Sequence record: SRR31156797_5308
DNA: 64,000 nt
Strand: one strand, 5' to 3'
This document shows positions 1 through 64,000 of this stretch, in pieces. How positions within the stretch are numbered: position 1 is the stretch's first letter; each line of letters begins with the position of its first letter. The translations under genes were made by a program, and so were the position numbers. The notes beneath the pieces are model-generated. The model searched no databases. It was not told the origin of the DNA and worked only from the letters and a program-made list of their open reading frames with translations.

Positions 1-33
1 GTTCACTCCTAATTGATCGATTTTATCAAACAA
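1..33 (-). CDS. tkt: Transketolase, 5' fragment (gene runs off the window start)
   Basis: TTG at 33 reads (M)FDKIDQLGVN, the Firmicute Tkt N-terminus. AGGAGG RBS at ~42-47. TTGAAA(105-110)-17bp-TATAAT(82-87) promoter. Fits the conserved lexA/ynzC/tkt order. Confidence 0.8.
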   Translation of the reverse strand, partial: MFDKIDQLGVN

Positions 34-133
34 TGGTAGTTCCTCCTAATTTAGGTTTTTTTTACCTTTATTACATCTTTTATTATACGTGATTCAGATG
101 CTTATTTCAATAGCAATGAAAAGGAATTCACAA

Positions 134-373
134 TTATCTGCCGTGGAGACCTTTTTTCTTTTGAATCTCTTTTAATTTCTCTGGTGTCACATCAGCACCT
201 TCAGGATCAACGATCTTCATTCCTTCAATATGGTGACGCATTCCTCCACGAAAGGCGGTTAAATACTCGTCACGTAGAACTTTTTGTTCGTTCGTTTCTG
301 CCTCAGTCAAACCCTCTGTTTTTTTCTTGTTGGCAAGTTCATTGATTCGAGCTAATTTTTCTTGAGATAGCAT
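134..373 (-). CDS. ynzC: DUF896 / YnzC family protein
   Basis: [18 protein letters not shown]...LRDEYL...DVTPEKL motif; divergent from lexA. Confidence 0.9.
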
Positions 374-439
374 ATTCGTTCCTCCTTTTCCCTCTTGATT
401 TTACTACAAACTAGCGAATAAAAACAATAGTGTAAAAAG

Positions 440-453
440 CGAACATTTGTTTG
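440..453. promoter_or_regulatory. LexA (SOS/Cheo) box overlapping the lexA -35
   Basis: CGAACATTTGTTTG vs consensus CGAAC-N4-GTTCG; overlaps TTGAAT(451-456)-17bp-TACACT(474-479, TG-extended). Confidence 0.85.
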
Positions 454-500
454 AATATTCGATATACCTATGGTACACTAATGTTATCAAATGAAAGAAG

Positions 501-1130
501 GTGTCAGTTTTGGCAAAACGAACAGAAAATCGACAAATCGAAATTCTTAAGTTCATTCATACCCGTGTCACTGAAAAAGGCTATCCGCCGACTGTTCGCG
601 AAATTGGCGAAGCCGTTCAGTTATCTTCTACCTCAACTGTTCATGGCCATTTGTCCCGACTTGAAAAAAAGGGGTTGATCTTGCGAGATCCTACAAAACC
701 CAGAGCCATTGAATTAACTTCTTCCGGTCTTGAAAAAATCGATGTTCAGCCAGCATCCATTCCGATGCTTGGTGTCGTAACTGCGGGAGAACCGATTTTA
801 GCAGTGGAAGATGCATCCGATTTCTTTCCAATTCCGCCAGATTTAGCAAATAGTACCGGTAGTTTGTTTATGTTGACGATCCGAGGAGAAAGTATGATCA
901 ATGCTGGCATCCTTGACGGCGATCAAGTGATCGTTCGCAAACAACAAAGTGCGCAAAATGGTGATATTGTGATCGCTATGACAGATGAAGATGAAGCTAC
1001 TTGCAAACGATTCTATAAAGAAAAGAATTACATTCGTTTACAACCGGAAAATGATTACTTAGAACCAATCATTTTGCCTGACGTAACGATTTTAGGATTG
1101 GTTGTTGGGTTGTATCGACATCTGCTTTGA
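501..1130 (+). CDS. lexA: LexA SOS repressor
   Basis: [17 protein letters not shown] cleavage site, GESM catalytic Ser, ATCKRF catalytic Lys. Confidence 0.98.
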
Positions 1131-1150
1131 TGCTCAACGAGCTGACTAGG

Positions 1151-1179
1151 AAATCTTCGTTTTTACGAAGATTTTTTTT
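1151..1179 (+). terminator. Intrinsic terminator of lexA
   Basis: AAATCTTCGT-tttt-ACGAAGATTT followed by a T run. Confidence 0.8.
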
Positions 1180-1187
1180 CTTTCCTC

Positions 1188-1237
1188 TTTACAAACCGAA
1201 CAAACATTCGTATAATAAGTATACAAACATAAGTTCG
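1188..1237 (+). promoter_or_regulatory. sigmaA promoter with two LexA boxes
   Basis: TTTACA(1188-1193)-17bp-TATAAT(1211-1216); CGAACAAACATTCG at 1197-1210 and CAAACATAAGTTCG at 1224-1237. Confidence 0.85.
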
Positions 1238-1259
1238 TATTATTTAAGGAGTGAATGAG

Positions 1260-1472
1260 ATGAAAGCAGTTCGTCGATTTGGTTTTATGTTATGGGTTTT
1301 ATTGATGGGTATTGTTATTGGCTATTTTGGCGTTCTAAGTGCTGTTCTGATTTTTTGTCCTCTAATGATGCTTTGGTTCATGCTATGGGATGAAAAGAAA
1401 TTCCGCCAAGCAGAGCGCAAACGTAACCGCCATTATTATCACGATCATGATTTTTATCGTTACGAACCATGA
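1260..1472 (+). CDS. Small (70 aa) membrane protein, predicted SOS-inducible
   Basis: AAGGAG RBS then ATG at 1260; ~36-aa hydrophobic stretch followed by a basic/aromatic tail; own promoter and terminator. Confidence 0.8.
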   Translation: MKAVRRFGFMLWVLLMGIVIGYFGVLSAVLIFCPLMMLWFMLWDEKKFRQAERKRNRHYYHDHDFYRYEP

Positions 1473-1498
1473 TCCTTCCCCTACATACGCCATAAGGC

Positions 1499-1547
1499 AG
1501 AAGAAACAAAAAAGGACTCCTGCGAGTCCTTTTTTGTTTCTTCTTTT
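1499..1547. terminator. Bidirectional terminator between the small ORF and apt
   Basis: AGAAGAAACAAAAAAGGACTC-ctgc-GAGTCCTTTTTTGTTTCTTCT. Confidence 0.85.
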
Positions 1548-2060
1548 TTAGTATTCCATTAACGTCTTGATTTCAACACCTTGGATTTTATCTCTTCCAT
1601 GTAAATCCATTAGTTCGATCAAAAAGGCACAGCCCACAACGATACCGCCTAGTTTTTCTACGAGTTCAATCGTTGCTTTGATCGTTCCGCCAGTTGCTAG
1701 TAGATCGTCACAAATCAAGACACGTTGTCCTGGTTTGATAGCATCGGCATGCAACGTCAAAACATCCACGCCATACTCTTTTTCATACTCTGCTTCAATG
1801 GTTTCCCGTGGCAATTTGCCTTTTTTACGTACTGGGGCAAAGCCGACACCTAACTGGTACGCAACTGGGCAACCAACGATAAATCCGCGGGCTTCTGGTC
1901 CTACCACCATATCGATGCCTTTTTCTTGTGCATACTCAACGATCTGCTGTGTCGCATAACGATACGCTTCTCCATCAGCCATTAGCGGCGAGATGTCCCG
2001 AAAAATAATTCCCTCTTGGGGATAATCCGGAATACTAGCAATATACTCTTTTAAATCCAT
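1548..2060 (-). CDS. apt: Adenine phosphoribosyltransferase
   Basis: [35 protein letters not shown] motif; start moved to MDLKEY after GGAGG. Confidence 0.97.
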
Positions 2061-2071
2061 TTTTTTTCCTC

Positions 2072-4375
2072 CTAGACTGTCAACCACTGACGTAGGGTTG
2101 ATAAATCACTCATTAATAAAAATTCTTCTGTTTTGATCATTTTTTGTCGTTGCTGATACAAATGACTCTCTGTCAGCGGACGAGAAACAGGATCAGCCGT
2201 TTTATTCAAAACACCATCTTGTATTGTAACAAATTCCAGCTCAGAAAACACCTGAATCATAAAAATAAGTAATTTTTCTGGAATTTTTAGATAGTTAGCG
2301 ACCATCTTTAATTTGTAGCGAATATCCAAACGAGGCTGCTGCTTGATCAATTGAAAAAGCCGACCATATTGCTCTCTGGTTCCTACCCCGTCTAAATAGG
2401 CATCTTCCGTCGAGTAAAACACAAACGCAATTCTTGAAGCATGAAGCGCTTGAACGACCTCTTTGATCACAGCAATATCAGCAGGACAATCTAAAAACGC
2501 GATCTCTTGGAACGGACCAGCACAAAATGTATCTTTCACAGCAGCCACCGAGTCGAATAAGATCGTTTGTCCACAAAATCCTTGCAGCTCTCGAGGCAGT
2601 TTCTTATTGAAAACGACCCCTAATGTTTCATTTCCCAGAGAGACACCTTGCCGACTCCTTTTCGAACGATAATCAAACAACTGCAGCCCTTCCACTGCAA
2701 AGTCATCCAACATCAGCTGCGGTTTTTTGTTGCCATTCCATTCATTGATTGAAAGCTGACCGACGATCGATAGTCGATCATTTTCAAACTCTACTGAGTC
2801 TTTTCCAAAACCAAAACCAATCACATCTAGCTGTAGATTGGACTCATCTGTCATCACTAACTTCAAGTGCTGGTTTTCGGTACCAATCTGGCGGGCATTT
2901 TGAGTCGATAAATTGGAAAACAGAAATTTCGGTAACGGATTGTCCGTTCCGAAAGGCGCTAAAACGTTTAAAGACTCAATAAAGTTGATCGATACTTCCG
3001 CCAATGGCAGTTCCTCATCGATCGCTAAGGGGATTCCCTGACTAAGATCAATTCCATTTTCTTCCACATAGCGATTCATCTGAGCTTGTAGCATGTCCAA
3101 ATGATCAATCGGGATACTTAAGCCAACCGCCGCATGATGACCACCAAAACTGGTAAACATGTCTTTCATCGTAGCCAACATTTCAAATAGATTCAACGCA
3201 GCGACACTTCTACCTGACCCTTTTGCTAACCCATTTTCTTTTTTGGTCAAAACGATCACGGGCTGTCCGGTACTTTGCATGATACGTCCAGCTACGATTC
3301 CTAAAACCCCTTCGTGCCAGTTATCACCTACGACCAGATGAACATGATTGGCAGGGTCGATTTTTTCTTGCGCTTCTTTCATGATTTCTTCAACGAAAGT
3401 TTTTCGCTGCTGATTGATCGTATCTAATGTCTTGGCTAAGGTTACTGCTTCTTCTTCATCAAATGTGGTTAACAAACGAACAGCAGGATTAGGATCTTCC
3501 AACCGACCAATTGCATTGAGGCGGGGGCCAACAGCAAAACCAATATCGGTTTCGTTGACTGTTCGTTTTTTCAATCCACTGACCGTCAACAACTCATTCA
3601 AACCAAGCCGATCAGTTTGTTGGATCATTTTCAGGCCATTGCTGACTAGTAGTCGATTCTCATCTGTCAAAGAAACCATATCAGCAATCGTCCCAATTGC
3701 AACAAGGTCCAGCAGTTCGACGGGCACTTCTTCTAATAGGGCACAAGCCACTTTAAATGCGACACCGACTCCCGCTAAATCACCAAACGGATAGTTTCCT
3801 TCAGGGTGACGGGGATGAACGATGGCAAAGGCTTCTGGGAGTTCTGCAGGAAGTTCATGGTGATCCGTCACGATCACATCGACCCCTTGCCCTTGAGCAT
3901 AAGCAATTGCCTCATGTCCAGATACCCCATTATCAACGGTGATGATCAATTGCGTCCCTGCCGCAATTTTATCTTGATAGACAGTTATGTTGGGACCATA
4001 CCCATCTGAAAAGCGATTGGGCAGATAATATTCAGCTTCAGCCCCTAGCAACTCCAGTGTTTCTTTTAATACGGTGGTGCTCGTAATCCCATCTGCGTCA
4101 TAGTCGCCATAAATCAAGATCCGCTCACCATTTAAAATGGCTTCATGGATCCGTTCCACGGCCTTATCCATATCATGAAAGAGAAACGGATCATGAAGGT
4201 ATTGCAGATCCGTTGATAAAAAAGCGTCTAGCGCTTCTGCTGTTCGAATATTTCTTTGCCATAGCAACGCGCCGATGCGCTCAGGAATCTTTCTTGCTTG
4301 GATCAATTCTTTAAATACAGGGGTAGCTTCGCTATCTTGCGGTCGCACCCAATGAAAATTTGCACGTTTCACCAA
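2072..4375 (-). CDS. recJ: ssDNA-specific exonuclease RecJ
   Basis: [30 protein letters not shown] motifs; recJ-apt synteny. Confidence 0.97.
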
Positions 4376-4519
4376 ATCACTCCTAACTAGGTTATTATAG
4401 CAAAGTTTATGTAAAAAGGAAAAACAACGAAAGAAACAATTTATTTTTTCATGTCACAAAAAAGAGCTTGCAGCGAACGATGCGCCGGCAAACTCTTTTC
4501 TTAATTGCTCTCATGTATT

Positions 4520-4966
4520 CTAGGCTTGCGATTCAAAAGACTTCATTTCTTCATCAATCGTTGGCGGCGTTGAGGCGCCTGCAGCACGTGACGAAAGTTG
4601 CGCTTCTTGATCGTCGAGTTGTTGCTGCCTAGCTGCTAACTCCGCCTGCTTGTTGATATATTCTCGTTCCAAGGCTTCTCGTTCATCTTGCAGAACTTTC
4701 TCGTTATTCGTGCGATAATCCGAGAGCTCTTTTCTCAATTGTTTTAGTTCTTTTTTTTGACGGAACATTGCACTTGTGGAAACCAGCAACAAAATCAATG
4801 CGCCTAACAAAGCAGAACCAATAATGACTAAGATCAGTGGCGATTGAATCGTTGTGAAGCCAAAATTGATCGGAACAGTCATATTGTTTGCAACCGCAAA
4901 TAAAACGATCACTAAAATCAGTAAAATACCAACGATAACACGCCATTGATTTTTCATGGGTTTCAA
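4520..4966 (-). CDS. LapA/DUF1049-family membrane protein with coiled-coil tail
   Basis: Two TM segments with FAVAN..VPINF..PLILVI motif; sits upstream of recJ. Confidence 0.75.
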   Translation of the reverse strand: MKPMKNQWRVIVGILLILVIVLFAVANNMTVPINFGFTTIQSPLILVIIGSALLGALILLLVSTSAMFRQKKELKQLRKELSDYRTNNEKVLQDEREALEREYINKQAELAARQQQLDDQEAQLSSRAAGASTPPTIDEEMKSFESQA

Positions 4967-4969
4967 CTC

Positions 4970-5758
4970 CTATTTTTTGTTGAACATCGTTCCTGCCATA
5001 TAATCCCCGATTGCAGGAAACAGTGTATACAGTTTTGCTGCCGCCCCTAAAATATGTGGGCGATTGATTTCTCGTTTTGGATGAATCATGGCTTTGACGA
5101 TCGTTTGTGCCAATTTGTTTGGTTCAAGGACAAGGCTGCCCACCGATGATAAGTAACTACCGCTAGGATCTGCTTGGTCAAAGAATGCCGTTTCGATCGG
5201 CCCTGGGTTGACCGTTGTTACGTTGATCCCCAGTGGTTTTAGTTCTAAACGTAAGGCGTTAGAAAAACCAAGTACAGCAAATTTCGTTGCAGAGTAAACT
5301 GCGGTCTTCGGCGTAGCGATCTTACCCGCAATTGAAGCAACGTTTATGATATGACCATGCTTTTGTTCAGCCATTTGAATCGCAACTTGCTGAGTCAAAA
5401 CCATCATCCCAAGTACATTGACTTCAAACATATTACGGATGACCGCAGGATCCATCTCTGTAAACTCTTGAAAGATCCCGTAGCCAGCATTATTGACAAA
5501 GACATCGATCTTTCCGACTTTCTCACTAATTTTTTCTAATAAGCGCTCCACGCTTTCAGGATTTGCTACGTCCAATTGAAACGCATACGCTTCTTTGCCG
5601 CTTAATTCCATACATTGTTCTTTGACTTTTCCGATCAAATTCGTCCTCCGGGCACAAGTCACGACGATCGCACCACGTTTTGCGGCTTCATAACAGATTT
5701 GTTCTCCAAGTCCGGCAGAACCACCTGTTACAACGACAACTTTATTCTCCAAGTTCAT
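4970..5758 (-). CDS. Short-chain dehydrogenase/reductase (YqjQ-like)
   Basis: [17 protein letters not shown] motifs; start MNLENK. Confidence 0.9.
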
Positions 5759-6698
5759 CTGATTCTTCCTCTCCGGCAAAAGGGATCTCGACAATATCAA
5801 AATCTTTGACGATCAACGTATTCGGAAATACTTCTTTTGCTTCATTTACTAAATTTGTAATATCTTTGCCAACATAGCGCGCGCTGATATGGGTCAATAG
5901 CAAACGCTTGGCGTGAGCTTCTTGGGCAACTTCAGCAGCTTGTCGCGTCGTCGAATGAAAATAAGCGCGAGCCAACTTGGCTTCTTCTTTGTTGAAGGTA
6001 CTTTCATGTACCAAAACATCCGCATCTTTCGCTAAAAGCACGGCGTTTTGACATTTACGGGTGTCACCTAATATTGTCACGATCCGTCCTTTTTTGGCTT
6101 GACCTAAAAAATCAGCCCCATTGATTTGACGACCATCATCGAGGGTAACTACTTCACCTTTTTTCAAACGTCCGAAGACAGGACCAGGTTTCAGCCCAAG
6201 TTCAAGCAATGCTTGCACTTGCAACTCCCCTTGATGGCTTGCTTCGACAATACGATAGCCAAAACTATCAATCCCGTGATCAAGGCGCAGACAAGATACT
6301 TCAAATTGCTGATCTTTAAAAAGAATCCCTTCTTCTTCAATCTCAAAAAAATGCAATGGATAGCTGACTTTCGTCTGAGAAATCCGCAAAACGGTTTGAA
6401 TGTATGCTTTGATCCCCTTGGGTCCATAAATCTCTAGAGGTGTGTCTCCGCCTTGAAAGGAGCGGCTGCTGATCAATCCTGGCAATCCATAAATATGATC
6501 ACCATGAAGATGGGTAATAAAGATTTTTTCAATCTTTCTCGGTCTAATCGTAGAATGCAAGATCTGCATTTGTGTCCCTTCGCCACAATCAAAAAGCCAA
6601 ACGGCATTGCGTTCATCTAATAATCGTAACGCAGTGCTGGTCACGTTTCGATGTTTCGCAGGCACTCCAGCACCTGTTCCTAAAAATTCTAATTCCAT
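5742..6698 (-). CDS. rnz: Ribonuclease Z
   Basis: FLGTGAG, DCGEGTQ, THLHGDH, HEST, THISARY; start MELEF. Confidence 0.97.
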
Positions 6699-6770
6699 AA
6701 GCTTCTTTCCTTTCATCTCTTTCCAATTTTAGCGGAAAAGAAATCAAGTTGCAATTGAAGCTTGCGGTTT

Positions 6771-7346
6771 TTATTTCTCGGATTGGCTATCGGATTCATC
6801 GTTATGGGAATTTTTCCAATCCTCTTGAACACGTGCCTTGGTGGATTCTTCGACTTTTTTGGCCGTCTCGATCTCTGCCTCGACATCATCGTAGTCAAAA
6901 CGAGTGATGTCACCGCCTAATTCATTCATGATCAGTTGGTTCAAAGGACGATTGTCCTCTTCATCGGCAATCAATAATAACCCCGTATCGCCTACACCAA
7001 TTTGGTTTCCGACGTGTTCGAAGAGCATTTGCGCATTTTGGATCTCTTTTGCGTCACGAGTAGCACCGATCATACTACCGCCAAACCAGCCCAACATGAT
7101 TCCCAAAGGCCCACCTAACACACCAACGAGCATCCCGATCAAACCACCAGTTGATGTCTTATTGTTTCCAGTAAAATCAAGAAAATCCTCGACTTTAAAT
7201 TGATGCACGCCTTCATTGGTGTGGGTAAGAACCGCCATTTGCTCTCCTTTGATCTTTCGTTCCATATGCATCCGTTTCACTTCAGAAAAGGCTTGATACG
7301 CTTTGGCACTAGCATCAAAGTTCATTACAATGACTCGTTTTGACAT
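6771..7346 (-). CDS. DUF1269/DUF456-like membrane protein (glycine zipper)
   Basis: GGLIGMLVGVLGGPLGIMLGWFGGSMIG. Confidence 0.7.
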   Translation of the reverse strand: MSKRVIVMNFDASAKAYQAFSEVKRMHMERKIKGEQMAVLTHTNEGVHQFKVEDFLDFTGNNKTSTGGLIGMLVGVLGGPLGIMLGWFGGSMIGATRDAKEIQNAQMLFEHVGNQIGVGDTGLLLIADEEDNRPLNQLIMNELGGDITRFDYDDVEAEIETAKKVEESTKARVQEDWKNSHNDESDSQSEK

Positions 7347-7420
7347 AAAAATCGCTCCCTTTGGTTTATTTGTTCTTTTCTTTATTTTAACAGTAAATCA
7401 TTTAAATGAAAAAAGAAACC

Positions 7421-7471
7421 AAAAAGACTGCTGATCATTGATTTCTTAGAGAAAATCAATGATCGGCAGTC
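7421..7471 (-). terminator. Terminator after obgE
   Basis: GACTGCTGATCATTGATTT...AAATCAATGATCGGCAGTC inverted repeat with a U tract on the - strand. Confidence 0.7.
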
Positions 7472-7526
7472 AAAACCAATTCAACTATGAAGGATTTTTT
7501 TAAAAAAATGATGTTCTTTTAAACGC

Positions 7527-8840
7527 TTATTCGACAAACTCAAATTCAAAATTACCGATACGCACAATATCACCGTCTTTGGCACCTCTCGCACGCAATG
7601 CTTCATCGACACCCAATCCACGTAATTGACGAGCAAAACGCATCACAGTCTCATCGTGATCAAAGTTCGTCATTTGGAATAGTTTTTCGATTTTCTCACC
7701 GCTCAAGATCCAAGTTGCATCAGGATCGCGATCGATTGCAAACTCCAGTTCATCCGATTGGAAGCCGTAATGAACCACATCTTCTTCGATTTCTTCATCG
7801 TACAAGAGGAACTCAGGAGTGACTTCCAATAGATCCGCTGTCGCATTCAGCAAGGCATCGATTCCCTTACGAGTGACACCAGAGATTGGGAAAATCATTG
7901 GTTCATCCGCGAACTCATCCGTTTTTTCTTTTGCCAGCTGCTCTTTGAAAAGGGCTAGGTTTTCTTCAGCATCCGGCATATCCATCTTATTGGCAACGAT
8001 GATCTGTGGGCGCTCTAGTAAGCGCAAGTTATGGGTCGACAATTCATTGTTGATGGATAAATAGTCTTCATATGGATCGCGCCCTTCCATGCCGCTCATA
8101 TCGATCACATGTAAAATGACCCGCGTCCGTTCGATATGACGTAAAAACTGAGTCCCTAAACCAACACCTTGCGAAGCACCTTCGATCAAGCCAGGCAGAT
8201 CGGCTACTGCAAAACTACGACCATCACTGGTCGTTACCATGCCTAAATTTGGCACCAGTGTTGTAAAATGATACGCGCCGATTTTTGGACGAGCAGACGA
8301 AATCACAGAGAGTAATGTTGACTTCCCAACTGAAGGGAAACCAACTAAACCAACATCTGCTAAGACTTTTAGTTCGAGCTCGATCTTTCTTTCTTGACCG
8401 GGTTCTCCGTTCTCTGCTAATTCTGGGGCTGGATTTTTTGGAGAAGCAAACCGAATGTTCCCACGGCCGCCCCGCCCGCCTTTTGCGATTACTAATGTTT
8501 GACCTTGCTCAATCAAATCACCTAATAAGGCACCTGTTTCAGCATCACGAACGGTGGTGCCTTGGGGTACTTTGATGTAAGTATCATCTGAGCCACGGCC
8601 GTGCATTCCTTTACTCATGCCATTTTCCCCGGGTTGCGCTTTAAAATGACGATTAAAGCGGAAATCCATTAATGTACGCAAACCTTCGTCTACGACTAAA
8701 ATGACATCACCGCCACGTCCCCCGTCCCCACCTGCGGGTCCGCCGTCTGGGACATATTTCTCTCGGCGAAAAGCAACCATTCCGTCGCCGCCTTTTCCTG
8801 CTTTGACATCGATTGTCACTTGATCTAAAAACATGGACAT
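7527..8840 (-). CDS. obgE: GTPase ObgE/CgtA
   Basis: Gly-rich Obg domain, [17 protein letters not shown]. Confidence 0.98.
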
Positions 8841-9088
8841 TATTTGTCCTCCATTCTTTTTTTACTACCTTCTATACTTTTTGATTATCAGTTATCTCAC
8901 TTTAAGTGGTTACTATTTCTCTAATAAGAAAGTCTATTTTATTGTAACGACCGAAACGCCTTTTGTCTATCTTTTCTCATGGGTTTCCGTAAGAAATCGC
9001 GAATTCTTAAGGGTTATTCTTTGACAGTCACTTGAAATCGTAGCAAACTTTTAAGTGTACCAGACACAATCAAAGGAGGAAACAAGAA

Positions 9089-10099
9089 ATGACAGTAAAA
9101 GTTGGAATCAATGGTTTTGGACGAATTGGACGTTTGGCTTTTCGTAGGATCAAAGAAGTTTCTGCTGATATTGAAGTTGTGGCAATCAATGATTTGACTA
9201 GTCCAGTCATGTTAGCACATCTATTGCAATTTGACTCGACCCACGGCACGTACCCTGGAACTGTTACTGCAACGGATAATGCTATCGTTGTCGATGGCAA
9301 AGAGACCCGAGTGTACGCTGAACCAGACGCAAGCAAAATCCCTTGGGCAAAAGAAAATGGCGTCGATATCGTTTTAGAATGCACGGGTTTTTACACTTCC
9401 GCAGAAAAAGCCCAGGCCCATCTTGATGCAGGTGTCAAACGAGTCGTGATCTCCGCACCAGCTGGTAATATGAAAACGATCGTTTACAATGTCAACTCAG
9501 ACACGTTAACACCGGATGATACTATCATATCCGCAGGTTCTTGTACGACCAACTGCTTAGCTCCAATGGCCTACTTTTTAAATGAGGAATTCGGGATCGA
9601 AGTTGGTACGATGACGACGGTTCATGCGTATACTTCTACTCAAATGCTATTGGATGGTCCTGTAAAAGGCGGAAACTTAAGAGCCGCTCGTTCCGCTGCT
9701 GACAACACGATCCCTCACTCAACGGGTGCCGCCAAAGCAATCGGTTTGGTTATCCCAGAATTAAATGGCAAATTACAAGGCCACGCCCAACGGGTTCCGG
9801 TCGTCGATGGTTCTTTAACAGAATTAGTCTCAATTTTGAAAACCAAAGTAACCGCCGATGAAGTCAATGAAGCGATCAGAAAACACACCGTCGATAATCC
9901 GTCATTCGGTTACGATGACCGTGAAATCGTCTCTGGAGATGTGATTGGTACCACTCAAGGGTCTATCTTTGATCCGACACAAACAGAAGTAACCACTGCT
10001 GGCGATTTCCAACTGGTGAAAACCGTCGCTTGGTATGATAATGAATACGGCTTTACTTGCCAAATGATTCGCTTGCTAGAAGAATTTGCTCGTTTATAA
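9089..10099 (+). CDS. gap: Type I glyceraldehyde-3-phosphate dehydrogenase (stand-alone copy)
   Basis: [20 protein letters not shown]. Confidence 0.96.
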
Positions 10100-10112
10100 G
10101 CTAAAGGTCAAG

Positions 10113-10151
10113 CAAAAAGTGCCGGTTCTTTTTTAGAACCGGCACTTTTTT
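10113..10151. terminator. Bidirectional terminator
   Basis: AAAAAGTGCCGGTTCT-tttt-AGAACCGGCACTTTTT. Confidence 0.85.
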
Positions 10152-11109
10152 ATTCACTTGCTGGATGATCGTATTTGTCCAAAAAAGCTGCAATTTTTTC
10201 TTTATAAAGGTCTGGATCTGTTTTGTAGCTTTTCGCATGCTCGGCACCTGAAACAACCCACTTTTCTTTTGGTGCATCGGTCGCGTTATACAAAATATCC
10301 AGCATCGAATAAGGAACAAACGTATCCGCATCGCCATGGATAAAAAAGATCGGACGCGTATTCTTTTGCAGTTGTTTGACTGCATCTGCTTCACCGAAGA
10401 AATACCCCGCTCGGATTTTTGTGACAAGACTAGTGACATTCATCAATGGAAAGGCCGGTAGACCAAACAATTGATCGAGTTGATAACCCAATTCTTCATT
10501 GACGTTGGTATACCCACAATCTTCAATAATAGAAGTGACATTTTTCGGTAAGTCTTCCCCACTGGTCATCATTACCGTGGCAGCCCCCATACTGATGCCA
10601 TACAAAGTGATCGTTTCTTCAGAACCATTTTTTGCGAGTACCTCATCGATCCATTGCAAATAATCCTTACGTTCGTGCCACCCAAAACCAATATAATCTC
10701 CTTCGCTTTGACCATGCCCTCGAGCGTCTGGAACCAAGACATTATAGCCTAAATCATGATACATCTTAGCGTAGTCCGCCATCGTTTCTGCGTTCCCCAT
10801 ATAGCCATGCGCGATGATCGCCGTTTTCCCACGATTCTTCTCCTCCGCCGGTAGATAAATGGCGGATAATTTTAAATCATCTTCAGAAGTTAGCTGCCAC
10901 ATCTCACGATTTGCTGGATCTGTAAACCAATTTTGCGATTCATTTCCCGTCTGATTTTCATCCGTACCAGGGGTATCTCCTTCCAAGAAATCTTTTTCTG
11001 AAGGAACCACCGCATAATCATAAAAATAGTTTCCTGCATACCCTAACCCCGCAATTGCTAATACAGCCACTCCGATGGCAATCTTCCAGCGCAATTTCAC
11101 ACTTGTCAC
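10150..11109 (-). CDS. Membrane-anchored alpha/beta hydrolase (YqkD-like)
   Basis: N-terminal TM, HGY, GISMG nucleophile, HGDAD, AEH. Confidence 0.88.
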   Translation of the reverse strand: MTSVKLRWKIAIGVAVLAIAGLGYAGNYFYDYAVVPSEKDFLEGDTPGTDENQTGNESQNWFTDPANREMWQLTSEDDLKLSAIYLPAEEKNRGKTAIIAHGYMGNAETMADYAKMYHDLGYNVLVPDARGHGQSEGDYIGFGWHERKDYLQWIDEVLAKNGSEETITLYGISMGAATVMMTSGEDLPKNVTSIIEDCGYTNVNEELGYQLDQLFGLPAFPLMNVTSLVTKIRAGYFFGEADAVKQLQKNTRPIFFIHGDADTFVPYSMLDILYNATDAPKEKWVVSGAEHAKSYKTDPDLYKEKIAAFLDKYDHPASE

Positions 11110-11277
11110 GTCCTCTTGTTATATAGTTTACATAATATTATTATGGTTTCGTCATTCCTCAAGGAAAGAACCCACTACATAAATTACCGTTTTTTGCTCA
11201 TGTTTGTCAATCGCAAGCGACCAAAAAGAAAACCATTGCCAACAATCTTTGTTGGCAATGGCTGATTTTCGTGGTAA

Positions 11278-12372
11278 TTAGTTATTTTCGACCAATTTAA
11301 AACTTGACCAAGGTTTCAAAAATTCTAATAAGAATAGTTCCTCATCAGCGATCTTACCAACGACATTGACTCGACCATCATTTTTCATTGCTTTCAAGGC
11401 GATTTGCGTCTCCCCTTTGTATTGTCCATAGCCAGCATTATCGATCAAGACATCCCCTCTTACCATATCACGGGTATCATGAGGTGGAAATTCCTTGTCT
11501 TTATAATAGATCCGCGTCATCGTTGAACGCAAGATGTATTCCGAACGATCTCCTCGATAGCTGTGCAGATTATCGAAGAGACAAATTCGTTCATCTTCAG
11601 TGATTCCGTCAACGACATCGACTCTTAATGTCGGATAATCCGCGTGAAACGCTTCAGCCATTGCTGCCAATTCTGCTTCTGAAGCATAGGCATTTCCAAC
11701 AGAGATATCATCGATCAAACCCGTCAACACTAAATGTTTGACTTGCGTAGCTAGTGGCAGATCACGATGATCTTCCAAAGAGCATAAACCATCTTGTGTT
11801 GGCCATGGACCGAAATCAGCTTCGTGAGAATTCACGAAAGCCATCGTATTTAAATTGTATTTGCGGAATTTTTCCGAACAAAAAACGAAATGGTCGTAGC
11901 CCAACCCTGAATAGCGATGAGGATAGAAGTTATGCGAGCCGAGTAAATTTTCAGTATTAGGTGAATAACTCATGATGTTATCCACGTAGCTCGTACCACT
12001 GCTCATATTGATTTCGATTTTAATCCCGTAAGGATTACGCGTCATTTTGGCTTCTTCTGAACCAGTAAAACCAATATCTAACCGAACACCGTAAGCCCCC
12101 ATCTCATCAAAGAAGGATAAATCATCATAAGAAATACCTAGCTGTTCGAATAAACTAGGATTGATATCTACCATGACTTCCATTCCTAACTGATTGGCAT
12201 AATCCACGACTTGTTTAAAGTCTGCCAAGACTTTTTCTTTGTCATCGTTGATTTGCAGCAAACTGGTAAATACCCGTTTAAAGCCGTATTTGTGTGCCAA
12301 GTCTAAATACGCTTTGTCCTTTTCAAACGTTGAGCGCTCTGGATAAATCGATATCCCTAATTTTCCCATCAA
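11278..12372 (-). CDS. DUF871 / MupG-like TIM-barrel protein
   Basis: LGISIYP, VFTSL, RLDIGF, HNFYPHRYSGL, LEDHR. Confidence 0.88.
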   Translation of the reverse strand: MMGKLGISIYPERSTFEKDKAYLDLAHKYGFKRVFTSLLQINDDKEKVLADFKQVVDYANQLGMEVMVDINPSLFEQLGISYDDLSFFDEMGAYGVRLDIGFTGSEEAKMTRNPYGIKIEINMSSGTSYVDNIMSYSPNTENLLGSHNFYPHRYSGLGYDHFVFCSEKFRKYNLNTMAFVNSHEADFGPWPTQDGLCSLEDHRDLPLATQVKHLVLTGLIDDISVGNAYASEAELAAMAEAFHADYPTLRVDVVDGITEDERICLFDNLHSYRGDRSEYILRSTMTRIYYKDKEFPPHDTRDMVRGDVLIDNAGYGQYKGETQIALKAMKNDGRVNVVGKIADEELFLLEFLKPWSSFKLVENN

Positions 12373-12551
12373 AAAAACCTCCTGTAAATTCTATCCGTTT
12401 ATTATAATGAATCCTCTTTCATTATAACAAACATCTAAAAAGTGGTCTACACCTTTCCGCCTGTTTCTTTCTTATTCCACAAAATCTGCGCTTTCTTCTA
12501 TGTCTCTTTTTTGTTATGATTATCATTAAGAAAACTGGAAGGAATGAAAGA

Positions 12552-13301
12552 ATGAAAAAAATCCTATTCACACTGACAGCAGCTGCTAGCCTTTTATTAT
12601 TAGCTGCTTGTACAGGTTCAAGTACCACCGATCCCTCATCAAGCAATTCGGCAGAAAGCACGTCAACCTCAGAATCCGTTGACTTGAATGCCCTGGAATT
12701 GCCGCAATTATCAACGGATGTGCAAGAGAATGAAGCCTTAGTTGAAATGGTGACGGAAGAAGGCTCGATCAAAATCAAACTTTTCCCAGAGATTGCGCCC
12801 AAAGCAGTCGAAAACTTTTTGACCCATGCCAAAGATGGTTATTATGACGGCTTGACTTTCCATCGTGTCGTAGAAGAGTTTATGATCCAAGGGGGCGACC
12901 CTAATGGTGATGGCACTGGCGGAGAAAGCATATGGGGCGAAGGATTCGGCGAAGAATACTCGAACCAGCTTTATCACTTGCGAGGCGCATTGGCAATGGC
13001 AAAATCAAGTGCGCCAAACAGCCAAGGCAGTCAATTCTACATCGTTCAAAATGATCAAGACGTATCCGACGGTCTAGCGATCCAACACTATCCTGAAAAA
13101 ATCATCGAAGCCTACAAAAATGGTGGAACACCACAATTGGACGGTAGCTATACCGTTTTTGGTCAAGTGATCGAAGGCATGGATGTCGTAGATAAAATTG
13201 CGCAAGCAGAAACCCAAGACTCTGGCAATGGTGAGAATTCTCAACCGGTTGAGCCAGTGAAGATCGAAACGATCAAGGTCTTACAAGAAGCCAAAGAATA
13301 A
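12552..13301 (+). CDS. Cyclophilin-type peptidyl-prolyl isomerase lipoprotein
   Basis: Lipobox LAAC; FHRV, MIQGGDP, GALAMA, SQFYI, YTVFGQV; start MKKILF. Confidence 0.92.
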   Translation: MKKILFTLTAAASLLLLAACTGSSTTDPSSSNSAESTSTSESVDLNALELPQLSTDVQENEALVEMVTEEGSIKIKLFPEIAPKAVENFLTHAKDGYYDGLTFHRVVEEFMIQGGDPNGDGTGGESIWGEGFGEEYSNQLYHLRGALAMAKSSAPNSQGSQFYIVQNDQDVSDGLAIQHYPEKIIEAYKNGGTPQLDGSYTVFGQVIEGMDVVDKIAQAETQDSGNGENSQPVEPVKIETIKVLQEAKE

Positions 13302-13303
13302 AT

Positions 13304-13352
13304 AAAAAAACCGCTGAAGTCTCCGATACTCGGGAATTTCAGCGGTTTTCTT
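13304..13352. terminator. Bidirectional terminator
   Basis: AAAACCGCTGAA...TTCAGCGGTTTT. Confidence 0.75.
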
Positions 13353-13793
13353 TTACTTTTGGTCGCCTACGATAAAGGTAAATTCGCACTCAGCAGCTTT
13401 TTTGCCATCCACTGTCGCTACCGCATCAGCAGTTCCAACGGAGCCTTTGATTTTGGTGATCTCAAAAACAAGTTTCATAGTATCTCCCGGAACAACTTTT
13501 TGACGGAATTTGGCTTTGTTGATGCCGCCGATATACGCCGTTCTACCTTGGAATTCCTCGGATTTCAAGATCAGGATCGATCCTGCTTGTGCCAATGTTT
13601 CTAAAATCAAGGCACCCGGCATTACTGGATTTCCCGGAAAATGACCTTGGAAAAAGTCTTCGTTGATGGTAACATTTTTCGTTGCGATAATCTTTTTGCC
13701 AGACTCGATTTCATCGACATAATCAATATATATAATTGGGTAGCGATTTGGAATCAAATCCATGACTTCTGTTTCAGTCAATAGTTTTTTCAT
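13353..13793 (-). CDS. fabN: 3-hydroxyacyl-ACP dehydratase, probably the FabN (FabZ1) dehydratase/isomerase type
   Basis: IPNRYP, FFQGHFPGNPVMPG; divergent from fabI as in enterococci. Confidence 0.75.
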   Translation of the reverse strand: MKKLLTETEVMDLIPNRYPIIYIDYVDEIESGKKIIATKNVTINEDFFQGHFPGNPVMPGALILETLAQAGSILILKSEEFQGRTAYIGGINKAKFRQKVVPGDTMKLVFEITKIKGSVGTADAVATVDGKKAAECEFTFIVGDQK

Positions 13794-13824
13794 GGTTTCC
13801 CTTCCTTGCTTAAGAATTTATTAT

Positions 13825-13841
13825 AGTTTGATTATCAAAGT
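13825..13841. promoter_or_regulatory. FabT operator
   Basis: AGTTTGATTATCAAAGT palindrome. Confidence 0.75.
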
Positions 13842-13889
13842 ATCATAGTTCAGCGGAATTCGCAACTAAATATTTATTAAGAAAAAAAT

Positions 13890-13906
13890 AGTTTGACAAT
13901 CAAACA
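13890..13906. promoter_or_regulatory. FabT operator overlapping the fabI -35 (TTGACA 13893-13898)
   Basis: AGTTTGACAATCAAACA. Confidence 0.75.
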
Positions 13907-13999
13907 ATTATGCTTAATAATTAGAAATCAAGATAGTTTGATTTACTATTTGTCATTATACGTATTTTATTATTGTTGAATTTATTAAGGAGTGGAATT

Positions 14000-14755
14000 A
14001 TGAGTTTTTTAACCGGTAAAAAAGTTGTCGTCATGGGCGTTGCCAACAAACGCAGTATCGCTTGGGGCTGTGCACAAGCATTAAAAGCACAAGGAGCCGA
14101 AGTGATCTACACGTATCAAAACGACCGCATGAAGAAGCCATTAGAGCGCTTATTGGAATCTGATGAATTTGTAGTGGAATGTGACGTCGCTAATGACGAA
14201 AGCATTGCTGCCGCCTTTGATACAATCAAAGAATATGCTGGAGAGATCCATGGTGTCGTCCATGCCGTCGCTTATGCTAATAAAGAAGATCTCTCTGGCG
14301 ATATTTTGAATATTTCTCGTGACGGTTATGCTTTGGCGCAAGACATCAGCAGTTATTCATTGATTGCCGTCACTAAATATGCCAAACCAATCTTAGCTGA
14401 AAATGCTGGAATCGTTACCCTTTCCTACTTAGGTGCCGAACGGGCAGTACCAAACTACAACATGATGGGTATTGCGAAAGCTGCTTTGGAATCAAGTGTT
14501 CGCTATTTAGCTGCCGAACTTTCACCGCAAAAGATCCGTGTCAATGCGATTTCAGCTGGCGCCATCAAGACGCTGGCAGTAACTGGTGTAAAAGACTATC
14601 AAAAACTGATCCAATTGTCAGAGGATCGAACACCAGATCATATTGGAGTGACGATTGAAGAAGTCGGCAATGCTTGTGCCTTCTTGATCAGTCCTTTATC
14701 AAGCGGGATTATCGGCGAAGTGATTTTTGTTGATAAAGGCGTTCATTTATCTTAA
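14000..14755 (+). CDS. fabI: Enoyl-ACP reductase FabI
   Basis: GVANKRSIAWG, YNMMGIAKAALES, AGAIKTLA; ATG at 14000 after AAGGAG. Confidence 0.95.
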   Translation: MSFLTGKKVVVMGVANKRSIAWGCAQALKAQGAEVIYTYQNDRMKKPLERLLESDEFVVECDVANDESIAAAFDTIKEYAGEIHGVVHAVAYANKEDLSGDILNISRDGYALAQDISSYSLIAVTKYAKPILAENAGIVTLSYLGAERAVPNYNMMGIAKAALESSVRYLAAELSPQKIRVNAISAGAIKTLAVTGVKDYQKLIQLSEDRTPDHIGVTIEEVGNACAFLISPLSSGIIGEVIFVDKGVHLS

Positions 14756-14902
14756 TCAATGATTGTCATAGAAAAGTCTGCTGTTTGCCTACCCGTTGGC
14801 TGAGCAGGCTTTTTCTGAAAAAAACAGGTATTTCAGAAAACCTCCTTTGCATTTCTATTTTATCTTCGTTAAAATAGATGCAGTAAGACTTGGAGGGATT
14901 TT

Positions 14903-15820
14903 ATGAAACAACTGCTACTCGCAGCTAGCACGACCGATTCAAGTGGTTCCAGCATTACCGAACCAGCAGCTGCTCAGCTCAATGCGTTGCAAAAATGGTG
15001 GGCGTCCATCGACTGGGAATCGATCATTGGTCTACTGATTCAAAAAGCATTGATGTTGCTTTTTTTATGTATCCTATTCGGTATTTTATTGAAAATAAGC
15101 AATATGATCATCGATCGGATCTATCGTTCCTATGAAAAAAAAGCCAGTTTCAATGTGAGTCGAATCAACACGATCCATACCCTGATCCGCAATACGGTTC
15201 ATTACACATTAGGCTTCTTTTTTGTCTATGCACTCCTTTCAACCATCGGCGTACCTGTAGGCTCTCTATTAGCAGGTGCTGGAGTCGTCGGTGTCGCACT
15301 TGGTTTAGGCGCCCAAGGTTTTATGAACGACTTGATTACTGGCTTCTTTATTATTACCGAGCAACAAATCAATGTTGGTGATTACGTCCGCTTGACCAAT
15401 CTGACGCTTGAAGGTACGGTGACGGCAGTCGGTATTCGGACTGTTCAATTAAAATCCGTTGATGGAACCGTTCATTATATCCCAAATCGTAACATCACGA
15501 CCATCAGTAATACATCAAGAGCCAATATGCAAGTCGTGGTCGACGTACGTATCTTACCATCTGAAGGCTTAGATGAAATACGTGCCATCATTGAAGAAGT
15601 CAATGAACAGATTGCTCAGCAGCATGAAGAAGAGATTCAAACGGCCCCTACGGTCTTCGGTTTAGTGGATCTGGGGAACAACAACTTTGCAATTCGTACG
15701 ACCATGTATGTGACCAACGGTACGCAATGGAAAATCAAAGAGGAATTTTTGGCCGCATCGATCGATGCTTTAACTGCCAAAGGCTATACGATCCCCAATG
15801 CGCCGATCGTCGGTATTTAA
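14903..15820 (+). CDS. Small-conductance mechanosensitive channel (MscS/YkuT-like)
   Basis: GAGVVGVALGLGAQ..DLITGFF..VGDYV..IPN. Confidence 0.92.
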   Translation: MKQLLLAASTTDSSGSSITEPAAAQLNALQKWWASIDWESIIGLLIQKALMLLFLCILFGILLKISNMIIDRIYRSYEKKASFNVSRINTIHTLIRNTVHYTLGFFFVYALLSTIGVPVGSLLAGAGVVGVALGLGAQGFMNDLITGFFIITEQQINVGDYVRLTNLTLEGTVTAVGIRTVQLKSVDGTVHYIPNRNITTISNTSRANMQVVVDVRILPSEGLDEIRAIIEEVNEQIAQQHEEEIQTAPTVFGLVDLGNNNFAIRTTMYVTNGTQWKIKEEFLAASIDALTAKGYTIPNAPIVGI

Positions 15821-15854
15821 AAAAGGTTATCCCGAAGCTGGGATAACCTTTTTT

Positions 15855-16358
15855 CTATACCACATGCAGTTCATCTGTCATCTTTGGGGCATCCTCTTTC
15901 GAAATCAGCAAATAGCGTCTTTCAATTTCGTGCGCCAAATGATTGACGGATTTTAAAATCTCTTTGCGGGTGATAATCCCAACAAAGACATTGTCATCAT
16001 CAACGATCGGCAAGAATGCTTGATCTACTAACAAATGCAGCATACTTTCCAACTCATCGTTTTCTTTGATGCAATTCACATTGACTTCCATGACATCTGC
16101 CACAGTCAGCCCTTCAATATTTTCCATACTGAAGCCAGTGAGATCCATCATGCGTTCTACGATGTTTGAGAGGCTGATTAAGCCGACTAAATGGTCCTCA
16201 CTATCTAGTACAGGGATCTTTGAATAGCCCACTTTTGATAAAACAAGCAATGCGTGACTCAAAGGGTGGTTATAAAATACCGATGCCACATTTTCTGCCG
16301 GCACCAAGAAATTTTCTTGGTTCTCGAGTAATATTTTTTCTACGGTCTGTCCTATCAA
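15855..16358 (-). CDS. cbpB: Tandem CBS domain protein (YkuL/CbpB c-di-AMP-binding family)
   Basis: HALLVLSKVGYSKIPVLD, FLPIVD, GIITRKEILK; TTG start after GGAGG. Confidence 0.8.
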   Translation of the reverse strand: MIGQTVEKILLENQENFLVPAENVASVFYNHPLSHALLVLSKVGYSKIPVLDSEDHLVGLISLSNIVERMMDLTGFSMENIEGLTVADVMEVNVNCIKENDELESMLHLLVDQAFLPIVDDDNVFVGIITRKEILKSVNHLAHEIERRYLLISKEDAPKMTDELHVV

Positions 16359-16467
16359 TCTAATTGCCTCCATTTCACAGCTACTCTTCTATTTTACTTG
16401 AAAATGAGAATAGAAAGTAGAAACCTGCAGAATTATAATGAAATTTTTACTTTTTGATTCCGCTTAC

Positions 16468-16980
16468 TTAGCGTGTGAAAACAAAAGCTAGCTCAGGGAC
16501 TTTATGAAAGGAACGATCATAGTATTGGATTGCCCATTGTTTTGGCGTACTTTCGATAATCGCAAAGCTTTTGATTTGAATTTGCCCTCGCGGTTGGGAA
16601 ATACTGCCGGGATTCAAGAAAAGTCGATTCCCGACTTTCTCACAAGCAATTTGATGCGTGTGACCAAACAGTGCGACCGAGGCATCGGCTTGTTGCGCTT
16701 GCAGCCCTAATTTCGTTACACCAAAACGGACATCTGCTAAGTGGCCATGAGTCATATAGATGGTGTCCAGCGGCGTTTTGATGATACGCTCATTGGGAAA
16801 ACCACCGCCATAATCGCAATTGCCGCAAACGACTTGAAAAGTATCCCACAAAGGGTCTGTGTCAGGTAGTTCGGAGTCCCCACAGTGCAGGAATAAATCG
16901 ACTTGATTTTCGAATTCATTTTTAAGATCAACAAGAATCTCACGATCTGAATGATTGTCACTGACAACTAAATATTTCAT
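16468..16980 (-). CDS. YsnB-family metallophosphoesterase
   Basis: SDNH, HCGD, GNCD, THGH, GHTH, NPGS. Confidence 0.92.
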
Positions 16981-18329
16981 ACATTTTCTCCTTCTAACCA
17001 CTCCTGCCACTGTTCCTGCAGCTTTTTGATTGCTAGACCACGGTGGCTCACTCGGTTCTTTTCTTCTTGACTCATTTGGGCTGCGCTTTGCTCTGAACCA
17101 TCAGGAATAAACAATGGATCGTAACCGAACCCATTTTCTCCACGAGGGATACGGCCGATTCTTCCCGGCCATTGAGCTTCAACCACCAAACTATCTTTTC
17201 CTGGCGCTGCGAAAACTAACGTACAGTGAAATTGAGCACTGCGCTTGTCATCTTCGACATCCGTCAATTCGTAAAGTAATTTTGCATTATTGGCAGCGTC
17301 ACTTTTTTGCTCACCAGCAAATCGAGCAGAGTACACCCCTGGTCGACCCCCTAATGCATCGACTTTCAGTCCTGAGTCATCAGCTAACACCGGTCTTCCC
17401 AAAATTCTGGCGATGGTTTCCGCTTTAAGGCGGGCATTTTCTTCAAAGGTGGTGCCGGTTTCTTCAACATCCGGCAAGGAAGGATAGTCTTTTAAGGTGC
17501 GGACATCGTAACCTGCTGCGCCAAATACGGCTTTAAACTCCTTGGCTTTTCCTGGATTGCCTGTAGCAATGACAATCGTTTTTTCGGGAATCTCATAAGG
17601 GGGTTCATCTGGTAAAAACAGTGCCTCTTTTTGATAGGCAATCAATTCTTCGATAGCTGTTTTTCCGTAGATCAGCATCTCATTCAACTGCTGGCCATCA
17701 AAGGTTGCTTCTTCCCCAGTTCCTTGCAATTCGACAAATCGACCAGATTCCGTCATCACCAAATTCATGTCAACAGCAGCTGAAGAATCTTCTTGATAAT
17801 CGAGATCAGTCACACAGGTACTATCTGGTAAGATCCCGACACTAATTGCTGCCAAATGCTCCTTGATTGGATCTTCCGTCAATGCTTTGTCACGCAACAA
17901 GGTATCGATAGCTAAACGCAACGCGACAAAAGCGCCGGTAATACTGGCTGTTCTGGTACCGCCATCCGCTTGGACGACATCACAATCGACGACGATACTA
18001 CGTTCCCCTAATTTTTCTAAATCGACTACGGCTCGTAAGGAACGAGCGATCAGCCGTTGGATCTCCATCGTACGACCAGAAAGCTTGCCTTTGGCACTTT
18101 CTCGACGATTCCGAGTGTTGGTCGCTCGTGGGAGCATACTGTATTCGGCTGTGACCCAGCCTTTTCCCGTATCTCGTAAAAACGGAGGGACCCGATCTTC
18201 AATCGTTGCCGAACAAATCACGGTTGTGTCACCAAAAGAGATCACAACCGATCCTTCGGGGTGTTTGTAGACGTTGGTTTGAATGTTGACTGGTCTTAAC
18301 ATTGTTTCTTTTCTGCCATCATGTCGCAT
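16977..18329 (-). CDS. rph: RNase PH fused to Ham1/RdgB non-canonical NTP pyrophosphatase
   Basis: N-half: [17 protein letters not shown]-half: ATGNPGK, DDSGL, SARFAG, FGYDP, SHRG. Confidence 0.95.
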
Positions 18330-19154
18330 TTAAAAGCCTCCTAAATCAGTGTGAATCGATGAGATCGTATCTAAATCAAGCCAATCATTGGCGATCTCAT
18401 CAAATATTTTCGGTGAACCAGTAGTAAAGAATGCATGTTGCGGATGCGGATCGTCCTGACTCGTTGCTGCAATGGAAAAATAGTCCAACAAGGTACTGAC
18501 TTCCCCCACCGTTTCTGCCCCTGAATCAATCAGCTGGATATGGGCGCCTAATTCATTTTGGATCAAAGGGCGCAATAAAGGATAATGAGTACAGCCCAGA
18601 ATCACTGTATCTAACCGCTTGTTTTTCAATGGACGCAACGTTTCTGCCACGATTTTCTTGGCGACCGAGCTATGGTATTGTTTGCTTTCTACGATCGGCA
18701 CAAACTTTGGGCAAGCCAAACTGACGACGGACGCATGGGGCGCTTTGCCATGAAGCGCGCGCTTGTAAGAGTCGCTTTTAATCGTTCCGTTTGTCCCGAT
18801 GACACCGATTCGTTGGTTTTTGCTTGCTTTGACTGCTGCTCGACTGCCGGGCAGGATCACGCCGATCACTGGAATATCTAGTTGTTCTTTGATTTCTTCA
18901 AGGGCGACCGCTGTTGCTGTGTTACAGGCGATCACCAACATTTTAATGTTTTTTTCTAATAAAAAACGGGTCATTTGCCACGTATACTCGATGACTTGCT
19001 CAGCAGGTCTTGGACCATACGGGCATCTGGCTGTATCTCCCAGATAAAGAATCGATTCGTTGGGTAATTGCTTGATTGCTTCTTTGACGACCGTCAACCC
19101 ACCAACACCAGAATCGATAAAACCAATTGGTCTGTTGTTTGTCATAGTTTCCAT
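18330..19154 (-). CDS. murI: Glutamate racemase
   Basis: [21 protein letters not shown] (start may be 19145). Confidence 0.97.
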
Positions 19155-19375
19155 CCTTTACATGAAAGAAAGAGTTTGGTGCGTTTTTCTCTCTTATTCA
19201 TTTTGGACTTTTTTTGACTATTTTTCAAGTATTCCTTTCGTTTGCTAAAAAAGCTTTCCCAAAAACCACGAAACGGTCAAAAAGAAAAAAGCCCCAACGA
19301 TTGGCTTACACCCCACAAGTTGCACTTGCATGGGTGAAAGACCGATCGTGGGGATGTTTTTGTCGATTATTCTTT

Positions 19376-20032
19376 TTAGTAATCGTACTGACGTTTTTCC
19401 AAAAAGCCAGAAAGCAATGACAAGGCATAACAAACCAAAAAGTATAAAACAGTCATTGCTAAAAACATAGGTAAAACATAGTTTGTATTTTGCCCATAAA
19501 TGATTCGAGCATGATGGGTCAGCTCTGGTAAAGAAATAATCACGGCTAATGACGTATCTTTGATCAAAGAGATCAACTGACTGACGATCGCTGGCAACAT
19601 CGCTTTAAATGCCTGCGGCACGACGATGCTCCGCAGTACTTCGACATAGCTTAGCCCTGTAGACAAACCAGCTTCCATCTGCCCTTTTGGCACAGCATTC
19701 AAACCAGCACGAAAGATTTCAGAAAGCATCGCTGATTCAAAAATCGTCAACGCCACAACCGCTGACCAAAAAATATTAAAGCGGATACCGATCTGCGGCA
19801 ATGCAAAGTAAGTGAAAAAGATGATCAAGAGCAAAGGCAAGTTACGAATAACATCGATCACGACACCTAATACTTTAGAAAAGACTGGGATCGAGCTGAA
19901 GCGCAAAATGCCGGCGATCCCTCCGATAATAAAGCTAAATAAAATCGATAGGATCGACACTTCAACTGTTACCCGCAAGCCATCGATCAAGAAGCGAATG
20001 TTAATCGCTGAAAAAGCTTCAAAAAAGTCCAT
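19376..20032 (-). CDS. Polar amino acid ABC permease (GlnP-like)
   Basis: RNLPLL, EAA loop, IKDTSL. Confidence 0.9.
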   Translation of the reverse strand: MDFFEAFSAINIRFLIDGLRVTVEVSILSILFSFIIGGIAGILRFSSIPVFSKVLGVVIDVIRNLPLLLIIFFTYFALPQIGIRFNIFWSAVVALTIFESAMLSEIFRAGLNAVPKGQMEAGLSTGLSYVEVLRSIVVPQAFKAMLPAIVSQLISLIKDTSLAVIISLPELTHHARIIYGQNTNYVLPMFLAMTVLYFLVCYALSLLSGFLEKRQYDY

Positions 20033-20049
20033 AGTTCGTTAGCTCCTTT

Positions 20050-20697
20050 CTATGAGCGGACAGCCCAACGCCGTTCCAAGTAAACCATCAAATAAGACAA
20101 TGGTAGGGTAATGATCAAATAGAAAAGACCAACAATGATATACGTATCAAATGTATTGAAGGTCTCACTTGCGATCAAATCCCCTTGATACATAATATCT
20201 AAGCCTGCGACCATCGCCAAAATTGATGAATTTTTGACAAGATTGATAAATTGATTGCCTAACGGCGGTACGACGATCTTAAATGCTTGAGGCAAAATAA
20301 TGTAGCGCATCGCTTGGCTGTAAGTAAAACCAGAAGACAAGGAAGCTTCCATCTGGCCTTTAGGGACCGTTTGAATCCCTGAACGGATCGTCTCAGCGAT
20401 AAATGCCGATGTATAGATCGTTAAGCCGATCGTTCCAGCTTGAAAGCCGTCAAAAGAAACCCAATACATTGGCACAACGACATAAAAGAACATCACGATG
20501 ATCAATAAGGGAATATTTCTAAAAAACTCAACATACGCTTTGGCAATCCCTTTGATGAGGCGATTGTCTGACAACTGAAAAATTGCCATTAAGGTTCCGA
20601 TCAAAAGACTAAAAAACAGTGCGATCAAACTCGCCATGACTGTGTATTTAAAGCCTTCAATAAACTGACCGGTATACGTTTGAAATAATTCAACCAT
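20050..20697 (-). CDS. Polar amino acid ABC permease (GlnM-like)
   Basis: FRNIPLL, GQMEAS, VKNSS. Confidence 0.9.
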   Translation of the reverse strand: MVELFQTYTGQFIEGFKYTVMASLIALFFSLLIGTLMAIFQLSDNRLIKGIAKAYVEFFRNIPLLIIVMFFYVVVPMYWVSFDGFQAGTIGLTIYTSAFIAETIRSGIQTVPKGQMEASLSSGFTYSQAMRYIILPQAFKIVVPPLGNQFINLVKNSSILAMVAGLDIMYQGDLIASETFNTFDTYIIVGLFYLIITLPLSYLMVYLERRWAVRS

Positions 20698-20708
20698 TCA
20701 GTTTCCTC

Positions 20709-21518
20709 CTACTCTACTTTTCCTGATTCGTCTTCAGGGAACCACTTGTTGTAAATCTCATCATAGGTTCCATCTTCACGCATTTCCCGCAAGGCTTGAT
20801 TCACTGCATCAAGAAACGGCTTTTGTCCTTTATTGATGGCAATCCCATAAGGTTCTTCTGTAAAAGTTTCGCCAACTAAATGGTAATTGGGATTTTCACT
20901 CGCCATCCCTAATAAGATCGCATTATCCGTGGTCATAGCATCCCCTTGACCAGATTGTAAAGCAGTAAAGGCTTCCGCATAATTCTCAAGTTCTAAAATT
21001 TGCGCTTCTGGTGCTGCTTCACGGATGTTCACAGCTGAGGTAGAGCCTTTAACGACCAATACAGTGGTGTCTGCGGTCAAATCTTCGATCCCTTGAATAG
21101 GACTGTCTTTGGCAACTAATAAAGATTGACCTGCATCAAAGTAGACATCGGAAAAATCGACCTGTTTTTTACGTTCTTCTGTGATAGTCATCGTGGCGAT
21201 GATTGCATCGATGTTGCCGTTTTTCAAAAGAGGAATCCGGGTTTTTGAGGTAACTTCAACAAAGATGGCATTGCCATCACGACCTAAAATTTTCTCAGTG
21301 ATTGCACGAGCGATATCAATATCGAATCCCCGTACTTCTCTAGTCGCGATATCCATCAATCCAAAAAGACGGGTATCGTTTTTTACGCCCCAAACGATCT
21401 GATTCGTCTCTTTGCTGTTTTCTAAAATATCGATATCTGCGGCACTTTGTCCTTTACAACCTGAGAAAGTCACAAGGGCAAAGGCTAAGACTAGAAAGGA
21501 AAATATTTTCTTTCTCAT
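20709..21518 (-). CDS. glnH: Glutamine/glutamate ABC substrate-binding lipoprotein (GlnH-like)
   Basis: Lipobox FSGC; GFDIDIA, TMTITEERKKQVDFS. Confidence 0.85.
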   Translation of the reverse strand: MRKKIFSFLVLAFALVTFSGCKGQSAADIDILENSKETNQIVWGVKNDTRLFGLMDIATREVRGFDIDIARAITEKILGRDGNAIFVEVTSKTRIPLLKNGNIDAIIATMTITEERKKQVDFSDVYFDAGQSLLVAKDSPIQGIEDLTADTTVLVVKGSTSAVNIREAAPEAQILELENYAEAFTALQSGQGDAMTTDNAILLGMASENPNYHLVGETFTEEPYGIAINKGQKPFLDAVNQALREMREDGTYDEIYNKWFPEDESGKVE

Positions 21519-21536
21519 AAGGGTTCCTCCTATTGC

Positions 21537-22274
21537 TTAATGATTTGTGACTTTACTCAAGAATTGTTTTGCACGTTCGTCTCTTGGTGCATCAAAGAAT
21601 CCATCGACATCGCGCCGGTCTTCTAAGACTTGTCCTTCCGCCATAAAGACGATTCGATCTGCTACTTCACGGGCAAAGCTCATTTCATGGGTAACAACGA
21701 TCATGGACATACCTTCACTGGCAATTTTTTTCATGACATCCAATACATCACCAATCATTTCTGGATCCAATGCTGACGTTGGCTCATCAAAAAGCAGCAT
21801 CTCTGGTTTCATCGCAAGCCCTCTGGCAATTGCGACCCGCTGCTGTTGTCCGCCGGATAACATGGAAGGATAGGAATCTTTTTTATCTAACATCCCTACC
21901 CGATCAAGAAGTTTTTCCGCCAAATTGATGGCTTCTTGCTCATTTTGTTTTAATACTTTAATCGGTGCCAACGTAATATTTTCTAACACGGTTTTATTTG
22001 GATACAAGTTGAAATGTTGAAACACCATGCCGATGTTTTTTCTAATTTCTGTCATTTTGACATCTTTGTCAAACAAGTTCTTACCATTGACCAATAATTG
22101 ACCACCTGAAATGGTTTCTAGACCATTAATCGTACGGAGCATTGTACTTTTACCAGATCCTGAAGGCCCGATAACAACAACGACCTCACCTTTTTCAAAT
22201 TCAAGGTTGATGTTTTTTAATGCATGGAACTTTCCGTAATATTTCTCTACGTTCTTAAATTCGATCATTGCCAT
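21537..22274 (-). CDS. glnQ: Amino acid ABC ATP-binding protein
   Basis: GPSGSGKST, LSGGQQQR, DEPTSALD. Confidence 0.92.
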   Translation of the reverse strand: MAMIEFKNVEKYYGKFHALKNINLEFEKGEVVVVIGPSGSGKSTMLRTINGLETISGGQLLVNGKNLFDKDVKMTEIRKNIGMVFQHFNLYPNKTVLENITLAPIKVLKQNEQEAINLAEKLLDRVGMLDKKDSYPSMLSGGQQQRVAIARGLAMKPEMLLFDEPTSALDPEMIGDVLDVMKKIASEGMSMIVVTHEMSFAREVADRIVFMAEGQVLEDRRDVDGFFDAPRDERAKQFLSKVTNH

Positions 22275-22541
22275 TGATTCACACTCCTAGCTTTTTTTAA
22301 AATTAAATGAGTAATTGGAAAGATTTGATTCATATTATAGCTCAATCTTTTTTCATTTGTAAAGGTTCTTTTCCAATGTTCCCCCCTTATTTCTGAAAAG
22401 ACAAGTGCTATTTTACTTTGATGTGAGGTTTTTGTCCATGAAAATTTTTCTCACCCCATCAGATCACAAGGAGAACCGGTTGTTTCTTTTGCTAAAAAAA
22501 GGTAAGATAAACCATATAACAAAGGAAAAGGTGGAAAAAAA

Positions 22542-23549
22542 GTGAATACGATTTTAACTGGCGACCGCCCAACTGGCAAATTGCATCTTGGCCATTATGT
22601 GGGGTCTTTAAAAAAACGGGTCGAAATGCAAGCTGACCCTGAAAATCAGCTTTATATCATGGTCGCTGACATGCAGGCACTAACAGATAATGCGAAAACA
22701 CCTGAGAAGGTCTCAGCGAATATTTTAGAAGTTGCTTTGGATTATTTAGCCGTTGGATTGGATCCAGCAAAAACAACGATGTTTATTCAATCGCAAATCC
22801 CTCAGCTCTCTGAATTGACGATGTATTATCTCAATCTAGTCAGTGTTGCTCGAGTACGACGCAATCCAACCGTTAAAGCCGAAATTGAACAAAAAAAATT
22901 TGGTGAAGGCGTTCCTTCTGGTTTCTTCATCTATCCTGTCTCTCAAGCAGCGGATATCACCGCTTTTAAAGCAAATTTAGTCCCAGTCGGCGAAGATCAA
23001 AAACCAATGCTGGAACAAACGCAAGAAATCGTGCATAGTTTTAATTCTACGTATAGTGAAGTATTAGTCGAACCAAAAGCGGTTTTACCGCCAAAAGGCA
23101 TGGGACGTTTAGCGGGGATCGATGGGAACGGGAAAATGAGCAAATCATTGAACAACGGCATTTACTTAGCTGATCCAGCCGATGTATTACAAAAGAAAGT
23201 GATGAGCATGTACACGGACCCAAATCACATTCATGTCAACGACCCCGGACAAGTTGAAGGCAATATGGTCTTCACTTATCTTGATGTATTTGGTACCGAA
23301 AAAGAAAAAATTGCTGAATTAAAAGAACATTACACCCGTGGTGGATTAGGCGATGTCAAAATCAAACGCTATTTGATCGATGTTCTAGAAGCCGAATTTG
23401 CACCGATTCGTGAACGCCGTGAAGCTTTTGCAAAAGATCCCGGTGAAGTGATGAACTTACTAAAACTTGGTAGTGAAAAAGCTGAACAAGTTGCCGCTCA
23501 GACGTTAGCTGAAGTCAAAAATGCAATGGGCATCAATTACTTTGCTTAA
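22542..23549 (+). CDS. trpS: Tryptophanyl-tRNA synthetase
   Basis: [30 protein letters not shown]. Confidence 0.97.
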
Positions 23550-23580
23550 AAAAACAAGCCTTTACGGCTTGTTTTTTTGT
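23548..23580 (+). terminator. trpS terminator
   Basis: AAAAAAACAAGCC-ttta-CGGCTTGTTTTTTT. Confidence 0.8.
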
Positions 23581-23891
23581 TTACAAATCGGAATGAATTC
23601 TTTCATGCAAAACCTATGTACAAACTCTGTGTTAGATTTCACGAGAACACTTCCTCCCCAGACTGACACTTTGTGTATTTTGATTTGATGCTGTTTCTTG
23701 CGCAAAAATCGAGGAGCTGTCCTAAAAAATAACTTCATAAAACGCTGATTAGAAAATGCATTTTTTCAGCCTAGCCAGTGTTTAAAAAAGGTTGTACCAA
23801 AAAAGCTGGAATGCCTTCTATAGAGAAATCTTTTAAGGCTTTCACTCAACTCCTAACATTCTTGTGTCATCTGAGCATCTATTATAATAGT

Positions 23892-23940
23892 AGAAAACGT
23901 TCCCCACCCAACTTCTTTGTATGGTGGAGAACGTTTTTCT
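23892..23940 (-). terminator. pheT terminator
   Basis: AAAACGTTCCCCACC...GGTGGAGAACGTTTT. Confidence 0.7.
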
Positions 23941-23950
23941 ACTTATTTGA

Positions 23951-26371
23951 TTAGCGGATTTCTGCTTGAACGTTTTCTTCTAAGTTACGAGTAATTTTCG
24001 CTATTGCTTGATTGATCTCTTCATCCGTCAGGGTAGCTTCCGGATTGCTAAAGGTCAGACTGTACCCTAGAGATTTTTTACCTGATTCAATGTTTTTCCC
24101 TTGATAAACATCGAATAAACGAATATCACTTAAGAAGCGACCTGCACTTTCACGAATGATTTCCATCACGGATTGGTTATCGATCGTTTCATCGAGCAAG
24201 AGTGCCATATCTCGGGTCACTGATGGGAACTTAGAAACTGGTTGATAGACCAATTGTTCTGTTTTAGCTGCTAACAACTGATCTAAGTTCAATTCAGCAA
24301 CATAGGTTTCACTCACTTCGTAGGCTTTGGCGATCGATGGGTGGACTTGACCCAAGAAGCCGATTTCTAGGTCATCTAGCAAGATCATTGTCGTACGCCC
24401 AGGATGCATCTCTTTGATATCTGCCGTTTTTTGATAACGAATACGGTCGGTTAATGCCAACGAATCAAAAAGATTTTCTAAAATGCCTTTCAAATGGAAG
24501 AAATCAACTTTTTGAGCTTGAGTTTGCCAGTCTTTCTCATGGATATTTCCTGTCAATGCTAGCCCTAAGTGATTGACTTCTGTTGGCAGTTCGTGTTTAC
24601 TGTCGCCCGTTTGATAGAAGACGCGACCAATTTCATATAAAGCAACACGATTGTTTTTACGTGCCAAATTGTACGCAACGTCGTCTAACAAACCTGAAAT
24701 CAGATTCAAGCGCAAGACGGCACGCTCTTCGGTCATTGGCCAATCCAATCGAGTCACTTGGCTCGATTTATCCGTAAATTGTTGCGCCTTCTCTTCCGTT
24801 GTCAAAGCATAGCTGATGGCTTCACTGACCCCGTTGCCTTCCAAAAGAGTCCGAACTTCTCTAGTCAGACGTTGCGCTTTGGTTAAATGACCGGCAACCG
24901 TTTCTCCTTGCGGTAAAGTCGATGGCAAACGATCATAACCGTAAATACGCGCCACTTCTTCAATGATATCTGCTTCGATCGTAATATCCCAACGACGAGG
25001 TGGGACTGAAACAATATAGCTGTCTGCTTCTTGACGATGACCAAAGCCTAATGCATCAAAGATTTCTTGCACTTCTTCATCAGTGATTTCTGTGCCTAAA
25101 TAGCTATTGATCCGTGCTAAAGTAATCGCAACCTCCACAGGTTCTACTGCTACTTGGGAACCTATTACTGCCTCTTTTAAGACCGTTCCGCCAGCAAGTT
25201 CCGCAATCAGTGCTGCTGCTGCATCACAAGCTTTTGCAACCGTTGCTTGGTTGATCCCTTTTTCAAAACGAGCGGATGATTCGCTTCTTAAATTGAATTT
25301 TTTCGAAGTCAAACGAATTGCTAATGGATCGAACAAGGCCGCTTCTAAAGCGACTGTGGTCGTCGTTTCCGTGATTTCAGAATCAAGACCTCCCATGACG
25401 CCTGCGAGCGCAACTGGTGTCGTTCCGTTGGTGATAACGATGTCTTCTGGGGAAAGCTGACGAGTTTCTCCATCTAAGGTAACCAGGCTTTCATTTTCTT
25501 TGCCGCGACGTACCAGTATTTCCTTGCTGTCTAGCTTTTGATAATCAAAAGCATGCAATGGTTGACCAAATAACAGTAAGATATAATTCGTCACGTCCAC
25601 GACATTATTGATTGGACGAATGCCTTCATTCATCAAGCGATTTTGCAGCCATTGTGGACTTGGGGCGATCGTTACGCCATCAATGATTCGAATTTGGTAG
25701 GCGGGTGCATCCGTTACTTCAGTGACCTTCACCTGAATTTTATCGGCAGCAGCTACTTCACTTTCGGTAAGCGCAATTTCAGGAAACTTCGGTGTTTGCC
25801 GATAGATTGCACCGACTTCATAAGCAACCCCCCGCATGCTCAACGCATCCGCACGATTCGGAGTGATCGATAATTCGATAATGTGATCATCCATATCAAG
25901 ATAAGGAAAAACCGGTGATCCTGGTTCTGCTTCTGCTGGTAAATAATAAATTCCTTCTGCGTATTCTTTGGGAATCACGCTATCGGCATATCCCAACTCT
26001 TGCAACGAACAAATCATGCCGTTGGAAACTTCTCCCCGCATCTTGCCCTTTTTGATTTTTACGTTGCCCGCGATTCGAGAGCCTGGTAATGCCACGATGA
26101 CTTTGATGCCGCTTTTGACATTCGGCGCACCACAAACGATCTGTGAGTCTTCATCCTCGCCAATATTTACTTGGCAAATTGATAGATGATCAGAATCTGG
26201 ATGTGGTCGGCAGTCGGTCACTTCTCCGACAACGATTTTTTTTAAACCCTTTTCAGGCACGTCAATACCTTCGACTTCGATCCCCGTCACTGACATTTTA
26301 TCCGCCAGCTCTTTGGGTGTGATCTCAGACAGATCAAGGTATTCATTTAACCATTTGTATGATACTAACAT
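23951..26371 (-). CDS. pheT: Phenylalanyl-tRNA synthetase beta subunit
   Basis: [40 protein letters not shown]-terminus. Confidence 0.98.
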
Positions 26372-27418
26372 TTATTGTTCCCCCTTGAACTGGCGAATGA
26401 AACGCACATCATTTTGATAGAATTGGCGAATGTCGTTCACGCCGTAGCGCAGCATTGCCACTCGATCAGGACCTAAACCAAAAGCAAATCCTGAATATTG
26501 GGTTGGATCGATCCCTGACATTTCTAAGACGTTAGGATGCACCATTCCAGCACCGAGGATCTCGATCCAGCCAGTTTGTTTACAAACATTACAACCGGCA
26601 CCACCGCACTTGAAGCAGCTGACATCGACTTCGACCGATGGTTCTGTGAAAGGGAAATAGCTTGGTCGCAAGCGAATTTGGCGATCTTCCCCAAACATTT
26701 TTTGCATCATGACTTCTAAGGTTCCTTTTAAGTCACCCATCGTAATATTCTTATCGATTACCAATCCTTCAATTTGATGGAATTGGTGGCTATGGGTCGC
26801 ATCATCTGTGTCACGACGGAAAACTTTCCCGGGTGAGATCATCCGCACCGGCCCTTTAGAAAAATCATGAGTCTCCATTGTTCTCGCTTGCACTGGTGAC
26901 GTATGGGTTCGAATCAGCACTTCCTCTGAAATATAAAAAGTATCTTGCATGTCTCTGGCTGGATGATCTTTTGGCAGATTCATCCGTTCGAAGTTGTAAT
27001 GATCTTTTTCCACTTCGTAACCTTCGACTACTTGGTAGCCCATACCAACAAAGATATCTTCGATTTCTTCCATGATTTGCGTTAGCACATGGCGTGTTCC
27101 TCGGTCCATCTTTTTACCAGGCAACGTCACGTCGATGGATTCTTCAGCAAGAGCTTTTTCCAAGTTTGCTGCTTCGATAGACGTCTTTGCTTCTTCGATC
27201 GCTTCTGTCAAGATATCACGAATCTCGTTGGCATAGCTCCCCACCTTCGGCCGTTCTTCCGCAGAAAGATCTTTCATCCCCCGTAGAACTTCTGTGATAG
27301 GGCCTTTTTTCCCAAGCACTTCCACTCGAATTTGATTCAAGTCATTCATGGTTGGACTTTCTTTGATTTTAAGCAATGTCGTTTCCTTCAATGCTTCTAA
27401 TTTCTCTTGTAAAGACAT
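26372..27418 (-). CDS. pheS: Phenylalanyl-tRNA synthetase alpha subunit
   Basis: [32 protein letters not shown]; start MSLQEK after AGGAGG. Confidence 0.98.
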
Positions 27419-27502
27419 GTGTTTCCTCCTTCTATGCTGTGAATAGTGCAAGAATAAAAAGACTGGATTGACTGAATAAAGTGAGTATCATTCGTATAAA
27501 GA

Positions 27503-27732
27503 CAAAAAAAGACATCATCCCTTAAAAAGGAACGACGTCTCGTGTTACCATCCTCATTCGCGAAAAAAACCGCGCACTCACTTCGGCTAACGACAGCAAA
27601 ACTGCCGACTGACTGTAATCAGCAAGCTCCAGAAGTGAAATTCATTTTTCGAATACAGGACTTGCTTTCAGTCTGTGACAAGTCTCCCTTTTTCTGATTC
27701 AGCCAAATTACTAGTTTCTATCAACGCTTTTT
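27503..27732 (-). ncRNA. Phe T-box riboswitch leader
   Basis: Minus strand: GCGTTGA..AGTA stem I start, CTGAAAG loop, GAATTTCAC with TTC specifier (27637-27639), T-box AATGAGGATGGTAACACG (27541-27558), terminator GACGTCGTTCCT..AGGGATGATGTC-TTTTTTT. Confidence 0.92.
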
Positions 27733-27775
27733 ATCTATTCATTTAAGCTTAGTTTACCTAATTTCCGGTGAGAAA

Positions 27776-28096
27776 TCAACTGCATTCTTCCTCACGCACC
27801 CAGGTTTCTGCCCAACGCTTCACACTCATCATACTCTTTTCAAGAGCAATACCTCTTGGCGTCAAGCAGTAAAGATTGTTTTCTTTGCAGACAATTTCTT
27901 CCCGCTCTAATTCTTTCAAGCGTTCGACTAACACCCGATCACTCACTTGAGGAATCTTGTTTGCTAACTCAACAAATCTTTGTTTGCCGTCTTCAAGAAG
28001 GACATCAATGATCAAGCCGTTCCACTTTTTGCCTAAAATAGAAAAAGCTTTTTCAAATTTAGGACAAAGGGCATAATCCGATTCTACTTTTATCAC
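27776..28096 (-). CDS. HxlR/DUF24 redox-sensing regulator (YodB/CatR-like)
   Basis: LCPKFEKAFSILGKKWNGLII, SDRVLVERLKELE; N- and C-terminal Cys. Confidence 0.88.
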   Translation of the reverse strand: MIKVESDYALCPKFEKAFSILGKKWNGLIIDVLLEDGKQRFVELANKIPQVSDRVLVERLKELEREEIVCKENNLYCLTPRGIALEKSMMSVKRWAETWVREEECS

Positions 28097-28131
28097 TCTC
28101 CATCACCTCTTTTACCTATTATAGCATATGA

Positions 28132-28146
28132 CTTACGAATTGTAAG
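28132..28146. promoter_or_regulatory. Putative YodB/CatR-type autoregulatory operator
   Basis: CTTAC-gaatt-GTAAG upstream of an extended -10 TGcTATAAT (- strand, 28118-28126). Confidence 0.55.
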
Positions 28147-28163
28147 AAACTAGGATCGATCAG

Positions 28164-31100
28164 CTAGAATGCCACGATCATTTTAGGTTTTAACAGCACT
28201 AAATAGGTCTGTTTCACTGGTTTGTTCAATGCTTTCTCCAATGCTTGGCAGTAGAGTTTCAATTGACCATAATATCGTTCGCGCATTTTCTTTTCAATCT
28301 GAGCCTGACTGCCGAAAACATCATCTGTTTTAAAGTCATATAAAATGATTTCATCCGCCAATTCAATATAGCCGTCGATAATACCATGGATCAAAAGCGG
28401 CGCATCTGGTTCGTCAAACCCTTCAAAGATCGTATCAGCCTCTTTTAGCATCGAAAACGGCTGCTCCCGCTTCACCACATCAGAGGATCGGTTCAGCAGT
28501 TCACCTAGTTCAGTTTGATAAAACCACAAAATGCTCGATCGGTCAATTTTTTTGGCGATTTCTTCAGAAAAAAATTGCTTTTTCACGAGTTCAGCAATCA
28601 GGCGCTCCAAAGTATCTTGTGTTGGCGTCATTCCTAATGGGATCATTTGCAAAACCGTATGTGTTGCTGTCCCGATACTGCTGGCGAGAGGCTTCGTTTC
28701 TTGCAGAAATTTTGGTTTCGCCAATTCATCCTGTACGTAGCGATATTGCTGAGGATTCGTCTTCTCGGAAACCGACCGCCATTCCAACAAAGTGGTCTGT
28801 TGATCATCGGGATCGTTATAGAGTCTTTTCAATTCTGATACAGATTGATAACTAGTCGTTTGGGTCGCTTTTTGATAAGGATAGCGATATGCTAGGCGTT
28901 TCAAAAGATCATCGATATTGCTATCTGGCGCAAGCAATCGTTTAGACTCCTCGACTGGCACAAGGGTCTCTTGGACTTGTTGCGTGATCGTTTCTTGATT
29001 CCACCATGACAGACGAAAATGAGCAGGATGAGCGATCGTCCGCTTGCGCTCTGACGCTTCAGAGAATACTGCTTCCATATCTGGATGGCGCATCAGGGTC
29101 CGTCCGACCCAATCCATCAAGCTCCCCCGGGCAACAAGGCGCAATGCAGGGTCAAGAACCATCTCGGCTTGCGTCAAGCCTGATTGCCACGTCTTAAAGG
29201 CATCCGCTTGATTTTTATAGGAGCCCACTAAGAAAAGCTTCTGCTCTGCTCGTGTCAATGCTACGTACAATTTTCGCATTTCTTCTGATAAGGCTTTTTT
29301 CAAACGAACTTGCTTGATGGCTTGAAACGGCAGTGTCTCAAATTTAAGATTTTCTGCGGGTTCCACATATTGGATTCCAGCCCCCAGTTGTTCTTCAAAG
29401 ATATAGCGTTTTTGAAAATCTTGGTAGTTAAAGAATTTTGTTGTATCCAATAAGAACACAACAGGGAATTCCAAGCCTTTACTTGCATGAACGGTCATCA
29501 CTCGAACGGCATCTTCTACAGGAGTAGCCACAGGCTCCGCCAAATCTTTGTTTTTTTCTTGCATTTTTTCGATGAAGCGAATGAATTGGTACAAACCACG
29601 GAAACTGCTCTTTTCGTATTTTTCGGCTCTGTGGATCAATGCCACTAAATTTGCATAACGCTGCTGTCCTGCAGGAAGTCCCACAACATAATCCAAGTAA
29701 GCAGTATCTTCATAGATTTGCCATAATAAGGTCGGGATCGGTAATCTGCGTGCTTCTTCGCGCCATTGATTTAGTTTGGCTAAAAACCCATCCACCGTTT
29801 GCCACAAGGGTGACTCTTCTTGTTGAACATGATAATCCAATACTGCATCATAGTAGTCGCTGGAACGATTTGCTAAACGGATCTCAGCCAATTGATCTTC
29901 TGTTAGGCCGACGATTGGCGAACGCAAGACCGCCACAAGGGGGATATCTTGGTACGGATTGTCAATGATTTGCAGCAAAGAAACGACGGTTTGGATTTCC
30001 GTTGCCTGAAAATAGTTTTGAGCATCATTCACCGCCATCGGAATCCCTAACTGCTTAAAGACATCTAAAATGACAAGATTGTTTTTACGTGTAGGGGTCA
30101 ATAAGACGATATCGTTGTAAGTGATTGGTCGATTTGCTTTGGCTTTTTTGTCATAGATCATGAAGTTTGATTCAATCAACTCTCGAATCTTCAATGCAGT
30201 AATCTGCATTTCACCCTCTGTTTTGTCATCGATCAATTGTTCTTCGGATTCATGCTCTTTTTCATATAACAAGAGCTCTGTGGCAAAGGCGTCGCTTTCT
30301 GGAAAATGAGGAAAACCGGTAATCAAGGCCGCCGCCTCATCATAAGGGATTTGTCCAACCCGTTCATCCATCAGTTGTTGAAAAACTAGATTCGTAAAAT
30401 CCAATACGTCGGAGCGAGAACGGAAATTTTCTGCTAAGACGATTCTCCGCCCACCATTCTCCGTTTCAAATGCCAAGTATTTTTCGATAAATAGCGTCGG
30501 ATCTGCTAGTCGAAACGAATAGATCGACTGCTTTACATCCCCCACCATAAACATATTGCCGGGGTTATGATCGACTTGTCTCACCCAATATAAAATTGCC
30601 TCTTGCAGCCGATTGACGTCTTGATATTCATCGACTAAAACTTCTTCAAAGCGATCACGATAATAGGTCGACGCTTCATTTCCACTACCGTCTCCTTGTA
30701 AAATCTGCAAGGTGAAATGTTCCAAATCATTAAAGTCTAAACGGCCTTTTGAAAGTTTCCTTTCTTGGAATGCTTTCATAAACGCTTCGGTCATAGCTGC
30801 CATTTTTTCAACGACAGGTGCGGACCGATGAAGCAGCTCCATCATTTCAGCCGGTGGGTATGGAAAGGCCGCTTTCAATTGCTCAACCAATTTTTTCGCA
30901 TCATCTCGCAAAGGTTTAATTTCTTGAGAGAGTTCCTTTTGTTCTGGTTTGCGAAAAGCTGGGTAGCGAGCAAAACGCAACACTTGGATTTGCTCATAGA
31001 AGCCATCGACATCGTCTGCATCAAGCAGAGCCTTTAAGGTTTCCACCATTCCTAATTCGGTATCGATCAATAGTGCCGCTTTTTCCATCGCTTCATCAGA

Positions 31101-31841
31101 ACGGGCATAGTCTTGCGCCGCCTGCAGCAAATGCGCCGCTGTTTTCAAGTTTTCTTGCAAAGTCGGCTTGATTTGCGATTGGTACAGGGTATTTTCAGCA
31201 AAGGTTTCTTTGCCGATATAGTGATCACTTAGATGAGCTAACCAGTTCACTGGATCCGGATTTGCTCGGGCAAAGTCATAAAGAGACAGGATCAGATCCC
31301 CGACGCCTTCATCGGAACGATCACTAGAAAAATTTTCCGTCAAACGAAAGAACGCTTCATCATTGGCTTCATATTGTTGATCTCTCAGCTGTGTCCAGAT
31401 TTCTTCTTTCATCAATAAAATTTCGGTTTCATCAGTCATCATGCGGAAATTTGGATCTAAATCGATCAAATAATAAAAACGCCGAATCACAGTTAAACAA
31501 AACGCATGCAAGGTAGAAATGTTAGCTGTCGGCAATAGCTGCAGCTGACGGACGAAGTGCTGGCGCTTTTGCTCGTCACTTTCTTGATTGATGGCCTGCT
31601 GCAATGCCGCTTGAATCCGTTCTTTCATTTCTCGAGCAGCTGCTTCGGTAAAGGTCACGATCAGTAAAGAATCGATCGTCGTTCCTGCTTTTAGCTTTTC
31701 AATCACTCGCCGAACCAAAACGGTGGTTTTACCTGAACCCGCTGAAGCGGAAACGAGGATATTATCCCCTTTATCAAAAATGGCTTGCCATTGGGTATCC
31801 GTAAAGGTTTCATTTTGCGGTTTTAAAGGGATCTTACTCAT
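28164..31841 (-). CDS. addA: ATP-dependent helicase/nuclease subunit A
   Basis: ASAGSGKT, DEYQD, VGDVKQSIY, HASKGLEF, GIIDG..DFKTD nuclease. Confidence 0.97.
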   Translation of the reverse strand: MSKIPLKPQNETFTDTQWQAIFDKGDNILVSASAGSGKTTVLVRRVIEKLKAGTTIDSLLIVTFTEAAAREMKERIQAALQQAINQESDEQKRQHFVRQLQLLPTANISTLHAFCLTVIRRFYYLIDLDPNFRMMTDETEILLMKEEIWTQLRDQQYEANDEAFFRLTENFSSDRSDEGVGDLILSLYDFARANPDPVNWLAHLSDHYIGKETFAENTLYQSQIKPTLQENLKTAAHLLQAAQDYARSDEAMEKAALLIDTELGMVETLKALLDADDVDGFYEQIQVLRFARYPAFRKPEQKELSQEIKPLRDDAKKLVEQLKAAFPYPPAEMMELLHRSAPVVEKMAAMTEAFMKAFQERKLSKGRLDFNDLEHFTLQILQGDGSGNEASTYYRDRFEEVLVDEYQDVNRLQEAILYWVRQVDHNPGNMFMVGDVKQSIYSFRLADPTLFIEKYLAFETENGGRRIVLAENFRSRSDVLDFTNLVFQQLMDERVGQIPYDEAAALITGFPHFPESDAFATELLLYEKEHESEEQLIDDKTEGEMQITALKIRELIESNFMIYDKKAKANRPITYNDIVLLTPTRKNNLVILDVFKQLGIPMAVNDAQNYFQATEIQTVVSLLQIIDNPYQDIPLVAVLRSPIVGLTEDQLAEIRLANRSSDYYDAVLDYHVQQEESPLWQTVDGFLAKLNQWREEARRLPIPTLLWQIYEDTAYLDYVVGLPAGQQRYANLVALIHRAEKYEKSSFRGLYQFIRFIEKMQEKNKDLAEPVATPVEDAVRVMTVHASKGLEFPVVFLLDTTKFFNYQDFQKRYIFEEQLGAGIQYVEPAENLKFETLPFQAIKQVRLKKALSEEMRKLYVALTRAEQKLFLVGSYKNQADAFKTWQSGLTQAEMVLDPALRLVARGSLMDWVGRTLMRHPDMEAVFSEASERKRTIAHPAHFRLSWWNQETITQQVQETLVPVEESKRLLAPDSNIDDLLKRLAYRYPYQKATQTTSYQSVSELKRLYNDPDDQQTTLLEWRSVSEKTNPQQYRYVQDELAKPKFLQETKPLASSIGTATHTVLQMIPLGMTPTQDTLERLIAELVKKQFFSEEIAKKIDRSSILWFYQTELGELLNRSSDVVKREQPFSMLKEADTIFEGFDEPDAPLLIHGIIDGYIELADEIILYDFKTDDVFGSQAQIEKKMRERYYGQLKLYCQALEKALNKPVKQTYLVLLKPKMIVAF

Positions 31842-34800
31842 CTTCTTCCTCCCTTAAGCGATGGATAATCTCATCTTTAGATAAGTTTTCTAAACGGTGG
31901 TACTCATTTTCTTTCAATAATACATCAAAGTCACAGATGCTGCGAAACGGACAAAACTCACACGCCCTTTTTTTGTCTTTTAATTTATAAGACGGGTTTA
32001 AGGCGATTTCACCGCTCAACAGCTTCTCACCACTTTGTTGCATATTTTTCCGATTGTGTTTTCTTAATAGTTCGAGCTCTTCTTCTGTATAAAACTTGTT
32101 TTTCGCCTGTGTTGTTTTTTGATAATTGCCGTTTTTGTCTTTCCGAACAGGAAATACCGGCGAATTTTTGCTGGCTTCAACTTCCTCATCGAGTAACGGG
32201 AAAACAGCCGGTTCGTCAATAAACAACCCGTCATACTTGAAACGTTTTAAACGTTCTTCTTCACTGGCTTCTTGTCCGTCCAAAAGCGGATTATGCACAT
32301 GCAGATAATATGCCCCCGCTGGTCGAACCTTTGGCGAACCAACCAGTTGGACAGCATCCGTCAATGCGACGTCGAGATACGTGATCAACTGCATCGCAAG
32401 TCCGTAGTAGGCTTCAGAAAGGTCAAAATCTCGGCTGCTAGATTTATAGTCAACAACGGAAAGCCATTGTTCTTCTTCCGTTTTCGCCGTATCGACACGA
32501 TCAATCTTCCCCCGCACATGTAGTTTCCCGCCAGAACTTAATGGTAATTCGATCCCGTTGATCCCATTTGAGCCAGCGATCTGGCCGAATAGCACCTCCG
32601 TCTTTTCAGGACTAAAATGCATTTTTTGTCCTTGTTTCGCTAATGCCCACGCTACTCGCTGAATCGTCTTGCCTAATTGATACCGAATAAAATTCATCCG
32701 AGCAGAACTCGTCAGTAAGCGATAACGGCTTTCGCCAAAAATTTCCTGCAAAACGACTTCCACAAATTGCACGCGTTGGTCAGCAGTTAACTGGGTCAAG
32801 GAAATATTTTCAGCAATTAGGACTTTGACAAAGCGGTCCAACGCATCATGGAAAAACTCACCGGTCATTGCTGGATTTAAGCCATAAACTTCCCGTTCTT
32901 TTAACCGTAATCCGTAGCTGACGAAATACTTGTATTCACACTGATAGAACGTCTCCATCTGAGAAATGGAGCTGTAGATCGACGGGCCATATAGCGCCGC
33001 AGCTTGTGCTTGAGACAAAGGAATCGGAATATTTTGATGGGTTTGGCTTTCAAATACTTGGGCAGCTAAATCTGTCCATTCCGAACGTAACAGCGCTTGT
33101 TTCAGTTGCTCCCACACTCGAGGCAAATTCTCTTTGTTTTTTTGCGCTTGCTGACTGAGATTATTGATTTGGTAGATCAGGCCACGATAACTGCCAACAT
33201 AGTCTCTCGGGTCACTGACTAGCGTCAAGATCCCCCGCTCTTGCAGTGGTACATCCAAATGCTTGACCACGCGGTCTAAATAAGGCGACATCTTGATGTT
33301 TTGCTGTGTATCAAAATTAACGGCATAGGACAGTGATAAGTGCTCTGTCGCTGAAAGCAAGACAGAATAAAAGGCAAATGGTTCTTTGACACTCCCCTCC
33401 ACCACTGTGTCTCTAAGGTATTTCTCACCATTGAATAACTGATTGAAATGCTGACGTTCTTCATTCGTCAACAATGTTTTATTTTCCATTTTTCTTGGCA
33501 AAGCCGTTTCATTCAATCCCGGTGCAAATGTGATCTTCGCTTGTTTCGGACGTGCCAAATCAAGGCGGTTGATGTTGACTTGGTCGATCGCTGTTGGGAT
33601 CTTTCCGAATGTGACATTTTCTAAGCCAGTCAATAAGACATCTTCAAAGAGCGCAAAATCAAAGGGCTCATCTCCATAGATCGTGGCATACTCATCCAGC
33701 AGATCCATTAAAGCTTGCCATGCTTGTTCATGATTGCGGGCTTGATCTAATTTTCCTTGTTGGATTGCCTGGTCTCGCCAATGCCTCAGCTGTTGCTCGA
33801 CACCCGCATTCAGTAAAAAGCGATACAGCAGTTCTACGGCATCTCGATTTGTTCTAGCTGCTGTCAGCCAATCGAGTGTATCCACGACATCTTGCTTGAA
33901 AGCCCTGCGAAGCTGATTGGTGTACGCCGTCAAATCCACTTTGTCCACTGCTTCTTCTTCCGATTGTAAATACTCGATCAGTTCCCAATCTTCGTTTCTC
34001 GTCCAACTCGCTCCTTGGAAATCATGAGCCAGCGCTTTGTTCTCGGTAATATCCACCAACTTACGAAACTGGTCACGCCCAACAAGCCAATCTGCTTCGG
34101 AGCGATAGGCTGCCGGTAAGTAAAGTTCCGTTCTAAGCAACCGTAAAATATCATTTAAGCGAAAGCCATAGGATTGACAAGCAAAAAAAGCATTCAAAAA
34201 CTCAACCAATGGATGTTGCGCCATCATCTGCTCTTCATCGATATAAAAAGGAATCTCAAACTCAGTAAAAATTTTAGGAATATACTGATGATAGACTTCT
34301 GGTTCGGCGATCAGTAATTGGATATCACGATACCGTAATGTTGGGTACCGTTTCTTATCACTCATCCTCCCGCGGATCGACGCTGCGATTTGACGAATCT
34401 CTTCTTCGGGATTCCCAACTTTCCAGACAGCCAAGAAGTCTTTGACGGACGTCTGCTGATGATAATTGGCTTGTGATTGGGTCTGCCGCCAAAAAGTTTC
34501 TACTTCCTTGTATGCCTGCGGGATCGATCCCTCGTCTTCTTTGTCCACTTCTTGGTTGACGGAAAGTTTCTGATCTAAGTAAATGTTCACTTGATTGTCA
34601 CGAGCAGAACTGATCAACTGATAATAGGTCCGTCCTGCTTCGTAAAATAAATTCAATGGCGTGGGCATCTCTTGTGGGTACCCGCGATCCAAAATAAGAT
34701 CAATCACTACATGACTTCTCTTCATCAGTACTTGAATCAACTGTTGCTCTTGTGTTGAAAAAGCGGAGAAACCGCTGATAATAAATAAGGCGTGGGAAAG

Positions 34801-35451
34801 ATCTGGCGCTTTGTTCAAAGAAACAGTGGTTGGCATTGCATGATCCACCGAGGAATCGCCCAGCAAGGAACCTTCCAGAAAGCGTGTCAGTAAGGTGATC
34901 GGTTGTTCGACTTGCAAGGCACGCTCTAGAAGTTCTAGTTCAAATCGTTGAAAAATTATCGCTAATTCACTGTATTTTTTTTCTTCGTCTTGGGTTGCGC
35001 TTGGTGCAGCACCACCTGCTAATAAATCTTCGATCCCCAATCGACTTGTATGCATTTCTTGATAGAAAGCCAACAATTGTTGGATAAAACCCGCTTTGTT
35101 GATCTCACCACGGTATAAGACGAGTTCTTCTTCTAGTTCCAAAAGCAGCTTACGCATGATCATGGAGGCACCATTTTCAGTGATGGCATTTTGAGAAAGC
35201 AAGCCGGTTTGCTGCAGATAAAACCAAGCCAAACGGTGAAAACTATACACTTGCGCGCGAATAGAAGCAAAATCTTCTACGCGATCCTCTTTCAGTAATT
35301 GAAGGATCTCGCGCTCTCGTTCAAATTTGTTGTAGTTAGGTACCAGGAAAAATACTTCTTGATGGTCTTTTTCTAACCAGCTTTTTGCATTTTCTATCAC
35401 TGCTTGATCATGACGACAACGGCCATCGCCAAGAATAAATCGTAAACTCAT
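31834..35451 (-). CDS. addB: Helicase/nuclease subunit B (AddB/RexB)
   Basis: GKIDRVD..DYKS nuclease, Fe-S Cys (FYQC...CEFCPFRSIC); start MSLRFI. Confidence 0.95.
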   Translation of the reverse strand: MSLRFILGDGRCRHDQAVIENAKSWLEKDHQEVFFLVPNYNKFEREREILQLLKEDRVEDFASIRAQVYSFHRLAWFYLQQTGLLSQNAITENGASMIMRKLLLELEEELVLYRGEINKAGFIQQLLAFYQEMHTSRLGIEDLLAGGAAPSATQDEEKKYSELAIIFQRFELELLERALQVEQPITLLTRFLEGSLLGDSSVDHAMPTTVSLNKAPDLSHALFIISGFSAFSTQEQQLIQVLMKRSHVVIDLILDRGYPQEMPTPLNLFYEAGRTYYQLISSARDNQVNIYLDQKLSVNQEVDKEDEGSIPQAYKEVETFWRQTQSQANYHQQTSVKDFLAVWKVGNPEEEIRQIAASIRGRMSDKKRYPTLRYRDIQLLIAEPEVYHQYIPKIFTEFEIPFYIDEEQMMAQHPLVEFLNAFFACQSYGFRLNDILRLLRTELYLPAAYRSEADWLVGRDQFRKLVDITENKALAHDFQGASWTRNEDWELIEYLQSEEEAVDKVDLTAYTNQLRRAFKQDVVDTLDWLTAARTNRDAVELLYRFLLNAGVEQQLRHWRDQAIQQGKLDQARNHEQAWQALMDLLDEYATIYGDEPFDFALFEDVLLTGLENVTFGKIPTAIDQVNINRLDLARPKQAKITFAPGLNETALPRKMENKTLLTNEERQHFNQLFNGEKYLRDTVVEGSVKEPFAFYSVLLSATEHLSLSYAVNFDTQQNIKMSPYLDRVVKHLDVPLQERGILTLVSDPRDYVGSYRGLIYQINNLSQQAQKNKENLPRVWEQLKQALLRSEWTDLAAQVFESQTHQNIPIPLSQAQAAALYGPSIYSSISQMETFYQCEYKYFVSYGLRLKEREVYGLNPAMTGEFFHDALDRFVKVLIAENISLTQLTADQRVQFVEVVLQEIFGESRYRLLTSSARMNFIRYQLGKTIQRVAWALAKQGQKMHFSPEKTEVLFGQIAGSNGINGIELPLSSGGKLHVRGKIDRVDTAKTEEEQWLSVVDYKSSSRDFDLSEAYYGLAMQLITYLDVALTDAVQLVGSPKVRPAGAYYLHVHNPLLDGQEASEEERLKRFKYDGLFIDEPAVFPLLDEEVEASKNSPVFPVRKDKNGNYQKTTQAKNKFYTEEELELLRKHNRKNMQQSGEKLLSGEIALNPSYKLKDKKRACEFCPFRSICDFDVLLKENEYHRLENLSKDEIIHRLREEEDE

Positions 35452-35575
35452 GAAAGGACTCCTTCTCTCCATCGTCTTTTAAAAAAATCCACTAAAAAAT
35501 CAGCGACACGCTTTTTCGAATGCGTCTTTATTTTTAAGAGACTCTCCTTAAAAACAAAATAACAATCGCAGAATT

Positions 35576-36124
35576 TCATTCTTTGCCTACCATACCAAAA
35601 TCGGCAATTGGCCAGAAAACAAATTTTACATCCCCCAAAATTGTTGATTCATCGATCAGACCTAATTGACGACTATCTTTGGAAATTCGACGGTTATCCC
35701 CTAACACTAAAATTTGACCTTCAGGAATGACTTCAACACCAAATAACCCCATATCAAAATCACTAGTCAACGGAAAGCCATCTGCGACAGCTGCTTTGAA
35801 TTCATCCAAGTAGGGTTCATCATATGCTTGTCCATTGATATAAAGGGTATCGTTTTGATAGGAAACCTGGTCGCCAGGTAATCCGATTACGCGTTTGATA
35901 TAGTTTTTGCCTGCTTCATCCGGTGCTTCAAACGTTATGATATCGAAACGTTCGATCTCGGTATTTTTCAAAGCAATCACCCGCTCACCATCATGTAATG
36001 TGGGGTCCATCGAATCTCCTTTTACGATCACAGGGGTAAAGACATACTGTCTTAATAACAATAGGAATAAAGTAAAGATCACGACAAATCCTACTGTTTT
36101 TAAAAGCTCTTTTACTTGTTGCAC
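35576..36124 (-). CDS. lepB: Signal peptidase I
   Basis: GDSMDPTL, YIKRVIGLPGD, GDNRRISKDSR. Confidence 0.95.
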   Translation of the reverse strand: MQQVKELLKTVGFVVIFTLFLLLLRQYVFTPVIVKGDSMDPTLHDGERVIALKNTEIERFDIITFEAPDEAGKNYIKRVIGLPGDQVSYQNDTLYINGQAYDEPYLDEFKAAVADGFPLTSDFDMGLFGVEVIPEGQILVLGDNRRISKDSRQLGLIDESTILGDVKFVFWPIADFGMVGKE

Positions 36125-36168
36125 GCGTCCCTCACTCCTTGAATGTTTTAACTATATTTTCCAAGAAT

Positions 36169-36182
36169 CGAACAAACATTCT
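36169..36182. promoter_or_regulatory. LexA box at the start of the lepB-addBA transcript
   Basis: CGAACAAACATTCT, just downstream of an extended -10 TGgTAGAAT (- strand, 36192-36200). Confidence 0.65.
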
Positions 36183-36339
36183 TATTTTTCTATTCTACCA
36201 TAAAATGAAAGGAGCAGGACATCTCCTCTCTGGTTCTTTATGAAAATTTGGGGAATCATTGGACTTGCGTATGAATTGTCATCTTATCTAATCCGTGCTC
36301 CGGTTGAAATAGAACCCATTATTGAAAGGAAGTGCCAAA

Positions 36340-37791
36340 ATGAACCAACAGTTACCACAAGTGCCCACGAAGTTATTGATTGACGGAAAATGGCTTGAAG
36401 GAACAAAAGAGTCGGTTTCGGTTACCAATCCTGCCACTAATGAAGAACTGGTAAAAGTCAGCCAAGGAGGCATCGATGAAACAAAGCAAGCGATCGATGC
36501 CGCCGCGAAAGCCTTCACAGATTGGTCAAAACGTTCGCCTCGAGAACGAGCCGATTTGATGAACAAGATTGCTGATTTAATGGAACAAGAAAGCGACCGT
36601 TTGGCAAAAATTATGAGCATGGAACAAGGAAAACCATTAAAGGAGGCAGAGGCAGAAATCCAATCCAACGTAGACAATTTCCGTTGGAATGCCGCCGAAG
36701 CACAACGGGTCTACGGCGAAGTGATTCCAGCTCCTGCACACAATCATTGGCTGGTGCGAAAAGAAGCCATCGGTGTTGTTGGTGCGATCACGCCTTGGAA
36801 CTTTCCTTCCAATATGATTGCTCGAAAAATCGCTCCTGCCATGGCAGTTGGCTGTACCCTTGTTATGAAACCATCTAAAGAAACACCCCTATCAGCATTG
36901 GCTTTAGGTGAACTTTTTCAACAAGCGGGCCTTCCTGACGGAGTCGTCAATATCGTCTTAGGGGATTCTTCTGAAATCGGGAAAGAATTGACTGAGAACA
37001 AACAAGTCAAAAAAATCACCTTTACCGGCTCCACGAAAGTTGGGATGAAATTATACGAACAAGCTGCACCAACTCTGAAAAAAGTTTCATTGGAGTTAGG
37101 CGGCCATGCCCCGTTTCTTGTTTTTGCTGATGCTGATTTAGATTTAGCTGCTGAAAAATTAATTGCAGCAAAATTCCGCAACAACGGTCAGGTCTGTACA
37201 TCCCCCAATCGAATTTTTGTCGAAGAATCCATCAAAGAAGCCTTTACTAAAAAGCTATTAGGGCAAATGGAAGCCGTAACTGTTGGTAATGGTTTAGAGA
37301 ACCCCACCGTTGGTCCTTTGATCAATCAAGCAAGCGTTAAAAAAATCATCGACCAGCTGGAAGACGCGGTAAATAAAGGGGCTAAAGTCTTATTCGGTGG
37401 GAAGAAGCTTACTGAAGGTGAATACGAAAAAGGCAACTTCTTTGCACCAACGGTCATCGACGGCATCACTCCTGACATGACTATTTACTATGAAGAAACC
37501 TTTGGACCCGTGATTCCATTGATCTCATTTACGGATCGACAAGCAGTCATCGCTGCGGCAAATGATACGGAATTTGGATTAGCCTCTTACTTCTTTTCAA
37601 CGAATCTGCAAACAATCTCGGATGTAGCCCAAAACCTCCAATATGGGATGGTTGGGGTCAATGACATTGCGATCTCAAACCCGGCGGCTCCCTTCGGCGG
37701 CGTCAAACATTCCGGTTTTGGTCGTGAAAACGGCAAATATGGTCCTGAAGAATACGTGACTGTCAAATTTATCGCCATTGATGCCCAGTAA
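36340..37791 (+). CDS. gabD: NAD(P)-dependent succinate-semialdehyde dehydrogenase family
   Basis: ITPWNFP, FTGST, LELGGHAP, GQVC, EETFGP, FGGVKHSG. Confidence 0.85.
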   Translation: MNQQLPQVPTKLLIDGKWLEGTKESVSVTNPATNEELVKVSQGGIDETKQAIDAAAKAFTDWSKRSPRERADLMNKIADLMEQESDRLAKIMSMEQGKPLKEAEAEIQSNVDNFRWNAAEAQRVYGEVIPAPAHNHWLVRKEAIGVVGAITPWNFPSNMIARKIAPAMAVGCTLVMKPSKETPLSALALGELFQQAGLPDGVVNIVLGDSSEIGKELTENKQVKKITFTGSTKVGMKLYEQAAPTLKKVSLELGGHAPFLVFADADLDLAAEKLIAAKFRNNGQVCTSPNRIFVEESIKEAFTKKLLGQMEAVTVGNGLENPTVGPLINQASVKKIIDQLEDAVNKGAKVLFGGKKLTEGEYEKGNFFAPTVIDGITPDMTIYYEETFGPVIPLISFTDRQAVIAAANDTEFGLASYFFSTNLQTISDVAQNLQYGMVGVNDIAISNPAAPFGGVKHSGFGRENGKYGPEEYVTVKFIAIDAQ

Positions 37792-37829
37792 GAAAAAAAG
37801 TCAGGCGCGTTTGCCTGACTTTTTTCTTA
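37789..37829 (+). terminator. Terminator after gabD
   Basis: AAAAAAGTCAGGC-gcgttt-GCCTGACTTTTTT. Confidence 0.85.
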
Positions 37830-37843
37830 CAAAGCATTTTGTT

Positions 37844-37860
37844 TTACTAACATTAAGTAA
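37844..37860. promoter_or_regulatory. YodB-type operator over the nitroreductase -35
   Basis: TTACT-N7-AGTAA; promoter TTTACT(37843-37848)-17bp-TATACT(37866-37871). Confidence 0.6.
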
Positions 37861-37903
37861 GAATGTATACTTCATTCTATGACAATAGAAAAGGTGGAAT
37901 ACT

Positions 37904-38500
37904 ATGACAAAATTTCTTGATACGATCAAACAGCGCCGTTCAATCTATGGATTAGGCAAAGATGTTTCACTCTCAGATACAGAAATCGAAGCCATCGTGA
38001 AAGAAGCAGTAAAAAACAGTCCAACTGCTTTTAACGCACAATCGCCACGTGCCGTGATTTTATTTGGCGATGCCCACGAAAAATTATGGACGTTAACGGA
38101 GGTTGCTTTAGAACCATTGACACCACCGGAGGCGTTTGAAGCAACGAAACAAAAACTTGCTGGCTTTAAAGCAGGTTATGGAACCGTTCTATTCTTTATT
38201 CACACAGATACCGTTAAGAACTTGCAAGACCAATTTGCCCTTTATGCAGATAACTTCCCGGTCTGGGCAGAACAATCGAATGGGATTGCCCAAGCGAATG
38301 TTTGGGTAGCTTTAGAAGAAGCCGGATTAGGCGCCAACTTACAACATTATAATCCAGTAATTGATGATGCTGTTGTAGCTGAATGGTCAATTCCTGAAAA
38401 TTGGCAGCTGCGGGCCCAATTAGTTTTTGGTTCAAAACAAAGCGAACCAAATGAAAAAGAATTTTTAAATGATGACGAACGTTTCCGCGTTTTCCATTAA
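37904..38500 (+). CDS. Nitroreductase family (Frm2/Hbn1-like)
   Basis: RRSIY, SPTAFNAQ, GLGANLQHYNP, AQLVFG. Confidence 0.9.
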   Translation: MTKFLDTIKQRRSIYGLGKDVSLSDTEIEAIVKEAVKNSPTAFNAQSPRAVILFGDAHEKLWTLTEVALEPLTPPEAFEATKQKLAGFKAGYGTVLFFIHTDTVKNLQDQFALYADNFPVWAEQSNGIAQANVWVALEEAGLGANLQHYNPVIDDAVVAEWSIPENWQLRAQLVFGSKQSEPNEKEFLNDDERFRVFH

Positions 38501-38567
38501 AAACGATTCCCGATTTTAAAAAAAAGACCCTTGATTACGGCCACATACGGCAGCAATCAAGGGTCTT

Positions 38568-39062
38568 TTAGTCATTTTTTCCTTGATCATGATCGACCAG
38601 AATATCGATCGGTGTTCCTTCATTCAAGTGCTCCGACAAAAAAACCACCAATTCAGCTAACGGTTGTTTGAATTTCATTAATGGTCCCCGCATCCCTTTT
38701 CGAAAATAGTTCATCTTGATGGGCTGCCCTTCCTTTTCTTGAAATAATACGACCCGATCAATGTCTTGGTACAGTACCCCTTTAATACTCATTGGATGGA
38801 CAATAATTCGATCTAGGGCTAACCCGCGGCTGTCTAGCACAAAGCTTAAAAAGACAAAACCTGAAACGATTCCTCGCACCTGATTATCCAATTGGTCATC
38901 CATCATCAACATGGATAGGATAATCATTACTGAAAAGATCGTAATAGCGATTTTGCTTAGTTTGCGCTCAACAGCAATAAAGTGAATCTCTTTGCGTACC
39001 ACCAATAAATAGAGGTACAAAACGATCGTAAAGGCACACATCAATAGCGTTAACCCACTCAT
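38568..39062 (-). CDS. Hypothetical membrane protein (3 TM plus soluble C-terminal domain)
   Basis: GGAG RBS; hydrophobic N-half. Confidence 0.7.
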   Translation of the reverse strand: MSGLTLLMCAFTIVLYLYLLVVRKEIHFIAVERKLSKIAITIFSVMIILSMLMMDDQLDNQVRGIVSGFVFLSFVLDSRGLALDRIIVHPMSIKGVLYQDIDRVVLFQEKEGQPIKMNYFRKGMRGPLMKFKQPLAELVVFLSEHLNEGTPIDILVDHDQGKND

Positions 39063-39199
39063 AAAACTCTCCGTTCTGTTTTCTTTTCCCTATTTTACCA
39101 AAAAATGATCTGTTACAAAAGGCTTAGCCTATTTCCTAGGTTTTTTGATATCTATTTTCACCAGAATTCGGTACAATAAGAAAAAAAGGAGGAATTATC

Positions 39200-39727
39200 A
39201 TGAATGCATTTTTTGATAAATTACAACGCTATGACTTGCTTCGTGCCGTCGTATATATCGTCTTCGGCTTCATTATCTTGATTGCACCACGATCTGTTTT
39301 CAACACGATCGTTTATCTCGTTGCCGGATACATCGCATGTCTAGGGATCATCAGCTTGTATACGAGCTACAAAGAAAAACAAAAGGGCTATCGCAATGTG
39401 CAGTCGGTCTCTGGTATCTTACTGTTGATTGCTGCAGCTGCGATTTTAGTTTTTGCCAAAGGATTACTTGCCATCGTGCCATTTTTCTTAGGGATCATGA
39501 TCACCATCAGCGGATGCACCCGCTTAATGGCAAGCTTTAACCAAAAACGCATTGGTTTACCTTACATCACGAGCTTAATCATCAGTCTTTTGATTATTGC
39601 TGCTGGACTCGTTCTCGTATTGAATCCATTCGCCACTTGGCTACTGTTCTTCCAAATTTTTGGCGGTATCTTGATTTTCATGGGGGCATCCGACGCTATT
39701 AATCATTTTCAACGAAAAAGAGCCTAA
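39200..39727 (+). CDS. HdeD/DUF308-family membrane protein
   Basis: Six hydrophobic segments with repeated G..LVLNPF pattern; AAGGAGG RBS. Confidence 0.78.
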   Translation: MNAFFDKLQRYDLLRAVVYIVFGFIILIAPRSVFNTIVYLVAGYIACLGIISLYTSYKEKQKGYRNVQSVSGILLLIAAAAILVFAKGLLAIVPFFLGIMITISGCTRLMASFNQKRIGLPYITSLIISLLIIAAGLVLVLNPFATWLLFFQIFGGILIFMGASDAINHFQRKRA

Positions 39728-39847
39728 TAAATGAGAATGTTTTAAAATTTTCTACGAATCTAACATCTACATGTAGACTTTTCCCGCTATTCCTTTTAAA
39801 ATAGGAGATATCAAACAGTCAGTCCATTGAGAGGCGGGAGGTGCGAC

Positions 39848-40291
39848 ATGAAGAAAATTAAGCAAGAAGCAAAACATCCAAATGATGTGCCGGTAATTTT
39901 TTTGACCGATGCAACTGGCAAAGTCGTACGAAAAATCTCGATCAATGAGTGGCGTGCGTTAAAAGCGAATCCAGAACAAATCGAAGAACTCGATATCAAA
40001 TTGTATCGTGAAGCGATCAGTTTCTATCTTCAAGAAGACTATGCGAAAGCAAAAGATCTCTTGCACTTCTTGATCAATAAAACGGACTATAGTCATTACG
40101 AATATGTTGAACGATTAGCCAATATCTATCGCATCGAAAATCGTCCTGCTAAAGAAAAAGTCCTATTGCTGACTGCTTATCATGCAATCAAACCGTTAGA
40201 ATCCTCTGAAGGAATTCTAAGAAGGATCGAAAATCGATTACAAAAAATCGATGCCTTTGATTTTCCAACTTCGACACAATTCAGTCATTAA
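39848..40291 (+). CDS. Hypothetical protein with TPR-like helices
   Basis: GGAGG RBS then MKKIKQE; LYREAISFYLQEDYAKA..YVERLANIY. Confidence 0.7.
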   Translation: MKKIKQEAKHPNDVPVIFLTDATGKVVRKISINEWRALKANPEQIEELDIKLYREAISFYLQEDYAKAKDLLHFLINKTDYSHYEYVERLANIYRIENRPAKEKVLLLTAYHAIKPLESSEGILRRIENRLQKIDAFDFPTSTQFSH

Positions 40292-40322
40292 AAAAGCAGC
40301 TATCTTTCGATAGCCGCTTTTT

Positions 40323-42260
40323 TTATGCTTCTGGCAGTTTACGCAAAAGACGTAACCCGTTAAACAATACGATCAATGTACTGCCTTCATGGGCAAATAC
40401 CCCCAACCCAATGTTCATCATGCCGAATAGATTCAAGCCGACTAATAACGCGACGATAAACATGGAGAAAAAAATATTTTGCCAAATGATCCGATCCATC
40501 TTCTTCGCTAAGCGATAGGCATATGCAAAACGCGAAAGATCATTCTTCATGATCACTGCGTCTCCTACTTCAATCGCAACATCTGACCCTTCCCCCATCG
40601 CAAAGCCGATGTCTGCTTGAACAAGTGCAGGGGCATCATTGATACCATCACCCACCATGGCGGTTTGTCCGTATGCTTCTTGGAGTGCTCGTACCGCTTC
40701 CGCTTTGTTCTCAGGCAAAACATTGGCAGCCACTTGGTCAACCTTTAAGCGCTGACCGATTGCTTCACCAGCAGAAGCACTGTCTCCGGTGATCATAACA
40801 GTATGGATACCTTCATTTTTCAAATAATGAATCACAGAAGCTGCCTGTTCGTTCGGCTCATCCATCAATGCGATGATCGCCGTAACCTCTTCGTTGATGG
40901 AAAACACGACCATTGTTTTTCCTTGCGCTTCCAATTGACGGTACTGTTGCTCCATCAAACCTGTTAACTGGGTGTTTTCGGTTCTTTTTCCTAATCGATA
41001 GGTTTTTGTTCCTGCGACGGCACCTAAACCGGAACCAATCTCGTTTGTGACAGTCAACTGTTCGATTTCTCGTATTTTCTCTGTCTTCTCGAAATAAGTA
41101 ACGATCGCATCTGCTAATGGGTGGTTGGCTTGCTTTTCCATCGAAACGATGACCGCTGCTGCCTCTGCTCGATCGATCGTATCAACGAAAACGGCTTCCG
41201 TGACTGTAGGTTTTCCGACGGTCAAAGTTCCCGTTTTGTCAAAAGCCACCGCTTTGATCTGAGCGAAATTGGTCAAGTAATTGCTCCCTTTAAAAAGAAT
41301 CCCTTTTTTCGCTAGATTCGAGATCGCCGATAAACTAGCAGGGACGGCGCTTGCCGCTAAAGCACAAGGAGAAGCCGCAATCATCATTACGATCCCACGA
41401 TAAAAACTTGTATACCAATCCCAACCAAAGAGAAACGGTGCAGTCAAAATGAACAAAGGAACTGCAATGAAAACAACTGTTACATAGATTGGTTCGATTT
41501 TTTTGATTCGTGTTTCGGTCGGTGATTGATTTGATTGCGCCGCTTCCACCACTGAAAGAATTTTTGCGAAGACTGTTTCAGAGCTGTCTTTCGTGACTTC
41601 CATCAAAAATGTGCCGTTTCCATTAATCGTACTCCCATAGACTTCGTCTCCTGTAGTCTTTTCTCGAGGAATACTTTCCCCATTGATCGAAGCTTCATTG
41701 ATGGCACTCGTTCCAGAAAGGATTACGCCATCTGTTGCTAACTGATCACCAGGTAGCACTTGCAAAATATCTCCTTTTTTTATCTCAGAAGCGGCAATTT
41801 TTTGGGTTTTCCCATCCGGACCCATCAAACGGGCTTCCGTGGGATTCAATTTGAGAAGATTGGTGATTTCTCTTCGACTTTGTCCCTCGGCGTATTCTTC
41901 TAAGAAGTGAGCGCCTGCAAAAATCAAAATCAACAAAGCTGCTTCATTAAAATTTCCTATGACCATGGAACCAATCGCTGCCAACAACATCAAAAGATGT
42001 ACATTCGGTGTGAATCGCCGATTGGCTCTGGTACTCTTTATGGTATCCTCGATTCCTTCCCACGAAATGTGATAACCTGCTAATAAAACCGCAGCAAAAT
42101 AAAACCCATCTTTCACCCATTGGTTCGGAACAAAAAGTGCCAGTATAAAGAGCAGTAAGCCTACAAAATAAATGTTACGTGGGAGAGTCCCATGATCGTG
42201 AGTATGAGAATGCCCCTCCGTTTTTGTGTGATCATGTTGACAAGTATGTTCAGCCATCAT
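40323..42260 (-). CDS. Heavy-metal P1B-type ATPase (SPC motif, P1B-4-like)
   Basis: His-rich N-terminus, ASPCAL, DKTGT, HP, GDGINDAP, HEGST. Confidence 0.92.
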   Translation of the reverse strand: MMAEHTCQHDHTKTEGHSHTHDHGTLPRNIYFVGLLLFILALFVPNQWVKDGFYFAAVLLAGYHISWEGIEDTIKSTRANRRFTPNVHLLMLLAAIGSMVIGNFNEAALLILIFAGAHFLEEYAEGQSRREITNLLKLNPTEARLMGPDGKTQKIAASEIKKGDILQVLPGDQLATDGVILSGTSAINEASINGESIPREKTTGDEVYGSTINGNGTFLMEVTKDSSETVFAKILSVVEAAQSNQSPTETRIKKIEPIYVTVVFIAVPLFILTAPFLFGWDWYTSFYRGIVMMIAASPCALAASAVPASLSAISNLAKKGILFKGSNYLTNFAQIKAVAFDKTGTLTVGKPTVTEAVFVDTIDRAEAAAVIVSMEKQANHPLADAIVTYFEKTEKIREIEQLTVTNEIGSGLGAVAGTKTYRLGKRTENTQLTGLMEQQYRQLEAQGKTMVVFSINEEVTAIIALMDEPNEQAASVIHYLKNEGIHTVMITGDSASAGEAIGQRLKVDQVAANVLPENKAEAVRALQEAYGQTAMVGDGINDAPALVQADIGFAMGEGSDVAIEVGDAVIMKNDLSRFAYAYRLAKKMDRIIWQNIFFSMFIVALLVGLNLFGMMNIGLGVFAHEGSTLIVLFNGLRLLRKLPEA

Positions 42261-42285
42261 TAAAACCTCCTCTAGTCCATCTGTC

Positions 42286-42345
42286 ATATGAACGATCAAT
42301 CATATTTATAGACTTATTATATATGAATAAACAATCATATGTCAA
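42286..42345 (-). promoter_or_regulatory. ATPase promoter with two ArsR/SmtB (CzrA-like) operators
   Basis: ATATGA-N8-TCATAT at 42286-42305 and 42321-42340; TTGACA(42340-42345)-18bp-TATAAT(42316-42321) on the - strand. Confidence 0.75.
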
Positions 42346-42441
42346 CCGAAAGAAGTTTTTCTTGTGAAATGTAAGCGTTTTGGGTTTTGTGATTCCTTAT
42401 GGCATGCTAGAATAAACTTAGGAGAGAAAGGAGTGTTGGTT

Positions 42442-43779
42442 ATGAGAACATTTACTGGCGGTATTTCACTAAGTCCCCCATTAAAAATGTTAAAAGAAAA
42501 ATTAATGATCGAACAAGATGAAATTCTTACCTTTTCACCCACGATGGTCTTTATCCCTTTAGCACAACATATTGGTGCTCCGGTGGAACCGATTGTTTCC
42601 GTTGGTGATTACGTCAAGCAAGGGCAAGTGATCGCTGAGTCTGATGCGTTTGTATCTGCCAAAATTCATGCATCTGTTTCGGGTAAAATCGTCGACATGG
42701 TCGATTGGCCGAATCAAAACAATGAAGAAGGAAAAACCATCATCATTGAAAATGATTATGCTTATCAAAATGATTTTTTGTCAGCCCCCTTCGACTGGCA
42801 ATCTGCTGCTAACGAAACCATCCTCAACAAAATCCGTCAAGGCGGCGTCGCCGGCAAAGGCGGTGCAACGTTTCCCACCCATGTCAAATTCAGTATTGAT
42901 GAAACCAAAAAAATCCATACTTTGATCTTAAATGGTTCTGAATGTGAACCGTTCTTACGCAGTGATGCTTTCTTAATGCAAAAAGAAGCCCAGAAAATCA
43001 TTCACGGTGCAAAGATTGCCCAAAAGTTACTGGATGGTCCAAAAATCATAATAGGCATCGAAGATGACAAACCAAGAGCCATTTCAGCCATGCAAGCCGC
43101 AAGTGCAGAGGATGACACGATAGAAGTCGTTACTGTCCCAACTGTTTATCCAACCGGTGGTGAAAAGCAGTTAGTAGAGTTATTGACCGATCAAGAGGTG
43201 CCGTTAGGTGGTTTGACTGCCGATATCGGTATCGTCTTGATCAATGTTGCCACCAGCTTTGCCATCGGCGAAGCGGTCTGTTATGACAAACCGTTGATTG
43301 AACGCTATACAACCGTTACCGGCGATGTTCAAAATCCCTGCATCGTCAAAAATCCGTTAGGAACACTCGCAGGAGAATTGATCGACTTTGCCGGCGGCTT
43401 TCAAGGAGCCCCCAGCAAATTGATTCTTGGTGGACCAATGATGGGAAAATCCGTCAAAACCTTGAAAGTTCCGGTCACCAAAGGCAGCAACGGCATCGTT
43501 GTTTTTAATGAAGAAACCGATTGGCTCTATGCCGAAAACCCCTGTATTCGCTGCAACAAATGTGTCGAAGCTTGTCCAATGCGCCTCATGCCAATGGAGA
43601 TCGATCAGTTTTATCGAGCGGGGGATTATCAAAAGTGTGAAGAATTATTGGCAGAAGCATGTATCAATTGTGGTGCCTGTACCTTCGTCTGCCCAGCTAA
43701 ACGTTCCTTAGCTGCCAATATCACTGCCGCAAAAGGCAAAGTTGCCCAGTTGCAAAAGGAGGCGAAGGAAAGTGCCTGA
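42442..43779 (+). CDS. rnfC: RnfC/RsxC-family NADH-oxidising FMN / 2x[4Fe-4S] subunit
   Basis: QHIGAP, IHASVSG, GKGGATFPTH, NGSECEP, YPTGGE, GGPMMG, CIRCNKCVEACP and CINCGACTFVCP; start MRTF after AAGGAG. Confidence 0.93.
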   Translation: MRTFTGGISLSPPLKMLKEKLMIEQDEILTFSPTMVFIPLAQHIGAPVEPIVSVGDYVKQGQVIAESDAFVSAKIHASVSGKIVDMVDWPNQNNEEGKTIIIENDYAYQNDFLSAPFDWQSAANETILNKIRQGGVAGKGGATFPTHVKFSIDETKKIHTLILNGSECEPFLRSDAFLMQKEAQKIIHGAKIAQKLLDGPKIIIGIEDDKPRAISAMQAASAEDDTIEVVTVPTVYPTGGEKQLVELLTDQEVPLGGLTADIGIVLINVATSFAIGEAVCYDKPLIERYTTVTGDVQNPCIVKNPLGTLAGELIDFAGGFQGAPSKLILGGPMMGKSVKTLKVPVTKGSNGIVVFNEETDWLYAENPCIRCNKCVEACPMRLMPMEIDQFYRAGDYQKCEELLAEACINCGACTFVCPAKRSLAANITAAKGKVAQLQKEAKESA

Positions 43780-44842
43780 TTATTACAAGGATTCCGATAG
43801 CGAACGTCTCTTTCAGCAAAGGAAAAATCAAGAAACACCCCCAAGCCCCCATATTCGCAGCAATGACGAGACCATTAAAATCATGGGGTGTGTGGTATTA
43901 GCCTTGCTGCCAGCAGTTTTATTCTCTGGCTACCTTTTTGGATTGAAAGTTTATGGCTTGTTTTTCATTGCACTAGCCACGGCGTTTGCTGCCGACGGAC
44001 TTTGGTCCTATCTTGTCAAACGGCCGTTTCGCTTCGATTTAAGCATCGTCGTGACGGCCTTGCTTTTAACGATGAACCTCCCACCAACCGCACCTTGGTA
44101 TTTTCCCGTGATTGGGGTGGCGTTTGCCGTAATCATCGTCAAAGAATTTTTTGGCGGTATTGGTTATAATTTTCTAAATCCAGCCCTCGGCGGTCGAGCC
44201 CTGTTGATTGGCTTGTTTTATAACCAAATGTTTCTAATGAGTTGGCCTGATCCACCTTTTGGCAGCATCGCACCTGATGTCGTTTCGCAGGCTACAGCGA
44301 ACGATGTTGTTTCTGGTGCCACACCATTAGCTGTCATGAAAGCAGGAGAAACGTTGAGTGGCTCTGAACTAGTGGATGCCTTTTTAGGATTTACCGGAGG
44401 ACGAATCGGTGAAACCAGTGCCTTACTTTTACTGTTGGGTGGGATTTTTCTCGTTTACAAGAAAATCATCTCCCCTCGTATCCCACTGATTATCTTTGCG
44501 ACGATCGGGCTCTTTGCTTTTATCCTTGGTCCAGAAGGACTTTTTACTGGCAGTTGGCAAACGGTCATCGGTCATATCATCAGTGGTGGTGCCATGTTGG
44601 GTGCGATTTATATGGCGACTGATTATTCTTCGACACCAGGAACAAAAGCAGGAGAAAATCTTTTTGCCTTAGGCGTTGGCCTCCTCGTTGTGCTCTTCCG
44701 TTTCTTTGGTTTTACAAATGAAGGCATGAGCTATGCCATCTTGATCATGAATTGTTTCACCCCACTTATTGATCGCTTCTTACGCCTTCGCATATTAGGG
44801 GAAGGAAAAAAGACCCCGTTCAACCTTAAAATCATGAGCTAA
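43772..44842 (+). CDS. rnfD: RnfD/RsxD-family flavinylated membrane subunit
   Basis: SPHI, FGGIGYNFLNPA, SGATPL FMN site, GRIGETS, MATDYSSTP, YAILIMN; GTG start after AAGGAGG. Confidence 0.92.
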   Translation: MPDYYKDSDSERLFQQRKNQETPPSPHIRSNDETIKIMGCVVLALLPAVLFSGYLFGLKVYGLFFIALATAFAADGLWSYLVKRPFRFDLSIVVTALLLTMNLPPTAPWYFPVIGVAFAVIIVKEFFGGIGYNFLNPALGGRALLIGLFYNQMFLMSWPDPPFGSIAPDVVSQATANDVVSGATPLAVMKAGETLSGSELVDAFLGFTGGRIGETSALLLLLGGIFLVYKKIISPRIPLIIFATIGLFAFILGPEGLFTGSWQTVIGHIISGGAMLGAIYMATDYSSTPGTKAGENLFALGVGLLVVLFRFFGFTNEGMSYAILIMNCFTPLIDRFLRLRILGEGKKTPFNLKIMS

Positions 44843-44865
44843 ATCGTAAAAAAGGAGGGTTCCTT

Positions 44866-45438
44866 ATGATGATCGCCAATCGGCTAGTGGTCTTTCTAGT
44901 CATTCTACTCACAAATTACGCCTGTCAAAATTTGGCACCGACCGTCAAAGAGAAAAAACCGAACGTGACGACACGGGTGGTTTTCCTCTCAGGGATCATT
45001 GCGGTCGCTTACTTGTTCAGTGGGTTAAGCTTTTATCTTTTACTTCAAAATCGTTTCGTCTATGGCAATCAAGTGGTCACCAACTTGGTAAGTGCTGCCA
45101 TCATCGCCTTGATTGCGGGGGGCTTGTGTTTACTGATCGTTCCTGCAAAAAAACGTTTCTTGACGACTGATCTAAAAAAAACGCTCCTAGTCAATGTTCT
45201 CTTGCTGACGATCGCCACCGTGACCCAATTTCCCTATACCGATTATTTAACCAATTTATTTGTTGCTGTAGGCATGTATTTCCTCTTTTCTTGTGCTTTG
45301 TCAGGGGTTCATACACGGAATCAAATTGCCACGATTCCGCCAATTCTAAAAGGTTTACCGCTGGATATCGTAACACTTTTTCTATTCTATCTAAGCTTTT
45401 CCTTTCTCAATGGTGTCTTCTTCAATTATTTATTCTAA
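44866..45438 (+). CDS. Divergent RnfA-like membrane protein
   Basis: ~6 TM; C-terminus GVHTRNQIATIPPILKGLPLDIVTLFLFYLSF resembles RnfA GIRER..VP..FKGLPIALIT..LMSLAF; operonic position. Confidence 0.7.
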   Translation: MMIANRLVVFLVILLTNYACQNLAPTVKEKKPNVTTRVVFLSGIIAVAYLFSGLSFYLLLQNRFVYGNQVVTNLVSAAIIALIAGGLCLLIVPAKKRFLTTDLKKTLLVNVLLLTIATVTQFPYTDYLTNLFVAVGMYFLFSCALSGVHTRNQIATIPPILKGLPLDIVTLFLFYLSFSFLNGVFFNYLF

Positions 45439-45474
45439 ACAAAAAGCAAGTCCCGCTTTGGCAGCGGAACTTGC

Positions 45475-45672
45475 TTATTTTTTGCGGAATAACTCTCTGA
45501 AGGAACCGATCAAAAAACCAGTCGAAAAAGCATTTTGTGCTTTTTGCTCTTTTTCAGCAGCGATTTTTTGTCGGGTTCGCAGCCCCTTATTGGCATTTTT
45601 GGACTTCTTCCCTTCACGGAGTTCTTTCGAAACCTTTTGAAACTCATTTGAGAAACGATTATACCCAACCAT
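45475..45672 (-). CDS. Small basic protein (65 aa)
   Basis: Strong RBS AAAGGAGG; Lys/Arg-rich with an amphipathic C-terminal helix. Confidence 0.7.
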   Translation of the reverse strand: MVGYNRFSNEFQKVSKELREGKKSKNANKGLRTRQKIAAEKEQKAQNAFSTGFLIGSFRELFRKK

Positions 45673-45807
45673 GTCGTTTCCCTCCTTTCTTTGTGCTTGA
45701 CCTATAATAACGAGGATTTATTATAGGAATTGCCTTTCTGATGCAAATCAGGTAACATAACAGACAGAAAGATGATTTATCCCAGGTTTATCAGAAAGGA
45801 AGATCCC

Positions 45808-46080
45808 ATGAACGAAACCCACACTGGATTGTTAGTCAATAGCCGCGTTTTTCAAGAAACGCCAATGATGCTGACAGGTATCCAACTTTTAGAAGACCAC
45901 AAAATCGTAAATTGCATTATTAAGGATCGCTACTTAGCCAGCTATGTCTTACGCCTTCCATTAAATAAATACCAATTAGAAGTTGAAGGAAAATGGAACA
46001 AGCGGGAACAGTTAGTGATCAAACATATGAAGATCAAGAATATCGATGAATTTATTAAAATCGTCGGTACGCCAGAATAA
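45808..46080 (+). CDS. Small hypothetical protein (OB-fold-like beta pattern)
   Basis: AAAGGA RBS then MNETHT; LEVEGKWNKREQLVI. Confidence 0.65.
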   Translation: MNETHTGLLVNSRVFQETPMMLTGIQLLEDHKIVNCIIKDRYLASYVLRLPLNKYQLEVEGKWNKREQLVIKHMKIKNIDEFIKIVGTPE

Positions 46081-46169
46081 CAGGACTCACGAAAAGCAAG
46101 TGCAGACAACTGCCCTTGCTTTTTTTCTGAAAAAATCCAGCTGATTTTTCCCGCGTGTTCCTCCGATGT

Positions 46170-46541
46170 TTATCGCGACATTCTGGTAAACCGATCGATC
46201 AAGGCTTTTTGCTCCTCTTTGATACCGATCGCCAACGGTTTGATCATTAATTTGACAGTGGACGAAGGTGTCTGAATCTGAACTTTTTTATTTACCACAC
46301 CGCCTAGTTGTAATTTTGTGATCTCATGGATCATAATTGTCTGCATCCCTTTTTCATGAAATTGCAGATCTAACTGAATCAAGTGGATTTTTTCTTCGTC
46401 AACCACCACGATAAAATACTTTGGTGTTGGCAGGGCAATCATTTTGGCTTCCTCGGCATAACCAGCCAGTTTTCCATGGAACTTCGCACGGTAGCTTTCT
46501 AAATCATCTTTTTTCACGATCCATTTCATCAAAAGCCACAT
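46170..46541 (-). CDS. Hypothetical protein (PH-like domain); start uncertain
   Basis: Beta-strand run followed by a C-terminal helix; AAGGAAGG upstream. Confidence 0.65.
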   Translation of the reverse strand: MWLLMKWIVKKDDLESYRAKFHGKLAGYAEEAKMIALPTPKYFIVVVDEEKIHLIQLDLQFHEKGMQTIMIHEITKLQLGGVVNKKVQIQTPSSTVKLMIKPLAIGIKEEQKALIDRFTRMSR

Positions 46542-46714
46542 CCTTCCTTAGATACCTTAAGGATACCTGCAGAAAACGCTTTTGCACAACAATATGCCTG
46601 CTTGTTTCCTCACATAGCCCCATTCAACACGTTTGATCATCAAAGACTTTTCCTCTAGACATAGACGTTTTTGTCACCACGACTGCTGAGTCAAGCAAAA
46701 AGACAGCGAGGCGC

Positions 46715-47260
46715 TTAGTGCCCTTCGCTGTCTTTATTTGGATAGTAGTGTTGGAAAAGTCGCAGAAAAATCGGTGCCAGCATCAAATAAAAGATGCCAT
46801 TCCCCGCTGCATGCAACGCATCAAAGCTCACTCCTTGAAAATAGTAAGCCCCAAAGCTAGGAAACCCATAAAGCTTGACACTGATCCAAGATATCACAAA
46901 GCCATACGCAAAACCTGCAAATACACTATAAATGACTTGTAAATACAACTTTTTCATAAACAGTTTGCTTTTTGATAATAGATACATTCCAAAAATTACG
47001 ACGGCATAGCTAATCAATTGGGCAATCGTCCATACCCCCATTCCCATGTAAAAATTGGTAATCAGCATCGAGAGCAGACAAACGATCAATCCACGACTAA
47101 GACCTAAATGGATGGTTACTAATAAAAAGATCACCGTCATTGGTTGAACATTGGGTAAAGGTTGAAAAAGTGTCCTGCCGACGACGGCTGCTGCTACAAG
47201 CAACCCTAAATAAGCAATTTCTTTTCCAGCAAATACAAGTGGTTTATTCGAATTTTTCAT
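46715..47260 (-). CDS. ECF transporter S component, CbrT-like (cobalamin)
   Basis: VVGRTLFQPLPNVQPMT, GMGVWT..Q, FDALHAAGN motifs. Confidence 0.8.
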   Translation of the reverse strand: MKNSNKPLVFAGKEIAYLGLLVAAAVVGRTLFQPLPNVQPMTVIFLLVTIHLGLSRGLIVCLLSMLITNFYMGMGVWTIAQLISYAVVIFGMYLLSKSKLFMKKLYLQVIYSVFAGFAYGFVISWISVKLYGFPSFGAYYFQGVSFDALHAAGNGIFYLMLAPIFLRLFQHYYPNKDSEGH

Positions 47261-47663
47261 AGGTGAAAACCACTTTATCGTTGTTTCCTAAAAAGGTATC
47301 ATCTGCCCCAGTCGTAATCATTTCATCATTGATCGTATATGTCCAATAATAGCCAGCTTTTTCATCTTGGGCTAAACCGTCGATGCTGGTGATCATCCCT
47401 TGATTTTCTTCCAAGTCAAAGTTCTCTTTCATGATAGTCATCAAAGAAACCCCTTCTTTAAAAGTGACCGTTTTGGTTTCGATCTCCTGGTCTTGCTCTT
47501 CACTTTTATTATTGAAGCTGATTTGGGCAGTGCGCTCTTCGGCATTTTGTTGGACTGACGAAGAGTCACTAGAGGAGTTACCCGCATCCATCGATGGTTT
47601 GGCACATCCGGCAAAAACCAGACTTAGTAAAAAAATATAACTAAAAATTACTGTTTTCTTCAT
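47244..47663 (-). CDS. DUF4430 (transcobalamin-like C-terminal domain) lipoprotein
   Basis: Lipobox FAGC; MITSIDG...YWTYTIND...GAD. Confidence 0.85.
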   Translation of the reverse strand: MKKTVIFSYIFLLSLVFAGCAKPSMDAGNSSSDSSSVQQNAEERTAQISFNNKSEEQDQEIETKTVTFKEGVSLMTIMKENFDLEENQGMITSIDGLAQDEKAGYYWTYTINDEMITTGADDTFLGNNDKVVFTYEKFE

Positions 47664-47828
47664 AATAATGGCTCCTTTGATTTTTTTTACAACACCTTAT
47701 TGTACTAAAAATAAATAAAAAAGGCGAAATTTTTTTGTTCCCCTCTATAGAAAGCATTGTAAATCCATGTGACTATGGGTATACTAGCTTCAATCATTCG
47801 TAAGAAGAAATGAAGGAGTGTTGGAAAG

Positions 47829-49229
47829 ATGGATAGAAAAAAAGCGTCCTGTACCACTTTACTAGTAGGAAAAAAAGCATCGATTGACGGCTCGACCATG
47901 ATTGCCCGTAATGAAGATTCAGGGAGCGGTTCGGAACCGCAAAAATTCGTCGTTATCACTCCAGAACAGCAAGGAAATGAATTTTACGCCGTTTTAAGCG
48001 GCTGTCGAATCCGTTTACCTAAGGATCCCTTACGTTATACTTCGACACCTGAAGCAGATGAATCCCAAGGAGTCTGGGCAGCTTCAGGAATCAATGAAGT
48101 AAATATCGCCATGACTGCGACAGAAACGATTACGACCAATTCACGCGTTTTGGCCATTGATCCATATGTGGAAGATGGTATCGGGGAAGCTGATTTCGTC
48201 AGCATTGTACTGCCTTACATTCATTCCGCTAAAGAAGGTGTTCTTCGCCTAGGGGAACTCTTAGAAACCTATGGGACCTACGAAGCCAACGGGATCGCGT
48301 TTTCTGATGCCGAGGAAATTTGGTATATGGAAACCATCGGTGGACATCACTGGGCAGCTGTTCGCATACCAGATGATGCCTATGTCGTGGCACCCAATCG
48401 CTTAAACATTGATCACTTCGATTTCGCCTCAGAAATGACGTTGTGTTCGCAGGATCTCGAACAGTTGATTGAAGACTATCAATTAAATCCTGATTTTGAA
48501 GGCATTAATCTACGCCATATTTTTGGCAGCTCCTCAGAAAAAGATACCCGTTACAACAACCCGCGGGCATGGTACATTCAAAAACACTTTAGCGGAACAG
48601 TTGCTGAACCGATCGATCAAGAGCTCCCGTTTGTATGCTACCCAAAACAAAAGCTATCCGTGGAAGATGTAAAATGGGCATTGAGCTCCCACTTCCAAAA
48701 TACGCCTTTTGACCCTTACGGTACAGGGACCGAGACACAAAAAACACAATTTCGATCGATTGCTCTTAATCGCAACCAGCAAGTCCATATTTTGCAGATC
48801 CGCAACCACGTGCCTGCAGCAATCGCTGGCATTCATTGGCTCGCCTTTGGCCCCAATACCTTCAACGGCGTTGTGCCCTTTTATGCAGCTATCACTAAGA
48901 CCCCACTTGGCTATTGTGATACGACAAAGACCTACGATCCAACAAATAGCTATTGGTTAGGACGCACCTTGGCGTTGATTGGGGACAGCGACTACGATCG
49001 CTATAGTGATCTTGCCAACCGTTTTGAAATGGAAACGATGGCGGCTTGTCGCCGCATCCAACAAGAAACTGATCGTAAAGCTTCCGCTGAAAAGGAGCCT
49101 ACTCGTCTGCTTGAAGAAGCCAACGCTGAGATGGCCGAACTGTATTTAAAAAATGCAACAACGTTACTAGGAAAAATGGTGGAGTCTGGCAGTAATAAAA
49201 TGGCCTTGCGTTTTTCTTTAGCCGATTAG
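47829..49229 (+). CDS. C69-family dipeptidase (PepD)
   Basis: Ntn SCTT N-terminus, ARNED, ATET, YNNPRAW. Confidence 0.92.
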   Translation: MDRKKASCTTLLVGKKASIDGSTMIARNEDSGSGSEPQKFVVITPEQQGNEFYAVLSGCRIRLPKDPLRYTSTPEADESQGVWAASGINEVNIAMTATETITTNSRVLAIDPYVEDGIGEADFVSIVLPYIHSAKEGVLRLGELLETYGTYEANGIAFSDAEEIWYMETIGGHHWAAVRIPDDAYVVAPNRLNIDHFDFASEMTLCSQDLEQLIEDYQLNPDFEGINLRHIFGSSSEKDTRYNNPRAWYIQKHFSGTVAEPIDQELPFVCYPKQKLSVEDVKWALSSHFQNTPFDPYGTGTETQKTQFRSIALNRNQQVHILQIRNHVPAAIAGIHWLAFGPNTFNGVVPFYAAITKTPLGYCDTTKTYDPTNSYWLGRTLALIGDSDYDRYSDLANRFEMETMAACRRIQQETDRKASAEKEPTRLLEEANAEMAELYLKNATTLLGKMVESGSNKMALRFSLAD

Positions 49230-49414
49230 TCAATCGTTGAAAATAAAAGGATTAACAAAAACTTTACATGGAATTGCAGCAATCTAAACATTGCTCTCCT
49301 ATACTAAAGATACCAATTCGTTTTCTTTTTCCTTGCTGGTACAAATCAAGCAATTGATTTGTACTGGTCCCCCTATTGAAGACCAGTTGGGAAAAAACGT
49401 TGGGAGGAATGAGC

Positions 49415-49585
49415 ATGACTGCAAGTATTTATCGGACTGTCACCAACGAAATTGTTAAAGGTGAAATCATCAAAAGCCAGAGTCAGCAAGATATGCTGAT
49501 CATTCAAGACAAAAAAGGCTATTTCCATGTCGTTGAACCAATCCCCGCTACTACTACATCAACTCCCCACAGGACGAAAGACTAA
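49415..49585 (+). CDS. Small hypothetical protein (56 aa)
   Basis: GGGAGG RBS then MTASIYR; followed by a convergent terminator hairpin. Confidence 0.55.
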   Translation: MTASIYRTVTNEIVKGEIIKSQSQQDMLIIQDKKGYFHVVEPIPATTTSTPHRTKD

Positions 49586-49648
49586 AAAATCCACTGGCGA
49601 TCAGAAAGAATACAGGATCTTTCTGATTGCTCAGTGGGTTCTTTTTTG

Positions 49649-50818
49649 TTATGTCAAACTCAATGTGAATCGGTTCAATCCATCAATGAGTTTTTCTCGC
49701 GAACAGCCAACGTTTAGGCGTAAAAAATTTCTCCCTTCATTCCCATAGATTTCCCCTGACATAATCGCGACTTTTCCCTTACGAATCATTCGTTGCTGCA
49801 ATTCCACCATCGTTAAATCCAGTGCTGTACAATCAATCCACATAAGATACGTGGCTTCGCTTTTCGTGACCACGAGTTCTGGATGATATTCCTGTAAATA
49901 AGCAATCACATAAGCAATGTTATCATCCAGATAGTCATTGAGCTGATCCACCCACTTACTTTCATTATCGTAGGCAGCAATCGTTGCGGTCATGCCAAAA
50001 ATACTGGTGGAGCTCAACCCATCGGCTTCTTTTAACTGAGTTAAGAAGCGATCACGCAATTTGGAGTCAGGAATGATTCCATAAGAATAAATCAACCCTG
50101 GGAAATTAAACGTTTTGCTACCCGAAGTAACAAGGGCTACTTTTTTTTGCAACAAATCAATGATTGGTTGATGCCTTTGTCCTTTTCTTACAATATCCAT
50201 ATGAATCTCATCAGAGATGATAAATACATCATGGGTTTTCGCCAATTCGATCATTCGTTGCAACTCATCTTTTTGCCAGACTCTCCCAGTTGGGTTATGA
50301 GGACTACATAAGAGAAGAACTTTGTTTTCAGGCTGTGCCATCAATCTTGTTAGCTCTTCAAAATCAATGCGATACGAGTTGGCATCATAGATGAGTGCAT
50401 TAGGTACGATTTTTCTTTTGTTCTCTTTGATCATTTTATAAAACGCATCATACGCAGGTGTTTGAATAATGATCCCATCTCCTGGATTGCTGAGTAAGGT
50501 GACGAGTAGTTTGATGCTATACATGACGGAAGGACTGTAGACCAGCCAATCGCTGTCGATCCTACTTGTAAAGCGTTCAGAATACCATTTGCAGACTGCT
50601 TGCTTGAATTCATTGTGATTCCAACGTGTATACCCAAATACCGGGTGCTGCATCCGCTTGATAAGTGCCGCTTCAACTGCAGCTGGCACCTTGAAATCCG
50701 TATCGGAAATCGTAAATGGCAACAAGTTTTTTTCACCAAAACGGTCTTCCACATAATCCCACTGGGTACAATGGGTTCCTTTACGATTGATTGGCTCATC
50801 AAAAAACATTTTCTTCAC
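49649..50818 (-). CDS. malY: MalY/PatB PLP-dependent beta C-S lyase
   Basis: FTISDTDF, FGY, CSPHNPTG, DEIH, SKTFN, RLNVG. Confidence 0.9.
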   Translation of the reverse strand: MKKMFFDEPINRKGTHCTQWDYVEDRFGEKNLLPFTISDTDFKVPAAVEAALIKRMQHPVFGYTRWNHNEFKQAVCKWYSERFTSRIDSDWLVYSPSVMYSIKLLVTLLSNPGDGIIIQTPAYDAFYKMIKENKRKIVPNALIYDANSYRIDFEELTRLMAQPENKVLLLCSPHNPTGRVWQKDELQRMIELAKTHDVFIISDEIHMDIVRKGQRHQPIIDLLQKKVALVTSGSKTFNFPGLIYSYGIIPDSKLRDRFLTQLKEADGLSSTSIFGMTATIAAYDNESKWVDQLNDYLDDNIAYVIAYLQEYHPELVVTKSEATYLMWIDCTALDLTMVELQQRMIRKGKVAIMSGEIYGNEGRNFLRLNVGCSREKLIDGLNRFTLSLT

Positions 50819-50839
50819 TCCTACTACTTGACAATTTTG

Positions 50840-52402
50840 CTAAAGAATCGCATCAAGTTGATTTCTGACTGTTGTTACTTTCGTTCCAATGATTACTTGA
50901 ACGTTCGTATCATCTAAGTGAACGACCCCAAGCGCACCTAGTTTTTTTAGCCGTTCATCATCAACCAATGTACCATCGTTTAGAACGAGGCGTAGCCGTG
51001 TAATGCAATTGTCTAAAGAATCAATATTACTTGCTCCCCCTAAAGCTGCCAAAATACCATGGGCATCGTAGCCACTCTTTCCAGAATAGGTCATTTCCTC
51101 TTCCAACTCATTCGTTTGATCGTTGTTCTCTTCTCTACCAGGTGTCTTCAAGTTCTTGCGAAGGATTACTGTTTTAAAAACAAAGTAATACAGGGCAAAC
51201 CAGCAAGCTCCTACGATCAGAACGAGCCACCATTTTGTATATGCGCCTTGCATCACGCCAAAGATAAGAAAATCAAGCACGCCCCCATCGGTATTTCCAA
51301 TCGTGACACCCAATAGACTCATTACCATAAATCCAGCACCTGTCATGATGACATGAAAAATCCATAATAAAGGGCTGATGAATAAGAATAAAAATTCGAT
51401 TGGTTCAGTAATTCCTGTCACAAAAGTTGCAATGACGCCTGAAATCAACAAGCCTTTTATCTTTGAACGATTCTCAGGTTTTGCTGTCTGGTACATAGCT
51501 AATGCTGCTGCCGGTAAGCCAAACATAAAGGTTGGCATTTTCCCTTGAGACAAGAACGCCGTTGCACTTGGTGAGATGCTTAAACCGTTTTGTAATTCCG
51601 CATAAAAAATATTTAACGCCCCAAAGACTTGCTGACCATCGATCAGCTGACTTCCCCCTGCTTCCGTAAAGCGAATCATGGAAACCAAAATATGGTGTAA
51701 CCCAAATGGCAGTAATAAGCGCTCACCTGAACCAAATAAGAACGGACCGAAAGGACCAGCTTGTTGGATCAAATGTCCGATTCCTGTGATGATCATAGCA
51801 AACAATGGCCAAATCATCGGAATGATCACCCCGACCACAGCTAAAGTAAGCGAGGTGATGATTGGAACAAACCGGGCTCCTGAAAAGAAGGCAAAACTAT
51901 CTGGCAATTGAAAATGGTAGAAGCGCGTATGCAATTTATAAACGATCAATCCTGCGATAATACCACCTAGAACACCCATTGATAATGTTTGAATGCCAAA
52001 AACGATCTCTTGTCCTGCTTCTCGAAGTTGATCTGCAGTAGCTAATTGATTCGTTTCTTGTAAATAAAAATTGATGGATAAATGCATCACGACATAGCCC
52101 ACAAAGCCTGAAAATGCCGCAACTCCCTTCTCTTTTCGTGCTAGACCTAAAGGAATCGCCATCGCAAACATGACGGGTAAGTAACTAAAGGCAAACCCAC
52201 CGATCGTTGACATGAAACGAAAAACCACTTGAAGCCAAGAGGCACCTAAAAATGGGAAAACGTCGATCGTTGAAGAAGATGAAAATGAACTACCAATCCC
52301 TAAAAATAAACCCATGAATGCGAGTAAAGCGACTGGCAACATAAATGTTTTCCCAAGTCCTTGAAAAATTTCCATCCAGCTTGCTTTCTTTCCTTTTTGC
52401 AT
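50840..52402 (-). CDS. malX: PTS EIICB, MalX family
   Basis: GLGKTFMLPVA, PFGLHH, GITEPIEF, DNCITRLR; start MQKGKK. Confidence 0.88.
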   Translation of the reverse strand: MQKGKKASWMEIFQGLGKTFMLPVALLAFMGLFLGIGSSFSSSSTIDVFPFLGASWLQVVFRFMSTIGGFAFSYLPVMFAMAIPLGLARKEKGVAAFSGFVGYVVMHLSINFYLQETNQLATADQLREAGQEIVFGIQTLSMGVLGGIIAGLIVYKLHTRFYHFQLPDSFAFFSGARFVPIITSLTLAVVGVIIPMIWPLFAMIITGIGHLIQQAGPFGPFLFGSGERLLLPFGLHHILVSMIRFTEAGGSQLIDGQQVFGALNIFYAELQNGLSISPSATAFLSQGKMPTFMFGLPAAALAMYQTAKPENRSKIKGLLISGVIATFVTGITEPIEFLFLFISPLLWIFHVIMTGAGFMVMSLLGVTIGNTDGGVLDFLIFGVMQGAYTKWWLVLIVGACWFALYYFVFKTVILRKNLKTPGREENNDQTNELEEEMTYSGKSGYDAHGILAALGGASNIDSLDNCITRLRLVLNDGTLVDDERLKKLGALGVVHLDDTNVQVIIGTKVTTVRNQLDAIL

Positions 52403-52435
52403 ATCATTTCCTCCTAACACTTTTATCTCTTAAAA

Positions 52436-52449
52436 TGTAAACGATATCA
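52436..52449. promoter_or_regulatory. cre (CcpA) site upstream of malX
   Basis: TGTAAACGATATCA. Confidence 0.65.
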
Positions 52450-52505
52450 AGAAGGCTTACAATACAGTTACCAAAACAAGAATGACCATTCACAAAATGG
52501 AATGG

Positions 52506-53291
52506 TCATTCAGGATCAAGTCCTGGTTCGATTTGATTGGCGTATTGAATAATTAAAATATCCAGTAACGCTGCTAAAGAGATCCGTGGGCTCAAATCGA
52601 CTTCATGATGATAAATCGTTGTCATTTCAACAGAAAAAGAGAAGGTGGCAAGCTTTTCCAACGTGCTTGTTGATTGACCAATACAGGCTAAAATCGGCAC
52701 ACCTCTTTGTTTCAACCGGTTAGCATAATTTAGCATCCCGATTGTTTCCCCACTATGACTAATAAAAATAGCCATATCTTTTTTTGATAGTTGATTAGCG
52801 ATGGTTGTCAATTCATCCCAATCCGTTGAAGCGCCAACCGTTTTTCCTAAGAACCGCAACTTTCGACTCGCAGATAATGCAACCGCCGCACTTTGCCCTA
52901 AAGCAAAAAATTCGATTCGTTGTGCTTGCTGAAGCATTTCCACGGCACGCTGAAAGTCGGCTTCTTCGATCATTGATAAGGATGCCGCCAGCTGGTCAAT
53001 CATTTGCTTGATCAGTGGGGATAAACCAAGAGAAGCTTGAGTAGATGATTTTTTTTCAAGAGTTTGATAATTCTTCAGTGAAAATTTGAATTCTTGAAAA
53101 CCGGTAAAGCCAAGCTTTTTTGCCATTCTGCTGATCGTCGCTTGACTGGTGTACGTTTGGGAAGCTAACTCATCGGCCGTCATTTCTGAAACTTTCTCGG
53201 GCGCCCTTAAACAATAGTTAAGGACCGTTCTTTCTACTCGGTTCAGCTCTGGAATTTTGTATTGGATTCGTTTATATAAATGATTCATCAC
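52506..53291 (-). CDS. RpiR/MurR-family regulator (HTH + SIS)
   Basis: SQATISRMAKKLGFTGFQEFK; ISHSGET. Confidence 0.92.
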   Translation of the reverse strand: MMNHLYKRIQYKIPELNRVERTVLNYCLRAPEKVSEMTADELASQTYTSQATISRMAKKLGFTGFQEFKFSLKNYQTLEKKSSTQASLGLSPLIKQMIDQLAASLSMIEEADFQRAVEMLQQAQRIEFFALGQSAAVALSASRKLRFLGKTVGASTDWDELTTIANQLSKKDMAIFISHSGETIGMLNYANRLKQRGVPILACIGQSTSTLEKLATFSFSVEMTTIYHHEVDLSPRISLAALLDILIIQYANQIEPGLDPE

Positions 53292-53458
53292 CTGCTTCTC
53301 CTCCCTACTATTGCTTCATTCTTCCGTCTCCACTATGCTTCATTTACTCATTATACCTTCCCTCAACAAAAGTACAAACTGATGATGAATGGCTTGAAAT
53401 AAAAAAAAGGACTCACCCTTTGAGGAGTGAGCCATCTTTGTTATTTTCTTTGCATCGG

Positions 53459-53641
53459 TCATCTGTAGACAGTCACTTCAGTAAACTCTTGCCCGTTGCC
53501 GTAATCATTTTCTTTCGTTTGACGCTTTCCATCAATTCGTTGTTTGCAACTGGCAAGTCCATTTTCGACATAGTTCACTGTATTTGCAACGATCCTTATT
53601 ATAGTTGCTAGACCTTTCATCAAGGGATCATTTGATTCCAT
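53459..53641 (-). CDS. Small hypothetical protein (60 aa)
   Basis: Purine-rich RBS-like upstream sequence, TATAAG -10-like element, downstream hairpin at 53401-53432. Confidence 0.45.
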   Translation of the reverse strand: MESNDPLMKGLATIIRIVANTVNYVENGLASCKQRIDGKRQTKENDYGNGQEFTEVTVYR

Positions 53642-53817
53642 CCTCTATTCCCCCATTTCTATCACGCTTAAGCCGCTACTGGCTTTTTCTTATAACAAGT
53701 ATAAAAGAAGTACCTTAAACGAAACTAAAAGAGAAGAACTTCGACAAAAAGAAAAGCAGACTAGTTTCTCTTTTTGGTAAAATATGGTAAATGTAATAGG
53801 AAAGGATGATCAGTCTC

Positions 53818-54471
53818 ATGATAAAAACTTTAGTGGTAGCCAGCCATCCGGATTTCCACAATTCGCTTTCCCAACGATTCTTTAGTGAAAGTGCCAAGCT
53901 TCCTAACGTCACCATGCATTTCCTTGATGATCTTTCTGATTTTTCTCTCGCCAATGAACGGATGCTGTTGCAAACATGCGATCGTTTGATTCTACAATTC
54001 CCCCTATATTGGTACAGCGTTCCAGCAAAAATGAAAGCTTGGATCGATACGGTTTGGGAAAAATGTGCCCCTGCATTGGTGGGCAAGGAAATTAGTTTCG
54101 CCGTTTCTACCGGCGTTGCCGCCAAAGAATTTCAGCTAGGCGGCCGAGAAAATACGACCTTCAATGAAATTTTGCACCCACTGGTACTCATGGCAAAAAA
54201 ACATCAAATGACGGTACTCCCCATCGTTGTCCTCGATCAACTGATGTATAAATCAGAACAAGAGAAACGAGCCTTTGTCATTGCCTATCAGCAACTGTTA
54301 TCAATGCCGGCTCCCTTTACATTTGATCAAAAGCAACAATGGTTTAGCGAAAAGCTGGCGCGTTTGGTTTCTGAAAAACCGCAGCTTGCTCCTTTGCTAT
54401 CCTTGTTGCAGGAAAACCATGAAACGTTGATCGAATTAGATGACGCTTTAACTGAATTGGAGGTGCTGTGA
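53818..54471 (+). CDS. Flavodoxin-like NAD(P)H oxidoreductase (KefG/YwrO family)
   Basis: SHP, LQFPLYWYSVPA.MK.WID, STG. Confidence 0.88.
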   Translation: MIKTLVVASHPDFHNSLSQRFFSESAKLPNVTMHFLDDLSDFSLANERMLLQTCDRLILQFPLYWYSVPAKMKAWIDTVWEKCAPALVGKEISFAVSTGVAAKEFQLGGRENTTFNEILHPLVLMAKKHQMTVLPIVVLDQLMYKSEQEKRAFVIAYQQLLSMPAPFTFDQKQQWFSEKLARLVSEKPQLAPLLSLLQENHETLIELDDALTELEVL

Positions 54472-54644
54472 TGGATCACGAATGGCTGAAGCCACTGATA
54501 GAGCAGTCAATAAAAGAAACAGCTGACTATCACGAAAAAGCATTTTTGCAAGAACTAGAGAAGTTGCTTCATCAGCAAGAAATTCGAATCGAATTGAAAC
54601 AAGGAGAACTTGACGGAAAATTGTGGAATCCTAGTGAATGGTAA
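54471..54644 (+). CDS. 57-aa protein, translationally coupled to the flavodoxin-like gene (not in the ORF track)
   Basis: TGATG overlap, GGAGG at 54459-54463; MDHEWLKPLIEQ...GELDGKLWNPSEW. Confidence 0.8.
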   Translation: MDHEWLKPLIEQSIKETADYHEKAFLQELEKLLHQQEIRIELKQGELDGKLWNPSEW

Positions 54645-54742
54645 AATCTGCACTTGTATCCAAGAAAAAACTTTGTTCCACCTAGCTATAAAACATGCTG
54701 GGTGGGCCAAAGTTTTTTTGAATCGTTTCTTTTGCTTGTTAA

Positions 54743-55597
54743 CTAGGATTCGCACATACTCTTTGTAGCAGCGATATAGGCTGCTTGCAAACGTTTCGTG
54801 ATCGAACCCAATGTACCATTGCCAACTGATTTCCCATCTACTTTGACGATAGGCACAATTTCCCAGACAGAATTGGTCAAAAAACATTCTTGCGCGTTGT
54901 TTAGTGCCTCAACAGGGACAGGTTCTTCTCGATAAGGAATTTCTAATTGCTGACACAACTGTAGCACCTTCATTTTCGTGATACCTGGTAATACCAAGCG
55001 TCCATCCGGATGTGTATAGACGATACCATCAATGACAAACCAGAGATTTGATGCCGAAGCTTCCGTGAAACATCCATCTCGTTGCAGGAGTGCATCATCG
55101 AACCCCGCTTCGATCGCTTGATCTAGCGCTAACAGATTTCCTAACAAGCTCAATGATTTGATATCACAATGCAACCAACGCTCATCTGGAAGAACGGTCG
55201 CAGATAGCCCTGCATGCTGCATTTCCAGAGGTCGTTCAAAGGGGATCACATTTGCGGTCACGACTCCTTTGACTGCTCCAGCAGACGGAAACTCGTGATT
55301 GCGGGGAGAGGCGATTCCTCTGGTGATTTGAAGATAGATCTCTCCTTCTGTGATTCCTTCGGTTTTAACCAGTAACTTAAGGTTTTCAGTTAATTGGGGA
55401 ATTGTATAAGGCAATGTCAGTTTAATTTTTTGCGCACTACTTTCTAAGCGAGTCATATGCTCCCCTAACATAAAGCAGCGACCATTATAGATTCGAATCA
55501 CTTCATAGATTCCGTCACCATACTGATAACCGCGATCTTCAATGTCAATTTTCACCGCTTCTCGATCAACGATTTGATCGTTCCATAAAACCTTCAT
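54743..55597 (-). CDS. dat: D-amino acid aminotransferase
   Basis: EDRGYQYGDGIYEV, YLQITRG, RWLHCDIKSL, EASASN, LPGIT. Confidence 0.9.
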   Translation of the reverse strand: MKVLWNDQIVDREAVKIDIEDRGYQYGDGIYEVIRIYNGRCFMLGEHMTRLESSAQKIKLTLPYTIPQLTENLKLLVKTEGITEGEIYLQITRGIASPRNHEFPSAGAVKGVVTANVIPFERPLEMQHAGLSATVLPDERWLHCDIKSLSLLGNLLALDQAIEAGFDDALLQRDGCFTEASASNLWFVIDGIVYTHPDGRLVLPGITKMKVLQLCQQLEIPYREEPVPVEALNNAQECFLTNSVWEIVPIVKVDGKSVGNGTLGSITKRLQAAYIAATKSMCES

Positions 55598-55726
55598 TTC
55601 CTCACTCCTATCGTCCTTCTCGTTTCAATAAGTATAGCATTTGTCTTTAGGCCTTGCTACGTAGTGCTTAAAAACAAAAAAACCTGCTGATGGAGACCGC
55701 TCCAACAGCAAGGTAGAACATTTTCG

Positions 55727-56827
55727 TTATAATGAATCTTTATCAATTACAGATCGTTCTAATTTTCGTTCTTGAAAAAAACGCAACAATGTACCAGACA
55801 TTGCCATCACGATCGAATACACTGGCAGTGCCACAATCATGCCTACAAATCCAAGCAAGTTGCCGGCAATCAATAATAAGAAAACCGCAATGATTGGATG
55901 GATATGCAATACTTTTTTCATCACTAATGGTGAAACAAGATATGATTCACCTAACTGAATGATCGTGATTCCGACAATCAGAAAAATAGCTGTTCGAATG
56001 TCTTGACTTAACGCAAATAAAAAGGCTGGTGCTGCTCCGATAAAGGGGCCGAAATAAGGAATAATGTCCAGAACGCCGCAAATTAATCCTAATAGTAAGG
56101 CATTTTGTAAGCCTAGCAAAGAAAAAATGAAATAGCTTGAAACCGCAACATAAGAACAAACCAGCAATTTCCCACCGATGTACGCTGACGCTGCTTGATG
56201 AAAATCACTACAAAGTTGTCGCATTAAGCCTTGATAGTTTTTCGGTGTCTTACTTGCCAAAAAATCAGGAACTTTCTCACCGTCTTTAAACATATACACT
56301 AATAACAGTGGGATCGTAAACAAGACGATCGCTGAATGAGAAACGATGGAGATCAAACTCGTCAGACTATTGGTTGCCCCGGTAATAAACTGTAAGGCAA
56401 AGTTGCTAGCTTGGGAAATATCAATCGAATCAATAAAAGGACCAAATAATTCTTCTAAATAAGAATGATCAATAGTATCGATCACCAAATTGATGATGAT
56501 GGGAATTTGATTGATAAAACGCCCCATCTCATAGGCTAATGCTGGTCCAATCACCTGAACGATCAAATACGCTGCAAAAACGATCAGCAGCAATGTCGAA
56601 TATAGCGCAATGCTTTTCTTTTTCGTTCTTTTTTTTACCCAATTAAAGAAAGGTAAAAAGATGTAAAAAATAAAAATTGAAATCAATACTGGTAAAAAGA
56701 CACTAGAAAAGATGGCTTCCAGCGGTCGAAAGACAAACAGTATATTTGAATAGATCCAGACCGCGATCCCTAAGAGACAGACGATCACTAGACCTGCAAA
56801 AATTTTTGATTTTTTAAGAAACTCCAA
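55727..56827 (-). CDS. AI-2E (PerM) family transporter
   Basis: IPYFGP, ESYLVSP, IHP, GMIVALP. Confidence 0.9.
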   Translation of the reverse strand: MEFLKKSKIFAGLVIVCLLGIAVWIYSNILFVFRPLEAIFSSVFLPVLISIFIFYIFLPFFNWVKKRTKKKSIALYSTLLLIVFAAYLIVQVIGPALAYEMGRFINQIPIIINLVIDTIDHSYLEELFGPFIDSIDISQASNFALQFITGATNSLTSLISIVSHSAIVLFTIPLLLVYMFKDGEKVPDFLASKTPKNYQGLMRQLCSDFHQAASAYIGGKLLVCSYVAVSSYFIFSLLGLQNALLLGLICGVLDIIPYFGPFIGAAPAFLFALSQDIRTAIFLIVGITIIQLGESYLVSPLVMKKVLHIHPIIAVFLLLIAGNLLGFVGMIVALPVYSIVMAMSGTLLRFFQERKLERSVIDKDSL

Positions 56828-56988
56828 TAATAAATCCTCCTGATTCTAGAAAGTAATTCAACTTCTTTCAGTTTAGCATAATTTTAAAAACGAAGGATGA
56901 TTTCAAGAAGAATTTTTCAAAAATCCATGTTTTTCATAGCAAACTTTCAATTAATTTAATTTTTTTCATCTCTATATCTCGAATCTAA

Positions 56989-57417
56989 TCAATTTTGATG
57001 AGCTGAAAACGGCAACGGAATATGCAACCGTCTGACAAAGTAGACTGCTGAAGCAAACTGGAGCAACCCTAGCAAAAAGAAAATCACATGCAAGACATTC
57101 CATTCTTGTAATAAGATGACCTGCACGATGATCCAGACAACTAAACTCATGCCTAAAAGCATTACCCCGTGGTACCCTTTGTTAAGCCGCAAGAGGAAAA
57201 CAACAATCAGATTACCCAAACCTAAGATAGCGAACAAAAACAAGCCGGGAATTAAGAAGGTCGTGAAGGGTGTTCCTTGCAGCATGGCCGCTTCCAAACC
57301 AGCAAATGTCTCCCCTTTGCTTAACGGCTCAATGCTTTTAAACGCCAATAGACTTCCTCCACAAGCGCCAACACCAATAAAGAGACACAAAAAAAGTAAC
57401 GCAAAGCGCATCTTCAT
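56989..57417 (-). CDS. Hypothetical 4-TM membrane protein
   Basis: GACGG..TPF..FLIPGLFL..WIIVQ. Confidence 0.7.
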   Translation of the reverse strand: MKMRFALLFLCLFIGVGACGGSLLAFKSIEPLSKGETFAGLEAAMLQGTPFTTFLIPGLFLFAILGLGNLIVVFLLRLNKGYHGVMLLGMSLVVWIIVQVILLQEWNVLHVIFFLLGLLQFASAVYFVRRLHIPLPFSAHQN

Positions 57418-57490
57418 TTTTCTCCACTCCTTCTTAAAACCCAACGCAACTAAAAAAATATTCTCAGTGACACATCGATTTTCTTATTCC

Positions 57491-57907
57491 TTATTCGCTT
57501 TTTGCTGAATAGATAAATGCGGCAATTTGCTGCTCTTCCACAGAGGAAAAGCCACACGCCTCATAAAAATGACGCGTTTTTTCTGTGTTGTCCGTAATCA
57601 AAACCTTTTGCCGTATTGATGGATGATTCGCCAGCATTTTTTTGAGTAATCGCTGACCAATTTTTTGACCTTGGAACTCGGATGCTACTAATAGATCTTG
57701 AATATAAAGAATGGTTTGTCCATCGGTTATGCAACGGATAAGCCCCACCAGCTGCTCTTCAACATAGGCCGTGATCACCTCTGAGTGGGCTAACGCATTT
57801 AAAAGACGCTCGGGATCTTTAGTATAGGCGCTCCAGCCAACTCCCTCATACAAAGCGAGTACTTGATTTGAATCAGATGGTAATTGATCTTTAAAGACGA
57901 TCTTCAT
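57491..57907 (-). CDS. GNAT acetyltransferase
   Basis: QDLLV..FQGQKIG, FYEACGF. Confidence 0.9.
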   Translation of the reverse strand: MKIVFKDQLPSDSNQVLALYEGVGWSAYTKDPERLLNALAHSEVITAYVEEQLVGLIRCITDGQTILYIQDLLVASEFQGQKIGQRLLKKMLANHPSIRQKVLITDNTEKTRHFYEACGFSSVEEQQIAAFIYSAKSE

Positions 57908-57954
57908 ACTTTTCCTCCTTGTAATAACTTAGCGACAGGGTGGAACAATAGAAA

Positions 57955-58052
57955 TAGAGTTGACAGCTCTTTTCCAAACAAACTCTTGTTATCAAGCCGT
58001 AATGCATTGCTTGACTAAAGAGTATCCTGAGGAAAAGCGGCTGTCAACTCTA
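57955..58052. repeat. 98-bp imperfect palindrome (MITE-like or long hairpin)
   Basis: TAGAGTTGACAGC / GCTGTCAACTCTA ends with nested internal arms. Confidence 0.7.
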
Positions 58053-58107
58053 ATTACGAAATACTTGAAGAACAAAATTGAACTGGTTCTGTTTCTAAGC
58101 CAGGACG

Positions 58108-59031
58108 TTAATCAATCAACAACTCATTTTTTAAACGTTGGCTCGTCGTCTGTTGCTCTTCAGGCGTTACTTCTTGATAGGAAATTCCATATTCTCCTCT
58201 GAAGCCATCGCCGGTGAACCCACTGCCAGCCATTTGGTAAGACTCGACAGTCCCTAATGCTGATTGATATTGGATAAATAATTGACTCATTTGCGAAAAA
58301 GTTAGATCGGTTTCACCATTTTCTCCAATGATCGTTAGCAGATCCTGAATCCGCATCACGCTGGAAAGTGAAACTAACTCTTTTGCCAGAATCTCAGTCA
58401 CTTCTCTCTGACGGCGCTGACGGCCATAGTCACCTTCTGGATCATCCTTTCGCATACGAGTATACTGAAGCGCCTCCCAGCCATCTAAATCGAGGATCCC
58501 CTCTGGGTAATCGATTTTCTCAGCAGTAAAAGCAAATTCATTTTCAACCGTGATGCCACCAATTGCATCAACAAGATCTGCCATCCCATCCATGTTTAAG
58601 GAGAAATAATGATGGATCGGTATATCAAGATATTGTTCGACGGTTTCAATCATCATCTTTGCCCCACCAAAAGAATGGGCATGATTGATTTTATCATGGT
58701 ACCCTTGTCCCACGATTTCCACATAAGCATCTCTAGGAATACTCGTGAGGGTGGTTTTTCTTGTGGCAGGGTTCAACGTTGCTACCATGATGGTGTTGGC
58801 GCGAAAATCGGTTTTGCGACGAGAGTCATTGGCGATCCCTAACAAAAGAAGGCTTAGAGGCTCGGCATTTTCGATGACTTCCGCCTCTTCTCGTCCTTCG
58901 ATTGGACGATGGATCGAGTGGGCAACATCCTCTACTTGAAAATACACCCTAACCGCATAGACAGTTCCTGCTGAGATAATTCCGGTCAGCAATACCAGGA
59001 AAATGATTATTAGTTTTTTTGCTGTACTCAA
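58108..59031 (-). CDS. LCP (LytR-CpsA-Psr) family glycopolymer transferase
   Basis: N-terminal TM, LLLG, SIPRD, KINHA, RMRK..GDYGRQRRQ; TTG start. Confidence 0.92.
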   Translation of the reverse strand: MSTAKKLIIIFLVLLTGIISAGTVYAVRVYFQVEDVAHSIHRPIEGREEAEVIENAEPLSLLLLGIANDSRRKTDFRANTIMVATLNPATRKTTLTSIPRDAYVEIVGQGYHDKINHAHSFGGAKMMIETVEQYLDIPIHHYFSLNMDGMADLVDAIGGITVENEFAFTAEKIDYPEGILDLDGWEALQYTRMRKDDPEGDYGRQRRQREVTEILAKELVSLSSVMRIQDLLTIIGENGETDLTFSQMSQLFIQYQSALGTVESYQMAGSGFTGDGFRGEYGISYQEVTPEEQQTTSQRLKNELLID

Positions 59032-59032
59032 T

Positions 59033-59686
59033 TTATCTCCCCCTAAGTACATATTTTTTGATTGAAAAGACGAAAGCATAGGTGATATAACTGATCCCAC
59101 TTGCCAATAAAATACTTGCTAGCAAGTCGCTGGGATAGTGAACCCCAAGTAACAACCGACTCATCATAATCAGCAACAAATAGATCAATCCTAGAAATAG
59201 GGCCATGTTTTGGATAAAGTGACGCTTGCCTCTTTTGGCAGGAACTGTTTGCCCCAAGAAAAAGAGGAGAGAAATAATCAACGTGGTCGCTAATAATGTA
59301 TGTCCACTCGGAAAACTTGCTGATGCCCGTTCCATACTGTCAGCAAAATCCGGTCTCGGTCGATCAACTACTTTCTTGATCACTTGACCAACACCACTGA
59401 TCACAATCATATTCCCCATCAACCAAAGACTTTCTAACCGCTGCTTGCGCATAAATAAAATACTTGCTAACAGGAAATGAACGACAGCTATGGGAATGAT
59501 CGTAGCCGTACTGGCAAGTGGGAGAAAAAGCGATTCCACAGCAGGTGTCCGCCATTGAGGCAACTGGGAAAACAGGTTGTCGATGCTTTGGAACCAGCGC
59601 GGTTCTAATGCAACGAGGAAAAACAGCCATGCAAAACAGCTGCAGAGTATTCCGCCTACCACTCCTTTTTTTGCTGTTTTACTCAT
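59033..59686 (-). CDS. PAP2-family phosphatase (undecaprenyl-PP phosphatase-like)
   Basis: K..V.RPRP, SFPSGH, SRLLLGVHYPSD. Confidence 0.92.
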   Translation of the reverse strand: MSKTAKKGVVGGILCSCFAWLFFLVALEPRWFQSIDNLFSQLPQWRTPAVESLFLPLASTATIIPIAVVHFLLASILFMRKQRLESLWLMGNMIVISGVGQVIKKVVDRPRPDFADSMERASASFPSGHTLLATTLIISLLFFLGQTVPAKRGKRHFIQNMALFLGLIYLLLIMMSRLLLGVHYPSDLLASILLASGISYITYAFVFSIKKYVLRGR

Positions 59687-60876
59687 GTTAAGCCCCTACT
59701 TTCTTTTAATGTATACGACCTATTTTTGGCTTTTATCGGAAATTTGTCTAACCCAAAGATAATTCCCATAGCAATGCTGATCGCAATCAGAGAGGTTCCT
59801 CCTTGACTTAAGAATGGTAAGGGAATGCCGGTTAAAGGCAGCAAACCGATCGCCGCTCCGATGTTTTCAAAAATTTGAAAAACCAAACCAAACACATAGG
59901 TAATCGCAATATAGACCGATGCTTTGTTATTTGTTTTTAAAGCAGCAAAAATGATTTGATAGATCAGATAGAAATAAAGGAAGATGACTAAAGTACTTCC
60001 TAAAAAGCCATACGTTTCTCCAATGACTGTAAAGATCATATCTGACTCCCGAACCGGCACATACACCGTTGTATGGGTATCAGGTGCCCCCAATAAGCCG
60101 CCAGAACCAATCGCCCACATACTGCGGACTTGTTGGAAAGCGATGGAATCTTGGTACGCGAGTGGATCTGCCCAGGCTCTCACCCGATCCAATTGATATT
60201 GTGAAAAGTGAAGGCGAAACAACACACGATTGCCCCATTCCGTGAATACGAGTAGCAACAAAATAGCACCAAGAGCGGCAATCAAACCGATCACGACGGT
60301 CAGTATTTTCCAATGAACACCGGAAATGATGAATAAGGCACCTAACATCACGATAAACACCAAACTCGTTCCAAAGTCCCGCTGCATAAACATCAATAAA
60401 AATGTGGGTAAGCTGTATAGCAGGATCTTAGTAACATAGATCAAATCGGATTTGATTGTTCGTTCTGCTTTACGTTTCTCATAGACTAAAGTGAGATAGA
60501 CCATAAAGAGCATAAAGGCCACTTTCATAAACTCAGAAGGCTGAATCGTAAACGCACCAAATCTGATCCACCGTTTGGTGTGCGTTTGTTCAAACATCGT
60601 TTGATCGTAAAACCAATGAAGAGAGGCCATCAAACCAAGTGATAGTAAGTACAAAAGACCAGAAAAGCGGAGGAGTAAATTCGTAGGAATCAAACTCGTT
60701 ACAAAAAGAGCAATCGCCGAAAGGATACAAAAGAGGATCTGCCGAAAAACAATCCCTGAAGGATCATTGCCATCCATCACAGAAGCCTGATGTTGTACCC
60801 AGATACTTAACAAAAACAGCAGGAAAATCGGCAGCAATAAAGCATAGTTTGCTTCATGTCGTTTGAGGAACTTCAT
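59683..60876 (-). CDS. SEDS protein, RodA-like
   Basis: RWI..IQPSEFMK, QRDFGT, AIGSGG, VPVRESDMIF, TGIPLPFLSQGG. Confidence 0.92.
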   Translation of the reverse strand: MKFLKRHEANYALLLPIFLLFLLSIWVQHQASVMDGNDPSGIVFRQILFCILSAIALFVTSLIPTNLLLRFSGLLYLLSLGLMASLHWFYDQTMFEQTHTKRWIRFGAFTIQPSEFMKVAFMLFMVYLTLVYEKRKAERTIKSDLIYVTKILLYSLPTFLLMFMQRDFGTSLVFIVMLGALFIISGVHWKILTVVIGLIAALGAILLLLVFTEWGNRVLFRLHFSQYQLDRVRAWADPLAYQDSIAFQQVRSMWAIGSGGLLGAPDTHTTVYVPVRESDMIFTVIGETYGFLGSTLVIFLYFYLIYQIIFAALKTNNKASVYIAITYVFGLVFQIFENIGAAIGLLPLTGIPLPFLSQGGTSLIAISIAMGIIFGLDKFPIKAKNRSYTLKESRGLT

Positions 60877-62008
60877 TAAGTATACCCTCCTCTCGTTCTA
60901 GTTTCAGGCATAAACTGAAGGCAAATGAAAGAATAAAGTAACTGGAGCCACCATAACTAATGAATGGCAAAGGTACCCCCGTCATCGGCATCAACCCTAA
61001 AATACTGGCAATATTGATACTTGTTTGTAATAACAGCAACGTGCTGGTTCCCAATAATATTAAGCCAATCTGAGGATTTGCGATTGCCGCTGATCGTATA
61101 AACAGACGTAAAATGATTACGAATAATAAAGCGATGACAAAAATGCCGAAAATCAACCCTAATTCCTCTACTAAAACGGAGAAAATAAAATCAGTCTCTG
61201 CTACTGGTAAAAAGCCTTTCTTGGTGATGCTATTTCCTAAACCAAGGCCCGTAAGACCACCATTGAACAAAGCATAGTAGGAATGGATCATTTGGAATCC
61301 TTGATTATATGGGTCGGAAAACGGATCTCCCACTAATCGAATTCGGTTATACACATGCATAAACATGTGGGGCAATAAATCATTGTTTCCTAAAAAGAGG
61401 ATCAACATAGCAACCAAGAACAGACTGATTAATAACCCGCCAAACAAAAGAGCCGTGAGTTTAACGGGTACCTGAACCGTGGTAATCATGATAAAAGCCA
61501 AGAAAAGTAAAATCATCACGCCGGCTACTTTTGGTTGAATGAGGATCAACACACAGCACAAAAATAAAACGAAAAGCGGACGTTTCATTTCCTGCAAGGT
61601 AGTTTTTGCTGATTGAAAGTAATGAGCAAGGTATAAGACCATGCCCACATTCACGATCTCTGAGGGCTGAAATTGTATCCCTACAATCGAGACCCATCGT
61701 TGCGCTCCATTGACAGAAACACCGAAAAACGGCAAACGTGCCAATAGTAAAGTAAAGACGCCAAATGCCAACAGACCGATCGCTAAATATTTACTGAGCA
61801 GAATCTCACGCCGTGTTCGCTGAATAATGAAAAGGAGCACCCAGCTGAGTAACAGAAAGACAAGCTGACGCATAAATAAGCTTGCTGGCGGCTGATCTCT
61901 CGTTAATAAACGATAAGAACTTGCACTATAAATCATTAAAAGACCGATAAGGCTCAATAGCAAATAAGCTATGATCAGCAGCCAATCGATCTTCTTTTTT
62001 TCTATCAT
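60854..62008 (-). CDS. SEDS protein, FtsW-like
   Basis: YSAS, NGAQRW, QPSE, GLGLGNS.TK.GFLPVAETDFIF, TGVPLPFISYGGSS; start MIEKKK after GAGGAG. Confidence 0.92.
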   Translation of the reverse strand: MIEKKKIDWLLIIAYLLLSLIGLLMIYSASSYRLLTRDQPPASLFMRQLVFLLLSWVLLFIIQRTRREILLSKYLAIGLLAFGVFTLLLARLPFFGVSVNGAQRWVSIVGIQFQPSEIVNVGMVLYLAHYFQSAKTTLQEMKRPLFVLFLCCVLILIQPKVAGVMILLFLAFIMITTVQVPVKLTALLFGGLLISLFLVAMLILFLGNNDLLPHMFMHVYNRIRLVGDPFSDPYNQGFQMIHSYYALFNGGLTGLGLGNSITKKGFLPVAETDFIFSVLVEELGLIFGIFVIALLFVIILRLFIRSAAIANPQIGLILLGTSTLLLLQTSINIASILGLMPMTGVPLPFISYGGSSYFILSFAFSLCLKLEREEGILNEVPQTT

Positions 62009-62085
62009 TGCTTCCACTCCTCTTGCCTTGGAGTAGGTGTTCAGACGGTACCAGTTATTATGCCCTTTGAGCTTAGTCATCCATC

Positions 62086-62134
62086 AAAGAGAAAAGCAAA
62101 AAAGTCTCACTTCTCTTAGGACGTCAGACTTTGC
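62086..62134 (-). terminator. Riboswitch expression-platform terminator
   Basis: Minus strand GCAAAGTCTGAC...GTGAGACTTTTTGC-TTTTCTCTTT directly after the aptamer. Confidence 0.75.
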
Positions 62135-62138
62135 TAGC

Positions 62139-62306
62139 AATCTCATCGTCCGAGTTTTAGCACTATACAACGTAAAGAAAGTTGTTCCCTTTCTTAGCTA
62201 TTTTATGAAAAGCCTTAATCCGACAATTCCTGTTTTACACATTGGCGTCTTTCGACGTTTCTGCGCAATAGCTTATGTTTGTATAGGAGCCTCACCTAAC
62301 AAGGTT
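62139..62306 (-). ncRNA. M-box (ykoK leader) Mg2+-sensing riboswitch
   Basis: Minus strand GTTAGGTGAGGCTCCTATAC...AAACGTCGAAAGACGCCAAT...ACAGGAA..TCGGATTAAGG...GTATAGTGCTAAAACTCGGACGA, collinear with the B. subtilis ykoK leader; promoter TTGTAT(62355-62360)-17bp-TACCAT(62332-62337). Confidence 0.92.
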
Positions 62307-62598
62307 ATATGTTATTTTCAATCCACTATGAATGGTACCCTTCCTCGTATAAAGATACAACCCATTCTTTGTTATTTTTATTTTTCTTTAACTTTTCTTA
62401 AAGAATTTAGATATTTCGAGTAATTTCCGATATTTAAAGAAAAATCAATGGAAATCATTCGACCATCACTGGATTCCCTTCGATCATACACGTTATTAAA
62501 AAACGGTCATTTTCAAAAAAAGACAGCTCTTTTTCTAAAACTCGAAAAAGAGCTGCTTTCTTGATTTTATACTCCCGCTCTAAATATATCTGTGCCGA

Positions 62599-64000
62599 TC
62601 AATCCAATGATCGTTTGGCCTGACGCTCTTGCGCTGCTTTTCGTAACTGCTTTTGCTCTTTTTTAGACCCACGTTCAATATCTCGGGTAAATTTACGTTG
62701 GGCAAAATCGGAAAATAATTGATCTAGATCATAGCCGGCTGGATAGAGTGCTTCTCGTTTGGTGAGCAGTTGCAATCGCCGAGCAGCAACAACGAAACAT
62801 TGTTTCTCAATATAAATCTTCGCTTGTCCCTGTTCCAAGTATTCATAAAAAACTCCCCGTTTTTCATGCTCTGCTGAAAAGACCTGGTCTCCCTTTTGAA
62901 AAATGTGCTCAGACTTTGTTTCCTGAGGATCGGTTCGTTTTCTGGATGTCTCAAAAGGCTGCTTCTCAAAAGAATAAGATTTATTCTTTAAATAGTCCTT
63001 TGCCGTTTGCACGACCTCAGCAGGAATCGCCATTTTTTCGGCGATCCAAAACGCATTACTTTCACCGACCGCATTGGTCAACAAGCGGTATTTCGGCGTC
63101 AGGGTCTTGGCATCAAAAGCCATCGCCGCTGTTTCAAAATCTTGGTGATCAAGAGCAAACTGCTTGATTTCACCATAATGAGTCGTGGCGATCATTAACG
63201 CCCCCGATCGATAGATCGATTCCATAATGGCGATCGCTAAAGCTGCCCCTTCATTTGGTTCAGTCCCGCTGCCAATTTCATCTAACAAAACGATACTGTT
63301 CCGGCTGGCATTCGTCATGATCTGTGCAATATTCGACATGTGTCCAGAAAAGGTACTTAAAGAATTTTCTAGACTTTGCTGATCCCCGATATCCATCCAA
63401 AGACTTTTTAAAAACGGCACGCTGCTGTTGCCATTATGCGCTGGAAACAAGCCGTAATGTGCCATCGCACAAACGAGTCCGACGGTTTTTAAGACAACCG
63501 TCTTACCACCAGCATTCGGACCTGTGATGACCATACATCGGTTCTCTTCTCCTAGTTTTAAAGATAGAGGAACAGCATCAGTGCCCAGTAAAGGATGCCG
63601 GACTTGATCAAGAAGCAAAACTTCTTCTTCAGTAATTGCTATCGGTTGACCATTGATTTCCCGACAATACTTTCCACGAGCAAAAATAATATCTAGTACC
63701 ACTAAAATATCAAGACAGGCAAATACTGCATTCATTTGTTCGGCGATTGCCCCGGTCAATTCTGATAAAACTTGGTATTGGGCGGCCGTTTCTTCCGCCT
63801 GTGCCAAAATCAATCGATCATTCAGACGGGCAGCTGCCTCTGGTTCAATAAAAACAGTCGCGCGTTTATTAGAACGTTCAATGATCGTCCCTTTAATTTG
63901 CTGTTGAAATTCAGCACGTACCGGCAGCGTATAACGGTCGTTCTTTTTGATCACACGGTTTTCTTGCAGATAGCGACTTTCTTTAAAAAACTTTGCAAAA
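62599..64000 (-). CDS. MutS2-like ATPase without a C-terminal Smr domain (5' end beyond the window)
   Basis: TVFIEP, ITGPNAGGKT, DIGDQQS, STFSGH, DEIGSGTEP, TTHY; frame stays open to the window end. Confidence 0.88.
   Translation of the reverse strand, partial: FAKFFKESRYLQENRVIKKNDRYTLPVRAEFQQQIKGTIIERSNKRATVFIEPEAAARLNDRLILAQAEETAAQYQVLSELTGAIAEQMNAVFACLDILVVLDIIFARGKYCREINGQPIAITEEEVLLLDQVRHPLLGTDAVPLSLKLGEENRCMVITGPNAGGKTVVLKTVGLVCAMAHYGLFPAHNGNSSVPFLKSLWMDIGDQQSLENSLSTFSGHMSNIAQIMTNASRNSIVLLDEIGSGTEPNEGAALAIAIMESIYRSGALMIATTHYGEIKQFALDHQDFETAAMAFDAKTLTPKYRLLTNAVGESNAFWIAEKMAIPAEVVQTAKDYLKNKSYSFEKQPFETSRKRTDPQETKSEHIFQKGDQVFSAEHEKRGVFYEYLEQGQAKIYIEKQCFVVAARRLQLLTKREALYPAGYDLDQLFSDFAQRKFTRDIERGSKKEQKQLRKAAQERQAKRSLD

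Follow-up and report, generated by a model that had tools for sequence, protein, structure and literature searches.

The gene that follows lexA in the 64,000-nucleotide stretch of DNA analysed here (hereafter, the window) encodes a small predicted membrane protein and carries two LexA boxes over its promoter. By analogy with SOS membrane inhibitors of other bacteria, we consider it the best candidate for the cell-division brake of enterococci. It occurs in essentially every Enterococcaceae species and, among the LexA operators of a complete congeneric genome, possesses the most heavily guarded set, which makes it a concrete and easily testable candidate.

A small gene between lexA and apt

Every element reported in the initial annotation was recovered base for base in the letters of the window, and re-reading the sequence placed the promoter, the two boxes, the terminator and the 70-aa ORF at the same positions (Table 1). 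The gene divergent from lexA had been called ynzC, and its DUF896 profile matches agree with this. The location of box 2 relative to the transcript is counted from a start read off the promoter letters. The proposed insulation of the small gene from lexA also stands: an equivalent hairpin and T-run follow lexA in 83 of 87 loci in which the two genes are linked. The description of the small gene as monocistronic and doubly LexA-boxed was likewise upheld. On its other side, apt lies downstream of the small gene in most genera, even where lexA sits elsewhere. The 76-nt gap between the two genes is occupied by a terminator which, judging from its sequence, is usable from both sides and common to both genes. 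Rfam returned only two matches, Thr_leader (31.7 bits against a gathering threshold of 55) and Atu_C8 (23.7 against 50), both sub-threshold and on the terminator, and we took them as chance.

Table 1. Annotated features around the small gene, in window coordinates.
Feature	Position	Strand	Evidence
ynzC-like DUF896 gene, divergent from lexA	134..373	-	PF05979 E=1.7e-31; NF002711 E=2.3e-37
LexA box in the promoter of lexA itself, CGAACATTTGTTTG	440..453	+	1 mismatch vs CGAACN4GTTCG
lexA	501..1130	+	LexA_DNA_bind E=8.7e-24; Peptidase_S24 E=2.7e-33
Intrinsic terminator of lexA	1148..1177	+	13-pair stem, then T-run
Sigma-A type promoter, TTTACA-17-TATAAT	1188..1216	+	11/12 matches; -35 = 1188-1193, -10 = 1211-1216
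LexA (Cheo) box 1, CGAACAAACATTCG, inside the -35/-10 spacer	1197..1210	+	1 mismatch vs CGAACN4GTTCG
LexA (Cheo) box 2, CAAACATAAGTTCG, ~+1 to +14 counted from the inferred start	1224..1237	+	1 mismatch vs CGAACN4GTTCG
Ribosome-binding site, AAGGAG	1246..1251	+	8 nt 5' of ATG 1260; read from sequence
Gene of the predicted 70-aa membrane protein	1260..1472	+	ORF; AF2 helices 3-21, 25-64; phrog_1270 E=3.6e-7
Hairpin terminator separating the small gene from convergent apt	1499..1544	.	20-pair stem; A-run before, T-run after
apt (adenine phosphoribosyltransferase-like), convergent	1548..2060	-	Pribosyltran E=9.9e-19

Pairing and conservation of the LexA boxes

When the consensus CGAACN4GTTCG was searched with at most one mismatch against shuffled sequence, the number of boxes in the 64 kb did not exceed chance (4 sites versus 1.9 ± 1.3, with 15 of 100 shuffles reaching 4), and promoter-like sites were not enriched in the window either (4 found, 5.5 expected). 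Three of the four box sites cluster within 440–1237. Similarly, the 14-mer consensus is not over-represented throughout a complete 3.1-Mb congeneric genome, with 48 sites versus 127 for the reversed control pattern, and the only two sites of that genome separated by 50 bp or less form the promoter pair of the small gene. It is the clustering and the conservation of the boxes that lie above chance, rather than their number. In the same genome, the 14-mer of box 1 is found again, identical, 47 nt before recA, and another box site precedes a gene encoding a Metallophos (SbcD-like) nuclease.

The conservation search proposed as a check in the initial annotation shows the ORF to be near-universal in Enterococcaceae and the box pair to be present, at up to two mismatches per box, in 129 of 130 orthologous loci. 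With at most one mismatch, both boxes are still found in 119 of the 130; they lie within 140 nt in 116 of these, and further upstream, behind an inserted repeat, in the other three. Of the 116, 109 share a start-to-start spacing of 27 bp. In the sole locus without the pair, only 40 nt separate the gene from lexA, and it lacks its own promoter. The promoter design CTTTACAA...TATAAT is conserved throughout the small-protein family. The pair is also kept in all 32 loci lacking lexA upstream (26 of 26 in genus g13, both in g2, all three in g7 and one in g12), including two genomes in which lexA is located about 111 kb and about 196 kb away from the small gene. In the sister family, two boxes with at most one mismatch are found in just 13 of 35 primary loci.

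LexA control of the small gene is well supported, since the pair is retained in 129 of 130 loci, is the only one within 50 bp in the congeneric genome and includes a 14-mer that also precedes recA. The gene has the operator expected of a member of the LexA regulon, CGAAC-N4-GTTCG over the promoter, and from its sequence it is very likely to be bound by LexA and induced by DNA damage. The locus is present in 18 runs recorded as RNA. The four that we examined are assembled contigs of 0.5–14 kb running across genes and are therefore uninformative on transcription, starts and ends. A full-text literature search found no enterococcal SOS transcriptome naming the gene.

A family of small membrane proteins

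Neither Pfam nor NCBIfam matches the window protein above cut-off, and by its sequence it founds an unnamed family whose members measure 55–93 aa and are annotated only as hypothetical proteins. None of the 78 library clusters matched by the family profile is named, and Pfam searches with 37 distant members gave no family matched by more than four of them, all weakly. The nearest ESM Atlas clusters are also unnamed (best score 0.89); the second nearest, with a score of 0.86, is labelled viral, which we mention as a lead only.

A copy of the family is present in 131 of 134 Enterococcaceae genomes and in 35 of 36 genomes of the sister family. In a 401-genome sample of the order, it was detected in 63 of 63 Enterococcaceae (f1), in 35 of 36 members of the sister family (f8) and in none of 302 genomes from seven other Lactobacillales families. 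Genus g4 harbours a second copy, among unrelated genes. The median dN/dS of the small gene ranges from 0.05 to 0.18 in six genera, which argues that the gene is real and its protein under purifying selection. The initial annotation was thus right to propose a real, conserved protein, and the two helices predicted for it fit the proposed membrane location. Its enterococcal scope was too narrow: the family extends to the sister family and to phages, and the boxes persist where lexA is unlinked.

Residues 7–43 (37 aa) include no charged residue and the N-terminus carries a charge of +3; the tail (residues 44–70) contains 8 K/R, 6 D/E, 3 H and 4 Y, so that both ends of the protein are positively charged. 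The AF2 model (pLDDT 72.7) has helices at 3–21 and 25–64 with a break at Y22–G24, and the predicted fold is probably a hairpin of two helices whose ends both face the cytoplasm. Across 42 diverse family members, W39, W43 and D44 never vary. Conservation is concentrated on G17, G21 and G24 in helix 1, with the GxxxG-like spacing G17-x3-G21-x2-G24, on P34, W39 and W43 in helix 2, and on a juxtamembrane D-E-K-K-[FY] motif. The Tyr/His/acid-rich tail varies freely among members.

Relatives in prophages and satellites

The window protein matches the phage family phrog_1270, of unknown function, with an E-value of 3.6e-7 (31 bits; residues 5–58 on profile positions 8–62 of 67), and two prophage paralogs match it with E-values of 9.8e-8 and 7.6e-6; PHROGs has no curated cut-off and these matches are graded by E-value. 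By this direct profile match, the window protein is homologous to phrog_1270. The chromosomal branch differs from the phage members by its LexA boxes, its fixed site in the core genome and its longer Tyr/His-rich tail, whereas the phage members are box-less. All 24 box-less paralogs scanned adjoin integrase, repressor, anti-repressor or replication genes, and in prophages and satellites they are located on the strand of the replication genes. As far as gene order can tell, these paralogs occupy early lytic operons.

A family tree of 74 members, based on 62 columns, was obtained by a quick search only, and 38 of its 71 forks are unresolved. In this poorly resolved tree, phage and chromosomal labels cluster (4 changes versus 19 in shuffles), the second copy of g4 groups with g4, and chromosomal copies have short branches whereas those of phage copies are long. 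Two tblastn matches of the window protein in a phage collection, OR846632.1 and OR847331.1 (UNVERIFIED_ORG contigs), were rejected as phage relatives: both carry apt, and OR847331.1 also lexA and ynzC, identifying them as bacterial DNA. Searching the annotated phage collection with two prophage paralogs produced only these contigs again, and IMG/VR, queried with three single prophage paralogs, yielded no confirmed relative.

Distribution and comparison with known SOS membrane inhibitors

The initial annotation had noted that yneA was missing from the locus, and this absence turned out to be general. The YneA model NF010723 finds nothing above its cut-off in 61 Enterococcaceae genomes, with B. 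subtilis scoring as a positive control, and nothing in the 63 f1 and 36 f8 genomes of the order-wide sample. It matches all 38 genomes of another Lactobacillales family, f7, at E ≤ 1e-12; of the 401 genomes, 37 score above the cut-off, and the 35 present among the matches listed all belong to f7. The LexA DNA-binding domain is encoded in f1, f7 and f8. Judged by these profiles, the small-protein family and YneA are mutually exclusive among Lactobacillales families. This complementarity rests on three non-independent families, since the LexA-bearing families f2, f4, f5 and f9 have neither.

Small integral membrane proteins that block a late step of division are a widespread SOS device, represented by YneA, SosA, ChiZ, SidA and DidA, and several of them have been modelled on FtsW (available sections of PMC13396833). 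Like the window gene, for which LexA repression is very probable, yneA of B. subtilis and Listeria (NF010723/PRK14125) is a tightly LexA-repressed gene for a small membrane protein at the lexA locus, beside ynzC. YneA is single-pass and depends on an extracellular LysM domain for activity (available sections of PMC13396833), whereas the window protein matches neither NF010723 nor LysM, and is predicted to have two helices instead of a single N-terminal helix with the C-terminus outside. Furthermore, yneA diverges from lexA, whereas the window gene follows lexA on the same strand. SosA of S. aureus, which we compared by description, is an SOS-induced membrane protein that, like the window protein, has no LysM; SosA blocks a late division step. 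It is described as single-pass, its toxicity depending critically on an extended extracellular helix (same source, available sections), whereas both ends of the window protein are predicted to be cytoplasmic. The window gene lies downstream of lexA and has its own promoter behind a terminator, instead of diverging from lexA with shared intergenic operators. In the sosA arrangement, the gene is divergent from lexA and the intergenic operators are common to both; SosA reportedly has roughly 70–80 aa and its gene adjoins lexA. For cells to recover, both YneA and SosA have to be removed. SidA and DidA of Caulobacter crescentus are very small damage-induced inner-membrane proteins, targeting FtsW/FtsN inside the membrane and not FtsZ (available sections of PMC13396833), and DidA is SOS-independent according to a title in the reference list of that paper. 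They come from a different phylum and show no homology to the window family. Both are single-pass. Among phages, lambda Kil, Qin DicB and SPO1 gp56 are small proteins, made early upon induction or infection, that stall host division; SPO1 gp56, which comes from a Firmicute phage, is a membrane protein. The parallel with the phrog_1270 paralogs concerns gene position and timing only.

A candidate division brake and its alternatives

The proposal of division inhibition or toxicity draws on the analogy with these inhibitors, on the distribution complementary to that of YneA and on the paralogs in prophage early operons. By this analogy, we give about an even chance to the small gene being a non-homologous SOS division inhibitor. 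ORF 1260–1472 would then encode a small protein of the inner membrane. LexA would keep its transcription off, and DNA damage would lift this block. One LexA dimer would sit in the spacer of the promoter hexamers and a second over the transcription start, so that RNA polymerase is held off more tightly than by the one box found at lexA or recA; with this tighter block, we propose, the gene would fire only when damage is strong or lasting. Once made, the protein would enter the membrane as a helical hairpin, with its basic N-terminus and its basic/aromatic tail both in the cytoplasm, and may bind a membrane-embedded part of the late divisome or of the synthase for septal wall, for instance the SEDS glycosyltransferase FtsW or its partners, although we hold this particular choice of target to be doubtful. 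Septation would be paused until repair is finished, a role that would replace those of YneA in Bacillus and Listeria and SosA in Staphylococcus. The box-less relatives that satellites and temperate phages carry in these hosts presumably serve the same purpose after induction. More broadly, and only tentatively, one could imagine that the hairpin family common to temperate phages and the enterococcal/vagococcal core genome is the missing effector of the SOS division checkpoint, acting on the septal synthase inside the membrane and on its cytoplasmic side, unlike YneA, SosA, ChiZ or SidA. Phages would hold the host undivided by this same means after induction, and one lineage would have captured the gene from the other.

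Several observations run against a division brake. The predicted topology is unlike that of every characterised SOS membrane inhibitor named in the available sections of PMC13396833, all of them single-pass. YneA and SosA act via an extracellular C-terminal part (same sections), and the parts conserved here are the predicted hairpin and a juxtamembrane motif on the cytoplasmic side. Nor does the gene diverge from lexA, which it follows on the same strand. Finally, its size, two helices and charged C-terminus fit small pore-forming proteins equally well.

The last point leads to an SOS-induced membrane toxin, with the hairpin as a pore or depolariser in the manner of TisB, DinQ or a class II holin-like protein, which would impose dormancy or persistence on damaged cells, or lysis at high dose. 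Two operators would be in place because leaky expression is harmful, and the small gene does have the tightest operator arrangement in the congeneric genome. The protein is small, with two predicted hydrophobic helices, a highly charged C-terminal tail, two basic ends and the conserved GxxxG-like spacing, and its predicted N-in/C-in topology is that of class II holins. LexA-repressed small hydrophobic membrane toxins do exist in E. coli, namely the type I toxins TisB and DinQ (available part of PMC8309996). These measure 27–29 aa, with one helix and an antisense or sRNA antitoxin, whereas the family members are longer and no antitoxin is evident at the window gene: no minus-strand promoter-like site occurs in 1119–2400, Rfam offers only the two sub-threshold matches on the terminator, and a terminator fills the gap to apt, although a novel RNA could have gone unseen. 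The gene is not part of a lysis cassette, as the chromosomal copy is located between lexA and apt, and the phage paralogs lie between regulatory and replication genes in early operons, not next to an endolysin gene. Near-universal vertical retention under strong purifying selection, though compatible with a toxin, would be unusual for a chromosomal toxin locus. Altogether, a toxin seems unlikely to us.

Alternatively, the protein could be an SOS-induced small regulator that acts on another membrane protein as MgtS and MgtR do and has no direct role in septation; its partner could be a transporter, protease or kinase, or an enzyme of peripheral wall synthesis. Small membrane proteins commonly bind larger ones (available part of PMC12648545), the conserved residues are intramembrane and juxtamembrane, and a freely varying tail is expected if the hairpin is the working part. 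However, no conserved partner gene lies alongside, the neighbours being lexA, apt, recJ or, for the second copy of g4, unrelated genes, and such a regulator leaves the presence of the family in early phage operons unexplained; we consider it rather improbable.

A domesticated phage early gene engaged in phage–host conflict, through superinfection exclusion, a block on DNA entry or on the development of another phage, or modulation of prophage induction during SOS, would agree with the homology to phrog_1270, the prophage and satellite regulatory and replication regions in which all 24 scanned paralogs reside, the viral label of the ESM Atlas cluster (a lead only) and the awakening of resident prophages during SOS, but is quite improbable given that known exclusion genes usually belong to the lysogeny module whereas the paralogs share the lytic strand with replication genes, that the chromosomal copy occupies a fixed lexA/apt core site in 130 species with short branches where phage branches are long (in the poorly resolved tree), and that no defence-system neighbours were found in window positions 1–4400 (ORFs, Pfam).

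Significance

Among hospital pathogens, enterococci are of leading importance, and their SOS response is triggered by fluoroquinolones and other drugs that damage DNA. In our full-text literature search, no paper named an SOS division inhibitor of enterococci. If the small gene is a division brake, it would add a structurally different class, a hairpin with both ends cytoplasmic, to a so far single-pass group, and would link a host checkpoint to the unstudied phage early family phrog_1270. As a membrane toxin, the gene would instead become a candidate for the SOS-dependent tolerance of enterococci. As four LexA-bearing Lactobacillales families have neither YneA nor the small family, further effectors should exist.

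The nearest genome contains four SEDS genes, none of which reaches the NCBIfam cut-off for FtsW or RodA; for one of the encoded proteins, which is FtsW-like, 40 of 41 family genomes contain a 1:1 ortholog.

Results

The gene order around the small gene was read from the first 4.4 kb of the window. The coordinates of the initial annotation all proved correct on re-reading, and its central observation, a doubly LexA-boxed small gene beside lexA, is confirmed. Three variants were seen in the four runs compared: window position 1231, in the unspecified spacer of box 2, reads C for A in one run (X3), and within lexA position 830 reads G for A in all four and position 1129 A for G in three. These look like strain differences.

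Features of the lexA region and the small gene (window coordinates)
Feature	Position	Strand	Remarks
ynzC-like DUF896 gene	134-373	-	
LexA box of lexA	440-453		in the promoter region of lexA itself
lexA	501-1130	+	
lexA terminator	1148-1177		hairpin plus T-run
Small-gene promoter	1188-1216		TTTACA-17 nt-TATAAT; 11/12 consensus match
Box 1, CGAACAAACATTCG	1197-1210		occupies the promoter spacer; 1 departure from CGAAC-N4-GTTCG
Box 2, CAAACATAAGTTCG	1224-1237		starts 8 nt past the -10 hexamer, near the inferred transcription start; 1 departure from CGAAC-N4-GTTCG
Ribosome-binding site	1246-1251		AAGGAG, 8 nt ahead of the ATG
Small-gene ORF	1260-1472	+	70 codons, ATG start
20-pair hairpin	1499-1544		3' of the small-gene ORF
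apt, then recJ			3' of the 20-pair hairpin; convergent to the small gene

Searches of Pfam and NCBIfam with the window protein gave no match (best E-values 0.037 and 0.02, far short of the cut-offs), and a word-based search of 5.8 billion proteins returned only four sequences, all near-identical. By six-frame genome search the gene was found in 8/8 species of the genus (88-100% identity), and by profile search in 131 of 134 family genomes and 16 of 17 genera; one of the 131 matches (G122, E=0.002) was discounted as lying inside a 394-aa frame, and the three genomes without a match are 99%, 76% and 100% complete. A profile of 42 diverse members, run against 1.84 billion representatives, yielded 78 clusters at E<=0.001, all of 43-93 aa and none containing a fused form. 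Among 401 genomes sampled from the order, the small-protein family occurs in 63/63 genomes of the Enterococcaceae and 35/36 of their sister family (f8, Vagococcus wherever named), and in 0/302 genomes of the seven other families. Named members (E. faecium, E. mundtii, E. cecorum, E. quebecensis and others) are all annotated as hypothetical proteins; the protein collection places an 81-aa E. cecorum member in one 90%-identity cluster with AhpF proteins of 510 aa, which looks like an artefact of its clustering. Across six genera, the first 55 codons have a median dN/dS of 0.05-0.18. The small gene is real, and is the founder of an unnamed family.

Residues 7-43 of the small protein form a stretch of 37 residues without charge, preceded by K2, R5 and R6 and followed by a tail (D44-P70) with 8 K/R, 6 D/E, 3 H and 4 Y. 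AlphaFold2, given a 42-sequence alignment, places helices at 3-21 and 25-64 with a break at Y22-F23-G24 (mean pLDDT 72.7, pTM 0.40). By the positive-inside rule, basic flanks of membrane segments stay cytoplasmic; since both ends are basic, both termini are predicted to be cytoplasmic, and the turn on the outer side would be very tight. The conserved positions comprise G17, which does not vary even in distant members, G21, G24, P34, L35, W39, W43 and D44, followed by an acidic-basic-basic-aromatic motif. Because conservation lies there, and length and sequence are free to vary past about residue 55, the working part would be the hairpin together with the cytoplasmic juxtamembrane segment.

The 140 nt before each start were scored at the 130 primary (orthologous) loci of the Enterococcaceae. 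Two boxes at <=1 mismatch, with starts 27-29 bp apart, were found at 116 of these loci (exactly 27 bp in 109), and ten further loci have a pair in which one box carries 2 mismatches (GGAAC... or AGAAC...). In three loci of genus g3 (L091, L118, L121) both boxes, at <=1 mismatch, lie farther upstream, 181-320 nt before the start, with a repeat of about 115 nt between promoter and ORF, present once in L091 and twice in L118 and L121. Every copy ends in an identical ...AATACGAATTAGGA ribosome-site region, and the insert may have arisen by duplication of the leader or may represent a small mobile repeat. The remaining locus has the ORF 40 nt past lexA without a promoter of its own, and here the ORF would be co-transcribed with lexA.

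Immediately upstream of the small gene, on the same strand, lexA is found at 98 of the 130 loci. The two boxes are kept at all 32 others (26/26 in g13, 2/2 in g2, 3/3 in g7 and one in g12), at most of which the small gene still faces apt; two such genomes have lexA at distances of about 111 kb and about 196 kb. That both operators persist where the gene has parted from lexA is the most telling sign that they would serve the small gene. In 83 of 87 linked loci a hairpin plus T-run lies between lexA and the small-gene promoter; the small gene would thus normally be its own transcription unit, in agreement with the insulated, monocistronic arrangement first proposed for the window.

In f8, the primary copy follows lexA at 29/35 loci and shares the CTTTACAA...TATAAT design. 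Of the 35 loci, 13 have two boxes at <=1 mismatch, 15 a single box and seven none, counts that leave out the GAAC-N4-GTTC-like cores with altered flanks visible in f8 promoters. In two lexA-linked f8 copies a stop codon breaks the frame (TAG following residue 34 in L245 of genome G303; one TAA in G289), with promoter and boxes remaining, which suggests that the small gene is occasionally lost. Five species of genus g4 (L059-L062, L065) have a second chromosomal copy of 71 aa with its own pair of LexA boxes, situated away from lexA, with a membrane-protein gene on one side and an ABC-transporter-like operon on the other; the tree puts it together with the primary copies of g4.

The number of boxes in the window is by itself unremarkable (4 sites vs 1.9 +/- 1.3 in shuffles, with 15/100 shuffles reaching 4), and promoter-like sites in the window are not enriched; the notable part is clustering and conservation. 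Three of the four sites fall inside 800 bp around lexA. A complete 3.1-Mb congeneric genome shows no excess of the motif (48 sites at <=1 mismatch vs 127 for a reversed control pattern), and 8 of the first 15 sites inspected lie within long ORFs. The sole pair less than 50 bp apart among the 48 is that of the small-gene promoter; the next closest, 757 bp apart, consists of this promoter and lexA's own box. A 14-mer identical to box 1 sits 47 nt upstream of recA (PF00154, E=2e-141) and one further site precedes a Metallophos (SbcD-like) nuclease gene. Judged by sequence, these placements would make the motif the functional SOS operator of the genus.

The initial annotation had noted the absence of yneA, and this holds beyond the window: the YneA model NF010723 passes its cut-off in 0/61 genomes of the Enterococcaceae, where weak matches fall on LysM repeats within frames 190-1000 aa long, and it detected the positive control, B. 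subtilis. In the 401-genome sample it matches 38/38 genomes of f7, another Lactobacillales family, at E<=1e-12; 37 genomes of the sample pass the cut-off, and all 35 among the matches listed are from f7. The two families with the small gene gave 0/63 (Enterococcaceae) and 0/36 (f8). All three families have the LexA DNA-binding domain, as do f2, f4, f5 and f9 (26/26, 58/62, 49/51 and 59/61 genomes), which have neither YneA nor the small protein; the domain occurs in 0/62 genomes of a Streptococcus-like family. Across the three lineages that have one or the other, YneA and the small protein appear mutually exclusive, but four LexA-bearing families have neither.

The window protein and two box-less paralogs match phrog_1270 in PHROGs (E=3.6e-7 for the window protein). 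Weaker profile matches in genomes are extra copies, of which 0/5 in the family search and 0/21 in the order search have LexA boxes. Neighbours were scanned at 24 box-less loci, four at E<=0.001, with hallmark matches far stronger, and 20 at E<=1e-12, for which 65 of 126 listed ORFs were submitted; L248, which nearly duplicates L247 but contains stop codons, and L252, a lexA-linked primary copy, were left out. All 24 adjoin integrase, cI-like repressor, anti-repressor, replisome organiser, primase or single-strand-annealing genes, and the copies share their strand with the replication genes, opposite integrase and repressor. These neighbours and this orientation suggest that the box-less copies are members of early lytic operons in prophages or satellites. 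In a 74-member tree, too short to resolve, phage copies cluster on long branches and chromosomal copies have short branches grouped by genus. Searches of an annotated phage collection and IMG/VR yielded no further phage relatives. Two records labelled Enterococcus or Listeria phage (UNVERIFIED_ORG), OR846632.1 and OR847331.1, were rejected as unverified contigs of bacterial chromosome: both carry the small gene and apt, the latter also lexA and ynzC, and they look like host DNA within phage preparations.

Discussion

LexA very probably represses the small gene, and the LexA control first proposed is well supported by the comparative evidence. One LexA dimer would sit in the promoter spacer and a second over the transcription start; together they would close the promoter more firmly than the one box that lexA and recA each have, and such tight repression would fit a product that is harmful if made untimely.

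The function foreseen by the initial annotation, an SOS division inhibitor or toxin, is plausible. We consider the chances that the small protein is a division brake to be evenly balanced. This reading is favoured because the small gene sits at lexA, as the division brakes of Bacillus, Listeria and Staphylococcus do, because its product replaces YneA phyletically, and because division inhibitors such as lambda Kil, DicB and SPO1 gp56 are known from early phage operons. It is also favoured by the description, in one study, of small integral membrane proteins blocking a late division step as a common solution across many phyla, with several such inhibitors modelled on FtsW (PMC13396833). However, none of the characterised SOS division inhibitors named there is a hairpin with both ends inside, as the small protein is predicted to be. 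The same features would suit a pore-forming toxin or holin-like protein equally; no minus-strand promoter-like site or above-threshold Rfam match pointed to an antitoxin RNA at the locus, and the phage copies lie outside lysis cassettes.

A full-text literature search found no SOS-induced division inhibitor or LexA-controlled membrane protein named in Enterococcus, although the gene could stand uncommented in a transcriptome table from enterococci. The family is unnamed, near-universal in enterococci and has phage relatives. The nearest genome (G001) has four SEDS (FtsW/RodA) genes, none of which reaches NCBIfam equivalog cut-offs; they lie on contigs C131, C99 and C39 (L267-L270), two of them adjacent.

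Follow-up and report, generated by a model that had tools for sequence, protein, structure and literature searches.

A three-gene rnfC-rnfD operon with an RnfA relic in Enterococcaceae: a candidate ferredoxin-independent, NADH-linked electron module

In canonical Rnf, the intramembrane [2Fe-2S] cluster is ligated by two cysteines from RnfA and two from RnfE. In Na+-NQR, NADH enters through NqrF, while NqrA has no cofactors. Several systems that depart from these complexes have been described. Meheust et al. (2021) described an NQR/RNF-like system, a partial Nqr/Rnf with a single transmembrane path that is proposed to carry electrons outward from NAD(P)H in one direction (PMC8238504; modelled in PMC10979944). 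In it, an NqrB/RnfD domain is fused to an NqrF-type PF00175 NAD-binding domain and accompanied by an FMN_bind protein within a flavinylation-associated cluster, RnfD has no conserved flavinylation site, and carriers are mainly Actinobacteria and CPR (PMC8238504). The "noncanonical Rnf" of Treponema pallidum (tp0147-tp0153) comprises seven genes in one transcription unit (Deka et al. 2015; PMC4436053). No more than three of them can be recognised, as RnfC, RnfD and one RnfE/A-like gene; the others may include divergent subunits, and RnfD is reported to have no readily identifiable flavinylation motif. In the flavin-based extracellular electron transfer (EET) of Listeria and Enterococcus, electrons pass from NADH via Ndh2 and demethylmenaquinone to PplA; the locus encodes Ndh2, EetA/EetB, FmnA/FmnB, PplA and DmkA/B, and a co-localisation of EetB with Rnf genes is on record (PMC9973259). 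A search of the literature outside subscription journals found no publication describing an rnfC-rnfD-gene 3 unit, and PMC4014512 and PMC7074142 are silent on it.

Such a unit occupies positions 42442-45483 of the window, as we call the whole 64,000-nucleotide stretch of record SRR31156797_5308 that was analysed. Its ORF listing reveals a tight same-strand operon of rnfC, rnfD and a third gene (gene 3), followed by a hairpin terminator. As the preliminary description had stated, the three ORFs are coupled and an RBS-like sequence precedes each of them. The first, rnfC (42442..43779, plus strand, 445 aa), begins at an ATG with AAAGGAG 8 nt upstream; rnfD (43772..44842, plus strand, 356 aa) most likely starts at GTG 43772, with AAAGGAGG 9 nt upstream and an 8-nt overlap with the rnfC stop; and gene 3 (44866..45438, plus strand), with AAGGAGGG 6 nt upstream, encodes 190 aa with six transmembrane helices. 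The terminator noted after the third gene is likewise there, as a hairpin of 14 pairs (45444-45476) flanked on either side by T-runs (45444..45483 in all). The terminator scan placed this hairpin on the minus strand; on the plus strand, TATTTTTT follows the same hairpin, so that the element, common to the operon and a convergent 65-aa ORF, can end both convergent transcripts. The claimed upstream promoter fared less well: the promoter scan returned none on the plus strand 5' of rnfC, and inspection by eye yielded just a weak possible extended -10 element, TGcTAGAAT (42405..42413, plus strand). A perfect TTGACA-18-TATAAT lies at 42345-42316 on the minus strand and suits a divergent P-type ATPase gene.

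RNA-library contigs from two of four runs have ends that match the operon bounds, giving a weak hint of expression: X1 covers 42411-45517 at a depth of 22.3, with flanks at 0-3, and X7 covers 42399-45409. This evidence consists of contigs, and those of the other two runs (X10 and X2) span the whole 7.8 kb and are indistinguishable from DNA; uncovered stretches in X1 are not evidence of silence. The starts of X1 and X7 (42411 and 42399) fall near TGcTAGAAT, a weak hint for a -10 element.

The first two products carry the hallmarks of their families. RnfC scored 470.6 bits against TIGR01945 (cut-off 245.95), contains an NADH/FMN-binding Complex1_51K domain together with RnfC_N and SLBB domains (PF01512, 155.9 bits; PF13375, 92.2 bits), and has two CxxCxxCxxxCP 4Fe-4S motifs, at residues 368 and 407, both of which are present in the window protein and in 29/29 loci holding that part of RnfC. 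Judged by the curated score, the NADH/FMN domain and the two predicted cluster sites, the protein is a member of the RnfC family. An assignment to PrdC, the proline-reductase-associated RnfC-like protein (TIGR04481), was rejected at 210.4 bits against an equivalog cut-off of 490. RnfD scored 256.8 bits against TIGR01946 (cut-off 207.05) and 327.7 bits against PF03116. Its covalent-FMN motif, D-x-x-S-G-A-T, places the threonine at residue 184, invariant in 30/30 rows of an alignment of the window and 29 loci, from which locus L045 was excluded as frameshifted. By its score and the predicted ApbE flavinylation motif with a threonine acceptor, this protein is an RnfD. Both identities proposed earlier are thus upheld, with curated models passed and cofactor motifs retained.

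Gene 3 had been labelled RnfA-like, and by profile and fold the label is right despite a complete lack of family-model matches (no Pfam, PF02508 Rnf-Nqr included, and no NCBIfam at E <= 0.01). The fold assignment comes from VIA-align and profile comparisons, which derive the protein from RnfA and place it nearer to RnfA than to RnfE; Foldseek returned nothing at E <= 0.001. Aligned by hhalign with canonical enterococcal RnfA, gene 3 has gaps opposite the GICPF and TNC stretches, and no cysteine or histidine column is invariant among 28 sequences. From these alignments, gene 3 has evidently lost both [2Fe-2S]-ligating cysteines of RnfA, and with both cluster-binding motifs missing its product cannot carry electrons. 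Conservation is concentrated at the C-terminus: over the loop and helix formed by residues 147-190 the mean per column is 0.69, compared with 0.44 over residues 1-146. Lysine and arginine counts are one-sided in 28/28 sequences, with a median of 7 (4-10) against 1 (0-2), and the predicted topology of the relic is fixed, N-out. The same one-sidedness rules out a dual-topology antiparallel homodimer replacing RnfA plus RnfE. The closest ESM Atlas clusters (score 0.88-0.90) consist of RnfA-like proteins from Spirochaetota that match no Pfam family, a lead only.

The remaining subunits are missing. A family scan of all 59 non-nested window ORFs of at least 100 aa (50 plus 9, the latter including the three operon genes) found no further Rnf families. 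Genome-wide absence was judged on the nearest genome, G001, which has 86% of sampled words in common with the window. There, the best PF02508 match reached 12.6 bits (cut-off 23.8) for RnfA/E and the best TIGR01944 match 22.3 bits (cut-off 68.7) for RnfB, and no RnfG-sized protein was found. The search for apbE and FMN-binding proteins proposed in the preliminary description turned up four FMN_bind matches in G001, solely in ORFs of 976, 814 and 319 aa, the last with two domains and adjoining ApbE. No genome of the window's genus (0/8) has RnfA/E over the cut-off, and canonical RnfA/E is absent from 21/30 genomes carrying the unit; the other nine also have a canonical rnf operon. The earlier statement that only the NADH arm is present therefore stands: RnfB, RnfE and RnfG are found neither in the window nor in G001, and no intramembrane [2Fe-2S] site can be recognised, the cysteine motifs of gene 3 lying in gaps and RnfE being absent. 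Compared with canonical Rnf (RnfABCDGE; 7ZC6, 9ERI, 8AHX), the unit lacks RnfB, RnfE and RnfG, and its RnfA-like subunit has neither cysteine ligands nor an intramembrane [2Fe-2S] cluster nor a ferredoxin arm to serve. Without that arm and that cluster, the three-gene unit cannot be a ferredoxin:NAD+ oxidoreductase.

The unit is not peculiar to one enterococcus. Genes in the order rnfC-rnfD-gene 3 occur in 30/134 Enterococcaceae genomes, from 8/17 genera, and in 0/338 genomes in a sample of the other Lactobacillales families; the check for recurrence with low dN/dS that the preliminary description proposed thus finds the unit within the family and not in the genomes sampled outside it. RnfD proteins of three-gene units form one clade (support 100/99) apart from canonical RnfD. 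The operon is intact in 28/30 carrier species genomes. In the other two, gene 3 is interrupted, by one in-frame TGA in G012 and by a 1-nt deletion in G062, where rnfD has two more such deletions; these disruptions may reflect decay or assembly errors. The dN/dS ratios (NG86) have a median of 0.075 for RnfD over 14 pairs, with 0.054 for the G011/G012 pair, and range from 0.049 to 0.212 for gene 3 in 9 unsaturated pairs, values by which the unit is kept under purifying selection. In the order-wide sample, RnfD was present in 64/401 genomes and canonical RnfA/E in just 7. By these counts, RnfC-RnfD-only modules are common in Lactobacillales, and the enterococcal unit is one subtype of them.

In G011 and G012, a divergent apbE is followed by a NusG_II gene, a gene of the EetB family (PF07456) and rnfC-rnfD-gene 3, and RnfD is the sole recognised flavinylation target in these two genomes, the only ones in which apbE and an eetB-family gene co-localise with the unit. 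FMN_bind domains are present in 126/134 family genomes; no match was found in carriers G011, G012 and G059, each at least 99% complete, which nevertheless retain ApbE. RnfD, FMN_bind and ApbE are all missing from genome G004. This link supports a predicted covalent FMN on RnfD that faces outward. It also means that hand-off to an RnfG-like flavoprotein, or to the flavinylated lipoprotein that the preliminary description had envisaged, cannot be obligatory. No FMN_bind gene adjoins the unit across the 30 loci, within the stretches examined, and no conserved neighbour points to an acceptor, downstream genes being variable and mostly convergent. Those seen include SDR, FGGY kinase, ABC ATPase, YfhO and chromate transporter genes, among others.

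Set beside the described systems, the unit resembles that of Meheust et al. in the idea of a partial Nqr/Rnf conduit, but differs in its separate RnfC for NADH, invariant flavinylation site, RnfA relic and lack of an encoded FMN_bind partner; its RnfD matches PF03116 only. It is like the T. pallidum unit, compared here by description, in its recognisable subunits, but has three genes and a clear flavinylation motif. It has in common with the EET locus the maturation machinery, namely ApbE/FmnB and an EetB-family (PF07456) gene, in G011 and G012, yet the operon contains no Ndh2, PplA or DmkA, and some carriers of the unit have no PplA-type proteins, others no UbiA prenyltransferases. Unlike Na+-NQR (NqrABCDEF), it keeps an RnfC of the FMN- and Fe-S-binding type, has no NqrC, NqrD or NqrF, and is doubtful as a user of quinone.

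We propose, at what we consider an even chance of being right, that the unit is a self-contained, cut-down Rnf working as a ferredoxin-independent electron module from NAD(H) to the outer face of the membrane. The electron path and the docking role in this proposal are carried over from solved Rnf structures. RnfC would be cytoplasmic and hold an NADH/FMN site plus two 4Fe-4S clusters; RnfD would form the membrane part, with one FMN bound covalently on the outer side by ApbE, the FAD for this flavinylation being exported by an EetB-type exporter. Electrons would flow from NADH to the FMN of RnfC, over the two [4Fe-4S] clusters and on to riboflavin and FMN in RnfD, without ferredoxin. The gene 3 relic may use its conserved C-terminal helix to dock on RnfD or to share an ion path with it; in the structure of the Clostridium tetanomorphum Rnf (7ZC6), the C-terminal helix of RnfA touches helix V of RnfD (PMC9588780). 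The evidence from gene content says that the outer-face partner need be neither an RnfG-type FMN-binding protein nor a prenylated quinone, the likeliest candidates being a small acceptor, soluble or extracellular, or an unrecognised protein. According to PMC9588780, the FMN of RnfD is completely encapsulated in the solved structure, so the protein would have to differ here for electrons to reach a soluble acceptor directly. A wider reading, which we put forward tentatively and hold to be rather improbable as a whole, is that RnfC-RnfD modules lacking RnfG, RnfE, RnfA and RnfB are unrecognised, widespread NADH-linked transmembrane conduits in lactic acid bacteria, with the enterococcal form independent of quinone and RnfG and possibly translocating ions through RnfD with a cofactor-less RnfA gate partner.

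Other acceptors for RnfD have to be weighed. Electrons might leave to an RnfG-like FMN-binding domain in trans, carried by a lipoprotein of the PplA type or by a large flavinylated reductase outside the cell, which would make the unit a second, quinone-independent input to flavin-based EET. The FMN of RnfG is the natural partner of the RnfD FMN in canonical Rnf (PMC12174285), and both the four matches in G001 and the near-ubiquity of FMN_bind in the family speak for this route; the retention of the unit in G011, G012 and G059, at a dN/dS of 0.054 for RnfD in the first two, and the absence of any adjoining FMN_bind gene make it unlikely as a general explanation, although it could be used in genomes having FMN_bind proteins. 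We consider a miniature NQR, in which NADH electrons leave the riboflavin site of RnfD to (demethyl)menaquinone, perhaps with ion pumping, to be less probable still. NqrB, the homologue of RnfD, does pass riboflavin electrons to quinone, while the quinone pocket of NqrB consists of N-terminal amphipathic helices that RnfD, as described there, lacks (both from PMC12174285). UbiA-family prenyltransferases (PF01040, E <= 0.001) were found in G001 and six other carriers, but not in G008, G009 and G025 (99-100% complete) among the ten carrier genomes searched, which argues against a quinone acceptor; the menA model TIGR00751, over its cut-off in 0/134 genomes, is unable to tell quinone presence from absence. 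Nor would a quinone route explain the outer covalent-FMN threonine conserved in 30/30 rows.

Two further readings deny the unit a role of its own, and we give both very little credence. It might supply spare or alternative parts that join canonical RnfG, RnfE, RnfA and RnfB from elsewhere into a normal ferredoxin:NAD+ Rnf, and a canonical operon is indeed present in 9/30 carriers; against this stand the 21/30 carriers and 8/8 genus genomes without RnfA/E over the cut-off, the lack of RnfB in G001 and the separate RnfD clade. That the operon is instead a decaying, functionless remnant of an ancestral Rnf would fit the loss of three subunits and of the gene 3 cofactor ligands and the disruption of 2/30 loci, but is hard to square with low dN/dS in RnfD and gene 3, with retention of all RnfC and RnfD cofactor motifs, with an operon intact in 28/30 carriers from 8/17 genera, or with RNA-library contigs that match its bounds.

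"Rnf" annotations in enterococci and other lactic acid bacteria mostly denote two- or three-gene NADH-arm remnants and not the textbook ferredoxin:NAD+ pump. A unit without RnfE, RnfG, RnfB and the iron-sulfur centre, but with RnfD and an RnfA shell, also bears on the dispute over the ion path of Rnf. According to PMC9588780, and to Hau et al. (2023) in the summary given by PMC12174285, Na+ or H+ passes via RnfD/NqrB; according to Kumar et al. (2025), again in the summary of PMC12174285, it passes via the RnfA/E pair. If it translocates ions, the unit would be a natural minimal system separating the ion path of RnfD from that of RnfA/E. If active, it would give fermenting Gram-positive bacteria a new means of carrying reducing power across the membrane, beside the Ndh2/quinone/PplA route.

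RnfC and RnfD of the three-gene unit at 42442–45483 retain the hallmarks of their canonical namesakes. RnfC matches PF01512 (155.9 bits), PF13375 (92.2 bits) and SLBB and 4Fe-4S families in Pfam, and scores 470.6 bits against TIGR01945 (cut-off 245.95); an assignment as the PrdC equivalog was rejected at 210.4 bits against a cut-off of 490. In the window it carries the CxxCxxCxxxCP motif twice (residues 368 and 407), and both copies are present in all 29 loci that cover this part of the gene. RnfD matches PF03116 (327.7 bits) and TIGR01946 (256.8 bits, cut-off 207.05) and contains the ApbE motif D-x-x-S-G-A-T, the flavinylation threonine of which is invariant in 30/30 rows of an alignment that left out the frameshifted locus L045. 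The window RnfD has a tandem double motif of the form D-x-x-[ST]-x-A-T (DVVSQAT, AN, DVVSGAT; 44270–44323, residues 167–184). The extra 9-residue copy is shared by the window's clade and, in part, by a few others; about half of all three-gene RnfDs do not have it, and it may provide a second flavin attachment site.

All three genes lie on the plus strand, each with a ribosome-binding site: rnfC (42442–43779, 445 aa) starts with ATG, with AAAGGAG 8 nt upstream; rnfD (356 aa) most likely starts at the GTG at 43772 and ends at 44842, with AAAGGAGG 9 nt upstream; and gene 3 (44866–45438, 190 aa) has AAGGAGGG 6 nt upstream. The ORF listing and the start-region sequence, which place the rnfD start 8 nt inside the end of rnfC, agree with the tight coupling reported in the preliminary description. 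A GC-rich hairpin of 14 pairs (45444–45476), listed on the minus strand by the scan, follows gene 3, and TATTTTTT stands directly after it on the plus strand, so that it can serve as terminator for the rnf operon as well as for a 65-aa ORF that converges on it, in line with the terminator reported 3' of the third gene. The convergent ORF (45475–45672, minus strand) is lysine-rich, has its own AGGAGGG ribosome-binding site and is without a Pfam match. The upstream promoter also claimed for the operon was not confirmed: the promoter scan found none on the plus strand 5' of rnfC and only an extended -10-like TGcTAGAAT (42405–42413) was picked out by eye. A perfect sigma-70 consensus promoter (TTGACA, 18-nt spacer, TATAAT; 12/12) lies on the minus strand at 42345–42316, which fits the divergent gene for a heavy-metal-type P-type ATPase (40323–42299).

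Words from the operon were recovered in 18 RNA-library runs at 0.89–0.93 of those sampled. Coverage was examined in four runs, possibly from one campaign. X1 gave a 3107-nt contig over 42411–45517 at a depth of 22.3 with flanks at 0–3, and X7 a contig over 42399–45409 at a depth of 116.7 with neighbours at lower depth; in X10 and X2 one contig each extended over all 7.8 kb, a pattern expected of DNA. These contigs, which cannot prove starts, ends or strand, give a weak hint of one tricistronic transcript.

Neither Pfam nor NCBIfam gave a match to gene 3 at E ≤ 0.01. A profile built from ten relatives had exactly four matches among PDB sequences, all of them RnfA or NqrE (9eri_A, E 4.2e-6; 7zc6_A, 1.4e-4; 8ahx_A, 2.2e-3; 7xk3_E, 7.3e-3). 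Comparison profiles were taken from canonical rnf operons of related enterococci: in hhalign a 28-sequence gene 3 profile aligned with RnfA end to end (columns 8–185 against 8–190; probability 91%, E 1.1e-6) and gave no alignment with RnfE (probability 0.2%). We conclude from these matches that gene 3 is RnfA-derived, and the earlier label of an RnfA-like third gene stands. Its AlphaFold model has six long helices (pLDDT 82.7, pTM 0.80); a Foldseek search with this model returned no match at E ≤ 0.001, with RnfA and NqrE chains at the top of the list.

Canonical RnfA is described as having two invariant cysteines at helix breaks (Cys25 and Cys113 in C. tetanomorphum), which together with two RnfE cysteines hold an intramembrane iron–sulfur centre (PMC9588780; PMC12174285). 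Where enterococcal RnfA has its GICPF and TNC stretches, gene 3 shows gaps in the hhalign alignment, and no column of invariant Cys or His exists among 28 members of the gene 3 family. Judged by these losses, gene 3 cannot carry the RnfA/RnfE cluster, and there is no RnfE for it to pair with. An antiparallel homodimer of gene 3 was considered as well and dropped, since lysine and arginine are strongly one-sided in 28/28 sequences: loops 1, 3 and 5 hold a median of 7 (range 4–10) and the opposite side a median of 1 (range 0–2). This bias points to a single, fixed topology with the N and C termini predicted outside, the orientation of RnfA and NqrE. Mean column conservation is 0.69 over residues 147–190 against 0.44 over residues 1–146, and this conserved last loop and helix is also the part still in common with RnfA. 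In the solved complex, RnfA touches helix V of RnfD through its C-terminal helix, near a proposed Na+ site (PMC9588780). From this contact and the C-terminal conservation we infer that the RnfA relic may have been retained to dock on RnfD or to gate it.

The preliminary description had noted that RnfB, RnfE and RnfG are missing, and this was upheld in the window and in the nearest genome examined, G001, which has 86% of sampled words in common with the window. All 59 non-nested window ORFs of at least 100 aa were family-scanned (50 + 9, including the operon's three) and held no further Rnf gene; the remainder are ordinary chromosomal housekeeping genes (pheST, addAB, obg, recJ and others). A DUF4430 lipoprotein gene (79.9 bits; 46715–47663 region, minus strand) lies 1.2 kb downstream of the operon and overlaps a gene for a membrane protein resembling an ECF-transporter S component (PF12822, 27.2 bits, below the cut-off of 30.7). 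G001 encodes one RnfD and neither RnfA/E nor RnfB, for which its best matches score 12.6 bits (cut-off 23.8) and 22.3 bits (cut-off 68.7); RnfA/E over the cut-off was likewise found in 0/8 genomes of the window's genus. As for apbE and FMN-binding proteins, G001 has three ApbE genes, and all of its FMN_bind domains lie in ORFs (976, 814 and 319 aa) that do not have the size of an RnfG.

Among 134 genomes of the family Enterococcaceae, RnfD was present in 67 and RnfA/E over the cut-off in 28, in 26 of these as an adjacent gene pair. The gene 3 family was found in 30, always immediately 3' of rnfC-rnfD; 21 of these carriers are without canonical RnfA/E and nine have both systems. An exhaustive search of 1.84 billion representatives with the gene 3 profile yielded 37 proteins at E ≤ 0.001, 16 of them at E ≤ 1e-10, and every named relative belongs to Enterococcus, Tetragenococcus or Enterococcaceae (95% identity in E. 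casseliflavus, 93–96% in E. innesii). In a sample of 401 Lactobacillales genomes the profile found 12/63 genomes of Enterococcaceae and 0/338 from eight other families. In a tree of 47 RnfDs, built without an outgroup and midpoint-rooted for drawing only, the 30 RnfDs of three-gene units fall into a single group (support 100/99), apart from 12 canonical RnfDs (97/96) and five from two-gene units. Median dN/dS (NG86, pairs with 0.05 < dS < 1.5) was 0.075 for RnfD (14 pairs) and 0.131 for gene 3 (15 pairs); six of the gene 3 pairs are saturated (dN 0.76–1.03, ratios 0.52–0.74) and the other nine range over 0.049–0.212. The recurrence under low dN/dS that the preliminary description proposed to check in other Lactobacillales was seen inside Enterococcaceae, and the gene 3 family was not found in the 338 sampled genomes of other families. 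Two genomes have disrupted units: an in-frame TGA interrupts gene 3 of G012 (L046), and in G062 (L045, L098), 96.4% identical to the window, single nucleotides are missing at three places, twice in rnfD and once in gene 3, with rnfC intact. These could represent early decay or assembly errors.

FMN_bind domains are encoded in 126/134 family genomes. Three of the eight without them carry the three-gene unit (G011, G012 and G059; 99–100% complete) and one, G026, a two-gene unit, and ApbE is present in 4/4 of these; G004 is without RnfD, FMN_bind and ApbE alike. In G011 and G012 a divergent apbE, a NusG_II-domain gene and a PF07456 gene precede rnfC-rnfD-gene 3. PF07456 is the EetB family, described as the substrate-binding subunit of an FAD exporter feeding ApbE, and eetB genes are reported as neighbours of eetA, apbE and Rnf genes (PMC9973259). 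EetB-family genes were found in 5/5 carriers tested. The retention of ApbE where FMN_bind is lacking, together with apbE and PF07456 beside the unit, supports a functional, outward-facing covalent FMN on the three-gene RnfD. The same three carriers show that an RnfG-like FMN-binding partner is not required; the hand-off to a flavinylated lipoprotein, among the routes proposed earlier, cannot be obligatory. A UbiA-family prenyltransferase was found in 7/10 carriers, in a quinone test for which the menA model was uninformative, and none was found at E ≤ 0.001 in G008, G009 or G025; the 30 loci share no conserved neighbour gene. The outer-face partner, then, does not have to be a flavoprotein of the RnfG type and is probably not a prenylated quinone either. 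In G059, which is without FMN_bind genome-wide, contig C45 (~11500–16700) carries an EET-like cluster of an EetB-family gene, ApbE and a UbiA prenyltransferase, resembling an EET locus minus its PplA-type flavoprotein. At two loci (L041:715–1479 and L044:2086–2853) the next gene on the same strand, ~18 nt after gene 3, encodes a short-chain dehydrogenase and may be a fourth cistron.

RnfC-RnfD pairs without a third gene also exist in Enterococcaceae (L060–L063, L075). In the order-wide sample RnfD occurs in 64/401 genomes, spread over five families (31/63, 26/51, 4/62, 2/26 and 1/36), and canonical RnfA/E in seven, all Enterococcaceae; five loci from four other families are all bare rnfC-rnfD pairs. 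Some members of the family with RnfD in 26/51 genomes have two such pairs 2.6 kb apart (L099). The strict flavinylation pattern is matched by 6/11 two-gene RnfDs and not by the other five. In a single case (L103:6270–7796, a genome of another family), a gene for a secreted AA10 lytic polysaccharide monooxygenase (LPMO_10) that also has CBM5/12 and fn3 domains follows the pair by 131 nt on the same strand; the enzyme needs an external electron donor.

None of the three published systems compared, as described in the cited texts, matches the enterococcal unit, and our literature search found no paper describing it. The canonical mechanism requires all six subunits (PMC12174285, PMC9588780). The partial 'NQR/RNF-like' system of Meheust et al. 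2021, for which one-way transfer from NAD(P)H to the outside was proposed (PMC8238504), differs in pairing an FMN_bind protein with a fusion of RnfD and PF00175 domains, occurs mostly in Actinobacteria and CPR, and was later reported not to conserve the RnfD flavinylation site (PMC8238504, PMC10979944). In the 'noncanonical Rnf' of T. pallidum (Deka et al. 2015), seven genes are co-transcribed, among them those for RnfC, RnfD and a putative RnfE (PMC4436053).

Given the bare pairs across the order, the window operon is, on gene content, one subtype of a broader RnfC-RnfD phenomenon, set apart by its RnfA relic. What survives of the earlier interpretation is the NADH-arm unit, the RnfA-like gene 3 and the outward FMN; hand-off to an RnfG-like flavoprotein is not a necessary part of it. 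We put at roughly even odds the reading that RnfC and RnfD, with a cofactor-less partner derived from RnfA, would form a ferredoxin-independent module in these enterococci, with cytoplasmic NAD(H) linked through it to the covalent FMN on the outer side of RnfD.

Follow-up and report, generated by a model that had tools for sequence, protein, structure and literature searches.

An M-box (ykoK) Mg2+ riboswitch aptamer lies directly ahead of four cell-wall genes, ftsW2-rodA2-PAP2-lcp, on the minus strand of the 64-kb window (the whole stretch of DNA that was analyzed), and we estimate a probability of about 0.7 that it is a genuine "off"-type M-box gating this accessory wall operon by transcription attenuation. 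The organism is a member of the Enterococcus casseliflavus group, and its SEDS, PAP2, and LCP genes constitute a second, non-essential set of wall-building genes beside the housekeeping copies. The M-box family and the activity of FtsW2/RodA2 are already known. Our literature search returned no publication linking M-boxes to these cell-wall genes, nor any paper of the kind mentioned in the initial annotation, reporting M-boxes ahead of genes for cell division.

The single gathering-level cmscan match in the whole window was to RF00380, at 62135-62310 on the minus strand, scoring 156.6 bits against a cut-off of 44 (E 6.8e-36) and covering the full length of the model (positions 1-169 of 169). 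The same match was found in the nearest genome (G001). This search with the ykoK model, which the initial annotation had proposed, places the aptamer in RF00380 by score, the curated gathering score being exceeded over the entire model. A promoter was predicted from the sequence at 62332-62360 on the same strand, with a -35 element TTGTAT (62355-62360), a 17-nt spacer, and a -10 element TACCAT (62332-62337). It was absent from the consensus-scan list because it matches the consensus at 8 of 12 positions; its TTGT (-35) and TAnnnT (-10) positions were invariant in 9/9 aligned leaders. Promoter, aptamer, terminator, and ribosome-binding site were all kept in nine leaders from nine species, and the previously described order of promoter, M-box, terminator, and four genes was borne out by cmscan, the leader alignment, and the gene calls. 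The upstream neighbor, mutS2, ends in its own strong terminator (62523-62556).

The first gene, SEDS1 (60854-62008, minus strand, as are the following three), encodes an FtsW2-like peptidoglycan polymerase of 384 aa (PF01098, 257 bits). Its start was listed at 62080 by the ORF lister, and we preferred the ATG at 62008 because of the AGAGGAG ribosome-binding site found there, which is conserved in relatives. SEDS2 (59683-60876) encodes a RodA2-like peptidoglycan polymerase of 397 aa (PF01098, 233 bits) and is followed by genes for a PAP2-family lipid phosphatase of 217 aa (59033-59686; PF01569, 74.8 bits) and an LCP (LytR-CpsA-Psr) glycopolymer ligase (58108-59100; PF03816, 153.3 bits), in agreement with the gene families first named for this locus. 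For the LCP gene, the longest ORF begins at GTG 59100; its start is likely the TTG at 59031, giving 307 aa, with GGGGGAG located 5 nt before it. The genes are tightly packed and probably co-transcribed: the reading frames of SEDS1 and SEDS2 have 23 nt in common, and the SEDS2 ATG is preceded by GGAGG; SEDS2 and PAP2 share an ATGA (4-nt overlap); and a gap of 1 nt separates the PAP2 stop from the LCP TTG. PAP2 and LCP were encoded by one fused ORF in 9 of the 24 family loci fetched. No terminator was found 3' of the LCP gene (z 0.23), and the transcription unit may run on into a GNAT gene. The RNA-library runs containing the stretch are contigs, one spanning 70 kb, and hence are uninformative on transcription. 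As originally claimed, the operon holds neither a Mg2+ transporter nor a class B penicillin-binding protein (bPBP); the four PBP_dimer genes of G001 are on other contigs or elsewhere, outside the operon.

PAP2 enzymes carry the catalytic motifs KX6RP, PSGH, and SRX5HX3D, and all three were intact in the PAP2 protein, where they read KKVVDRPRP, PSGH, and SRLLLGVHYPSD. NCBIfam matches were weak (SepP 36.4 vs. a cut-off of 250, PgpB 39.9 vs. 261), such that the protein scored below the undecaprenyl-diphosphate phosphatase equivalog of the BcrC/SepP type; judging from its context, its substrate is probably undecaprenyl diphosphate. The LCP protein exceeded the TIGR00350 cut-off (133.9 vs. 62.3). 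Its identity with TagU itself was ruled out by the TagU equivalog (284.9 vs. a cut-off of 441).

Alignment of the nine leaders and folding located an intrinsic terminator at 62091-62132 (minus strand), consisting of arms 62123-62132 and 62101-62110 followed by a U-tract. The helix was 95.5% paired across the nine leaders, with two pairs changed on both sides, and its covariation score was reached by 0/500 shuffles. In the window, this hairpin is weak (-11.9 kcal/mol, z -1.04) and has a G.G mismatch, common to the terminators of the window and its two closest relatives, with 29/200 shuffles equally good, so that attenuation may be leaky in this lineage. A predicted antiterminator (62119-62151, minus strand), drawn from the minimum free energy (MFE) fold and the alignment, pairs the aptamer P1 3' strand (62139-62151) with the terminator 5' arm (62119-62130). 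This pairing formed in the MFE structure when the platform was folded with the P1 5' strand left out, and 87.9% of its cells were paired across the nine leaders, with one pair changed on both sides and a covariation score reached by 19/500 shuffles, which supports it weakly. The leader therefore has the expression platform expected of RF00380, a terminator opposed by an antiterminator that uses the P1 3' strand, with a weak hairpin in the window. Unrelated and stronger terminators occupied the equivalent leader position at two other family loci, L113 (z -3.97) and L088 (z -2.82), and terminators of unrelated sequence stood 3' of the aptamer in E. faecium-like, E. hirae-like, and genus g13 leaders.

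The weak, mismatched terminator could also indicate that the operon belongs to the envelope-stress response, whereby a CroRS/CesRK-type system acting at the promoter would be the main driver and the M-box, its terminator decayed, would add little. Consistent with this, ftsW2-rodA2 of E. faecalis is reported to be CroR-dependent, induced through CroS/R and also by FtsW depletion (PMC12724132); hence, Mg2+ is neither the sole possible nor a necessary input. Likewise, Listeria monocytogenes lmo2689-lmo2686 is part of the CesR regulon and inducible by beta-lactams and moenomycin, and a Plmo2689-lacZ fusion, which may or may not include the leader, showed unchanged activity with MgSO4 or EDTA (PMC6686043). 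However, the aptamer hardly departs from the consensus (156.6 bits), and the near-invariance of the leader in nine species points to selection acting on the RNA. In sister species the terminator stem is perfect, and the U-tract and its A-tract extension are kept. We consider it unlikely that the M-box is of so little consequence, and Mg2+-dependent attenuation is our preferred reading.

Neither polymerase is a housekeeping enzyme. SEDS1 scored 268.9 against the 337.5 cut-off of the ftsW equivalog (TIGR02614), and SEDS2 scored 216.7 against the 336.7 cut-off of the rodA equivalog (TIGR02210) and also fell below that of ftsW. In G001, the housekeeping FtsW is a separate gene, adjoining a pyruvate-carboxylase-like ORF (judged by eye), and its product is 33% identical to SEDS1, while the housekeeping RodA is 40% identical to SEDS2. 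A quick tree resolved two deep clades (SH-aLRT 100 each), placing SEDS1 in the FtsW clade with FtsW2-type rows and SEDS2 in the RodA clade with RodA2-type rows. The window thus encodes an adjacent accessory pair of the enterococcal FtsW2/RodA2 type, distinct from the housekeeping copies. Both are members of the SEDS family, as D273 of SEDS1 aligned to the HTDF Asp of Thermus thermophilus RodA and D279 of SEDS2 to the catalytic ECL4 Asp, the reference residue being T. thermophilus RodA D255 as numbered from the alignment. This column was Asp in 147/147 sequences (the window and 146 of the best 150 representatives).

SEDS2 keeps the QRD Asp (Asp167), as seen in its alignment to D159 and the catalytic-site region of E. 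coli RodA. SEDS1 has QPKVAG at residues 158-163 instead of QPDxG, as first noticed in the initial annotation, with Lys160 at the position of the QPD Asp. The same QPK was present in 12/12 rows of the SEDS1 clade, window included, and at two FtsW2 loci, one of the E. faecalis type (G002/L090) and the other G031/L091. Across the window and 146 of the best 150 representatives (147 sequences), this column was mostly D (122), the alternatives being N (16), H (7), and K (2). The suggestion that this FtsW may be atypical therefore holds for the rarity of Lys (2/147 in this set) but not as a mark of inactivity, since E. faecalis-type FtsW2, active in vitro, also has QPK.

The PAP2 family is not known to need a metal, and BacA/UppP needs one. 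Together with Lys160, this permits a more specific reading, in which the operon would be a Mg2+-sparing replacement set comprising cation-free versions of Mg2+-requiring wall enzymes: Lys160 of FtsW2 would replace the metal beside the catalytic Asp, allowing lipid II to be polymerized without divalent cation, a metal-independent PAP2 would take over from the housekeeping undecaprenyl-diphosphate phosphatase, and the M-box would switch the operon on when the housekeeping Mg2+-dependent enzymes fail. The constancy of QPK in the SEDS1 clade and its rarity elsewhere are consistent with such a role, and the QPK position is in ECL3, beside residues at which P196T, L198I, and G199A make E. coli FtsW dominant-negative (PMC8765783). 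E. coli RodA D159 is included with D262 in a modeled active-site cluster (PMC10449877). Streptococcus thermophilus FtsW is reported to need divalent cations and to lose activity with EDTA, and neutralization of the lipid II diphosphate was suggested as the role of the cation (10.1101/358663). Riboswitch-run cofactor-independent isozymes are also known, namely "isozymes of B12-dependent enzymes" (PMC3766115). However, QPK occurs at the two FtsW2 loci G002/L090 and G031/L091, which lack an M-box, whereas QPN is found in the M-box-controlled FtsW2-like protein of g13, and the Asp is retained in RodA2. Furthermore, E. coli RodA-PBP2, with Asp, is EDTA-insensitive (PMC10449877), and so the Asp is not established as a metal ligand, and E. 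faecalis FtsW2 was assayed solely at 20 mM MgCl2 (PMC12724132). A Mg2+-sparing function is thus improbable in our view, and it would refine rather than exclude the M-box attenuation model. If true, the operon would be a Mg2+ counterpart of zinc-free ribosomal protein paralogs and of the B12-independent isozymes that B12 riboswitches control.

The association of M-box and FtsW2 is the rule in the family and not an accident of one genome. Our survey, of a kind also suggested in the initial annotation, covered 134 Enterococcaceae genomes, 47 of which had an FtsW2 orthologue at at least 44% identity, and an M-box was directly upstream in 44 of these 47 (39 with a same-strand M-box listed no more than ~300 nt upstream, plus five found by cmscan). 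Among named Enterococcus loci, the proportion was 10/11. The 44 M-boxes were distributed across four genus-level groups, scored 145-165 bits, and preceded four different gene orders, one headed by LCP, each with its own terminator. In genus g13, the order was M-box-LCP-FtsW2-like-RodA2-like, as checked by sequence at two loci and by coordinates at nine more, of 26 genomes. The M-box was missing at three of the 47 orthologue loci (G031/L015, G002, and G003). Of these, G002 does have an M-box ~3 kb from its M-box-less ftsW2-rodA2 pair, where it precedes a P-type ATPase gene. This proximity is what might be seen if the M-box were a historical hitch-hiker, left from a lost Mg2+ transporter beside the SEDS pair and conferring Mg2+ control without adaptive meaning. 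In line with that history, a Mg2+-type ATPase gene heads the Listeria operon (mgtA-like-ftsW2-rodA3; PMC6686043), and M-boxes are "almost always" upstream of the Mg2+ transporter genes corA, mgtE, or mgtA (Winkler laboratory, PMC4072509). Retention in 44/47 loci and four genus-level groups at 145-165 bits, ahead of four gene orders that each have their own terminator, is a durability not expected of a relic, however, and makes a hitch-hiker very improbable.

According to the M-box attenuation model, ample cytoplasmic Mg2+ would compact the aptamer, the P1 helix would hold the antiterminator strand, and the hairpin at 62101-62132 with its U-tract would end transcription ~80 nt short of the first start codon. 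Under Mg2+ scarcity, the P1 3' strand would pair with the terminator 5' arm and the operon would be read. By analogy with E. faecalis, the FtsW2 and RodA2 polymerases would work with housekeeping class B PBPs, the membrane phosphatase PAP2 would regenerate undecaprenyl phosphate from the diphosphate released by the polymerases outside the membrane, and the LCP ligase would attach phosphate-rich, cation-binding polymers to new peptidoglycan. The operon may represent a "wall-remodelling kit" of presumed benefit at low Mg2+. A physiological connection between Mg2+ and the wall has long been seen, with wall mutants rescued by Mg2+ and division frequency altered by Mg2+, and M-box control would tie wall synthesis in Gram-positive cocci to cytoplasmic Mg2+ through a concrete molecular mechanism, one extending across most enterococci. 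While M-boxes are usually seen as regulators of Mg2+ import, here one precedes genes whose products would polymerize peptidoglycan, recycle the carrier lipid, and attach polymers, and it may be the missing input for the accessory FtsW2/RodA2 pair, whose inducing conditions are partly known. In related work, B. subtilis division is limited by Mg2+ limitation and undecaprenyl phosphate supply (10.1101/2022.10.01.510448), and an Asp of Cps2A coordinates Mg2+ at the lipid head group (PMC7831098).

With the B. subtilis mgtE (ykoK) M-box, the leader shares the aptamer family (RF00380, full-length match) and the arrangement of an aptamer followed by an intrinsic terminator with a competing antiterminator, but its targets are two SEDS genes, PAP2, and LCP and not a Mg2+ transporter. 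An unexpected M-box target was likewise used to predict function in Clostridium acetobutylicum, where an M-box precedes the Nramp-related NrmT (PMC4072509). NrmT proved to be a Mg2+ transporter, whereas the established activities of SEDS, PAP2, and LCP proteins are other than transport. In Listeria, an M-box presumably precedes lmo2689, a placement for which our literature search found no published report. The L. monocytogenes lmo2689-lmo2686 operon (Mg2+-type ATPase, FtsW2, RodA3, unknown) resembles that of the window in combining an accessory FtsW and RodA in one operon tied to Mg2+ biology, and differs in having the P-type ATPase gene first and a documented induction by CesRK; its expression in rich medium is minimal, and the bacterium can do without it (PMC6686043).

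Judged by sequence, the SEDS pair of the window corresponds to E. faecalis FtsW2 (OG1RF_11070) and RodA2 (OG1RF_11071), also an adjacent FtsW-like and RodA-like accessory pair. The G002 pair is 47% identical to that of the window, and its conserved Asp residues, at 275 and 281, have the numbers published for E. faecalis FtsW2/RodA2 (PMC12724132). Unlike the window, this E. faecalis-type locus has no M-box upstream and no PAP2 or LCP downstream. In that study, FtsW2 and RodA2 showed glycosyltransferase activity, were recovered together with the housekeeping PbpB and PbpA on purification, and had a low basal expression in standard medium; its text contains neither "riboswitch" nor "magnesium" (PMC12724132).

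SEDS1 is also, by sequence comparison, the counterpart of ftsW in the ftsW-psr(lcpA)-pbp5 operon of E. faecium and E. hirae, sharing 49% identity with the E. faecium FtsW cluster P0099 (387 aa). At two loci (L113 and L114) with FtsW 97-98% identical to P0099, the order was M-box-ftsW-LCP(294 aa)-bPBP(678 aa), and the order M-box-ftsW-LCP-bPBP was shared by loci whose FtsW is 98.7% identical to an E. hirae protein (L092) or 95.5% identical to an E. durans protein (L093). In these E. faecium-, E. hirae-, and E. durans-like lineages, therefore, the homologous operon behind the same M-box leader is ftsW-psr-pbp5, bPBP included. As pbp5 is the penicillin-resistance gene of the E. faecium group, Mg2+ availability could matter when beta-lactam susceptibility is tested and within host niches. 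A polycistronic ftsW-lcpA-pbp5 mRNA was reported in E. hirae and E. faecium (PMC5059904), and the publications examined on this operon do not mention a riboswitch, with neither "riboswitch" nor "magnesium" occurring in PMC11077988 and no "magnesium" in PMC5059904. The operon of the window differs from ftsW-psr-pbp5 in having RodA2 and PAP2 and no pbp5, and the Psr-type LCP is only ~30% identical to its LCP.

On the minus strand, the M-box aptamer proposed ahead of the operon in the initial annotation was borne out by the Rfam covariance model. RF00380 (ykoK) was matched at 62135-62310 over all 169 model positions with 156.6 bits (cut-off 44); this was the sole gathering-level Rfam match found by cmscan in the 64-kb window. 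Between the aptamer and mutS2's own strong terminator (62523-62556), upstream of the operon, a putative promoter was read from the sequence on the same strand (-35 TTGTAT, 62355-62360; 17-nt spacer; -10 TACCAT, 62332-62337). This promoter was absent from the list of a consensus promoter scan; its TTGT and TAnnnT positions were invariant in all nine aligned leaders. Across these leaders, from nine species, the aptamer was nearly invariant. On the 3' side of the aptamer, a leader hairpin (minus strand, arms 62123-62132 and 62101-62110) is followed by a U-tract. About 80 nt beyond it, the ATG at 62008 lies behind its ribosome-binding site, AGAGGAG.

The terminator helix was paired in 95.5% of cells across the nine leaders, with compensatory change at two pairs (one from U-A to C-G, the other from U-A to A-U); its covariation score was reached by none of 500 shuffles, and shifting the 3' partners abolished pairing. 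When the platform was folded without the 5' strand of P1, the P1 3' strand (62139-62151) paired with the terminator's 5' arm (62119-62130). This helix is the predicted antiterminator, for which comparative support was weak (87.9% paired, score reached in 19 of 500 shuffles). In the window and its two closest relatives a G.G mismatch interrupts the terminator stem, and 29 of 200 shuffles folded at least as well as the window's hairpin (-11.9 kcal/mol). Unrelated, stronger terminators occupy the equivalent spot in an E. faecium-like locus (L113, z -3.97), whose hairpin recurs in an E. hirae-like leader, and in a locus of the further genus g13 (L088, z -2.82). Since the leader elements are conserved but the window terminator is weak and mismatched, the layout is that of an ordinary 'off' M-box, with attenuation possibly leaky in this lineage. 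Nine internal terminator-like matches, against 4.9 +/- 2.2 expected, all lie within ORFs and were dismissed as chance.

Eighteen RNA-labelled public runs contain this stretch, every one as contigs. Among the four examined, one 70-kb contig spans everything and is therefore DNA-like rather than transcript evidence; the others break within the aptamer, likely because of paralogous M-boxes. The 18 libraries, with near-identical sequence over 58000-62400 (61-90% of sampled words), are mostly labelled as ant metagenomes, and one as a bird metagenome.

All four genes are on the minus strand: SEDS1, FtsW2-like (60854-62008; PF01098, 257 bits), SEDS2, RodA2-like (59683-60876; PF01098, 233 bits), a PAP2 lipid phosphatase (59033-59686; PF01569, 74.8 bits), and an LCP ligase (longest ORF 58108-59100; PF03816, 153 bits). 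None of the four reached its NCBIfam equivalog cut-off (FtsW, RodA, SepP/PgpB, TagU), and we therefore treat all four products as paralogues of the named enzymes. The tight packing described in the initial annotation held: the last 23 nt of SEDS1 lie within SEDS2, whose ATG is preceded by GGAGG, the end of SEDS2 and the start of PAP2 share ATGA, and a single nucleotide separates the PAP2 stop from a TTG at 59031. This TTG, with GGGGGAG 5 nt upstream, is the likely LCP start. The motifs that define PAP2 phosphatases, KX6RP, PSGH and SRX5HX3D, are present. No convincing terminator was found 3' of the LCP gene by terminator scan (fold z 0.23). The 200-nt gap between the LCP and GNAT genes holds a 16-nt inverted repeat (57952-57967/58040-58055; 94% complementary, 72 nt between arms), one arm of which contains a perfect TTGACA. 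Further along, at 56989-57444 (minus strand), a 151-aa ORF that matched neither Pfam nor NCBIfam occupies the same position, between GNAT and AI-2E transporter genes, in relatives (44-86% identity).

SEDS1 is 97% identical to an E. innesii protein and 95% to an E. casseliflavus protein. In the nearest genome, G001, which has 86% of sampled words in common with the window, SEDS1 is identical. This genome encodes four SEDS proteins; beyond the operon pair, there is one RodA-like (QND, VYVPVRESDMIFSV) and one FtsW-like (YPD), the gene for the latter adjoining an ORF that by eye resembles pyruvate carboxylase. SEDS1 is 33% identical to the housekeeping FtsW of G001 and SEDS2 40% to its housekeeping RodA, and in a quick maximum-likelihood tree SEDS1 fell within the FtsW clade and SEDS2 within that of RodA, both clades having 100 SH-aLRT support. 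Four genes of class B PBP (bPBP) type were found in G001, none on the contig carrying the operon. Besides the operon's M-box, G001 has one ahead of a P-type ATPase gene and a weak third (C88:67256-67426, 46.2 bits, barely over the cut-off). The weak match, possibly degenerate or fortuitous, has a UDP-GlcNAc 2-epimerase gene on one side and, on the other, a gene of the phage-integrase family, the start of which overlaps the 3' end of the match.

QPKVAG in place of the usual QPDxG, noted from the sequence alone, is indeed present in SEDS1. A search of 1.84 billion proteins supplied the best 150 representatives; four shorter than 330 aa were dropped and the other 146 were aligned with the window protein. 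In these 147 sequences the column of Lys160 held Asp in 122, Asn in 16, His in seven and Lys in two, and the catalytic Asp was conserved in all 147. Asp (within QPD or EPD) stands at this position in RodA of T. thermophilus and E. coli (D152 and D159, counted along the alignments) and in P. aeruginosa FtsW. Lys was found in all 12 rows of the SEDS1 clade, window included, and also in the M-box-less loci of two other Enterococcaceae genomes, G002 and G031; the same column held Asn in FtsW-like proteins of g13 and Vagococcus, and Asp in housekeeping FtsW and every RodA-type protein. Lys160 would correspond to D197 of E. coli FtsW, between P196 and L198; P196T, L198I and G199A are dominant-negative there (PMC8765783), and D159 of E. 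coli RodA lies within the modelled active-site cluster (PMC10449877). A divalent cation is required by S. thermophilus FtsW, according to one report (10.1101/358663), and is not required by E. coli RodA-PBP2 (PMC10449877). With a Mg2+ riboswitch ahead of the operon, it is attractive to suppose that Lys160 substitutes for the metal in FtsW2; the distribution of the residue does not support this, because Lys occurs without an M-box and Asn occurs with one.

The synteny survey suggested in the initial annotation placed an M-box directly upstream of 44 of 47 FtsW2 orthologues in the family. At least one M-box was present in 126 of 134 Enterococcaceae genomes, with as many as seven in one genome, and a SEDS1 orthologue (at least 44% identity; next-best matches at most 41%) was found in 47. 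Comparison of coordinate tables, using 150 of 314 family M-box matches, put an M-box at most about 300 nt upstream, and on the same strand, in 39 of the 47 among the matches listed, and cmscan of fetched DNA added five (L108, L109, L112, L113, L114). The three remaining loci were those of G031, whose sole M-box lies elsewhere, G002, with none upstream, and G003, in which cmscan found none at E <=0.01 upstream of the orthologue. Among 11 named Enterococcus loci fetched via SEDS1, 10 had an M-box directly upstream (148-158 bits), the exception being Enterococcus sp. DIV0210g. Eleven Vagococcus loci were left out of the orthologue count because their identity is only 36-40% and they fall with housekeeping FtsW; none of the 11 had an M-box. 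One orthologue locus, L109 (genome G004), carries a divergent pair of full M-boxes (279-445, minus; 1053-1220, plus), one of which faces an FtsW2 gene that stands alone, the other facing genes beyond the fetched stretch.

In g13 an FtsW-like gene 38-40% identical to SEDS1 has an M-box 1.2-1.4 kb upstream; two loci read by sequence had the order M-box, LCP (308 aa), FtsW2-like, RodA2-like, and among the matches listed, coordinates showed this spacing in nine more of the genus's 26 genomes. These counts and the 44 of 47 represent conservation among related genomes and not independent events. The differing gene orders and unrelated terminators argue for more than one origin, or for rearrangement under selection.

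Gene content behind the M-box varied among 24 loci from family genomes (L092-L115). FtsW2 and RodA2 were followed by a single ORF of 521-542 aa in nine and by an LCP of about 298 aa in six, FtsW and LCP by an ORF of 678-695 aa in seven (in one, L095, the LCP frame is broken into two short ORFs), FtsW2 stood alone in one, and one had the SEDS pair without an M-box. Pfam scans of two of the 521-542-aa ORFs identified PAP2 fused to LCP, a fusion common to many enterococci (L096-L104 and the named loci L016-L018). The tblastn coordinates placed PAP2 and LCP in one frame in the mundtii group and as separate abutting genes in different frames in the casseliflavus/gallinarum group. The fusion argues that phosphatase and ligase act together with the polymerases. 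Two scanned 678-695-aa ORFs comprised MecA_N, PBP_dimer and Transpeptidase domains; another three share 78-79% identity with one of these, and the last two were assigned by size and position only.

Direct observation supplies, for the mechanism we propose, the conserved RNA elements, the gene families and their intact catalytic motifs; all of its physiology is inferred. Scarce cytoplasmic Mg2+ would open the aptamer, allowing the antiterminator to form and transcription to read through. Read-through would supply additional FtsW- and RodA-type polymerases working with resident bPBPs, their activity and partners being taken by analogy from E. faecalis homologues, together with carrier-lipid recycling on the outer face and ligation of anionic polymers. 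Work on B. subtilis cites older data that UDP-MurNAc-pentapeptide accumulates under Mg2+ limitation, and reports that overexpressed uppS or bcrC removes the effect of Mg2+ on cell length (10.1101/2022.10.01.510448). LCP enzymes bind Mg2+ at the lipid diphosphate (PMC7831098).

No paper tying an M-box or magnesium riboswitch to FtsW, RodA, psr or pbp5 was found in the full-text literature, a corpus with most subscription journals outside it, and SEDS targets may already be listed in earlier M-box papers, in supplements or in databases such as RegPrecise. Because coverage is partial and databases may already flag these aptamers, we describe a known riboswitch class with an apparently new, conserved, non-transport regulon, and do not claim priority over all earlier observers.

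One close characterized system is in E. faecalis, where, according to one report, two extra adjacent SEDS genes encode FtsW2 and RodA2. Both proteins polymerise lipid II in vitro, FtsW2 in the absence of a bPBP, and they co-purify by preference with PbpB and PbpA; they are CroS/R-induced, expressed at low levels and dispensable in standard medium (PMC12724132). The words 'riboswitch' and 'magnesium' do not occur in its text. The M-box-less locus of G002 was taken as the E. faecalis type because its conserved Asp residues have the numbers given in that report, 275 and 281. About 3 kb downstream of this ftsW2-rodA2 pair, beyond two opposite-strand ORFs, a 161-bit M-box precedes a P-type ATPase gene (L090, 7150-7320).

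The related Listeria operon, lmo2689 (Mg2+-type ATPase)-ftsW2-rodA3-lmo2686, is under CesRK, and its promoter fusion was unaffected by MgSO4 or EDTA (PMC6686043). For E. faecium, a 387-aa protein cluster named for the species (P0099) is 49% identical to SEDS1, and the FtsW of the ftsW-psr-pbp5 region is likewise 387 aa (PMC11077988). 'Riboswitch' does not occur in PMC11077988, nor 'magnesium' in PMC11077988 or PMC5059904. FtsW of the E. faecium-like L113 and L114 is 97-98% identical to P0099, that of L092 98.7% to an E. hirae protein and that of L093 95.5% to an E. durans protein, and in all four loci an M-box (145-153 bits) immediately precedes the gene. In seven loci (L092-L095, L112-L114), whose FtsW is 95-99% identical to E. 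faecium, E. hirae and E. durans proteins, an M-box and a strong terminator precede genes for ftsW, a Psr-type LCP and a PBP5-type low-affinity bPBP; in E. hirae and E. faecium, ftsW-lcpA(psr)-pbp5 is an operon with a polycistronic mRNA (PMC5059904).
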